This document shows positions 1 to 25,037 of a stretch of DNA of 25,037 nt, piece after piece; positions within the stretch are counted from its first letter, which is position 1, and each line of letters opens with the position of its first letter. The translations under genes were made by a program, and so were the position numbers. Origin of the DNA: a virus; UHGV virus genome UHGV-0332389; one strand, written 5' to 3'. The notes under the pieces were generated by a model. That model had not been told where the DNA came from. It searched no databases and saw only the letters and a list, made by a program, of their open reading frames with translations.

Positions 1-101
1 AGCATTAATCTTTAATCAATTTTTTACGACAATACTACTTTTATTGATAAAATTGCAACAAGTTGCTGTTGTTTTATTTTGTACACAAAGTGTCTTTAAC
101 T

Positions 102-656
102 TTATTTATCCCCTGCAGGAAACCTCTTATACAAAGTTGACACACCAACATCATAGATAATCGCCACCTTCTGGCGAGGAATGCCTGATGCAATTAATCG
201 CCCGGCCTGCGCCCATTGTTCTAGTGTAAGTTTGGGACGACGTCCCCCAATTCGTCCCTGTGCGCGAGCAGCTTCCAGTCCAGCTTTTGTTCGTTCAACA
301 ATCAGTTCTCGTTCCATTTCAGCCAGGGCACCCATCACATGAAAGAAAAAACGCCCCATCGGTGTGCTGGTATCAATAGCATCCGTCAGGCTGCGAAAAT
401 TAACGCCACGTTCGCGCAACTCCTCAACCAGAATGACCAGATGCCGCATACTACGCCCCAGCCGATCCAGCTTCCAGACAACCAGAGTATCACCTGCCGA
501 TAATGTCCTGAGCAGTTTTTTCAGTCCCGGCCTTTCGGACTTTGTACCGCTTATCTTGTCTTCAAAAATCAGCTCGCATCCTGCACAGTTCAGCGCATTA
601 CGTTGTAGATCTGTGTTCTGGTCATTTGTTGACACACGTACATAACCAATAAGCAT
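102..656 (-). CDS. pin: Serine recombinase, DNA invertase of the Pin/Gin/Hin/Cin family
   Basis: Translation MLIGYVRVSTNDQNTDLQ...GDTLVVWKLDRLGRS...VGVSTLYKRFPAGDK has the N-terminal catalytic serine motif and C-terminal HTH typical of Pin/Gin invertases. The ORF track starts 12 codons upstream, but the internal ATG at 656 has a GGGAGA Shine-Dalgarno about 7 nt upstream. Confidence 0.9.
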   Translation of the reverse strand: MLIGYVRVSTNDQNTDLQRNALNCAGCELIFEDKISGTKSERPGLKKLLRTLSAGDTLVVWKLDRLGRSMRHLVILVEELRERGVNFRSLTDAIDTSTPMGRFFFHVMGALAEMERELIVERTKAGLEAARAQGRIGGRRPKLTLEQWAQAGRLIASGIPRQKVAIIYDVGVSTLYKRFPAGDK

Positions 657-710
657 GGTAGATCTCCCTGACAAAAGCAGGAATGATGCCATTTGCTCGT
701 TATTTCTGCA

Positions 711-736
711 TTTTCATAAACGTTGGTTTGGGAGAA
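711..736. other. Left crossover site for the invertase (hix/gix-like 26 bp site)
   Basis: TTTTCATAAACGTTGGTTTGGGAGAA; its reverse complement shares the first 14 bp, including the central AA dinucleotide, with the site at 2650-2675. The sites are in inverted orientation. Confidence 0.6.
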
Positions 737-1189
737 GGCTCTGCATTACCTGTTGGTGTCCCTGTTCCGTGGCCTTCAGCCACTCCGCCAACAGGCTGGC
801 TGAAATGCAATGGTGCAGCTTTTTCTGCTGAAGAATACCCGGAACTGGCAAAGGCTTATCCGACAAATAAATTGCCTGATTTACGTGGTGAGTTTATTCG
901 CGGCTGGGATGACGGGCGCGGGGTTGACTCTGGACGAGGTTTGTTGACGGCGCAGGCGGAAACAAAGATAACTAACCACCACGGCAATGGCGGTAACGCT
1001 GATGATATTTCGGCTGGTGTCTCCGGTTCACCTCCCAAAAACTTTGTCAGAAACGCGGATTCGGCAGTTAATGCTGGTTCTGGTTTTACCGCTTTTGGCT
1101 CTGGAAATTTGACAATGAATGGTGTTACTTCTTATTTCGGTGTCCGTCCACGCAACATCGCATTTAACTACATTGTGAGGGCTGCATAA
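737..1189 (+). CDS. Silent alternative tail-fibre C-terminal cassette (variable part, promoterless in this orientation)
   Basis: ORF 683-1189 encodes ...GSALPVGVPVPWPSATPPTGWLKCNGAAFSAEEYPELAKAYP...LPDLRGEFIRGWDDGRGVD, resembling the receptor-binding C-terminus of Mu S-type fibres. The first about 18 codons of the tracked ORF span the crossover site and lie outside the segment, so the tracked start is not real. After inversion this would fuse to the constant N-terminus at 2676-2952. Confidence 0.6.
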   Translation, partial: GSALPVGVPVPWPSATPPTGWLKCNGAAFSAEEYPELAKAYPTNKLPDLRGEFIRGWDDGRGVDSGRGLLTAQAETKITNHHGNGGNADDISAGVSGSPPKNFVRNADSAVNAGSGFTAFGSGNLTMNGVTSYFGVRPRNIAFNYIVRAA

Positions 1190-1791
1190 TGGATAGCGCT
1201 GTATTAAATAGCGAGTTTATTGCCACGAAGGCGGGGGATATTACTGTCTATAATTATGATGGTGAAACACGGGAATATATTTCCATATCAACTGAATATC
1301 TTGCCGTTGGTGTCGGCATTCCGGCATGTTCCTGTTTAGATGCTCCAGGCGCATACAAAGCTGGTTATGCAATCTGCCGTTCTGCAGATTTTAAGTCATG
1401 GGAATATGTGCCAGACCATCGCGGTGAAATCGTCTTTAGCACCGAAACAGGAGAATCAAAAGAAATCACAGCTCCGGGTGATTACCCTAATAATACAACC
1501 ACTATCGCCCCATTAACGCCATACGATAAATGGGATGGTGAGAAATGGGTGACGGATACTGAGGCACAGCATAGCGCCGCAGTAGACGCGGCAGAAGCAC
1601 AGCGCCAGTCACTGATTGATGCTGCAATGGCTTCCATTAGTCTGATTCAGCTGAAATTACAGGCCGGACGGAAACTGACGCAGGCAGAAACAACCCGGCT
1701 TAACGCTGTGCTGGATTACATTGACGCGGTGACGGCAACAGATACCAGCACCGCGCCGAATGTCATCTGGCCTGAACTGCCGGAGGCGTAG
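1189..1791 (+). CDS. Tail fibre assembly protein (alternative copy, Tfa/U'-like), paired with the silent fibre cassette
   Basis: 200 aa ORF immediately following the alternative fibre cassette; C-terminus ...NVIWPELPEA parallels the ...DIEWPTPPAVQAR ending of the convergent Tfa copy. Confidence 0.75.
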   Translation: MDSAVLNSEFIATKAGDITVYNYDGETREYISISTEYLAVGVGIPACSCLDAPGAYKAGYAICRSADFKSWEYVPDHRGEIVFSTETGESKEITAPGDYPNNTTTIAPLTPYDKWDGEKWVTDTEAQHSAAVDAAEAQRQSLIDAAMASISLIQLKLQAGRKLTQAETTRLNAVLDYIDAVTATDTSTAPNVIWPELPEA

Positions 1792-2206
1792 GCCATTCAA
1801 TATCTGGAGCACTGGAGGGATCAACCAGTTCCAGTGCGTCCAGATAATCCAGCCATAAATTATATTGCTCCAGCTCGTTACCTTTCAGACGACCAATAGC
1901 AGCTTTGCCAGGCCACTGATGGGTGTTGATGTAGGTATTGGCTTCTGAAACCAAAGATATTTTTTTCATTTCAGCCATCAACACCTCATCCTCTTTTGAA
2001 GGCGGTGGGGAATTAATCCATATTGGCCGTCCTGAACTGTCAGCGCCAATTTCTTTCCCTTCTGGATGCAGCCCAAGAAATTGCTCATATGTTTCTCGGG
2101 TAATTTCAATAACATCATCTGGAAGCGTTCCCGCATCCTCATATTCTGGAAACAATTCTTGTAGATAAAAACTTTTACTTCCGGGTGAAAAGAATACTGA
2201 GTTCAT
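1763..2206 (-). CDS. Tail fibre assembly protein (expressed copy, Tfa/U-like)
   Basis: 147 aa ORF directly downstream of the tail fibre gene on the same strand; its 3' end overlaps the convergent copy by 29 bp. Confidence 0.75.
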   Translation of the reverse strand: MNSVFFSPGSKSFYLQELFPEYEDAGTLPDDVIEITRETYEQFLGLHPEGKEIGADSSGRPIWINSPPPSKEDEVLMAEMKKISLVSEANTYINTHQWPGKAAIGRLKGNELEQYNLWLDYLDALELVDPSSAPDIEWPTPPAVQAR

Positions 2207-2208
2207 TC

Positions 2209-2952
2209 TTACCGTCCAATGATTAACGCTGAGACGCTGGTATCTGAAGGAAAGGCTGCATTCAGTGGTTTGTCGACTTTGAATACAATCGTATTATTCC
2301 CCCGGACAGCGGCAAAAGAACAAACCGCCGTCGCGTATGAACCTGTAATATTACTGGATACACCGCCATAAGCTGTTGTTGATACCAGAGGGATAACGCC
2401 CAGCACCTTATTAGGAAATACAAAGGGCAATGTGGCTGTGGCAATATAAGACTTATTAGAACCTGTAATGGCATAAGCATTATCAGTCATTCCATTCATC
2501 GCCACTGGACCGCTTATACTTACAGTAACCATCTGAGTGATTAGCCCGTCAGGTTGACGAATCACAAAATTTCCATTGCCACCAGTAACCGTCCAGAAAG
2601 ACATATCAGGGATTTGGTTTTCCCCGTTGCCCACATTCCGTTTTGCCGCTTCTCCCAAACCAAGGTTTTCGAGAGCCGTTTTCACCGTGCCATCCGATTT
2701 GATATCGCCAAACGGATTCTTGCGGCTTAACAGCAGCGCGCGAAGCGCGGTAAGTAGCTGGTCGTGCCGCCCCTTCTCCAGGCTGGCACCGGACGCCTCC
2801 ACAACGCTGCAAAGCTCCTCCTGCAACATGTCAAAGTAGTCATCATCCAGATCGGTGGCAGGCGTGCCGGTCTGGGGGTTACCACGGGTAAAACCGTTCT
2901 TACCCGCGCCGAACTTATCCTTCTGCGCGGTTTTCGTGTCTATACGATGCAT
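2209..2952 (-). CDS. Tail fibre protein (Mu S-like): constant N-terminal part plus the currently selected variable C-terminal part
   Basis: 247 aa, [48 protein letters not shown]...; GGAG Shine-Dalgarno 7 nt upstream; the crossover site at 2650-2675 falls at codons for ENLGLGE. Confidence 0.8.
2650..2675. other. Right crossover site for the invertase (hix/gix-like), inside the tail fibre gene
   Basis: TTCTCCCAAACCAAGGTTTTCGAGAG; matches the remembered hixL sequence TTCTTGAAAACCAAGGTTTTTGATAA at most positions, including the central AA. Confidence 0.65.
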
Positions 2953-2955
2953 GGA

Positions 2956-3540
2956 TTACTCCGGATATTTAAAAATTACGTAGGTATGCGACGGGCAGAG
3001 TTTGTTAAGCACACATTCGACAACTGTGTCGCCCCAGATACGCAGTGCGGAATCACAGGGATCGCCACATGTCATCCAGGTGGTGTTGGTGGCGGCTGGC
3101 ATGTTGACCTGCCAGTAATACCGCCATTCCGGCGCATTCACTGCGTCAGTACAGGCCGATGAGCAGGTGAACGTGCTTTTGTCGTATCGCGTGATGGTGG
3201 CGTCTGGTCTGCCCAGGGCAGCAAGCTGTGCAAGGTAAAAATCCTCATTGATGCCGCCCGCCAGATTAACCTTCGCATCCAGCCGTTGCTGACGCTGACG
3301 AAGGGTCTGCGTTCCCGCCGGAATACATTCATCCGGCAGGCCGCACAGACGCTCCCAGCGGTTTATCAGTTCAGTGGTGGTGCGCGGATCCAGCTCCCGC
3401 ATCAGGGCATCCGCACGCTGATGAACGCGGGTTAATGACGGTGCCGCACCGGCAATCGCCGGATCGCTGGCTGACCACGCCGGACCGGGCGGCAACAGTG
3501 CCGATAACAGGCGGATGTAATCATCGTTTGTCACGTCCAT
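2956..3540 (-). CDS. Tail/baseplate protein, Mu gp48-like (YmfQ-like)
   Basis: 194 aa ORF between the baseplate J-like gene and the tail fibre gene; position and sequence recall the YmfQ/gp48 family. Confidence 0.65.
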
Positions 3541-4589
3541 GAAATCGTCCCCAGTACCGCCAGTTCGTTTTTCGCAATGGAGATATTGTCCACCGGTGCA
3601 AGCAACTGATGGCTGTATTCCCCGTTCGCACCGGAAATCGCCTCACTGATACGCGATACCTTCAGTTCTCCCTGCGGATAACCATCACGCAGCAGGAACG
3701 AACGCAACTCCGCGGTAATGGCAGCCCGTATTTCTGGTGTATCCGGCGTCACACGGATATGAAAATCCACCGTATGCGCCACCGGCCTGAACACATACAA
3801 ATCAGAGCCTGCCACCGGGGCCAGTGGCTCGATATGCAGCCTTGCCGCCGTTTCCGTTGATTCTTCCGGAATGGGATTAATCAGGTCGCTGCTGGCAATC
3901 ATCACACCGACAGTCCCCGTTCCCATCCAGTGTCGGTATGTCCATGCGCGGGTAATGCCGGGCACTTCTTTAGCCCAGACGACATAGTCCCCGTCAGCCC
4001 CGCCCTGAGGCGTCCAGTAATACCGCTCAATGACGCGGGCGCGCCACGTTTCCAGCTCTTCAGTATCAAATCCGCCTGTAAGGGTGTCAGCCACACCGGA
4101 AGACGGCAGACCATTCACCGGCGTGACCAGGATTAATGCCGTACCGTCGTCAGCGTTACCGACCGCACCTGCACTTGAGCAGGCGATCGGCACGCGCAGG
4201 ACACCACCGGAGCTGGTTGCATCGGCAGTTGCCGTGTACTGAACCAGGTCATCGCGCTGAATAACACTCCCGGCGGTCACCTTCAGGCCATCGCTGACAC
4301 CTTCCCAGCGCATATACCCGCTGGCAGCCGTGGCCCCCTTGCGCGGACACCGTTTCATCGCAGCATGTCGCGCCAGCCAGGACTCATCGCACAGGTCAGG
4401 CAGCATGTTCATTGCCAGATAATCGATGTACCCGTAAACCGTATGCAGCGCCGCCGCATACACCTTTGCCCGCACGTCTTCATCCATGCGCCGGAGCGTG
4501 TCGCTGACGTCCAGCCTGGCGAATAAATCGTTACGGAGCATACTGATATTTTCTGCCAGCGTCGGGCGCTGAAATTCACTGTCCGCCAT
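3531..4589 (-). CDS. Baseplate J-like protein (Mu gp47-like)
   Basis: 352 aa ORF in conserved Mu-type baseplate order; overlapping start/stop with neighbours. Confidence 0.8.
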
Positions 4590-5004
4590 GCGTTATCGCA
4601 CTCCACAGATCATCAAAAGAAATCATTACCGGTCCGTCACGACGCCAGAGAGTGATACTGTTACCCAGTTCATTAATCCCGGTGCGGCGGATATCCAGAT
4701 CAATACGGGACACCACGCCGTCATCAATCATCCATTGCAGGCATTCGCGGATATATCCCCTTACCGTCTGCACCAGCTGATTGGTCAGTTTGCTGCGCTG
4801 AAGCAGCCACAGTCGGGAGCCGTAACGGTCATTCTGTACCGCAGGCCAGGTATCCCCCCACCATCCCATCGGGACGTCGGCATTGTCATCAGGTTCAGCC
4901 CGCCGCCAGGTGAACAGGGAAATCACCACGGCACGGGTCAGCGGATCCAGCGGTGCGCTGGCGCAGGTGCGTTTACCGTTCACCGTCAGCCACAGTTCCA
5001 TCAT
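4576..5004 (-). CDS. Baseplate protein, Mu gp46-like
   Basis: 142 aa ORF at the conserved position between the spike and J-like genes. Confidence 0.7.
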   Translation of the reverse strand: MMELWLTVNGKRTCASAPLDPLTRAVVISLFTWRRAEPDDNADVPMGWWGDTWPAVQNDRYGSRLWLLQRSKLTNQLVQTVRGYIRECLQWMIDDGVVSRIDLDIRRTGINELGNSITLWRRDGPVMISFDDLWSAITHGGQ

Positions 5005-5549
5005 GCCTCCATCGCTTTATCAGGTTTGTCGGTGTTACTGCCCTGACCGTTCTCTCTGTGACGATGCCCGTTATAGGCAAGCCGCATCGCTGACATGGTG
5101 GTGCCGGTGGAGTCGCACAGGTCTTTCACCTGTCCGGTCACTTCCAGGTCCATTTCAAAACGAGCCTTAGGCGCATTGCGAAACGTGATTGTTTTACCTG
5201 CACCGTCCACCACGATCCCCTCCCGGGTCAGCGTCACGGACTGCCCCTGATCGTCATAGACAGCCACCTCCCCCGTATGCAGCCCTTTCAGGCGGTAGCG
5301 CCGGTCCGACACCGTAACAACCACCGCATGAGAACGGTCGCCATCCGGAAACAACACCACCGCTTCCGCACCGCTGTTTGCCCTTGCGGTAAAACCGTAG
5401 GGTTCAAGATGTTCAACCCCGGCTTTGGGTTCACCGGCAATCAGGGACACATCCACGGTCTGACATTTCGTGGCGGCACTGATGCTTTTCACCACTGCCC
5501 GCCCAATCAGGCCGAGAAGTTGTCGCTGCATGGCTTCAATCGTCCTCAT
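5001..5549 (-). CDS. Baseplate assembly / spike protein (Mu gp45-like, gpV-like)
   Basis: 182 aa ORF at conserved position; overlaps the stop of the upstream gene. Confidence 0.7.
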   Translation of the reverse strand: MRTIEAMQRQLLGLIGRAVVKSISAATKCQTVDVSLIAGEPKAGVEHLEPYGFTARANSGAEAVVLFPDGDRSHAVVVTVSDRRYRLKGLHTGEVAVYDDQGQSVTLTREGIVVDGAGKTITFRNAPKARFEMDLEVTGQVKDLCDSTGTTMSAMRLAYNGHRHRENGQGSNTDKPDKAMEA

Positions 5550-6628
5550 CAGAACGGGTCCTCCTGTACTCTGGCTTTTTTCTTTTTCCGCGCGCCGGGG
5601 TCTTCAGGTTCAGGCAGATAAGCATCAGGCGGGCCGACACGGATTTCCGTCAGGGTGCCGTTCTGGTCCTGAGTAAACGTGACTTCCGAAACAAGCAGTT
5701 CGGTATTGTCGAAACCACAGACCGGATCAAAGACAATCACCCGCTGGTTGGGCTGCCACAGCGTACCGTTACCCTGTCGCCAGCCCTGCACCACATAGGT
5801 GGTTTCATCCGTCCGCGCCGCCCGTTGCCGGGCTTCAAAGTCAGCACGCGCAATACAGCCTGCCCCCGTAGCCTGCCCTGTCTGCCTGATATACATCGGA
5901 CGGTAACGGGCAATAAATGCGTCCTCTGTGCGGGCCCGCAGCGCGGTGGTGGTGGCCTCACCGAAATCATCGTCGTTTCCGGCACGCTGCCCCGCCACCT
6001 GGTAAACAGAAAACCGCTCCCGGATACTCTTCTCCGTATCGCAGGAAAGGATGTTTTCCCCGAGTACCAGCGCGGTATGTGCCCGCGTTGAGCCAATACC
6101 GCCAATCACCAGCCTGCCGTGCGGGTCGTCGTAAGCCAGTGCCTGCTGCTGACCGAGTATTTTGTTGATTACCTCAATCACCGTTTCACCGTGATCAGGC
6201 TGAACATCAGGAATAACACCCGACGGCGCACCGCTGTTCACCACCTCAATGCCGAAAGGCGCAGCAAGCGCCTGCGCAATCTGTACCAGCGATCGTCCGT
6301 TAAACTGTGTCGGTTCGGCTGCACAGTCAATCAGGTCAGCGGTCAGACTGCGTCCGGCAATACCGGTGCTGACCGAACGGGCATCGTAACGAACGGGAGT
6401 CGCCTCCACCCAGCCGGTGATCACCAGCTCATCACCAATCAGCACTTCCACTTTTGAACCGTTTTTAATGCGCGGCTGAAGCGTGGTGATACCCTCATCT
6501 CCCGGCCACTGGCGAGTGATCTCCACACTGAAATCCCGCGCCAGCCGTTCAATACCGGCACCGATGCGCACCGATGTCCAGCCATTCCACTCCCGGCCAT
6601 TTACCCGTAGCGTGACATTGTCGTTCAT
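5549..6628 (-). CDS. Baseplate hub / tail protein, Mu gp44 (P)-like, P2 gpD-like
   Basis: 359 aa ORF with Lys-rich C-terminus (ARKKKKARVQEDPF); position downstream of the DNA circulation protein. Confidence 0.75.
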   Translation of the reverse strand: MNDNVTLRVNGREWNGWTSVRIGAGIERLARDFSVEITRQWPGDEGITTLQPRIKNGSKVEVLIGDELVITGWVEATPVRYDARSVSTGIAGRSLTADLIDCAAEPTQFNGRSLVQIAQALAAPFGIEVVNSGAPSGVIPDVQPDHGETVIEVINKILGQQQALAYDDPHGRLVIGGIGSTRAHTALVLGENILSCDTEKSIRERFSVYQVAGQRAGNDDDFGEATTTALRARTEDAFIARYRPMYIRQTGQATGAGCIARADFEARQRAARTDETTYVVQGWRQGNGTLWQPNQRVIVFDPVCGFDNTELLVSEVTFTQDQNGTLTEIRVGPPDAYLPEPEDPGARKKKKARVQEDPF

Positions 6629-7953
6629 TGCACTGGCACCTTCAGAGGGATCACCGGCACAAAGCCGGGATGCGTAATGGCATTACGCCGGATAATGTCC
6701 GCGTCACGCGCCGCGTTATCAAACCAGGTAGCCGCCAGCACCAGCGCGGGTAAAACCTCATCCGGTGTGCGCTGAATGATCCGTGCAGACTGTTCAAGGC
6801 GCGTGTTGATATCCGCATTCAGATCTGCTTTCACCCGGCGCAGCGCCAGAAACAGCGCATCACTGGTTGTACGGGACAACTCCTTATCAATTGCCGTATT
6901 CAGTGTGTCGCGAATGTCAGTCAGTTCTTCCCACGTCGGCAGGTCAACCGTGTTTTTCACCGCCGGTACATTGTTTAGTGCCGGATGCGTGACGGAAGGC
7001 CAGCCAGTGCTCTGCGCGGGTGTTGTTGCCTGCCCCACTGCGGAATTCTGCATCACCGCGGAAATTGTTGGCGCAGGCAATCGGGTGACGGCATACGCCG
7101 CTTCGCTGATTGCGGTCGTACGAAGGGTGCTGGCAACCACGTTACGCTGCTGCGTCGCCGTGGCGGTGGTTTTACTGTCCGTTTTCCAGACGCCGCGCGG
7201 TTGCAGATCGCTGCCGAGGCTGACACCGGAAAGCGTTTTGATCATGGTGACCAGGTCGCTGGCGTTACCATAAAGGCGTTTCCCGGTACGCCACATTTTC
7301 TGCACCTGCTCAACGAAATTTTTGCCTGACGATGGCGGCGGCAGAAGTACCGAGATATCACCCTGCAACAGCCTGGCGGCATCCGATACGGCAGAATCCA
7401 CCACTTTCATCGCATCAGAAACATACCCAAGCATTGTGCTGGCATTACCGATAACGTCGTTCTGCACAAAATCCGCCACGCCATCGATACTGAAACCGCT
7501 GAAGCTGTCACTGATGCAGTCATCCAGTGCAGAACAGGATGACATCAGCGTCTGCGCCGTCGCCACGCCTGATGTGGGGTAAGAGAGATCTCCCGCTTCG
7601 ACAAACTTCAGGTCAAAGCGGACAATACGCCCTTCACTCTTCGATGTGCTGACCCGAACTTCCCCGTCAACACAGACTTTCAACTCACCGTATGTCGGGT
7701 GGACAAGCGTGCCGGGACCGGGTTTATTCAGCGCGTCAATCAGGCGATCGCGCTGGTCAAAGCAGTCATCTCCCACCACATAAGCCGTGATGGACGGGCG
7801 GAAAGTGACTTTTCCCAGATCTTCGGTATAGGGTTTGTCGCGGTTCGGATATTCGTGTGTTTCCACACGACGGCCGGTTCCCGCACTTTCTTCTTCAACC
7901 TTAAACGGCACACCTCGAAATGACGCATCCTGAAGCCTGTCTTTCCACGTCAT
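6625..7953 (-). CDS. DNA circulation protein (Mu N/gp43-like)
   Basis: Contains MTWKDRLQDASFRGVPFKVEEES, typical of the Mu N family N-terminus. The tracked ORF begins at 8001 inside the AT-rich insertion; start is assigned to the internal ATG at 7953, though the ribosome-binding site is weak in either case. Confidence 0.8.
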   Translation of the reverse strand: MTWKDRLQDASFRGVPFKVEEESAGTGRRVETHEYPNRDKPYTEDLGKVTFRPSITAYVVGDDCFDQRDRLIDALNKPGPGTLVHPTYGELKVCVDGEVRVSTSKSEGRIVRFDLKFVEAGDLSYPTSGVATAQTLMSSCSALDDCISDSFSGFSIDGVADFVQNDVIGNASTMLGYVSDAMKVVDSAVSDAARLLQGDISVLLPPPSSGKNFVEQVQKMWRTGKRLYGNASDLVTMIKTLSGVSLGSDLQPRGVWKTDSKTTATATQQRNVVASTLRTTAISEAAYAVTRLPAPTISAVMQNSAVGQATTPAQSTGWPSVTHPALNNVPAVKNTVDLPTWEELTDIRDTLNTAIDKELSRTTSDALFLALRRVKADLNADINTRLEQSARIIQRTPDEVLPALVLAATWFDNAARDADIIRRNAITHPGFVPVIPLKVPVQ

Positions 7954-8063
7954 ATAAGTCCCATATTTATTATCAGTAGTAATATTTACTGGTAATGCCA
8001 TAATTTGTAGTGGTAGCCATTACCATTTGTAACTATATAAATTATTAGCATTAAGGTGATAAC

Positions 8064-8510
8064 ATGAAGAAATTATTAAAATGGATTTTATATATTTTCA
8101 TCGGGTTGGTGATTATTGGATATTTTGCAGGCAATAACGATAAAGGCTCTAATTCTTCATACTCATCCGATACGGAAGCTGCGGCACCGCAAAAAGAAAT
8201 CTACAACACTACTGCTCGACAGCTGTTTAAAGAGTATGAAGAAAATGAAGTCGCTACCGATGAACAGTTAAAAGGTAAATTAATCGCCGTTAGAGGTATC
8301 GTACAATCCATTGATAAGGACTTTACTGACTCTATAATTATTAAATTCAGAACTGAAAATGAATTCATGCCAGCAAGAATGGAGATGCAAGACTCTGAAA
8401 AATCAACAGCTGCTGCTCTTAAAAAAGGAGAACAAGTAACTGTTATTTGCGAAAAAATGTCCAGAATTGTCGGCTCCCCATCAGGCCGAAATTGCGTGTT
8501 CGCACAGTAA
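8064..8510 (+). CDS. Moron: membrane-anchored OB-fold-like protein of unknown function (resembles tRNA_anti-like / OB-fold putative lipoprotein family)
   Basis: 148 aa ORF on the opposite strand to all flanking tail genes, in a visibly AT-rich block; AAGGTGA Shine-Dalgarno 5 nt upstream of the ATG; N-terminal hydrophobic anchor MKKLLKWILYIFIGLVIIGYFAG followed by a soluble domain. Confidence 0.7.
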   Translation: MKKLLKWILYIFIGLVIIGYFAGNNDKGSNSSYSSDTEAAAPQKEIYNTTARQLFKEYEENEVATDEQLKGKLIAVRGIVQSIDKDFTDSIIIKFRTENEFMPARMEMQDSEKSTAAALKKGEQVTVICEKMSRIVGSPSGRNCVFAQ

Positions 8511-8542
8511 GTTCAGGGGGGGGCGGCCCTCCCTGTTCGTCT

Positions 8543-10375
8543 TTACCTAAATCTGGTGTACCCAACATCGTGATTAATATCAATGCCACTGGAACGTGTT
8601 TCCGTAACCCGCATACCTGGTGGCATATTCATAAATGAAACCTTGATCTCGCCATCAACTTTTGGCGCGATAGCTTTGTTAATCATGAAGGGATTCGAGC
8701 CTGTGGCATCGGAGGCGTTGTTTGCCTGAGCCGGATCCACCACCGGATAAGGAGTGTATCCCCGTGGCGGTATTCCCGTCCCATAAGCATCATAAGCACC
8801 CGCGCCCAACTGCGCCGAGTTAATGGCATCGACCGTGTCACCGGAACTGTCGGTAAACCATTCAATAATCGGCTTCAGCTTATCCCACATATCCTGAAAC
8901 CACTTAACAACCGGTCCCCAGTTATTGATCACCATCCCCAGCGGCGACCAGGCAAAAACCTTCTTCAGAAGTTCCCAACCTGCCTCAAAATAAGGACCAA
9001 TGGTTTCCCAGAGCTTCTTGAAATAAGGTCCGACAACATCCCAGTTAGTGATAATTAATCCCGCAGCCAGAGCAATCGCCGTCGCAATCATGCCAATCGG
9101 CGTCATCGACATAATCCTGCTGACAATACTGATGGCACTGCCCACGCCCATCAATCCCAGTTTCAGAATCGCAAGACCGGCAGCAAGCCCGACGACGCCG
9201 CGAATAACCCGGGGATTTTCATCCGCAAACTTCGTGAATTTCTCCCCCAACTCCCCCAGCCATTGTGTGATATTTTTAGCGTCACCAGAAAATGCGCCGC
9301 CAATAGCCGCAAGGCCGTTAGTTGCGGTCCCTGTCATTGCCTCCCACAGGTTGGACAGCGTACCAAGCTGTGCCTGAACACGTTTATTCAGGCTGGCCTG
9401 TTTATTCATCTTCTGCTGGATCTGATCGTAGCCATCCTTTCCTTTATCGATTAGTGCATTGACCACCTGAAGGGTTTCGGCATCATCACCAAATATTGCC
9501 TTAAGTACACCTGTTCGCTTAACGTCGGTCAGTTTTCGCAGCTTTGCCAGTTGCCTGAACATGTTATCAAGACCGCCAAAACTTCCTTTGCCGTCAGTAA
9601 AATCGAGCTGTACCCCGAGTTTCTGGCGGGCCATAACTTTATTAACGTCCCTGATTTTCTTAACGCTTAATCCGGACTGGATAACTTTTCGCAGGGCATT
9701 ACCTGCCGACTCCCCGTTCATCCCCATCTGATCCATCATGACGCTGATGGGGGCAAGGCTCTGTGCAGCCTGAAGACCATCCTTGTTCACCATCTTCAGA
9801 ACAGAACTGGTTTTAGTGAAGAAGGACAACATGTTGGTATCGTCAACGCCCAGATAAAACGCCTTCTGGATAGTGTCGAACAGCCCCATCATGTCTTCTG
9901 ACGCCGTTCCGGTAGCATCCTGCATCTTTGCAGCAAACTCAGCAGCCGCTTCCGGTGTTTTTTTCAGTTGTACCGCAAGATAAGCTGTCGCTTTACCCAC
10001 ACCACCCAGAATGTTTTCTGCCGGGATCCCCTGACGCACCAGCATCTGCATCATGTTCTGGAAATCAGCCGTTGTACCAGGTAGCTGGTTACCCAGGCCA
10101 ATAGCCAGTTTATTGATGTCCTGAAAGCTCTTTCCAACCTCGCCGTTCGCATCCATCATGGCGACTTTCAGCCCGGTGGCGGCGTTTTCCTGATCGGCAT
10201 AAGATTTCAGGGAAAGCGTCAGACCCGCTGCCAGTCCGCCACCAAGCGCCAGCCCACCCTGTGACGCTTCTTCCGCCTGGCGTTTAAATCCCCGGATTTT
10301 CTTTTGCATTTTCGACAGCGCGGGAGAAAGCCTGTCGACACCGGTGATCAACGCCTTAAGCTCAAATTCAGCCAT
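8543..10375 (-). CDS. Tail tape measure protein
   Basis: 610 aa ORF, helical and Gly/Ala-rich with hydrophobic central stretches, directly downstream of the tail assembly chaperone and its frameshift extension. Confidence 0.85.
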   Translation of the reverse strand: MAEFELKALITGVDRLSPALSKMQKKIRGFKRQAEEASQGGLALGGGLAAGLTLSLKSYADQENAATGLKVAMMDANGEVGKSFQDINKLAIGLGNQLPGTTADFQNMMQMLVRQGIPAENILGGVGKATAYLAVQLKKTPEAAAEFAAKMQDATGTASEDMMGLFDTIQKAFYLGVDDTNMLSFFTKTSSVLKMVNKDGLQAAQSLAPISVMMDQMGMNGESAGNALRKVIQSGLSVKKIRDVNKVMARQKLGVQLDFTDGKGSFGGLDNMFRQLAKLRKLTDVKRTGVLKAIFGDDAETLQVVNALIDKGKDGYDQIQQKMNKQASLNKRVQAQLGTLSNLWEAMTGTATNGLAAIGGAFSGDAKNITQWLGELGEKFTKFADENPRVIRGVVGLAAGLAILKLGLMGVGSAISIVSRIMSMTPIGMIATAIALAAGLIITNWDVVGPYFKKLWETIGPYFEAGWELLKKVFAWSPLGMVINNWGPVVKWFQDMWDKLKPIIEWFTDSSGDTVDAINSAQLGAGAYDAYGTGIPPRGYTPYPVVDPAQANNASDATGSNPFMINKAIAPKVDGEIKVSFMNMPPGMRVTETRSSGIDINHDVGYTRFR

Positions 10376-10550
10376 GTGTGCGTTTCTCCTGCTCTATCCT
10401 GTTTGCCTGACTGACCAGTAAGGGAATTTCACTGATCGGCATATTCAGCAATTCGAAAGGATTAATGCGCCAGTAGCTGGCGCAGTCAAAGAAGCGATCA
10501 GTGAGGTATTCAGCCGTCAGGCCTGGAGGAAAAAACCAGCCACAAGCCAC
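10368..10550 (-). CDS. Frameshift extension of the tail assembly chaperone (-1 frame; G-T / E-E'-like fusion product)
   Basis: ORF in the -1 frame overlapping the last codons of the chaperone gene; TTTTTTC slippery heptamer at the overlap; ends overlapping the tape measure start. Confidence 0.6.
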   Translation of the reverse strand: MACGWFFPPGLTAEYLTDRFFDCASYWRINPFELLNMPISEIPLLVSQANRIEQEKRTHG

Positions 10551-10786
10551 GCCGCTGCATTCAGGTCTGCCGGAGACATCTGGTCGACAGAGCTTTGCGG
10601 CACTTTCGCCAGCCGCACAATGTATTTCGACACCACATGCGCCAGAAGTTTGACTGACTCATCCTGATTCATCTGGTAGGGATACCCAAGCTCGCGGACA
10701 TCCTTCCCGGTGGGCTCATCAAACTCCAGTACGGAGAGTGTCTCGCCATGAGCAGTAATCGGTTTCTTTAACTCAAGCTCTTTCAT
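10517..10786 (-). CDS. Tail assembly chaperone
   Basis: 89 aa ORF between tail tube and tape measure, the canonical chaperone position; carries the slippery site near its 3' end. Confidence 0.75.
   Translation of the reverse strand: MKELELKKPITAHGETLSVLEFDEPTGKDVRELGYPYQMNQDESVKLLAHVVSKYIVRLAKVPQSSVDQMSPADLNAAAWLVAGFFLQA
10539..10545 (-). other. Programmed -1 ribosomal frameshift slippery site T_TTT_TTC
   Basis: Minus-strand sequence GCT GGT TTT TTC CTC CAG GCC TGA in the zero frame; a -1 slip reads TTT TTT CCT CCA GGC, continuing into ORF 10368-10550. Confidence 0.6.
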
Positions 10787-11142
10787 TACTGGTAATCCCC
10801 TTCTTCACCGTGGAACTCAAGATCAACCGTACCTTCTTCGGCATTATGGTTCGCTTCGCCGTGCAGCCAGGCAGACGACAGTACATAGACCAGACCGTTC
10901 GCCAGCTCGGCAGTGATGGTCATCTCATCAGACGAGGTGATTTTGTTCACCGGAAAATTCTTCGGCACCTTGAAAGTCCCTTTGACATAAGGCGCACGGT
11001 GAGTTTCCTTGCGGTCCACTGAACCGTCCAGGCCGATGATGTCATCATTGACCGTCCTGTTCATGGGCACCTCAATGCCGCCGGTCAGCGATAGCTGTTG
11101 ACCGTCAATTTTGAAATAACAGGTTCCCCCGATACGGGCCAT
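10786..11142 (-). CDS. Tail tube protein (Mu gpM-like)
   Basis: 118 aa ORF immediately downstream of the sheath gene; start overlaps sheath stop. Confidence 0.8.
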   Translation of the reverse strand: MARIGGTCYFKIDGQQLSLTGGIEVPMNRTVNDDIIGLDGSVDRKETHRAPYVKGTFKVPKNFPVNKITSSDEMTITAELANGLVYVLSSAWLHGEANHNAEEGTVDLEFHGEEGDYQ

Positions 11143-12638
11143 TATGCAGACTCCTCTGAATACTGAAGACGGAACTGGTTAACCACGGCAAAGACACGCA
11201 ACTGGTTAACATAGTCAGGCGGGAACAGCGTGTTCAGGCGGTTCGGATCGCTGGCATCACGCTCCACAACCAGGTACTGCTTAAACAGTTCGTAGTTTTC
11301 CACGATCCCCGCACGCTCAAGCTGACGGTAGGTTGCCAGCAGTTCCCCTTTGATCACCGCCGGGGTGACAATCGCCTGACCGGGACCAAAGCGGGTACCG
11401 TCACTGGCAAGCTTGTGACGCCCGTACTTACTGGTAATGACGGATTTCAGTTTGCGCAGTACATACGCGCTGGTATGCAGAGTCTCACTGTCTAGGTAGC
11501 TGTTATCCGCAACCCCGTAAGCGTTTTTCCTGTACGTGGTGACATCACGCTGAATGCGCAGTACCCCGCTTTCGACATACGCCGTTGCCACGCCATGAGA
11601 CAGCAGGGTCTGTTGTTCGGTCATCGTGAACCGTTTCCCCTTCGGCGCAGGCAGCATACCCACCAGCTCACCGGTCTGCGTGGGACGTGCCGGATCGTTG
11701 CGAATAAACACCGCTGCGCGGGCGGTACGGCTTGCCGCCAGTTCGTCGGCAGGCGTCTGGGTGTCTTTTTCGTACCCCGCCAGGGTAATGTGCTGCTGGT
11801 TAAACTGGTCACCTGCGGTCACCAGTTCTGACAGCGTGCCGATCTTTGCCGTATACACATGGCCATACAGCTGACGCGCATAGCTCCAGCGACCGCTGGT
11901 ATCGTTCATCTCGGTCACCAGCGTGTTAAGGGAGGCCGTGTCGTTGAACGGCAGACCGATATAATCAAACGGCTCATCCGCCATTGCAGCCACCGCGCCG
12001 GTGAGAACCGGAGCGCCCGTTCCGGCGTTCCCCGTCGCCACGGCAATCTGTACGCCCGCTGGCAGCACTTCGCCCCCACCGAAGCCGTAGTAATTGAGGC
12101 TGACAGGAATTTCATTCCCGCAAAGCCCCTTATGACGCGCGGTCAGCGTGACAACACCAGCCGAAGATGAAGCTGTAAACGGCAGAGTCGGAACGGCATT
12201 GATGGCATCCTGGATACTGCTGGCAATCGTCGTGACGTTATCGCCGTTGGTCACCGGAGCCTGCACGCGGGTACGTCCCACATAAACATTCACCGTGCCG
12301 GTTTCGGTTGCCGCGCCGGTCACCGTCAGCGTAACTGTTGCCGCCGCGCCCGTGGATTCAGGAACGGCAATCACATACAGTTCACCAAACGGGTCGGTCT
12401 GGCGATAAGCCTCGACCATACGCGCCAGCTGACTTCCCGCACCACAAATCTGGCGTGCATAGTCTGCCGATGGCATCAGCACCAGACTGTTGGCAACAAT
12501 CTCTGCACCGTTATTGGCATGACCAATCAGCAGCGATGCCCCGCTGTCCTGTGCAGTATTCGCCGCCTGGTTATCCATTTCCGCATAAAACAGCGGAACC
12601 AGCGTATTCGACGGAATGGTGTTAAAGCTTATCGTCAT
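11142..12638 (-). CDS. Contractile tail sheath protein (Mu gpL-like)
   Basis: 498 aa ORF of typical sheath size and composition, followed by the tube gene. Confidence 0.9.
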   Translation of the reverse strand: MTISFNTIPSNTLVPLFYAEMDNQAANTAQDSGASLLIGHANNGAEIVANSLVLMPSADYARQICGAGSQLARMVEAYRQTDPFGELYVIAVPESTGAAATVTLTVTGAATETGTVNVYVGRTRVQAPVTNGDNVTTIASSIQDAINAVPTLPFTASSSAGVVTLTARHKGLCGNEIPVSLNYYGFGGGEVLPAGVQIAVATGNAGTGAPVLTGAVAAMADEPFDYIGLPFNDTASLNTLVTEMNDTSGRWSYARQLYGHVYTAKIGTLSELVTAGDQFNQQHITLAGYEKDTQTPADELAASRTARAAVFIRNDPARPTQTGELVGMLPAPKGKRFTMTEQQTLLSHGVATAYVESGVLRIQRDVTTYRKNAYGVADNSYLDSETLHTSAYVLRKLKSVITSKYGRHKLASDGTRFGPGQAIVTPAVIKGELLATYRQLERAGIVENYELFKQYLVVERDASDPNRLNTLFPPDYVNQLRVFAVVNQFRLQYSEESA

Positions 12639-12792
12639 CGGTATTCACCTTTTTATTCACGCGCCGGATATCACCCGCTGCTTCACGGCGCAGCCAGTAG
12701 TTGTTCTCGTCAACATTTCGCCCTTCGGCGGGCAAAAGGTCGCCGCGGGCAGGGTCAGGAACTGACCGCCCTTTAACAGGTTTGACAAACAT
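12622..12792 (-). CDS. Small conserved phage protein (56 aa, Mu-like gp38 / DUF2635-like), not in the supplied ORF track
   Basis: Manual translation gives MFVKPVKGRSVPDPARGDLLPAEGRNVDENNYWLRREAAGDIRRVNKKVNTDDDKL; it fills the gap between the upstream 186 aa gene and the sheath gene and overlaps the sheath start. Below the 60 aa track cut-off. Confidence 0.5.
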   Translation of the reverse strand: MFVKPVKGRSVPDPARGDLLPAEGRNVDENNYWLRREAAGDIRRVNKKVNTDDDKL

Positions 12793-12800
12793 GAGGATCC

Positions 12801-13361
12801 TCAGGAAGGAAGGGTTATTTCGGTGTGATGTTCGATATCGCCGTCAGGCCCGTTACCGGGCTCGAGATAATCAACATCAATCGCCAGCGTTTGCAGTTCA
12901 TCCAGACTGTTCAGATCATCCTGCTGGCGGGTATCGTCTTCAGTCAGCTCGCTGATGACCGAAAAATCGAACTGATAAATCAGCTCATGACGATTCAGAT
13001 CCAGCAGCGTGCCGCCGTCATAGGTAATCGGGTTACCGCACGCCTCCGGGTTCCAGCCCAGCAGAGCCTTAAAGAGCATCTGCCGGACATCGTCCACCAC
13101 ATCATACGAGGCAAACTGACCGCGCTCATCACGCCCGTTACTCAGTATGACAACCACGGAGAAACCCTCTTTCAGCTCCTGCCAGTAGTCGGTCTGGCTT
13201 TTGTTTTCTCCCGGAGAATCATCACCCGGTACAACATATGCCGCCGGGAGTTTCAGCTTTCCGACCTCCGGCAGATTTTTGAACTGGGCCGCGCCTGCAA
13301 CCCGGTTTTCAAAATACGGACAGCGGGCACGCAGTGCAGCAATAACAGGCGTCAGTTTCAT
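12801..13361 (-). CDS. Tail-associated protein upstream of sheath (Mu-like gp37-type; possible tail terminator or sheath-proximal component)
   Basis: 186 aa ORF in conserved position between head-completion genes and the sheath gene; function assigned by position only. Confidence 0.55.
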   Translation of the reverse strand: MKLTPVIAALRARCPYFENRVAGAAQFKNLPEVGKLKLPAAYVVPGDDSPGENKSQTDYWQELKEGFSVVVILSNGRDERGQFASYDVVDDVRQMLFKALLGWNPEACGNPITYDGGTLLDLNRHELIYQFDFSVISELTEDDTRQQDDLNSLDELQTLAIDVDYLEPGNGPDGDIEHHTEITLPS

Positions 13362-13864
13362 CTGTGTCGTCGCTCCGGCTTCAGTGATTTACGCAATTCC
13401 CGCGCCAGAAAATAGCGTGTCCAGCTGCGGTTCTTTTCAAGCGTTTCCACCATAAAGTTATTACGTGGAGCCAGTCGCCAGCCGCTGCCACCGGATGCAC
13501 CACGATGATGACTGCGACGACGCTTTGCCCCTCGCCTCACGCCATAGAACAAAAAAGCCGGATAAAAATCACCGGTGATACGGCGGTTTCCCTCTCCATT
13601 ACGCTGGTTAGGGGCTATACGTGCCATAAAACCAGGGCGATGTTTACTGGCTCTGGGTACCATGTAACCAATTGAACGAGCCAGGCGTCCGGTCTGATAA
13701 CCGGGGTTTTCACCCGGTGCCGACCGCGCACGGCGCATCACCAGCCGACGGGCATCACGCATATGACGCTGACCAATCGTGACAAACGCCCGCCGGACAC
13801 GGGCGCGGTTAAAGCGCATCTCCGCAGGCTGCTGAAAATCAACGTGCAAAAAGGAAGTCGTCAT
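13358..13864 (-). CDS. Arg-rich virion morphogenesis protein (HK97 gp10-like)
   Basis: 168 aa highly basic ORF at the head-tail junction; start overlaps the stop of the upstream gene. Confidence 0.55.
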   Translation of the reverse strand: MTTSFLHVDFQQPAEMRFNRARVRRAFVTIGQRHMRDARRLVMRRARSAPGENPGYQTGRLARSIGYMVPRASKHRPGFMARIAPNQRNGEGNRRITGDFYPAFLFYGVRRGAKRRRSHHRGASGGSGWRLAPRNNFMVETLEKNRSWTRYFLARELRKSLKPERRHR

Positions 13865-14249
13865 TGTTGCCTCCGTGACTCTGCCTACATTCGCCCAGCT
13901 CCGTACACTCCAGCAGCAGAAAGCGCCGCGCCCCGTTCAGATCGCGCTGACGTTTCACCCGGTACACACTGTCACCGCAGACCACCTCATAATCAGCGGT
14001 GATCCCCCGGCGGTAACGAATGGTGATGTAATGGGTGATGGCGTCCCCGGTCTGCGCGGTTTCCTGCCAGGTGGTGGCACTGGTCTGGATAACCTTCGCC
14101 CATGTCCGGAACGTAACCGGGTATTGAGGCTCCACGCCAAAGTTATCCGCGGGCATATCCACCCGCTGGCGGATCAGGACGCGTTTATTCAGTTCACCGG
14201 GGTCCGGCAGAATGTAGGTTGCGCTGGTCTGCGCCTGACGAATTTTCAT
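13839..14249 (-). CDS. Head-tail joining / head closure protein
   Basis: 136 aa ORF after the connector gene with ATGA start/stop overlap. Confidence 0.6.
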   Translation of the reverse strand: MKIRQAQTSATYILPDPGELNKRVLIRQRVDMPADNFGVEPQYPVTFRTWAKVIQTSATTWQETAQTGDAITHYITIRYRRGITADYEVVCGDSVYRVKRQRDLNGARRFLLLECTELGECRQSHGGNNDDFLFAR

Positions 14250-14569
14250 TGCGGAAAGTACCTGTACGGGCCGACAAGCCAGCCAAAACTCTGCGGCATG
14301 TCGAGTTTCTCCACTTCCGTAACCGACGAGCGGTTTTCGTAAAAATGGCTGATAAGCATCAGCATCCCCAGGCGAATATCATCCGGCAGGTGCAGCCCGT
14401 CCGGATCGCTGTCCGGAATGGTTTCATCCGGTGCATAGAGCTTCCGGTTCAGATACGTTTCCGTCCGCTTTTGTGCCGCACAGGCCAGCAGTTGCAGATG
14501 GCGGTCATCAGCATCGAAATCCTCATCCAGCCGGAGTTGGGCTTTAATCTCTTCCATTGTCAGAAGCAT
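14246..14569 (-). CDS. Head-tail connector (gp6-like adaptor)
   Basis: 107 aa acidic ORF downstream of the capsid gene; MLLTMEEIKAQLRLDEDFDADD resembles gp6-like adaptors. Confidence 0.65.
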   Translation of the reverse strand: MLLTMEEIKAQLRLDEDFDADDRHLQLLACAAQKRTETYLNRKLYAPDETIPDSDPDGLHLPDDIRLGMLMLISHFYENRSSVTEVEKLDMPQSFGWLVGPYRYFPQ

Positions 14570-14571
14570 AC

Positions 14572-14772
14572 TCAGCCCTCTTTACTGGTCGTGGCTTTTT
14601 TCTCTTTTGTCGCTTTACTGCTTTTTGCACTGGTTCCGCGCTCTGCTAACCCGGCCTGAAGTGCAATCTCCTGCACCCGGGCAGGAAGCGCCCCGTCGCC
14701 ATACTCACCGGCCCGAATGACCTCAACACGCATACCGTCCGGTGACCATTTCAGATCTTGTTTCAGGATCAT
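14572..14772 (-). CDS. Small Lys-rich hypothetical protein between capsid and connector
   Basis: 66 aa ORF with AGGTGA Shine-Dalgarno 8 nt upstream; its stop lies 2 nt before the connector ATG. Confidence 0.5.
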   Translation of the reverse strand: MILKQDLKWSPDGMRVEVIRAGEYGDGALPARVQEIALQAGLAERGTSAKSSKATKEKKATTSKEG

Positions 14773-14795
14773 GATTCTTTCACCTGTCAGAACAG

Positions 14796-14815
14796 GGGGC
14801 GCGGTTCCGCGCCCC
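14796..14815 (-). terminator. GC-rich perfect hairpin immediately downstream of the major capsid gene (attenuator or RNA-stabilising stem-loop)
   Basis: Minus-strand GGGGCGCGG-AA-CCGCGCCCC (9 bp stem, 2 nt loop) then CTGTTCT; begins 8 nt after the capsid stop. Confidence 0.45.
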
Positions 14816-14822
14816 TGAATGA

Positions 14823-16028
14823 TTACGCCGCAGCAATCTTCAGCAGTTTGATGGCCTGCGAATCGACCAGCATGCCGCCGGTGCGCTTGGTGGTATAAAA
14901 ACCGACAAACGGTTTATTGGTGTACGGATCGCGAAGAATGCGGGTACCGATACGGTCAACGATGGTGTAACCCCGTTTGAAGTTACCAAATGCAATGGCT
15001 TTCGCATCAGCGGCGATATCCGGCATCTGCTCGTTTTCAGCGATACCGTAACCCGCCAGAGAGGATGGCTGCCCCAGTTCCAGCCCCGGACGCCACAGAT
15101 AGTTACCCTCGGTGTCTTTCAGCAGACGAATGGCAAACAGGCTGTTGTTGTTCATCATGAACTTCGCACCGGTGCGATGTGCCTTACGCAGCGTGTAAAT
15201 CAGTTTGATAATGGCATCAGCGGTCACTGCCGTCGCTTCACCGGATACAATATGCTGAAGTTTGCCAAACGCCCGGACCTTGTCGGTTTCATCCGTGGAT
15301 TCATACGCCAGGAACCCTTTCGGCTTCTTGGTGCCATCGCCGGAGGTAAAGGCAATTTCTTCCTGTTCGGCAAATTCGGTTGCCAGCTCGCTGTTGATCC
15401 AGGCCTCCACGTTGAAGAAGGCATCGTCCAGCATTTTCTGGGTGGCCTGCGGGTTGCCGTAGATTTCCCCCATGAGAGGTTCAATCAGCTCCAGTCTAGA
15501 GGTGGCAGTCTGGGATCGCGTATCCGTTTCCCCCACCCATCCGGAAGCCGTGCCGCCCAGATTCACCAGTTTTTTGTAGTCGGAACCGCCAACGGTGATC
15601 ACCGTGGCTTCCTGACGCATCACCACTTCATCTTTCAGCAGGTTGAGAATGTTGCGATCCAGTTCTTCCGGCACGGCGTAGCCACCGTCTTCATCGGTGC
15701 CCACCTGCAATGCCTTACGCTCCAGATCGCGCAGACCGTCTTCACGGCCTTTACGCAGGAAACCCACAAAAGCCTCTTTATGCTCCGTGGCCAGTTTATT
15801 TTGCACACCACCTGCCGGACGTTTCAGCTCAAGCAGCTCTTTTTCAAGATCGCTTTTGAGATTTTCCAGCTCGCTGAGTTTCCCGTTCAGGGTTTCCACC
15901 TGCCCGGCAAGCTTGCCTTTTTCCTGCTCAATCGCATCCACGCGCTTGTCGTTCTTTGCTTTGAAGTCGTCAAACTTCTGCTGCAGCTCCTGCGCGACCT
16001 GTTCGACATCTTTAATATCAACCGCCAT
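14823..16028 (-). CDS. Major capsid protein, HK97 family
   Basis: 401 aa ORF with coiled-coil N-terminal delta-domain-like region (LNGKLSELENLKSDLEKELLELK) followed by the capsid body; AGGAG Shine-Dalgarno 8 nt upstream. Confidence 0.9.
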   Translation of the reverse strand: MAVDIKDVEQVAQELQQKFDDFKAKNDKRVDAIEQEKGKLAGQVETLNGKLSELENLKSDLEKELLELKRPAGGVQNKLATEHKEAFVGFLRKGREDGLRDLERKALQVGTDEDGGYAVPEELDRNILNLLKDEVVMRQEATVITVGGSDYKKLVNLGGTASGWVGETDTRSQTATSRLELIEPLMGEIYGNPQATQKMLDDAFFNVEAWINSELATEFAEQEEIAFTSGDGTKKPKGFLAYESTDETDKVRAFGKLQHIVSGEATAVTADAIIKLIYTLRKAHRTGAKFMMNNNSLFAIRLLKDTEGNYLWRPGLELGQPSSLAGYGIAENEQMPDIAADAKAIAFGNFKRGYTIVDRIGTRILRDPYTNKPFVGFYTTKRTGGMLVDSQAIKLLKIAAA

Positions 16029-16042
16029 CGTATTTCTCCTGA

Positions 16043-16693
16043 TTAGAAGTTCAGATTTTTCAGTGCATTCAGTGCAGAGCCCACATCCTCAGCGTCGCGC
16101 AGGGACAGTGCGCCATAGCCCCCGGCCATGAATGCTTTGGCCTGGGTACGGGAGAGTCCGACATCACGCAGGACTCTTTCGATTTTTTTCTGTTCGGGGA
16201 TTTCCCCGCGGGCCAGCGCGTTCTTGACGTCGCTGATCCGCGCCTCGTCGTTAGACGGAAACGTCACCAGACTGACTTCCCAGAGGTCGATTTCTTTCAG
16301 CAGAAAGGCTTCTTTCGTCCGGTCGTATTCCCAGTCCTTCAGGACGTACCCAATAGAAAGGCCGGTTAACGAACCGGCCTTCATGTGTGCATGTGCGCGT
16401 TTTGCCAGAGGATCATCATCAATGAGCAACCGCTCCCTGACGTAAAGCCCGACATCGTCTTCCTTCATTTCGGTGTAAACACCGATGGGCTCATCCATGC
16501 GGTGCTGCCAGAGCAGCGCAGGTAACGCTTTTCTGTCACTCCACGCCCGCAGGGAAGCAGCAAATGCCCCGGACATCACCACATCATCGTGGCTGTCCTT
16601 TACACCAAAGACGGAGCCATACCCTTCAAACTCACCGGAGTCACTGACAGATTTCAGACTCAGCGGTACATCAAGACGTTGTTTCGTCTGCAT
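16043..16693 (-). CDS. Prohead protease, HK97 family
   Basis: MQTKQRLDVPLSLKSVSDSGEFEGYGSVFGVKDSHDDVV... Start placed at the internal ATG with AAGGA Shine-Dalgarno 8 nt upstream rather than the tracked start at 16729, which has no ribosome-binding site. Confidence 0.85.
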   Translation of the reverse strand: MQTKQRLDVPLSLKSVSDSGEFEGYGSVFGVKDSHDDVVMSGAFAASLRAWSDRKALPALLWQHRMDEPIGVYTEMKEDDVGLYVRERLLIDDDPLAKRAHAHMKAGSLTGLSIGYVLKDWEYDRTKEAFLLKEIDLWEVSLVTFPSNDEARISDVKNALARGEIPEQKKIERVLRDVGLSRTQAKAFMAGGYGALSLRDAEDVGSALNALKNLNF

Positions 16694-17912
16694 TGGCGTT
16701 ATCCTTCTGCTTACCGGCTTTACTGCCATCGGAGGGTTTCGTGGTCATGTTCATCGGTGTGAGATAGACATCCCCACCGGGACGCGGATTCATATCTTCC
16801 AGGTCGCGGCAGTCATTGGGAGAGTAAATTCCCCAGTTAATCCCGGTGGCGTAGGCTTCAAAACGGGACTTCATATCCCCGCGCAGTAACGCCCCGGCGT
16901 TAAATTTGGCGTAATAAACGCCCTGCTTACTTTTTCGTACCAGTCCGGTGTTGATCCGCTGTTCGATGCGGGTCAGATACGGCACCAGTGAATAGTTGAT
17001 AAATCCCAGCCCCAGCTCTTCGATATTGTTGAAGGTGGCGCGATCGGTGTTCTGCACCATGTGCAAGGGCACACGGAACAGACGACAGATTTCTTCAAGC
17101 TGAAACTTGCGGGTTTCCAGGAACTGGCTGTCCTCGGCGTTCAGCGCCATCGACTTCCAGTCCAGCCCCATCTCAAGGATCATCGGGCGGTGAGCATTGC
17201 CAAGCCCGGTGTGACGCTCCTCAAAATCTTTCTTCAGGCGCTCATAAGCCTGATCCGACAGCGTCTGCTCTGTACGCAACACACCCGACGTCACCGCGCC
17301 ATTGCTGAACAGTCTGGCCCCGTGCTCTTCGGTCGCTGCCGCCAGCGATATTGCCTCGCGGGCATAGGCGACGGGATTCAGCCCCACCAGTCCGTCCAGC
17401 GTCAGCGTGCGCACATGCCAGATATCCTCCTGGCTCAGTACATCCGTGGAGCCATCCGGGAATGTGACCTGATAGACCGGCTCCCAGCTACTGTTAAGCT
17501 TCGGTACCACACAGCCGGGATCGACGGGCAGCAGTTCAGCCACTTCGCCAAATGCTTTCACTTTGTAGGCGTAAAAGTTTCCCCGCAGGCACAGACAGGT
17601 GACCACCAGCTCCCAGAACTCCTGCGGCGTCATATAGCCATTGGGATGCGTGGAGATCAGCTTATGCAGACGTTCGCCAGTGGCTCTCTGCTTCAGGCTG
17701 CCGTTCAGGTGATACAGGTTACAGGGCAACATCCCGACCGACTCCGCCAGCACCCTGACACAGGAAAAAACCGCCGTCAGTCGCATGGCCCGCTGGCTGC
17801 TGATCTGCTTTCCGGTATAGGTGTCGTAGGACAACCCGATAGCATCCGCCAGCTCTGCTGGCGTGGTCACCGGTGCGTCACTTTTTCGTTGAAATAATCC
17901 CGAAAAGAACAC
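16671..17912 (-). CDS. Portal protein, HK97 family
   Basis: 413 aa ORF between terminase and protease; the start codon is GTG with GGAGGT 5 nt upstream. Confidence 0.9.
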   Translation of the reverse strand: MFFSGLFQRKSDAPVTTPAELADAIGLSYDTYTGKQISSQRAMRLTAVFSCVRVLAESVGMLPCNLYHLNGSLKQRATGERLHKLISTHPNGYMTPQEFWELVVTCLCLRGNFYAYKVKAFGEVAELLPVDPGCVVPKLNSSWEPVYQVTFPDGSTDVLSQEDIWHVRTLTLDGLVGLNPVAYAREAISLAAATEEHGARLFSNGAVTSGVLRTEQTLSDQAYERLKKDFEERHTGLGNAHRPMILEMGLDWKSMALNAEDSQFLETRKFQLEEICRLFRVPLHMVQNTDRATFNNIEELGLGFINYSLVPYLTRIEQRINTGLVRKSKQGVYYAKFNAGALLRGDMKSRFEAYATGINWGIYSPNDCRDLEDMNPRPGGDVYLTPMNMTTKPSDGSKAGKQKDNANADETTS

Positions 17913-18094
17913 TATTTACCTCCGCCGACAGACGACTGTGTACGGTCGAGATATCGCGCCACCAGCCACGACCAGAACAGACACAACGCCCCGGCAACAA
18001 CAAACCCCGCCGGGGGATAAATCAGCCAGGCACCATACGCCAACAAAAGCGCCCCCAGCACGCCCACCAGAGGCGCGAGAATCAGCATGATCAT
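17912..18094 (-). CDS. Small two-TM membrane protein of unknown function between large terminase and portal
   Basis: 60 aa, [49 protein letters not shown]...; GAGGT Shine-Dalgarno 5 nt upstream; fills the gap exactly and overlaps the portal start. Confidence 0.45.
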
Positions 18095-18105
18095 AATTAC
18101 CTCAG

Positions 18106-19839
18106 TTAAAGCGAGCGGATCCCATAGGACTCAATGTGGTCAGACAACGTGTCTTCTTTCTCGTACAGCATGGCTCTGCCAACCGCCATAATCAGCGCAA
18201 CTGCACCATCGATTTTGTTTTCCGCCTGCTCCTTGACGGGCTTCACTAAATCATCGTTACCTGGCATGTTTTTGCCGACCACATTGCCGATACACCAGGT
18301 CATGATGGGATTGCCGTCATGATGAAAGCGTCCCGATTCAATCGCTGCTTCCAGCTCTTTCATCGGATCGGACATATTGGCGAAGTTCTGGACGATAGTG
18401 ACGGGATTCAGATCTTCATCAGCAAGGTCATGTGACAGCCCGGTCGCCCCGAAGGGGTCGATGGGTGACTCACTGACCGGGCTGATTTTGTTCGCCGCTT
18501 TGGCCTCCTCGAGGATGTAGCGATAATCCACCTCTGCACCATCGGTAACGGTCAGGACGCCCATTTCCACCCATTTCTGAAAGCGTTCGGCTGTCCGTCT
18601 ATCTTCATTTTTCTCGACGCTGTACACCGTGTCATACGGTACCCAGAAGCGCGGGGCCACACTGTAGTAATGCGTTTTACCGTCAATCTCGCGGGTATAA
18701 AGTCGCGCCATGCTGTTCATATCCAGCTTACGCGCCAGGTCAAAGGCCAGAATGCACGGCTGCCCCTCGAACTGCTCAAGGGTCAGTGATTTATCCTCGC
18801 AGCTCTGCCAGCTCACCAGGTTGAAATACGCCGAACGCGCCGACACCCAGATATTGAGGTGTTTTGTTTTAAAGACGTTTGCCAGACGGGCGTTATTTTT
18901 CGCACGCTGCTGCTGACTTAACAAAAATTCGCGATAAACCGACACGCCAATATTTGGATTGGCTTTTTCCAGCACCTGCGGGTCGGTCCAGTCGTCACCT
19001 TCATCAACGGTATAGATGATCCCGAACAGTTCATCGTTGGGTACCGAACCGTTGAGCATCTCGATAACTTCCCGCCGCTTGTCGTAGCACGGCCCCTCAA
19101 TGTTGTACCCGGCGGTGGTGATGGCCCACATCAGTGGCTGACGTCGCGCCCCCATCCCGGTAAGCATCGTGGTATAAAGCGCATCGGTGGCGTGCTCGTG
19201 ATATTCATCCACCACCGCACAGTGGGGTGATGAACCATCACCAGGGTTACCGATCAGCGGTTCAAAACGCGCACCATCCTCCGGACGGTTCATGTTTGAG
19301 GCGTTAACCTCAATCCCGAACGCTTCCGTCAGCATGGGTGTGCGTTTACACATCAGTCGTGCCGGACGAAAGACTTCCCATGCCTGTTTCTCCGTCGTGG
19401 CACCGGAATACACTTCCGCGCCGAACTCGTTATCACAGGCAAAACAATACAGGGCGACACCGGCAGAGATTGCCGATTTGCCGTTCTTACGGGGGATTTC
19501 GGTATACACCTCCCGGAAGCGGCGCAGCCGGGAGCCTTTATTGACCCAGCCAAACGCACAGCAGATCACAAAGAGCTGCCACGGCTCCAGCGTGATGGGC
19601 ATCCTCTTGAATGCCCACTCACCCTTGGTGTGCGGCAACAGCTGAATAAATTTGGCGGCCCGTTCAGCCAGGTCCTTGTCGAAGCGGTAACGAAACGACT
19701 TACTTTTTTCCGCCATCAGGTCATCAAGATGGCGCTGGCAGGCCTGAATCACAAACTGGCAGGCCACAATCTTTCCGCGAACGACATCCCGGGCATACTG
19801 ATTGGCAGCATTTACGTTGGGGTAAGATTTCCGGCTCAT
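18106..19839 (-). CDS. Terminase large subunit
   Basis: 577 aa ORF; ATG overlaps the TGA stop of the small subunit gene (ATGA). Confidence 0.9.
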
Positions 19840-20330
19840 GATTCGATGATTTTCAGAAACGGGTTAGTAGCTTTCTTCTGCCCCGCCAGGCCAATCAGAC
19901 GCTGGCGGCTGCTGGGGTCGAGTCCGAGCATTGCCCCCGTGCTGCTCATCTCGGACTCCTGTTCTTTTTTGGCGGTCAGCTCAGGATTTTTGACCATACC
20001 GCCCATTGCACCGGTGATGGTGTTGCCCTGTCTGGCAATATTTTTCACGGCACGTCGCCAGAACTCATAGGCCACACACCACCGCTCAAGCACCGCGAGG
20101 TCAGTCACGCACAGCAGGCCCTGACCGCAAAGTTCTTTAGTTGTCAGTTGCCACATGATCGTGGCGAGAGGGAGATCTTCTTCAGCGAACCACTCCGGTG
20201 GCTCAACACCTTTGATGGGCGTAAAAACAGGTTCATCTTTATTCAGGGCTCGCTTGCCGGGGTTTCCGGCCAGCGCCTTGCGCGCCGTTGGCTTGGGGCG
20301 ACGCCCGGAACGCCCCGCCGTTCCAGCCAT
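19836..20330 (-). CDS. Terminase small subunit (P27-family-like)
   Basis: Basic N-terminus [34 protein letters not shown]. Start placed at the first ATG (GGAG about 9 nt upstream); the tracked ORF begins 3 codons earlier at a GTG. Confidence 0.75.
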
Positions 20331-20456
20331 ATGCGGCACTCCTGGTTAAATTTCATTTTTCGCGGGTATAAAAAAACGATGGGGCGGGCAGTCCGGAAGG
20401 CGCGCGGTCGCAGAGATTTGACCTCCCCCTCCCCAGTCTGATGATGACATTAATTA

Positions 20457-20813
20457 TCACTTGAGCCGCTCACGCGCGGTCTTCGCTGCGTGACACGACC
20501 AGCACAGGCTTTCAAGGTTGCTGTCTTCATCAGTACCGCCGTGGGCCTTCGCCTTGATGTGGTCCACGCAGGACGCCTGCTTCACTATCGCCTGCCGTAG
20601 ATGGTTCTGACACAGCCCTTTGTCGCGCTTAAGTATCCGCTCCCGGATGACTTCCCACTTTGTTCCGTATCCTCGCTGCTGCCGTGATTGACCAGGCTTG
20701 TAGGACTTCCAGCCTTCACCTTTGTGATTTTCACAGTAGCCAGATGGGTCTGTTGTGGTGTTGTGACAGCCGCGAACACGGCAAGCCTTTGGTGTGCGCG
20801 GTGGCATATTCAC
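20457..20813 (-). CDS. HNH endonuclease (terminase-associated)
   Basis: 118 aa with CxxC...H...CxxC/H spacing (CRVRGCHN...CENH...CQNHL...CVDHIKAKAHGG...CWSCH); GGGAG Shine-Dalgarno upstream. Confidence 0.85.
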   Translation of the reverse strand: MNMPPRTPKACRVRGCHNTTTDPSGYCENHKGEGWKSYKPGQSRQQRGYGTKWEVIRERILKRDKGLCQNHLRQAIVKQASCVDHIKAKAHGGTDEDSNLESLCWSCHAAKTARERLK

Positions 20814-20870
20814 TCCCTAAAAAACGTATAGCATTATCGCAGACACTTAATGAATGCCTGCTGAATGCCA

Positions 20871-21068
20871 CTAATCGTCGAGTTGCAATACACCGTGCTC
20901 AAGTGACTCTGAGTAAGCGATCAGCCCTGTGTATTCAGGGATAATCTCGCCATCATCCGCTTCGAATTCCGGGATTGTACCAGTGGTGATGGTGTATTGG
21001 GGCTGACCATCTTCTTTCGCGAATGCTGCTAGGTCTTCAATCTGCTTAGCTGTAAGAACTACTGCCAT
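20871..21068 (-). CDS. Small strongly acidic hypothetical protein (65 aa)
   Basis: MAVVLTAKQIEDLAAFAKEDGQPQYTITTGTIPEFEADDGEIIPEYTGLIAYSESLEHGVLQLDD; start taken at the second ATG, with GAGGT 7 nt upstream. Confidence 0.4.
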   Translation of the reverse strand: MAVVLTAKQIEDLAAFAKEDGQPQYTITTGTIPEFEADDGEIIPEYTGLIAYSESLEHGVLQLDD

Positions 21069-21085
21069 GCTCATACCTCAGTTGT

Positions 21086-21109
21086 TAAAAAGCCCCGCTA
21101 TTGCGAGGC
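21086..21109 (-). terminator. Rho-independent terminator downstream of the 91 aa membrane protein gene
   Basis: Minus-strand GCCTCGC-AATA-GCGGGGC followed by TTTTTAAC. Confidence 0.5.
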
Positions 21110-21132
21110 TATGATTGACTAAAGTGATGCTG

Positions 21133-21408
21133 TCAGGTGTGGGTCCAAATGAATTTAACAATCCCAATAATGCTAGCCAGAACGCCAAAACCAAAAATAA
21201 ATTGACCACATACCCCTATGATTCCCGATGCAATGGCACCGGCATTTGTCTGAGCATTTTCGTTTATGCTCGCCCCCACTAGATACATAATCAAACCAAC
21301 TATGAGAGATGCGATAATCCAATGTTCCACTGCTAATACAATTACAATGCTCAAAATATCTGCTAAACCATCACTATGACCACTCACTGCATATCCTTGC
21401 TTTGACAT
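21133..21408 (-). CDS. Small two-TM Gly-rich membrane protein of unknown function (accessory, AT-rich)
   Basis: 91 aa with two hydrophobic helices and GxxxG-like motifs (AIASGIIGVCGQFIFGFGVLASIIG); located after Rz; weak ribosome-binding site. Confidence 0.45.
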   Translation of the reverse strand: MSKQGYAVSGHSDGLADILSIVIVLAVEHWIIASLIVGLIMYLVGASINENAQTNAGAIASGIIGVCGQFIFGFGVLASIIGIVKFIWTHT

Positions 21409-21474
21409 TTGAAAAATTCATCACTGGATTATAATTGTTTACACCCTTCATAGTCGTTCGAATATGATAAAAAA

Positions 21475-22011
21475 TCAATTGTGGGGGATAGCGTTATTTG
21501 ACTCTCTCAACGAGTCGTAAATACGTTCACACGTCATCCCGGCGGTGTAGCGTTCGTCAGCGATTCCAGCATAACGTTTAGCTTCTGCTGCAATATCTCC
21601 GAGCATGTCGGCGAACATTCCGGCGTCAGCGTCGGTTGTTTTGCTTCGGACGGCAGCGGCAAGATCAGCGGTGTGCTTTGCGGCGTCCAGGCGTGCGGCA
21701 AGCTTTGTTGCTTCGGTACGCAACTGGCTAACAGTGGCAGACAGGCCAGCAGCAGTGGCAGCAGATTTAGCGGCTTGTGCTTGTGCATCTTTTACAGCCT
21801 CATCACGGGCAATTATGCGCCCTTGTTCAATCCAGCGTGCGGCAGTCTGCGCGTTCGCTTCCTGTGAAGATTCCATGCTATTGTGGTCAGCCCACTTCTT
21901 TTGCCAGCCCCGCTCACTCCAGATGTTCCCGGCAAGAAATGCACCAGCCAACATCAGCAAAACAATGATTGTTTTCCACCGCGCCTGAACAGAAGCAAAG
22001 ACCGCTGTCAT
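21475..22011 (-). CDS. Rz-like i-spanin
   Basis: 178 aa, N-terminal TM helix ([20 protein letters not shown]) then Ala/Gln-rich coiled-coil periplasmic domain; start overlaps the endolysin stop. Confidence 0.75.
21534..21788 (-). CDS. Rz1-like o-spanin (lipoprotein), fully embedded in Rz in another frame
   Basis: 84 aa, [23 protein letters not shown]... with lipobox LASC followed by a Pro-rich mature region. Confidence 0.65.
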
Positions 22012-22625
22012 ACCAGCAACGCCGCCCGCGCTTTGTTATAACGACTATTTCTGTCAGCCAGTCCATTCTGGCCACCGTTGATGATCTGCGTTACACGGAC
22101 AACATCACCTGAATACATCAGACAACCACGTAATGTGAAATACCATGCAGCAGAACGGGCTGCATGTTTCTCCTGTGTCAGCAACTCTGGTGTGCTGATC
22201 AGATCCAACTTCAGCGCCGCACCGCATTTGGCGTAGTTCTCGCGGCCGGTGATTTGAAGCAGGCCACGACCGCGATATTTCCAGCCGTCACCCTGGCTGT
22301 TATTCCCCATGCGGTCACCATAAACCAGATTGGCTATTTGCGGCTGGTGGGCTACCTGCTTACCATCGACACGCCCCAGCATTTCACACTGATAAGGCGT
22401 CAGGCGTTTACTAAAGGTTTTCTTCAGCCCGTCTACCGAGTAGTTGAAGCTTTCCACCAGCGAGGTAAAACCAGCAGATTCATGCCCAACTTGTGCAATG
22501 AACATGGCCTGATCGTTAACTGCTGTGATTCCAAACTCTTTCATTGCAGCATCAATGTGCGGAAACCAGCGCGCAGCCAGCCCGGCGCTAATACCAGCCG
22601 CCTTTTGAAATAATTGTTGGTTCAT
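22008..22625 (-). CDS. Endolysin, glycoside hydrolase family 19 (chitinase-like lysozyme)
   Basis: 205 aa; motifs ...[13 protein letters not shown]...[15 protein letters not shown]... resemble GH19 phage endolysins. Confidence 0.85.
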
Positions 22626-22906
22626 TAGTGCCTCAGATGATCAACCAGACGTGCAACGTTGCCTCTGACGGCCACCAGCACGGAAAGAAAAATAGTATTC
22701 GCCACGATAATGAGCCATGAGGAGTGAGGATAAATCCCACAGAGATAGGCCAACGGAACAGCACTGTATGTAACAGTAATCAGCCAGGCTAAACGTGAAA
22801 CCCAAGGACGATGCCGCGAATCACCACGACGATAAAACATCAGAGTAATAACAACACAAGCACATAACAGCGCATTAATAGTTGCTGTCGGGTCATTTAG
22901 CTCCAC
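22625..22906 (-). CDS. Holin/antiholin-like membrane protein
   Basis: 93 aa with three hydrophobic segments, directly upstream of the endolysin gene. Confidence 0.55.
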   Translation of the reverse strand: MELNDPTATINALLCACVVITLMFYRRGDSRHRPWVSRLAWLITVTYSAVPLAYLCGIYPHSSWLIIVANTIFLSVLVAVRGNVARLVDHLRH

Positions 22907-23279
22907 CTGAACCTCCCCGGCGCGTTATGAGCGCCACCAGCGAGACGATATCCTGATTATTCAGGAACGTCAGGATTTTAACGGCTAAAGCAGAGACGAT
23001 TACGGCACCAATAGCATCCAGAGGTTTATCACTGTATCCGGTCAAGTTTGCCAGCTTGGAGCCAACCAACCCAGAGCAAAGGATCCCAGCAATATATGAC
23101 ACGATAAAATATGCCAGTCGACGCGATGCACTCAGATCTGCTGCTGTTGCTATATAGAATACAGCCCCTGCAAATGCGCCAAATACAACGCCGTAATCAG
23201 TTCCGGTCAGCAGTCCATAAATACTAGCGCCCGTTAGGGCTCCACCAGCTAACCCTGTGCCGGAAATCGGATCGGACAT
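22893..23279 (-). CDS. Putative holin
   Basis: 128 aa from MSDPISGTGLAGGALTGASIYGLL... with hydrophobic helices and a charged C-terminus; AGAGGTGG Shine-Dalgarno upstream. The tracked ORF starts 22 codons earlier with no ribosome-binding site. Confidence 0.6.
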   Translation of the reverse strand: MSDPISGTGLAGGALTGASIYGLLTGTDYGVVFGAFAGAVFYIATAADLSASRRLAYFIVSYIAGILCSGLVGSKLANLTGYSDKPLDAIGAVIVSALAVKILTFLNNQDIVSLVALITRRGGSGGAK

Positions 23280-23387
23280 TAGCCACCTCTTATTGCAGTG
23301 AGTCCTCTCAGAAATAGAAATGAGAGGAATAAAAAAGGCCACCATTTGGCAGCCATAGAATTGATGTAATTATAACTAATTCATTAA

Positions 23388-24194
23388 CTATTTCTTAATG
23401 ATGCTATTTAACATTTCTAATGCAAAAAGCAACATGGAGCTAATAAAATATAATATAACCGCACTGGCAATCGCTCCAATTATAGCCTGGACACTCCAGT
23501 GAAAGTAATTTTTACCATTAATAACAAACTTAACACTAGGAAACAAAAAGTCGATAAGCTTAATTATTAATGGAATAGCAAAGCTCCATAAGTTCGAAAA
23601 CAAAATAAAGATACAAATAAATGATAAAGCAAATGCACCATCGATTGATAGTTTTGGCGCCAGTTTTGAGGCTGTCCATAAGCTAAGCAAAAAGCCAACT
23701 GTCACACCTGAAATCTGGATACTTAACATAGTCCAAGCTGTTCTAAAAAATCTAAATTTATTTTTGCACTTGTTAAGTAAATCCTGAATCGTAATCCATA
23801 ACGAGTCAACCCACTCATTATCTTCCGATGCTACAATCATTGTGCTGCTATTTGAATTCCTCTCATCAATTCGTAGCTCCATCCAAGATCCATTCATCCT
23901 GTTAGACTGTCGACTTTGATAAGTTTCAATAGTAAAAATTATTTGATCAATCCTAGTGGCCTGTCTAAAGTATTTCACAAGCTCACCGATAGAATCAACT
24001 TTATATCCCTTACCATCGAACAAAATAAAAAAAACACATTGAGCACAAACTTCCCTACTTTCCTTTTGAGCTTGCTCATTCATTTTAACGCAGCGTTCGA
24101 CAATTGCCGTGCTTAAGCTAATCAAGCTATCTTCATTTATAGAAACACCTGAAATATTCTTGCTTCTGTAAAAATATGACACTTTCGATTCCAC
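23388..24194 (-). CDS. Accessory membrane protein of unknown function: N-terminal soluble domain of about 160 aa plus three C-terminal TM helices (candidate exclusion or abortive-infection effector)
   Basis: 268 aa ORF in a strongly AT-rich block; C-terminal hydrophobic segments WTMLSIQISGVTVGFLLSLW, FALSFICIFILFSNLWSFAIPLIIKLIDFLF, AIIGAIASAVILYFISSMLLFAL. The first in-frame start is GTG with no clear Shine-Dalgarno, so the start is uncertain. Confidence 0.5.
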   Translation of the reverse strand: MESKVSYFYRSKNISGVSINEDSLISLSTAIVERCVKMNEQAQKESREVCAQCVFFILFDGKGYKVDSIGELVKYFRQATRIDQIIFTIETYQSRQSNRMNGSWMELRIDERNSNSSTMIVASEDNEWVDSLWITIQDLLNKCKNKFRFFRTAWTMLSIQISGVTVGFLLSLWTASKLAPKLSIDGAFALSFICIFILFSNLWSFAIPLIIKLIDFLFPSVKFVINGKNYFHWSVQAIIGAIASAVILYFISSMLLFALEMLNSIIKK

Positions 24195-24359
24195 TCCGCA
24201 CCAGTCTCGATTTAGCGCAGGTTAACATAACCACTTCATTGGTAGAAGAAAAGAACTCTTCTTGTCAGAAAGCTACTGTGATATCCCTAAACCTGCAGAT
24301 GATACAGAACAAAATTTAAGCATCAATTGTAGGCGATTTTAAATTCACTTTACAGTTTA

Positions 24360-24377
24360 GGCTGCCAATTGGCAGCC
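24360..24377. promoter_or_regulatory. Perfect 18 bp palindrome between the two accessory genes (candidate operator)
   Basis: GGCTGCCAATTGGCAGCC, 15 bp downstream of the 89 aa gene stop; no U-tract on either strand. Confidence 0.4.
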
Positions 24378-24391
24378 GATTGAAGCAGAAA

Positions 24392-24661
24392 TCAATGAGT
24401 GCTCATCGATGAATTTTTTTCAGCGCCAATCTCACTCAAAAAAGCAAAACCTTTTGACGTTATCTCATTAGCAATCAATCCACCTTCGGCAGATTTGCTT
24501 CGTATAACATCGATAAAACCTATATCAGCAAGATCTGAAATAGCAAAATTAACCTCTTTTGCTGAGAGATGAGGTAATGATGCAGCCTGAATTCTAGAAT
24601 CCTTTGGCTGCAATTCATTCACTCGACGTAGTATTTCAAGATGGATAGAGGTCAGTTTCAT
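24392..24661 (-). CDS. Small helical protein, possible winged-helix DNA-binding regulator (first gene of accessory cassette)
   Basis: 89 aa ORF with AGGAG Shine-Dalgarno 7 nt upstream and an extended -10 promoter upstream; AT-rich. Confidence 0.6.
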   Translation of the reverse strand: MKLTSIHLEILRRVNELQPKDSRIQAASLPHLSAKEVNFAISDLADIGFIDVIRSKSAEGGLIANEITSKGFAFLSEIGAEKNSSMSTH

Positions 24662-24698
24662 AATGTTCTCCTGTTTTTAATGTTGTTTTACAGAAAAC

Positions 24699-24735
24699 AT
24701 TATAACACATTGATTTTGATGTAGATTGAATAGAA
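24699..24735 (-). promoter_or_regulatory. Sigma70-like promoter with extended -10 (TGTTATAAT) driving the accessory cassette
   Basis: Minus-strand TATAAT at 24699-24704 preceded by TGT; weak -35 region; located about 35 nt upstream of the 89 aa gene start. Confidence 0.4.
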
Positions 24736-24743
24736 AAAAACCA

Positions 24744-24766
24744 TAAAAAAACCTCGCAATAGCGAG
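24744..24766 (-). terminator. Rho-independent terminator (possible tR'-like late terminator) upstream of the accessory cassette
   Basis: Minus-strand CCTCGC-TATT-GCGAGG followed by TTTTTTT; about 110 nt downstream of the stop of the partial upstream gene. Confidence 0.55.
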
Positions 24767-24875
24767 GTCGTAAAAATCGTTCAACGATAGATACACAAGC
24801 CCCATCGTTGAGAAAATCTTATCCATATTTTTTGAGAAACACAAGCATTATGTCGTTATCTTCGGCGAAAATCGC

Positions 24876-25037
24876 TTATCTCGTCACCCTTCTCAATTGT
24901 GCTTCAGCGTAAGCTTCCTCCTGCCAGCACTTTGTAACCAGTTTATCAATGACATCTGCATATCCTTTGTACCACTGATAATCCGTCAGGTCTGGTACCA
25001 GCTTCTGGACATGAAGCCGCGCCAGTGTGGTTGGTAA
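24876..25037 (-). CDS. 3' end of a gene running into the window from the right (partial; identity unknown, possibly a late regulator)
   Basis: Open minus-strand frame from the window edge to TAA at 24876-24878; C-terminal 53 aa ...DYQWYKGYADVIDKLVTKCWQEEAYAEAQLRRVTR. Confidence 0.35.
   Translation of the reverse strand, partial: LPTTLARLHVQKLVPDLTDYQWYKGYADVIDKLVTKCWQEEAYAEAQLRRVTR

Follow-up and report, generated by a model that had tools for sequence, protein, structure and literature searches.

Positions 102–2952 of the window (the whole 25,037-nucleotide stretch of DNA that was analysed) make up the P-inversion module of a prophage of E. coli that belongs to the e14/SfV family. With high confidence we assign the region to the pinE/P-segment switch, a site-specific inversion system, of such an e14-family element (SfV-like, with a Mu-type tail). 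The structural parts expected of a Din-family (Hin/Gin/Cin/Pin) tail-fibre switch are all intact here, the enhancer as a candidate recognised from its sequence (Table 1). The switch is already known, and the sole novelties are tip alleles unlike those of K-12 and an intact virion module.

Since the 1980s the e14 Pin/P-segment switch has counted as a textbook example from the Hin/Gin/Cin/Pin group; the system was reportedly described by Plasterk and van de Putte in 1985. It was looked at again in 2014 (PMC4272514) and in 2025 (PMC12529663). The earlier of these studies found e14 inversion in clonal MG1655 cultures by whole-genome sequencing and PCR (PMC4272514), and the later one found that the e14 P segment is inverted by PinE and by PinQ alike (PMC12529663).

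Table 1. Coordinates of the features of the inversion module and the adjoining baseplate genes
Feature	Positions	Strand	Size	Remarks
pinE, serine DNA invertase	102–656	-	184 aa	Pfam Resolvase PF00239 (1e-51) and HTH_7 PF02796 (4e-14)
Candidate recombinational enhancer	567–638			Inside the 5' end of pin; proposed from homology to the cin enhancer and the Fis motif
Orphan ORF leader	683–724	+		Not part of the invertible segment; MMPFARYFCIFINV; ATG codons at 683 and 686, closely preceded by AGGA
Site L (pixL)	711–736		26 bp	Core TT at 723–724; identical to the K-12 e14 site
Invertible P segment	724–2662		1,939 bp	Counted core base to core base; in-silico flip keeps frame
Alternative fibre tip, StfE type (collar)	725–1189	+		Pfam Collar (1e-15); PHROG 523 'tail collar fiber protein' (5e-71)
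tfaE, chaperone of the StfE-type tip	1189–1791	+	200 aa	Pfam Caudo_TAP (2e-32)
tfaP-like chaperone of the expressed tip	1763–2206	-	147 aa	Pfam Caudo_TAP (4e-27)
Expressed fibre tip, StfP position	2209–2661	-	~147 aa	Distant gp53-like knob; PHROG 12714, function unknown (6e-48)
Site R (pixR)	2650–2675		26 bp	Within the fibre gene; core AA at 2662–2663; identical to the K-12 e14 site
Constant fibre N-terminus	2664–2952	-	~97–100 aa	Outside the segment; ends ALENL; PHROG 1396 'tail fiber protein' (1e-59, residues 1–102)
Mu-type baseplate genes gp48 (ymfQ), gp47 (J), gp46, gp45, gp44	2956–6628	-		Pfam

Identity and prophage context

The first point to note is that the sites, the invertase, the fibre constant region and the flanking genes all agree with K-12 e14. 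YmfQ is identical to its K-12 e14 counterpart at 191 of 194 residues, and in the KE58 locus, which is 99.4% identical to the window, mcrA and an icd fragment adjoin the element. A sequence-only reading of the same DNA had placed the invertase in the Pin family; the family is right, but the label is too broad, the system being the e14 pinE/P segment itself. At this locus the RefSeq annotation already includes pinE and tfaE as well as the fibre genes.

The gene order is like that of K-12 e14 (ymfQ-stfP-tfaP-tfaE-stfE'-pinE-mcrA). The K-12 segment is reported as 1,797 bp, however, and its StfP as 209 aa, against 1,939 bp and 247 aa here, and the tip in the StfP position of the window is an unrelated-looking allele. 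K-12 e14 has also lost most of its head and tail genes and carries the pseudogenes aaaE, beeE and jayE, whereas the morphogenetic module of the window is complete, with terminase, portal, protease, capsid, connector, sheath, tube, tape-measure and baseplate genes. The region is 96–98% identical to phages SfII, SfI, SfV and vB_EcoM-689R6. The baseplate genes immediately precede the fibre gene within one operon, in an order that matches Mu gp47-gp48-S-U-U'-S'-gin. Scanning the entire window against Rfam and for tRNA genes gave no hits.

Fibre tips and chaperones

In the window orientation the whole fibre gene occupies 2209–2952 on the minus strand and encodes 247 aa. As in the Mu G and P1 C segments, a constant N-terminus joins either of two tips, each with its own Tfa. 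Open reading frames and Pfam domains bear out the layout proposed by the sequence-only reading, in which a fibre tip with its Tfa faces a convergent second Tfa and an orphan cassette; the tfaE and tfaP-like genes overlap by 29 bp. Within residues 1–101, the window's protein and K-12 StfP differ at one residue. TfaE is identical to K-12 TfaE at 182 of 200 positions, and the tfaP-like protein resembles K-12 TfaP in its C-terminal part, its N-terminal half being different.

The two C-terminal cassettes had been called clearly different, and so they are: no significant similarity exists between the two fibre tips (BLASTP E = 0.028), which are thus not diverged duplicates. The two Tfa proteins are similar over their C-terminal 80 aa only, where they share 31% identity.

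It had been suggested that the tips be aligned to fibres of known receptor specificity, but an assignment of receptors by similarity failed. For the collar tip, whose middle part is unlike the K-12 StfE allele, relatives were readily found: it shares 55–62% identity with the tips of P2 H, HK106 Stf and SKA5, and has matches in 1,055 phage records. These relatives (P2, HK106 and P1-like tips) are too diverse for a receptor to be deduced from them. The expressed tip matches Pfam Gp53-like_C at E = 8e-4, below the cut-off, where the K-12 StfP tip scores 8e-16, and its matches among phage records are seven in number, all weak and partial. This gp53-like tip is a poorly represented allele, almost without relatives among sequenced phages. 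As neither tip can be assigned a receptor by similarity, a change of host range between the two orientations rests on the analogy with Mu and P1.

Inversion in silico and in public genomes

When positions 724–2662 were inverted in silico the reading frame was kept, giving a 251-aa fibre ORF. This product is 100% identical to RefSeq WP_000554691.1, found in strains TW10722 and 165. TW10722 carries the 1,939-bp segment of the window reverse-complemented, with one mismatch, and its annotated fibre is the flipped product residue for residue.

Two strain pairs show the same exchange almost in isolation. Apart from an exact inversion of the 1,905 bp between the repeats, IrN and Cn5 do not differ anywhere along 9,495 bp, and 23CRST027 and 23CRST031 differ only by the inversion and one SNP. 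In the latter pair a polymorphism in the inner half-site travels with the segment, so that the crossover is confined to the 10 bp TTGGTTTGGG, equivalent to positions 723–732 and 2654–2663 of the window and including the core. The expectation that inversion would swap the tip together with its chaperone agrees both with the conserved frame and with the occurrence of the two orientations in nature.

Junction counts over 5,426 complete E. coli genomes gave ∼944 in the window orientation and ∼516 in the opposite one, a split which agrees with the 33% inverted found elsewhere (PMC12529663). When the whole 3.6 kb was matched, the numbers of genomes in the two orientations were 14 and 29. These natural inversions belong to the element family, as seen in related strains, and the window itself is a single assembled orientation. 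What is shown is that the parts of the switch are present and intact, that the frame survives the flip, and that both orientations occur in nature and have their breakpoints at the sites.

Orphan cassette and a possible role in host defence

The collar cassette, which is not joined to the fibre in the window orientation, had been described as silent and promoterless. No convincing promoter emerged: a promoter and terminator scan of positions 1–3600 found none serving pin or the orphan cassette, and of the six promoter-like sites, a number not above the 4.7 expected from shuffles, none is adjacent to the orphan ORF. Silence is a deduction, and it has to be set against an in-frame ATG with AGGA just upstream, lying outside the segment. 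RefSeq annotates a CDS at 686–1189 as 'phage tail protein'.

Such a start, together with the RefSeq call, is compatible with a different account of the switch, namely that its main selected role in the lysogen is host defence, with a free tip fused to the orphan leader masking receptors and blocking the adsorption of other phages. Inversion would then determine which of the two tips the leader beside pin carries. There is a precedent in K-12, where inversion of the P segment protects against T2 and where the analogous orphan chimera StfE2, consisting of the leader and a gp53-like tip, blocks T2 adsorption when overproduced (PMC12529663). However, the K-12 evidence comes largely from overproduction, the tip allele in the window differs from K-12 StfP, and the count of promoter-like sites leaves no outstanding promoter reading into the orphan ORF. 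Moreover, the full set of virion genes is kept here, unlike in K-12 e14, and the classical fibre role thus has a substrate. On balance, defence as the main selected role seems to us unlikely.

Defence and host-range functions are not mutually exclusive. In a combined form, the tip that is off the fibre would be joined to the 17-residue leader and act as a free receptor-masking protein in the lysogen, and the rare gp53-like tip would give it a specificity unlike that of K-12 StfE2; we hold such a dual switch to be distinctly improbable. The reading that we prefer is that of a Din-family tail-fibre switch, and it is this that the remaining evidence concerns.

Invertase and candidate enhancer

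Residues 1–181 of Pin align with the Gin structures 3UJ3 and 4M6F (E = 1e-93), and the structure of the Hin DNA-binding domain, 1HCR, is matched at 4e-7. The protein is identical to K-12 PinE at 177 of its 184 positions (96%), to Cin at 150 (82%) and to Gin at 143 (78%). It has the size class of the Din-family recombinases (∼180–195 aa) and their two domains, an N-terminal catalytic resolvase domain with the Ser9/10 nucleophile and an HTH at the C-terminus. As the sequence-only reading had it, pin (102–656, minus strand) is situated directly outside site L (711–736). A longer, 196-aa invertase ORF starting at 692 was rejected as an over-extension. The start at 656 is preferred because it has a GGGAG Shine–Dalgarno sequence, aligns with Gin from residue 1 and agrees with the RefSeq call, made at the same coordinates in strain KE58.

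Inactivating mutations in the invertase had been named as something that would tell against a working switch. None was found at the catalytic residues, Y5, R7, S9, D64, R65 and R68 all being conserved; H106 and M114 have the wild-type residue, and full length is kept. There is, however, a substitution, S93A: K-12 Pin, IrN Pin, Gin and Cin all have Ser at this position, so that of the five invertases compared the window's protein alone departs from it. Nor was a sigma-70-like promoter for pin detected, at the scan threshold, between its start codon and site L. Together with the single orientation visible in the window, these two observations might be taken to indicate a frozen relic in this strain, in which Pin or its expression is defective and the fibre is locked into carrying the gp53-like tip. 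Against this, strain KE58 and phage record ON470584.1 both have an unchanged copy of this Pin protein, the catalytic residues are all conserved in a full-length protein, and TW10722 has the same P segment flipped with one mismatch in 1,939 nt. Other Pin-like invertases of the host could also act in trans, as PinQ does on e14 (PMC12529663). We regard a frozen fibre as very unlikely, and continue to read the region as an intact switch.

The 5' end of pin probably contains an enhancer of the Cin/Gin type. Positions 567–638 are the positional equivalent of the segment annotated in P1 as 'enhancer of Cin-mediated C-segment inversion' (cin nt 19–90), with 55 of 72 nucleotides identical to cin and 54 of 72 to gin. 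A degenerate Fis motif, GNNYRNNWNNYRNNC, is matched at 620–634 and 572–586, that is, at pin nt 23–37 and 71–85, and the same two positions are matched in gin and cin. The centres of these two Fis-like sites are 48 bp apart, which is the spacing of the Fis sites in the cis-acting enhancers of the Din family, and the nearer one lies ∼97 bp from the core of site L. Homology and the degenerate motif together point to a candidate enhancer with two Fis-like sites.

Recombination sites

Site R reads TTCTCCCAAACCAAGGTTTTCGAGAG and the reverse complement of site L reads TTCTCCCAAACCAACGTTTATGAAAA. The two sites are in inverted orientation and are equal at 21 of 26 positions; the 14 bp in common that had been counted from the sequence is correct as the longest unbroken identical run, but not as the total. 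Their coordinates and their partnership as inverted repeats proved right, the top inverted repeat in 600–2800 having arms at 718–737 and 2649–2668 that are complementary at 19 of 20 positions. Each site has a 2-bp core flanked by two imperfect half-sites of 12 bp. The cores, TT and AA, are complementary-identical, permitting religation, and correspond to the central AA that the two sites had been said to share.

The likeness of site R to gix sites was also confirmed, the pix sites aligning with gixL/R and cixL/R in a common architecture, TTnTCnnAAACC-NN-GGTTTnnGAnAA. Site R is found in the fibre ORF at ...ALENLGLGE..., which includes the codons ENLGLGE named beforehand, and site L in the orphan cassette at ...NVGLGEGSALP..., in accordance with the predicted beginning VGLGEGSALP. 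A 20-nt site pattern allowing up to three mismatches had two matches in the 25-kb window, with none expected from 100 shuffles; at the same tolerance there were no extra recombination sites or cassettes of the shufflon or Min kind in the window.

Since a GLGE peptide is encoded by the inner half-sites of both cassettes, the repeat could in principle be a chance or coding similarity between two fibre genes with no role in recombination, but the probability of this is practically nil: it is ruled out by the inversions in IrN/Cn5 and 23CRST027/031, which break exactly at the sites, and by the inverted segment of TW10722, and it is further opposed by identity that extends to the outer, non-coding half of site L, by the zero pattern matches expected by chance and by the fact that these are the experimentally defined e14 sites (PMC12529663).

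Proposed mechanism

Dependence on Fis and an enhancer, cleavage at the core and an effect on host range are features that we carry over, by analogy, from the Hin/Gin/Cin family. The late operon on the minus strand passes through the baseplate genes into the short tail-fibre gene, of which the first ∼100 codons are constant and the remainder is inside the 1,939-bp invertible segment. Pin, as a small serine recombinase, would bind the two 26-bp sites at 711–736 and 2650–2675 and, with Fis bound to the enhancer in the 5' end of pin, would form an invertasome. Both sites would then be cut at the central 2-bp core and the strands exchanged, flipping the segment. In the window orientation the 247-aa fibre has the gp53-like tip, with the matching Tfa gene behind it; in the opposite orientation the same N-terminus is in frame with the collar-type tip, giving a fibre of 251 aa with TfaE next in line. 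The virions of a lysogen would then be a mixture with two receptor specificities.

Relation to other inversion systems

The Mu G segment has the same layout (gp44-45-46-47-48, a fibre with constant and variable parts, U, U', S'v and an invertase reading away from the segment), and the Gin system is alike in the architecture of its sites and in having its enhancer where the candidate enhancer of pin lies, within the 5' part of the gene. The differences lie in scale and content. Mu S has 504 aa, the G segment is 3 kb long and both tips are of the collar or S type, whereas the fibre here has only ∼250 aa, with a gp53-like knob as one of its two tips. The window also differs in its modules for head and lysis, which are HK97/lambdoid-like and not Mu-like. 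P1 has 26-bp cix sites with the same half-site consensus and the enhancer annotated in cin. However, cin reads towards its segment and cixL overlaps the cin 3' end, whereas here it is the 5' end of pin that faces the segment, and the P1 C segment is 4.2 kb in length against 1,939 bp. The Min system of p15B has multiple sites and cassettes, in contrast to the two sites found here. Salmonella Hin/hix shares the recombinase family and the 26-bp sites, and its Fis-dependent enhancer and mechanism are like those proposed here; Hin flips a promoter, not coding cassettes, and hin lies inside its own segment.

As the Pin/P-segment switch of e14 has long been known, its value as a discovery is small. 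The near-isogenic pairs of public genomes are natural experiments that confirm the inversion and map the crossover without bench work. The classical host-range role, which is impossible in the defective K-12 e14, is directly testable in this intact e14/SfV-type prophage. Were the dual-switch reading to be true, inversion would toggle the host range of the phage and the exclusion spectrum of the lysogen together.

Organisation of the switch

The feature is the already known Pin/P-segment switch of the e14 prophage; its tip alleles are not those of K-12, and the prophage that carries it appears complete. The sequence-only reading had recognised a tail-fibre switch here; that observation is confirmed, and its interpretation is supported by the sites, the genes, a frame-keeping flip and natural inversions. 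Its two distinct C-terminal cassettes with convergent Tfa genes, and pin directly outside site L, agree with the layout in the table and with comparison of the tips, which show no relationship to each other. The two Tfa proteins are alike only over the C-terminal ∼80 residues and, as the 3′ ends of their genes overlap, the conserved C-terminal peptides are encoded on opposite strands of one DNA stretch. The K-12 e14 overlap is also 29 bp. The locus is 99.4% identical to that of E. coli KE58. Over positions 1–5000, GC content falls from 55–61% in the baseplate genes to 42–52% within the invertible segment, shifting near site R, a drop in composition which suggests that the cassettes are a horizontally exchanged module.

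Features of the switch and of the remaining window
Feature	Position	Strand	Remarks
pinE	102-656	-	184 aa; Pfam Resolvase and HTH_7; same coordinates as RefSeq pinE in KE58 locus
Spacer	54 bp		between pinE and site L
Detached cassette ORF	683-1189	+	14-residue leader outside segment; RefSeq 'phage tail protein'
Site L	711-736		reverse complement TTCTCCCAAACCAACGTTTATGAAAA
Collar-type fibre tip	to 1189	+	
tfaE	1189-1791	+	
Second tfa	1763-2206	-	convergent with tfaE
Overlap of tfa 3′ ends	1763-1791		29 bp
Fibre gene	2209-2952	-	247 aa; contains site R
Site R	2650-2675		TTCTCCCAAACCAAGGTTTTCGAGAG
gp48 (ymfQ), gp47 (J), gp46, gp45, gp44	directly upstream of fibre gene	-	Mu-type baseplate genes
Antisense ORF in tail operon	8064-8510	+	148 aa; between DNA-circularisation and tape-measure genes
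Two small ORFs	10368-10786	-	89 and 60 aa; between tube and tape-measure genes
AT-rich right end	23388-25037		
Hydrophobic ORF	23388-24194	-	268 aa; many hydrophobic stretches
Small ORF	24392-24661	-	89 aa
Tail/connector genes	remaining window		DNA-circularisation protein, tape measure, tube, sheath, tail terminator, connectors
Head/packaging genes	remaining window		HK97-type capsid, protease, portal, large and small terminase subunits
Other genes	remaining window		HNH endonuclease, lysis genes

An inverted-repeat search and a pattern scan both showed the proposed site positions to be exact. The pair is the top inverted repeat within 600–2800 (arms 718–737 and 2649–2668, 19/20), and the 20-nt site pattern, allowing up to three mismatches, occurs at only two places in the 25-kb window, with none expected from shuffles. 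The 14 bp said to be common to the sites holds as the longest unbroken run (positions 1–14) but not as the total, since 21 of the 26 positions agree between site R and reverse-complemented site L. The core dinucleotides are TT at 723–724 (site L) and AA at 2662–2663 (site R, within fibre codons ALENLGLGE). Neither site differs from its K-12 e14 counterpart, and their architecture agrees with the gix and cix sites taken from the Mu and P1 records.

Evidence for inversion

When the P segment (724–2662) is flipped in silico the frame is kept, and the resulting 251-aa fibre is 100% identical to WP_000554691.1, the annotated fibre of strains TW10722 and 165. In TW10722 the 1,939-bp segment is present as its reverse complement, with one mismatch, between flanks that are 2–12% diverged; a near-identical segment between more diverged flanks agrees with cassette exchange.

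The evidence for inversion comes from other strains, the source strain being seen in one assembly and one orientation. The near-clonal strains IrN and Cn5 (4,818,806 and 4,818,820 bp) are identical over 9,495 bp save for the exact reverse complement of 1,905 bp between the repeats. A second near-clonal pair, 23CRST027 and 23CRST031, differs over 9,470 bp by the inversion and one SNP. In these strains a single base distinguishes the two inner half-sites and moves with the segment, so that exchange is confined to TTGGTTTGGG, equivalent to window positions 723–732 and 2654–2663, an interval whose outer limit is the base adjoining the core dinucleotide.

A survey of 5,426 complete E. coli genomes likewise turned up both orientations. 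An unbroken match to all 3.6 kb occurred in 14 genomes in the window orientation and in 29 flipped; the junction of the pin side with the collar cassette was spanned in 944 genomes, and that of the fibre constant region with the same cassette in 516. The flipped share by junction, ∼35%, agrees with the 33% inverted reported (PMC12529663), and both orientations are present in clonal MG1655 cultures (PMC4272514).

Invertase and mechanism

Inactivating mutations, which the earlier reading had considered, are not apparent in the full alignment of Pin with Gin. Residues 1–181 align with crystallised Gin (3UJ3, 4M6F; E=1e-93), identity to Gin is 78% and to Cin 82%, the residues Y5, R7, S9, D64, R65 and R68 are all conserved, and positions 106 and 114 carry the wild-type H and M. 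K-12 Pin differs at seven positions, and all of these changes but S93A also occur in Gin, Cin or another Pin allele. KE58 and phage record ON470584.1 encode the identical protein.

The Din-family inversion mechanism is established for Hin, Gin and Cin, and what is observed of the window switch is consistent with it. The pin stretch at window positions 567–638, equivalent to the enhancer annotated at cin nt 19–90 in the P1 record, is 76% identical to cin. Degenerate Fis motif matches lie at pin nt 23–37 and 71–85, as in gin and cin; 48 bp separate their centres, the nearer one lying ∼97 bp away from the core of site L. Inversion at these sites would be Fis-dependent, with strands presumably cleaved at the site core. 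Gene order and invertase orientation match those of Mu (gp47-gp48-S-U-U'-S'-gin, gin reading away from the segment), whereas in P1 cin reads towards it.

Relation to e14 and the virion module

The genes are arranged as in K-12 e14 (ymfQ-stfP-tfaP-tfaE-stfE'-pinE-mcrA), with identities of 177/184 for Pin, 191/194 for YmfQ and 182/200 for TfaE, and one residue different in the fibre constant region. The KE58 element neighbours mcrA and a duplicated icd fragment, the e14 attachment site. The tips are not those of K-12. The StfP-position fibre, carrying the currently attached tip, has 247 aa against 209 in K-12, its longer tip matches Gp53-like_C below threshold (E=8e-4, against 8e-16 for K-12 StfP), and the N-terminal half of its Tfa is unlike K-12. 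In the StfE-type tip the collar domain is retained, but the middle part is unlike K-12.

Which gene follows pinE depends on the strain. The KE58 and K-12 loci have mcrA there; IrN, Cn5, 23CRST027/031 and TW10722 have a LEM-3-like GIY-YIG nuclease gene. Also close by are a retron Ec67-type RT in 23CRST027/031 and an AAA ATPase and HNH gene in strain 165. The pin-side end of the prophage looks like a variable defence-gene slot. Positions 1–2309 of ON470584.1 (phage vB_EcoM-689R6, partial genome) open with Pin, 100% identical to the window's, and mcrA, then jump to a fibre gene, the window match restarting at 2649, at site R. The P segment is missing from this record, whose assembly may have broken there.

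In K-12 e14, terminase, portal and J are annotated pseudogene remnants, whereas the full set of virion genes in the window makes the fibre part of a complete virion module. The part of the window beyond the switch and baseplate genes is 96–98% identical to the Shigella/E. coli myoviruses SfII, SfI, SfV and vB_EcoM-689R6. The 148-aa antisense ORF is probably a moron, given its matches to the Pfam tRNA_anti-like OB fold (3e-19) and PHROG 8545, 'superinfection exclusion Sie-like' (1.5e-49). The interval holding the 89- and 60-aa ORFs is the usual place of a tail assembly chaperone pair with a programmed frameshift. The 268-aa ORF had no Pfam match, its only match being PHROG 30208 (unknown function); the right-end ORFs, beside the lysis genes, are possibly accessory or moron cargo.

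The detached cassette and possible roles

The detached cassette had been called promoterless and silent. A promoter search gave no convincing candidate for this cassette or for pin, and translation signals are not strictly lacking: the RefSeq-annotated ORF has an ATG at 683/686, preceded closely by AGGA, outside the invertible segment. Similarity comparison of both tips with phage tips allowed no receptor to be assigned to either. By analogy with related switches, inversion would change host range. A defence role for the orphan product, which need not exclude a host-range switch, is a live alternative, because a 2025 study (PMC12529663) reports that the analogous K-12 chimera StfE2 blocks T2 adsorption when overproduced, and that the K-12 e14 segment can also be flipped by PinQ, the invertase of a different prophage.

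Follow-up and report, generated by a model that had tools for sequence, protein, structure and literature searches.

The window analyzed here, that is, the whole stretch of 25,037 nucleotides of the UHGV virus genome UHGV-0332389, corresponds to the late region of a SfV/e14-like prophage, with its tail genes on the minus strand. The order of the genes and the coordinates of the features discussed below are collected in Table 1. Between the tape measure gene and the baseplate hub gene we found an accessory cassette of 589 bp with a GC content of 37.2%, against 50-60% in the flanks and a mean of 52.9% (sd 5.9) for the 589-bp windows elsewhere in the stretch. All the long ORFs flanking it are on the minus strand. 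The AT-rich insert of about 590 bp amid minus-strand tail genes, which an earlier note made from the letters had pointed out, is therefore real, and so is the plus-strand ORF of 148 aa with its Shine-Dalgarno just before the ATG, the sole long ORF of the cassette. The cassette is not the part of the stretch with the lowest GC, since values down to 32% appear in 23142-25022.

Table 1. Features of the window and of the cassette between the tape measure and hub genes (a dot is given where no strand applies).
Feature	Position	Strand	Evidence or remark
Pin-type invertase and invertible tail-fibre segment	left end of the window, first in left-to-right order		
Mu-like baseplate genes	right of the invertase segment, left of the hub gene		
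Mu gp43-like baseplate hub / 'DNA circulation' gene	6625..7953	-	PF07157 at residues 7-93; phrog_184
AT-rich accessory cassette (moron)	7954..8542	.	between tape measure and hub genes; GC, presence/absence
8-bp perfect inverted repeat TGGTAATG / CATTACCA	7990..8025	.	brackets the putative -10 and transcription start
Putative extended -10, TGcCATAAT	7996..8004	+	conserved in register across four prophage alleles
Shine-Dalgarno AAGGTGA	8053..8059	+	read from the sequence; 4 nt before the ATG at 8064
CDS, PF12869 OB-fold protein, Sie2009-like	8064..8510	+	148 aa; identical DNA annotated WP_000734912.1 'OB-fold protein'
Predicted N-terminal signal-anchor helix, residues 3-22	8070..8129	+	AlphaFold2 helix, hydropathy, charge count
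Ser/Asn-rich flexible linker, residues 23-45	8130..8198	+	pLDDT below 50 for residues 24-36
OB-fold domain, residues 46-146, predicted periplasmic	8199..8501	+	Cys129 and Cys144 invariant
Predicted hairpin terminator	8514..8545	+	stem-loop 8514-8535, tail TTCGTCTTTA
Tail tape measure gene	8543..10375	-	PF10145 and tape-measure PHROGs; convergent with the cassette
Sheath and tube genes, HK97-like head module, terminase, HNH genes	right of the tape measure gene		
Holin/endolysin/Rz lysis cassette	last in left-to-right order		

Taken as the longest ORF of the minus strand, the hub gene reaches position 8001, within the insert, and this had been read as a sign that its 5' end was reshaped by the insertion. 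Our analysis indicates otherwise. PGAP puts the start at 7953 in E. coli DNA that is 100% identical, phage SKA5 has it at the equivalent position, and the match to the DNA_circ_N profile starts at residue 7 in the 442-aa form of the protein. By these comparisons 7953 is the true start and the extension to 8001 is an artefact of ORF calling, so that the idea of a hub 5' end remodelled by the insert was rejected. The replacement was limited to the DNA ahead of the start codon, including the terminator that is seen at empty sites.

We compared this junction with those of related phages by megablast of positions 7600-8900. In SfII, SfI, SfV and vB_EcoM-689R6 both flanks were matched and about 526 bp were absent; in SfIV the match covered the hub flank only, with an annotated gap of 24 bp at that place. 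The empty junctions of SfII, SfV, SfI, SfIV and three of the four E. coli prophages sampled (O157 TB21-1, IHE3034 and DA33137) measure 18-60 bp, and the one of SfII, 60 bp long, has a canonical terminator in the direction of the late strand. Other cargo is seen at the junction in phage SKA5 and in E. coli USMARC-49610, namely a same-strand ORF of 170-176 aa that is unrelated to the cassette and belongs to phrog_8976, of unknown function. In SfV-like phages, the tape measure/hub junction is a hot spot for cargo and exists in at least three states.

The frequency of the cassette was surveyed over 5,426 complete E. coli genomes, with the 400 bp of the hub gene next to the insert as probe. The probe gave 1,224 places, distributed over 1,091 genomes, and the cassette 81 places in 79 genomes, which amounts to about 6.6% of the hub places and to about 1.5% of the complete genomes. 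Around 93% of the related tail modules are without it and none of the isolated SfV-group phages examined carry it. The comparison of this junction across related prophages, proposed in the earlier note as a check, shows in consequence that the gene is not a uniform core gene of these phages. The cassette is full length in 54 of the E. coli carriers, and the copy in the window is intact and identical to these. Of the 79 carriers, 16 share a deletion of 143 bp, of the E. coli 042 type, by which the putative -10, the Shine-Dalgarno, the start codon and the TM helix are lost. IS1 cuts one copy, and five carriers have, at the same junction, an allele about 75% identical at the DNA level. The deletions and the copy cut by IS1 indicate that selection on the cassette has not been uniformly strong. 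At this junction a Buttiauxella prophage encodes a protein with 73% identity, and the original terminator is retained beside the gene.

Three properties that define morons in the Juhala/Hendrix sense (PMC3594210) are found here: extra DNA with respect to collinear relatives, deviant GC and a predicted terminator of its own. To these are added the opposite strand and, as a candidate for a further property of morons, a promoter of their own active in the repressed prophage, the putative extended -10 described below. The cassette is a moron in the classical sense, as had been proposed from its appearance. An opposite-strand moron among tail genes is also known from a P2-like prophage, that of neaT (PMC3573123), which serves here as precedent only.

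The putative extended -10 has the pattern TGnNATAAA/T in the alleles of the window, E. coli 15.03CC, Buttiauxella and the P0013 contig, within upstream DNA that is otherwise poorly alignable. There was no good -35 near the element at 7996-8004, and a scan for the canonical sigma-70 consensus upstream of the ORF made no call, giving only an internal site at 8311-8338. A promoter at the extended -10 of the cassette is probable on the grounds of this conservation. The 8-bp inverted repeat around it could represent an operator or have arisen by chance. At the other end, RNA folding gave the hairpin (8514-8535) -19.5 kcal/mol on the plus strand, with the T-rich tail following, and -13.3 kcal/mol on the minus (late) strand, with no U-tract after it. 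Owing to this asymmetry in energy and in U-tract, the hairpin should end the cassette transcript and yet let late transcription pass. A hairpin is found directly 3' of the stop codon in every homologous copy.

Between alleles, pN values were 0.10-0.27 against pS values of 0.72-0.89 (saturated), indicating a real coding sequence under purifying selection. The gene has a GC content of 37-40% in most of the hosts examined and of 48% in an Erwinia copy, over surroundings of 49-57%.

The encoded protein matches Pfam PF12869 (tRNA_anti-like) at residues 2-130 with an E-value of 2.9e-19 (69.5 bits, cut-off 23.5). AlphaFold2, run with an alignment of 43 sequences, gave a model with pLDDT 87, in which the OB barrel at residues 46-146 reached 95-98. 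The signal-anchor and the tRNA_anti-like OB-fold that had been recognized by eye are thus both recovered, the former as a helix at residues 3-22. Ahead of this TM helix there is a charge of +3 (K2, K3 and K6). The length and the sequence of the linker differ between homologues. The two cysteines of the domain are invariant in the 43-sequence alignment, and exactly two core Cys are found in 121 of 131 homologues. Most of these 131 have an N-terminal anchor like that of the window protein, and there are 8 with a lipobox, 12 with a Zn-ribbon (predicted cytoplasmic) followed by a TM helix, and some with a signal peptide and an extra domain. The lipobox and Zn-ribbon plus TM variants, the Cys pair, the positive-inside rule and the near-neutral charge of the domain allow the strong inference that the OB domain is extracytoplasmic, hence periplasmic in this host, where it is probably stabilized by a disulfide.

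The fold is akin to those of nucleic-acid-binding OB domains such as the anticodon domains of aaRS, RPA and Stn1. However, a domain predicted to be periplasmic and with 15 positive and 16 negative residues, that is, near-neutral and not basic, argues against the nucleic-acid-binding role implied by the family name. The closest solved structure is PDB 3F1Z, and fold comparison was needed to make this link; single-sequence and profile searches of the PDB gave only chance matches. 3F1Z comes from structural genomics, is described as a 'putative nucleic acid-binding lipoprotein' of Klebsiella pneumoniae and is of PF12869 type, with 16-17% identity to the window protein, a lipid anchor in place of the TM helix and no known function. 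The 148-aa protein had no meaningful match in NCBIfam, and no family of PADLOC-DB v2, which includes Abi and PD-type single-gene systems, was matched at E up to 1. One BFVD match named 'host cell surface-exposed lipoprotein' hinted at fusions to Ltp-type domains. These were absent in 215 close relatives, in which Zn-ribbons were the only extra domains.

PF12869 had been taken for a family without established function. In fact, both PF12869 and the PHROG of the window protein include a characterized exclusion protein, Sie2009, the prototype of the lactococcal ones. The protein of the window is matched over its full length by phrog_8545, labelled 'superinfection exclusion Sie-like' (1.5e-49). 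For Sie2009 (orf2 of Tuc2009) the match to phrog_8545 was at 1.7e-79 and that to PF12869, which passed the cut-off, at 3.5e-11. In Tuc2009, orf2 likewise bears the exclusion annotation, and it sits between the integrase and repressor genes, the position described for Sie2009. By hhalign, the profile of the window family aligned with Sie2009 along 132 columns that take in the TM helix and the OB domain, with a probability of 97.6% and an E-value of 3e-12. The homology is remote, about 27% over the 132 profile columns, and BLASTP aligns 47 residues only. We conclude from these profile matches that the window protein is a distant homologue of Sie2009. Sie2009 confers protection from skunaviruses and other phages, whose DNA injection it blocks by a mechanism that is unknown (PMC7693887; PMC10883804). 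Its membership makes the idea of a defence gene, which the earlier note had advanced in general terms, both stronger and more specific. PF12869 is nevertheless a broad family, and the function of Sie2009 may not be conserved throughout it.

Both proteins come from temperate phages and share the same predicted design, in which a basic N-terminus is followed by one TM anchor, a linker (Ser/Gly/Thr-rich in Sie2009) and an extracytoplasmic OB domain. They differ in that the window protein belongs to a Gram-negative host, has a domain predicted to be periplasmic and carries the conserved Cys pair, which is absent in Sie2009. The location is different as well: Sie2009 is in the lysogeny module, whereas the gene in the window is found among the tail genes and antisense to them, flanked by those for the tape measure and the hub. 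Its relatives occur downstream of the repressor, as at the Sie2009 locus. In the literature searched we found no experimental study of the Gram-negative branch of PF12869/Sie2009-like proteins.

A scan of IMG/VR gave 106 viral loci with OB relatives, and among the contexts examined two kinds of surroundings were apparent. In the Burkholderia phage Carl1, which is P2-like, the order is immunity repressor, membrane protein, OB gene and terminator, convergent with tail gene D. In proviruses of the Pantoea/Serratia type a CII-like gene and phrog_3554 (both minus) are followed by the CI repressor (plus) and directly after it by the OB gene (plus), and in the Pantoea-type loci a gene for a 267-aa membrane protein (plus) comes after the OB gene. 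Two further loci (L099 and L074) have CI(S24) directly 5' of a Zn-ribbon-OB gene. The other kind of location is within structural genes. In locus L071 the OB gene is antisense, with the tail chaperone on one side and the tape measure gene on the other, and in a Klebsiella phage a Zn-ribbon-TM-OB gene is antisense amid baseplate genes. Across unrelated prophage types and several genera the OB domain is 55-75% identical.

We considered whether the Pantoea and Pectobacterium copies were chromosomal genes not belonging to phages. This was rejected, because by tblastn an intact OB gene is found there directly downstream of a frameshifted or truncated CI repressor, the sign of a decayed prophage. 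The equivalent locus of the Erwinia copy gave no repressor match by tblastn, and only a weak integrase fragment was seen nearby. The copy on the P0013 contig adjoins livF and seems to retain the 3' end of a tape measure gene downstream. A position next to the repressor, together with retention in remnants, is classical for a prophage gene that benefits the host. In the Pantoea loci a WapI-like immunity gene is located a few genes from the OB gene.

There is prior evidence of similar arrangements in other phages. The exclusion protein gp15 of HK97 is an inner-membrane protein encoded by a moron adjacent to the tape measure gene (PMC3594210). Like the cassette, gp15 (YebO-like) is the product of an AT-rich moron with its own terminator beside the tape measure gene of an E. 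coli temperate phage. Unlike it, gp15 has 62 aa and no OB domain, and its gene is on the strand of the tail genes and at the other side of the tape measure gene. Homology between the two was rejected, the hhalign probability with HK97 gp15/YebO being 0.3%. Glo of the Vibrio phage K139 and SieA of P22 are functional analogues, envelope proteins expressed by the prophage that keep superinfecting phages out. Glo, a periplasmic protein, is encoded downstream of cI, and its homology to the window protein was likewise discarded (hhalign probability 0.1%). SieA is set apart by its description, with three TMs and no OB fold (PMC10883804). The combination of an N-terminal membrane anchor with an OB-like domain is shared with AbiP/PdpSau and with TcdC of C. 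difficile (PMC3575817, PMC10127798). AbiP and PdpSau act by abortive infection and have OB domains described as lying in the cytoplasm and binding nucleic acids (PMC10127798); going by this description they differ from the window domain, which is predicted to be periplasmic and is not basic.

On balance we lean, with moderate confidence, towards a superinfection-exclusion moron whose product blocks the entry of phage DNA. In its favour are the homology to Sie2009, the locations of the relatives, which are typical of exclusion genes, the purifying selection and the intact gene in decayed prophages. In this scheme the lysogen would transcribe the cassette from its own extended -10, with the transcript ending at its own hairpin. 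The product would be a type II bitopic protein of the inner membrane, with a short basic N-terminus in the cytoplasm and one TM helix, and the flexible Ser-rich tether of about 23 residues would hold the OB domain in the periplasm. Delivery of the incoming genome would then be blocked at the periplasm/inner-membrane step, leaving adsorption unaffected. The conservation of the domain across prophages and genera makes a conserved host envelope partner likelier than a variable phage protein, and suggests that the partner would be a conserved component of the host envelope used for DNA entry. The same conservation would be uncommon among proteins engaged in an arms race with those of phages, and to that extent counts against exclusion. 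A mechanism directed at the tape measure is kept open by the placement of the gene here, by locus L071 and by the precedent of HK97 gp15. Against exclusion there is also the remoteness of the homology to Sie2009, the lack of a PADLOC match and of a lysogeny-module position in the window, the absence of a sigma-70 call, the damaged copies in E. coli and the fact that AT-rich DNA is often silenced.

Some of these data would also suit a factor of lysogenic conversion or host fitness unrelated to exclusion, a periplasmic protector against bacteriocins, tailocins, T6SS effectors or envelope stress that would work like the membrane-anchored periplasmic immunity proteins. We consider this rather unlikely. 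A tethered domain, predicted to be periplasmic and conserved across genera, fits a conserved host or toxin target, and a gene that outlives its dead repressor in decayed prophages indicates that the host gains from it without the phage; the absence of a PADLOC match and the WapI-like neighbour in the Pantoea loci go in the same direction. However, retention in remnants is equally expected of an exclusion gene, the sole characterized relative acts in phage exclusion, the gene is repeatedly found immediately after CI repressors or beside tape measure genes, and Pfam and NCBIfam gave no homology to known immunity families. It is more improbable still that the cassette is silent or decaying cargo, intact in appearance but unexpressed (H-NS-silenced, for example) and without current function in this lineage. 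The AT-rich composition, the canonical promoter that was not called, the 16 of 79 E. coli carriers that have lost promoter, start and TM helix, and the copy disrupted by IS1 would be explained in this way. They have to be set against a window copy that is intact and identical to the 54 full-length ones, against strong purifying selection across alleles at saturated synonymous sites, and against the conservation of the Shine-Dalgarno, the extended -10 and the terminator.

The resemblance of the fold to aaRS anticodon domains, RPA and Stn1 raises another alternative, a membrane-anchored OB protein that binds nucleic acids in the cytoplasm, either as an Abi effector like AbiP and PdpSau, which are membrane-anchored OB-fold proteins of phage defence (PMC10127798), or as a regulator like TcdC, for which a profile match to PF12869 is described (PMC3575817). 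This is very improbable, since an extracytoplasmic domain is what the lipoprotein and Zn-ribbon+TM+OB variants, the Cys pair and the positive-inside rule all indicate; besides, the balance of 15 positive and 16 negative residues is not that of a basic domain and there is no Abi match in PADLOC. Finally, a role as virion component or in tail morphogenesis has in its favour only the position between the tape measure and hub genes, and is effectively refuted by the presence/absence data, with the gene missing in about 93% of the related tail modules and in all the isolated SfV-group phages examined. Its opposite strand, its foreign composition and its presence in the lysogeny modules of other phages point the same way.

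If superinfection exclusion by the cassette holds true, this would be the first characterized Gram-negative member of the Sie2009 family, with a fold, that of a tethered periplasmic OB domain, and a tractable E. coli system for studying the mechanism of exclusion. The cassette and its relatives in prophages of Enterobacterales, Burkholderia and Klebsiella may then affect host range and the outcomes of phage therapy. Without an exclusion function, it would be a routine moron at a hot spot of the tail module. A wider proposal, which we regard as doubtful, is that the tethered OB proteins of PF12869 make up an ancient class of exclusion proteins that crosses phyla and blocks entry through a host envelope component or through the tape-measure/DNA conduit, in which case the adjacency to the tape measure gene would reflect a functional tie to the injection step that the tape measure mediates. 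That class would span from the lactococcal Sie2009 to the prophages of Enterobacterales, Burkholderia and Klebsiella, and its members may bind on the external side of the cytoplasmic membrane.

The PGAP name 'OB-fold protein' and the PHROGs label of the family were already in place before this analysis. What it adds, to which the cargo hot spot at the tape measure/hub junction also belongs, is modest. The Sie2009 family reaches Gram-negative prophages, with a domain that would be periplasmic and probably disulfide-bonded. Besides, the OB gene recurs as an antisense insert beside tape measure genes.

The junction between the tape-measure and hub genes, where the cassette with the OB-fold (OB) gene is located in the window, was found to carry another gene in two relatives, phage SKA5 (L001 1945-2457) and an Escherichia coli USMARC-49610 prophage (L018 2962-3492). 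In both cases the cargo is a same-strand ORF of 170-176 aa belonging to phrog_8976, a family annotated as of unknown function, and a scan of the SKA5 copy against Pfam and PADLOC gave no match. Therefore, this junction is a hot spot for cargo genes, with at least three states. When the junction is empty, as in phage SfII (L002 1864-1902), the tape-measure and hub genes are separated by a canonical rho-independent terminator for the late strand, with a hairpin of -18.7 kcal/mol and a U-run behind it. A terminator at this position implies that late transcription is antiterminated. In the window this terminator is gone and all that remains is the asymmetric hairpin of the cassette (8514-8535), while a Buttiauxella prophage has kept both structures.

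We have also examined the region upstream of the OB gene. A perfect 8-bp inverted repeat (see table) flanks its putative -10 and transcription start, and may be either an operator or a chance match. Besides, a recurrent deletion of 143 bp, with the short repeats ACTGGTAA and GGCAATAA at its endpoints, was detected in E. coli 042 (L005 3000-3030) and 15 further genomes. Through this deletion the OB gene loses its putative promoter, SD, start codon and TM helix; even so, in the shortened allele PGAP annotates an "OB-fold protein" of 128 aa that starts at a codon other than ATG.

Elsewhere, OB genes were found next to genes for membrane proteins. In P2-like high-GC prophages, a gene coding for a multi-pass membrane protein of ca. 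240 aa lies upstream of the OB gene, between it and the repressor. The one paired with the OB gene in phage Carl1 (L028 4061-4807) belongs to phrog_6521; the -1 ORF of L093 is a further membrane-protein neighbor. Pantoea-type proviruses have a different membrane protein, of 267 aa, encoded downstream of the OB gene. These pairs may represent two-component arrangements.

Other features of the window
Feature	Position	Strand	Remarks
DNA invertase	102..692	-	phrog_125
Tail-fiber C-terminus and tail-fiber-assembly genes	683..1791; 1763..2952	+; -	opposite orientations; adjoin invertase
Inverted repeat, TGGTAATG / CATTACCA	7990-7997; 8018-8025		OB gene upstream region
AT-rich patch	21057-21628		downstream of Rz
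ORF, 91 aa	21133..21408	-	in this patch; phrog_28582 (annotated unknown function)
Second AT-rich island	23142-25022		larger than cassette; GC down to 32%; upstream of holin/endolysin/Rz cassette
ORF, 268 aa	23388..24194	-	in this island; phrog_30208 (annotated unknown function), 8.5e-162
ORF, 89 aa	24392..24661	-	in this island; weak DUF2513 match

Two other AT-rich stretches were apparent in the window. Lambdoid phages frequently carry cargo at the same position as the larger one, whose 268-aa ORF had no match in Pfam or PADLOC. At the other end, the region 102-2952 has the appearance of an e14/Mu-type invertible segment for host range. Finally, E. coli T16R (L004 1-6400) harbors a prophage in which the DNA of the insert region is 100% identical to the window, and an IS26-bounded resistance region with the genes rmtB1, blaTEM-1 and blaCTX-M-55 truncates the tail-fiber end of this prophage.

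Follow-up and report, generated by a model that had tools for sequence, protein, structure and literature searches.

An AT-rich accessory region in the Q-to-holin slot of an Escherichia coli prophage: two apparently independent single-gene units, one encoding a membrane protein of a seemingly undescribed family

Location and boundaries of the cargo region

The DNA analyzed here (the window) is UHGV virus genome UHGV-0332389, a stretch of 25,037 nucleotides. The element that carries the cargo is an E. coli prophage whose early and lysis genes are lambdoid, with a head of the HK97 type and a tail of the Mu type. A cargo region is placed between the Q-linked late promoter and terminator and the holin gene. 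The features of the region and its borders, given in the direction of transcription with positions in the window, are as follows.

24876..25037, minus strand: 3′ end of the gene for a Q-type antitermination protein, running off the window (stop TAA 24878-24876)
24804..24844, minus strand: late-promoter-like segment (TTGTGT 24844-24839, 17-nt spacer, TAAGAT 24821-24816)
24743..24769, minus strand: putative terminator of the short late leader transcript (tR′-like), stem-loop 24769-24750 and T run
24699..24707, minus strand: extended -10 element TGTTATAAT of the small gene, called from sequence and conservation (activity predicted)
24392..24661, minus strand: cargo gene 1, 89-aa protein (WP_000779379.1, phrog_32916), with AGGAG at 24672-24668, 6 nt before the ATG
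24360..24377, minus strand: perfect 18-bp palindrome GGCTGCCAATTGGCAGCC (direct repeat D3, 84% identical to 23337-23354)
24232..24359, minus strand: adapter segment 5′ of the membrane-gene module, holding the promoter-like site TTGATG-16-TATCAT (24326-24299)
24225..24231, minus strand: GTTATGT, candidate relic of the 5′ core site (GTTRRRY) of an integron cassette, bordering the membrane-gene module on its left
23388..24182, minus strand: cargo gene 2, 264-aa inner-membrane protein (WP_001459463.1, phrog_30208), GTG start
23329..23354, minus strand: intrinsic terminator GGCTGCCAAATGGTGGCC and T run (stem 23354-23337), from a terminator scan
22893..23279, minus strand: first holin gene, Phage_holin_8 (Pfam, E = 4e-34; RefSeq annotation)

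The cargo stands out by its base composition. The GC content is 35–37% over positions 23330-24745, compared with approximately 54% for the rest of the window, and a GC profile gave 0.35–0.37 over 23201-24800 and 0.52–0.60 in the structural genes. The AT-rich stretch of approximately 1.4 kb ahead of the holin gene that was pointed out in a first-pass annotation of the window is therefore real. At the upstream end, homology to approximately 246 other E. coli prophages stops exactly at the start of the cargo, just past the terminator that comes after the antiterminator gene. At the downstream end, the Phage_holin_8 gene forms the boundary of the slot and lies outside the cargo.

The Q-to-holin slot is hypervariable. 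The holin pair of the window occurs in 229 E. coli genomes, of which 41 contain the cargo and 188 lack it, and comparison of loci from related prophages showed unrelated cargo filling the slot in L020-L023, L052, and L053. The AT-rich stretch is accessory cargo in this slot. Stx phages carry stx in the interval between Q and S, and the first-pass annotation had placed the region in this moron hotspot and called for a check of slot variability in related prophages; the homology boundary after the terminator agrees with the placement, and the other cargo found with the same holin pair with the variability. The gene directly upstream of the cargo is annotated as "antitermination protein" in RefSeq in E. 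coli F9792 and other carriers. In strain GZM7 the prophage is a decayed remnant, yet both cargo genes are intact.

Promoter and terminator sequences

Generic consensus scans did not give an excess over shuffled sequence for either promoters (6 found, 6.7 expected) or terminators (2 found, 1.5 expected), so the calls made here are based on how well these elements are conserved in relatives. The late-promoter-like segment continues past TAAGAT with CTCAACGATGGGG, including AACGAT at 24809-24804, and is kept at 80–88% in approximately 246 additional E. coli genomes, where it invariably comes right after the antiterminator gene. We take it to resemble the initial transcribed region of lambda PR′/qut. 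The following stem-loop (24769-24750), also found by the terminator scan, has an RNA folding energy of -13.7 kcal/mol (z = -5.2); four other prophages preserve it with compensatory changes, and in these homology ends just past the T run. This is the hairpin that had been recognized upstream of the cargo; to it a second terminator has to be added, at 23354-23337 with a T run, which was found by the terminator scan and closes the cargo region ahead of the holin gene. The second terminator (-11.4 kcal/mol, z = -2.5) is conserved in the prophage loci L009 and L047 with a G·U to A-U change in the stem, and its predicted role is to insulate the holin gene from cargo transcription.

The extended -10 element upstream of the small gene was correctly located at first pass. 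It belongs to a promoter block, CAATCTAC.TCAAAATCAAT.TGTTATAAT, that is conserved in the diverged viral contig L066, where the small protein is 51% identical, and Klebsiella-type homologues have TGGTAAAAT at the position of TGTTATAAT. The promoter-like site upstream of the membrane gene, TTGATG-16-TATCAT, has 9/12 matches in the promoter scan and is presumed to be active. The adapter segment that contains it (24232..24359) is absent from L066 and also from L009 and L047, whose homology with the window begins at 24231. An inverted repeat (I10) over the -10 element and start codon of the small gene is not kept in L066 and probably arose by chance. An Rfam search of positions 23200-25037 gave nothing significant.

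The 89-aa protein

Cargo gene 1, whose good Shine-Dalgarno sequence had been noted before and is confirmed by the AGGAG ahead of its ATG, encodes a protein with a full-length match to phrog_32916. Residues 9–78 match Pfam DUF2513 with E = 2.4e-4 and 21.8 bits (cut-off, 29.6), a weak match to HTH_45 was also obtained, and the Klebsiella homologue matches DUF2513 weakly (E = 5e-3). Judging from these profiles, the protein is probably a winged-helix DNA-binding protein. It has its length and a weak profile match over most of its sequence in common with DUF2513 and small winged-helix proteins, but differs from DUF2513 members in that its score is under the Pfam gathering threshold. A single-sequence structure model was uninformative (pLDDT 54), a search against PDB sequences gave no match, and no functional literature on DUF2513 was found.

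The membrane protein and its family

Cargo gene 2 had been read as a 268-aa protein with a soluble N-terminal domain and three C-terminal transmembrane (TM) helices, and its start lacked a Shine-Dalgarno sequence, so that its intactness was questioned. The domain layout was retained in our analysis, but the start was revised. By alignment, translation begins at GTG 24182, which gives 264 aa, and not at 24194: RefSeq uses this codon, distant homologues have ATG at the aligned position, and the surrounding AAAGTG is conserved in L009. Since GGAG at 24197-24194 lies 11 nt upstream of this GTG, the gene has a ribosome-binding site and is intact, and the earlier doubt falls away. The protein is under purifying selection, with a dN/dS of 0.16.

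The AlphaFold2 model (pLDDT 93.9, pTM 0.84) predicts a cytoplasmic alpha/beta domain (residues 1–148) followed by three long C-terminal TM helices. The charge distribution shows five K/R residues immediately preceding TM1. Among the polar residues, the highest conservation is seen in TM1 and TM2, at Q156, S167, S196, N197, and W199, and a conserved cytoplasmic loop (P215 and F219) is predicted to form a short beta-strand at residues 217–219. In the enterobacterial phage clade, the charged residues D7, R54, and R80, which are highly conserved in the family, are replaced by S, L, and Q, and the activity of this clade may therefore differ from that of the cassette clade.

A full HMM search gave about 230 clusters, nearly all with lengths of 255–270 aa, whereas a word-index homology search, which under-reports the family, gave 9 hits. 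The majority of the members are found outside phages. Most relatives belong to Beta- and Gammaproteobacteria, Nitrospira, and Bacteroidota from environmental sources such as groundwater and sediment, and their genes often have housekeeping neighbors. The membrane protein has no match in Pfam or NCBIfam, and no match was obtained in PDB sequences with a profile of 100 family members, in the phage collection by megablast and tblastn of the gene, or in plasmids by tblastn. A fold search with the model returned nothing convincing, and hits to the soluble domains of CorA/Mrs2 were faint and non-significant (E about 0.5–1). The PHROGs matches of the two cargo proteins (phrog_32916 and phrog_30208) have no assigned function, and neither accession was found in the searchable papers or the DefensePredictor supplements. 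In agreement with the first-pass annotation, neither protein could be assigned to a lysis, morphogenesis, or enzyme family in Pfam, NCBIfam, or PHROGs. As judged from these searches, the membrane protein belongs to an undescribed family.

The palindrome as a putative insertion scar

The perfect 18-bp palindrome at 24377-24360, which had also been noticed before, has an RNA folding energy of -14.9 kcal/mol (z = -4.4) and no T run. In L066 the small gene is followed directly by the string GGCTGCC..GGTGGCC, a T run, and the holin leader. In the window, this string with the T run stands after the membrane gene, and a copy without Ts stands after the small gene. By this comparison, the palindrome is the leftover left copy of the terminator stem of the small gene and not evidently an operator. 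The membrane module accordingly appears to be an insertion of approximately 1 kb with a copy of the small gene's terminator hairpin on either side.

Integron-like features of the membrane gene

The 5′-boundary test for an integron cassette (GTTRRRY core) was positive for the window copy of the membrane gene. Homology between the window and L009, where the gene lies in a methyltransferase context, begins exactly at GTTATGT (24231-24225), and GTTATG is invariant in the alignment with nine attC-flanked cassette homologues, which have GTTATGC. Among 37 non-enterobacterial loci, the stop codon lies inside G[CT][AG]TAAC, followed by a hairpin to GTT, in 16; TTATGC is present 28–67 nt upstream of the start in 15; and 11 have both signs. 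By chance, TTATGC at that distance is estimated to occur at approximately one of the 37 loci. In the loci of relatives, small ORFs on the same strand form arrays, one membrane-family locus shows an attC-like site, and the upstream neighbor in L025 is a Pfam "Integron cassette protein".

Upstream of the membrane gene, the homologues have only the GTTATG core site and the ribosome-binding region in common, and a conserved RNA or operator there was ruled out on this ground. The string "TGnTAACCT" approximately 40 nt upstream of the gene was considered as an extended -10 element and is better explained as the core site GTTATGT/GTTATGC. After the stop codon of the window copy, 33 nt lead to the terminator with no recognizable attC site or attC hairpin, and this copy sits in a prophage late region, not in an integron array or attC cluster. 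Its integron origin therefore rests on the 7-nt core site and the homology boundary, which suggest that the ancestor of the membrane gene was an integron cassette.

Probable independence of the two genes

The first-pass annotation had treated the cargo as a two-gene cassette in which a regulator is paired with an effector. The distribution of diverged homologues does not support this pairing. The small gene is the sole cargo in the slot of 20 diverged viral contigs (L066-L085), in which tblastn with 100 membrane-family members gave no hit, and in the same slot of two Klebsiella phages. Conversely, other prophages (L005, L007, L009, L010, and L047) have the membrane gene after N6_N4 methyltransferase genes, and elsewhere it forms an integron cassette in environmental bacteria, in each case without the small gene. 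Across diverged homologues, conserved co-occurrence of the two genes was not seen: none of the 22 small-gene loci has the membrane gene, and the membrane-gene loci have unrelated neighbors or none. These distributions indicate that the cargo comprises two independently mobile single-gene units and not one two-gene system.

An obligate two-gene defense or exclusion system, with the 89-aa protein as regulator or antitoxin, the membrane protein as effector, and the palindrome as operator, is accordingly judged improbable. Both genes do occur together in all 41 E. coli genomes, so that they may be functionally linked in that lineage, and in 11 viral contigs that carry either gene at high identity; however, the E. 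coli copies are at least 99% identical, and the linkage thus reflects recent common descent. Small genes precede the membrane gene in two other loci, namely an HTH-like ORF (66 aa) approximately 200 nt upstream in L004 and a MarR-like gene 186 nt upstream in L002, but neither product has a detectable relation to the 89-aa protein, the MarR-like protein pairs with a TumE toxin, and most membrane-protein homologues have no such partner. The palindrome is perfect and positioned between the genes, as an operator might be, but is accounted for as the duplicated terminator stem.

Proposed history and function

We consider it very probable that the cargo represents two independent single-gene morons stacked in the hypervariable Q-to-holin slot. 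The older unit would be the winged-helix-like gene for the 89-aa protein, served by a conserved extended -10 promoter of its own; the terminator of this gene would originally have stood directly ahead of the holin gene. The 264-aa membrane gene would then have been inserted immediately 3′ of the stem of this terminator, duplicating the hairpin; the left copy would have lost its T run to become the 18-bp palindrome, and the right copy, which kept the T run, would still shield the holin gene. An integron cassette is the proposed source of the membrane gene, with GTTATGT kept at the left edge and approximately half of the distant relatives apparently still flanked by attC. In the lysogen, sigma-70 promoters would allow Q-independent expression that stops at 23354-23337. 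During lytic growth, Q-modified polymerase would pass all three hairpins, and both cargo genes would thereby also be the first late genes. The small protein would act as a separate DNA-binding factor and not as an obligate partner of the membrane protein. The latter, self-sufficient, may shield the lysogen against other phages: it would keep their genomes from entering, or it would collapse the membrane once its cytoplasmic domain senses infection. The explanation as a whole, stacked morons with a membrane protein that protects the lysogen, is one that we regard as evenly balanced.

For the membrane protein itself, phage exclusion or abortive infection is a plausible role, at somewhat below an even chance. 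Family members have defense-like neighbors, including AbiEi/AbiEii (L016 and L018), GmrSD_N with HEPN and TumE (L002), SocA_Panacea (L008), HigB-like/HTH_37 (L029), and TIR-like proteins (L014). Among mobile-integron cassettes of unknown function, at least one in three is reported to confer phage resistance, and approximately a third of the resistance-conferring cassettes contain TM helices (Kieffer et al., bioRxiv 10.1101/2024.07.02.601719). In the search against defense models that had been proposed for the region, PADLOC-DB v2.0.0 (systems to 2023) gave no family at E ≤ 1 for either protein. Among 100 family members, PADLOC gave only scattered single weak hits, such as a 2TM effector in one (E = 0.006) and a TIR effector in one (E = 1e-4). 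The neighbors in 13 reference-genome loci are mostly housekeeping genes (succinate dehydrogenase, ABC transporters, and queuosine/pantothenate synthesis) with few defense-like genes, and guilt by association is therefore weak there. More tentatively, and in our estimate rather unlikely, the 264-aa protein may found a new family of single-protein membrane immunity, in which a cytoplasmic sensor of unseen fold is joined to a three-helix pore or blocking module, and which circulates mainly as environmental integron cassettes and was captured with its core site into the stx-type slot of an E. coli prophage.

Three other roles for the membrane protein were weighed against protection of the lysogen. 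It may be a physiological accessory unrelated to phages, such as an ion or small-molecule channel or a stress-response protein, that benefits the host as ordinary integron or moron cargo. The environmental, often housekeeping context of most relatives agrees with this, as do the many non-defense functions encoded by integron cassettes (10.64898/2026.03.17.712381), the faint CorA/Mrs2 hits given by the alpha/beta domain and long helices, and the conserved polar residues of TM1 and TM2, which fit a channel. We nevertheless consider it unlikely, because the family is scattered very sparsely and patchily, no operon partner is conserved, prophages have repeatedly captured the gene in a slot typical of lysogenic-conversion or defense cargo, several contexts adjoin Abi and toxin-antitoxin genes, and the protein has no similarity to any transporter family. 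A toxin-like addiction or stabilization element, which would retain arrays and prophages by killing or arresting cells that lose control of it, is a poor candidate. Toxin-antitoxin modules are abundant in chromosomal integrons and prophages, HigB-like/HTH_37, TumE/MarR-like, RelB/YafQ, and Panacea modules occur as neighbors, and some integron cassettes for membrane proteins impose toxicity or a cost on a new host (bioRxiv 10.1101/2024.07.02.601719). Against this, neither a conserved antitoxin partner nor an antisense RNA turned up (the Rfam search had no significant hit), the upstream regions are conserved no further than the core site, the protein greatly exceeds the known membrane type I toxins in size, and the gene is solitary at most loci. 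A function in the phage lytic cycle, as a lysis-timing factor, antiholin-like regulator, or late membrane remodeler, is the least probable role. It would account for the position of the gene: in every phage locus a holin gene lies immediately downstream of the membrane gene, which would be an early part of the Q-dependent late transcript. However, two unrelated holin types follow (Phage_holin_8 with Phage_holin_3_7 here and Phage_holin_2_1 in L004), the gene is absent from the 188 E. coli genomes with the same holin pair, no lysis family was matched in Pfam or PHROGs, family members are mostly outside phages, and a terminator stands between the membrane gene and the holin gene.

Significance of the locus

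Shiga toxin genes sit in the Q-to-holin slot, and the nature and arrival of other cargo there therefore bear on how E. coli pathogens and prophages evolve. The locus shows a build-up of cargo by insertion at a terminator hairpin and suggests that an integron cassette without a promoter can become a phage moron. Such a conversion, if true, links two mobile adaptive gene pools that are usually studied separately, and a new immunity family, if that reading is true, would form a direct genetic bridge from the integron cassette pool to phage morons. Since the membrane family is compact, confidently modeled, under purifying selection, and without a relative of known function, it is a cheap and well-defined candidate for phage-resistance screening. 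A defense gene would add a new sensor/effector architecture; otherwise it would still be an unexplained conserved membrane protein repeatedly picked up by phages and integrons.

Comparison with known systems

Phage-resistance integron cassettes (BRiCs) encode membrane proteins such as BrcWGS21 and Deva; their resistance has been shown, and one apparently interferes with genome injection (bioRxiv 10.1101/2024.07.02.601719). Motif strings of the 264-aa family were absent from the supplement of that study (bioRxiv 10.1101/2024.07.02.601719), giving no sequence relationship to BRiCs. Like BRiCs, the relatives of the 264-aa protein are single-gene attC-flanked cassettes for TM proteins with no known domain. 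Unlike BRiCs, they are found in environmental chromosomes and not in plasmid-borne mobile integrons, and the window copy is borne by a prophage and has lost attC.

Among phages, P22 SieA and T4 Imm are inner-membrane superinfection-exclusion proteins. The 264-aa protein is likewise a prophage-encoded inner-membrane protein that needs no partner gene and may act at DNA entry, but it is not homologous to them, has a large conserved cytoplasmic domain of 148 aa, and is widespread outside phages. CBASS Cap14/Cap15-type proteins and Pycsar PycTM are TM effectors of signaling defense systems, with which it shares the fusion of a soluble sensor-like domain to a small TM module, the layout envisaged in the first-pass annotation. 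Its sensor domain, unlike theirs, is N-terminal and of an unrelated fold, and no cyclase, nucleotidyltransferase, or other signal-generating gene was found beside the membrane gene in the window or in the examined loci.

Morons of lambdoid phages (HK97/HK022) are cargo units composed of promoter, gene, and terminator. In common with them, the cargo lies after the Q-dependent late promoter and terminator and before the holin gene, deviates in GC content, is absent from close relatives, and has promoter-like and terminator elements for each unit, including a predicted 3′ terminator of its own. An exclusion moron, HK97 gp15, is cited in PMC11364771. Unlike in the lambdoid morons, two units are stacked here, the second inserted at the terminator hairpin of the first and apparently derived from an integron cassette, and the cargo proteins belong to no characterized family. 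The cargo could thus be expressed in the lysogen and also, by read-through, late in infection.

Architecture of the AT-rich region

The GC content over positions ~23200–24800 of the window is 35–37%, versus 52–60% in the structural genes, and the genes of this region, listed below with the other features, all lie on the minus strand. All three hairpins were predicted to fold stably by RNA folding.

Features of the region between the antitermination and lysis genes (minus strand)
24878–24876: stop codon at the 3′ end of the antitermination gene (read from the sequence)
Conserved non-coding block: TTGTGT-17 nt-TAAGAT with the string CTCAACGATGGGG
24769–24743: first hairpin and T run (fold, −13.7 kcal/mol)
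24707–24699: TGTTATAAT (read from the sequence)
24661–24392: small gene, an 89-aa ORF with AGGAG
24377–24360: perfect palindrome GGCTGCCAATTGGCAGCC (fold, −14.9 kcal/mol)
Between the palindrome and the membrane gene: ~180 nt of non-coding DNA
End at 23388: membrane protein ORF (membrane gene)
23354–23329: second hairpin and T run (fold, −11.4 kcal/mol)
23279–22893: holin gene, followed by a second holin, a GH19 endolysin and a DUF2514 spanin

The hairpin, 89-aa ORF, palindrome and membrane ORF described in the first-pass annotation are all present in the sequence. Its start of the membrane gene at 24194 was replaced by the GTG at 24182 (264 aa), which aligns with the ATG start of distant homologues, is the start in the RefSeq annotation and lies in an AAAGTG that is kept in a 78%-identical homologue. 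The gene had been described as lacking a Shine-Dalgarno sequence, but GGAG is located 11 nt upstream of this GTG.

A variable cargo slot behind the late leader terminator

The window cargo (the small and membrane genes) was matched at at least 99.4% identity in 41 of 5426 complete E. coli genomes. The F9792 element is a prophage at tRNA-Thr beside proA with lambdoid early and lysis genes, an HK97-type head and a Mu-type tail, and an “antitermination protein” is annotated just upstream of its cargo. Approximately 246 further genomes match solely window positions 24746–24860 (80–88% identity); in UTI89 and STEFF_1, this segment is directly 3′ of an antiterminator gene of the same kind with unrelated cargo behind it. 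Across five aligned prophages, the promoter-like block is conserved, the first terminator hairpin is preserved via compensatory changes, and homology stops right past its T run. Therefore, the cargo starts directly 3′ of the late leader terminator, in the same place as stx in Stx phages. We take TAAGATTTTCTCAACGATGGG to resemble the lambda PR′ −10 element and the pause-inducing initial transcribed region used by Q. This cargo is present in 41 of the 229 genomes with the same holin pair, and others have an 85-aa, 198-aa or 182-aa hypothetical protein or a DUF5677 protein in the slot, which establishes the region as accessory cargo in an stx-type slot, as initially proposed.

In E. coli GZM7 (NZ_CP129279.1, 1643361–1654921), a decayed CPS-53-like prophage remnant that has a truncated Q gene and no head or tail genes keeps the lysis genes and the two cargo genes intact. 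Its near-identical block corresponds to window 22863–25037, beyond which divergence climbs to ~17%.

Separate occurrence of the two genes

A word-indexed search returned only near-identical relatives of the small protein. By tblastn, homologues with 34–37% identity were found in two Klebsiella phages; in both, it has the interval from a Q-like gene to the holin gene to itself. The three small proteins were aligned for a pattern search of IMG/VR, which gave 31 loci, 11 with the same cargo as the window and 20 diverged (35–51% identity). All 20 diverged loci have a lone 79-aa gene flanked by DUF968 and an antiterminator-sized gene on one side and by holin/endolysin-sized genes on the other, and tblastn with 100 family members as queries detected no membrane-family gene in them. 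The membrane gene, in turn, is found without the small gene both in other prophages and outside phages. In these prophages, it directly follows N6_N4 methyltransferase genes (L005, L007, L009, L010, and L047) or follows an unrelated 66-aa ORF (L004), and the holin gene always comes next. Since each gene occurs without the other (22 phage loci for the small gene), the two are independently mobile, and the “two-gene cassette” of the first-pass annotation was abandoned. The sole locus hinting at a possible partner for the membrane family is a Bacteroidota conjugative-transposon-like contig (L014, 8001–9468). There, the gene for a 223-aa protein with a CAP12/Pycsar-type TIR-like domain starts 38 nt past a distant member, and a second, TIR_2 protein is encoded further downstream.

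Insertion scar and proposed integron origin of the membrane module

L066, a diverged small-gene locus, encodes a small protein 51% identical to that of the window and keeps the same promoter block. Its small-gene stop codon is followed by GGCTGCCATTCGGTGGCC, a T run and then the holin-gene leader CCCCTCATTCTGAGAGGACTTACAGCAAT...ATGTCCGATCCG. In the window, this hairpin, T run and leader stand 3′ of the membrane gene, and the small gene is followed by a T-less hairpin copy and then unrelated DNA. The two hairpin copies constitute direct repeat D3 (84% identical, 1023 nt apart). The simplest reading is that a ~1 kb module (24359–23355) was inserted at the terminator of the small gene. Such an insertion would have orphaned the terminator stem, leaving it as the “18-bp palindrome”. 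The palindrome may still attenuate or stabilise the small-gene transcript, and nothing requires a role as an operator.

Homology between the window and L009, a prophage homologue, begins exactly at 24231, the G of GTTATGT (GTTATGC in L009). When nine cassette homologues were aligned with both, GTTATG was invariant at the 5′ boundary and nothing was conserved upstream. Cassette sites were counted over 37 non-enterobacterial loci of the membrane family: the stop codon lies inside G[CT][AG]TAAC, followed by a GC-rich imperfect hairpin ending GTT..., in 16; TTATGC lies 28–67 nt before the start codon in 15 (about one locus is estimated by chance); and 11 have both. These motifs are the inverse core and core of attC recombination sites. 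The attC is plain by eye in Gallionella (L025), where the upstream neighbour belongs to the Pfam “Integron cassette protein” family, and in many loci, small ORFs on one strand are strung together as is usual in cassette arrays. From the 7-nt site and the coincident homology boundary, we infer that the membrane module of the phage was once an integron cassette and has since lost its attC. A putative promoter, TTGATG-16-TATCAT in the 128-nt adapter (24359–24232), would serve a gene that was originally promoterless.

Integron gene cassettes account for about half of the environmental relatives (L025 5880–6880; L028, L092–L110), with hosts including Gallionella, Thiobacillus, Methyloversatilis, and Methylobacter. 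Their stop codon is in GCATAAC, the attC-like hairpin ends in GTTRRRY, and GTTATGC is ~30 nt before the start.

The membrane protein family

A full HMM search yielded 230 clusters, 127 of them at E ≤ 1e-30, and nearly all have a length of 255–270 aa. No member had a noteworthy Pfam, NCBIfam, PADLOC or PDB-sequence match, in agreement with the earlier view of an undescribed family. In the AlphaFold2 model (100 sequences; pLDDT 93.9, pTM 0.84), residues 1–138 form a β-β-α-β-β-α-β-β-β-α domain followed by a short helix, and long helices span 149–177, 183–213, and 226–263, with a short strand (217–219) in the loop linking the second of these to the third. As five Lys/Arg residues lie just before TM1, the N-terminal domain is predicted to be cytoplasmic by the positive-inside rule. 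Conservation is highest at D7, R54, D56, G59, A75, E79, R80, G98, and W124 in the N-terminal domain, Q156, G159, and S167 in TM1, F188, S196, N197, and W199 in TM2, and P215 and F219 in the cytoplasmic loop, and is poor in TM3. The conserved polar residues in TM1 and TM2 suggest a surface for helix-helix contact or for lining a pore.

At residues 7, 54, and 80, where D, R, and R are found in 86–95% of family members, the enterobacterial phage clade carries S, L, and Q. Variants within the clade at these residues (window 24164–24162, 24023–24021, and 23945–23943) are S/N, L/Y/W, and Q/K. A changed ligand or regulation after phage capture is possible. The membrane gene is functional, with a dN/dS of 0.16 between window 23388–24182 and L009 6034–6831. 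The dS is 1.41 in the N-terminal domain versus 0.37 in the membrane part, which suggests within-gene recombination (a mosaic) or faster turnover of the putative sensor N-terminal domain.

Other features of the window

Additional features
8064–8510 (+): 148-aa OB-fold protein with an N-terminal membrane anchor
102–692 (−): Pin-type site-specific recombinase
683–1791 (+), 1763–2952 (−): opposed tail-fibre and tail-fibre-assembly genes
22011–21475: DUF2514 i-spanin, within 20568–22063
21788–21534: lipoprotein ORF (lipobox LLASC) embedded in the i-spanin gene

The OB-fold gene is read from the opposite strand. It lies between the DNA-circularisation (6625–8001) and tape-measure (8543–10375) genes, in an island of 34% GC, and looks like another moron, within the tail module. 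The recombinase gene adjoins the tail-fibre genes, and window 102–2952 is an invertible tail-fibre (host-range switching) segment, as in Mu and e14; the recombinase has an internal stop in F9792 and an open ORF in the window. Downstream of the endolysin gene, no alignment was obtained between 20568–22063 and the F9792 prophage, which is 98% identical elsewhere, and thus the spanin region is a variable block. The embedded lipoprotein is probably the o-spanin.

Possible function

We tentatively propose the membrane protein as a candidate for phage exclusion or abortive infection. The gene has been repeatedly captured in the prophage cargo slot with elements predicted to suit expression in the lysogen, is autonomous as a single gene, is carried in integron cassettes, has AbiE, GmrSD/HEPN, TIR-like and toxin-antitoxin neighbours in several loci, and is intact together with the small gene in the decayed remnant. 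However, it has no homology to known defence proteins, and its neighbours in 13 reference genomes are mostly housekeeping genes. A membrane function unrelated to phages is rather unlikely. An obligate two-gene system, at odds with the loci carrying either gene alone, is improbable, and we give as little credence to an addiction toxin. Least probable is a role in the phage's own lysis, for a gene that precedes holin genes in prophages and also occurs outside phages.

Three points are of most interest: the insertion scar, an apparent transfer from integron to phage and the well-modelled orphan membrane protein, the last being testable by one cloning experiment. The element is kin to known morons and cassette-borne membrane proteins.
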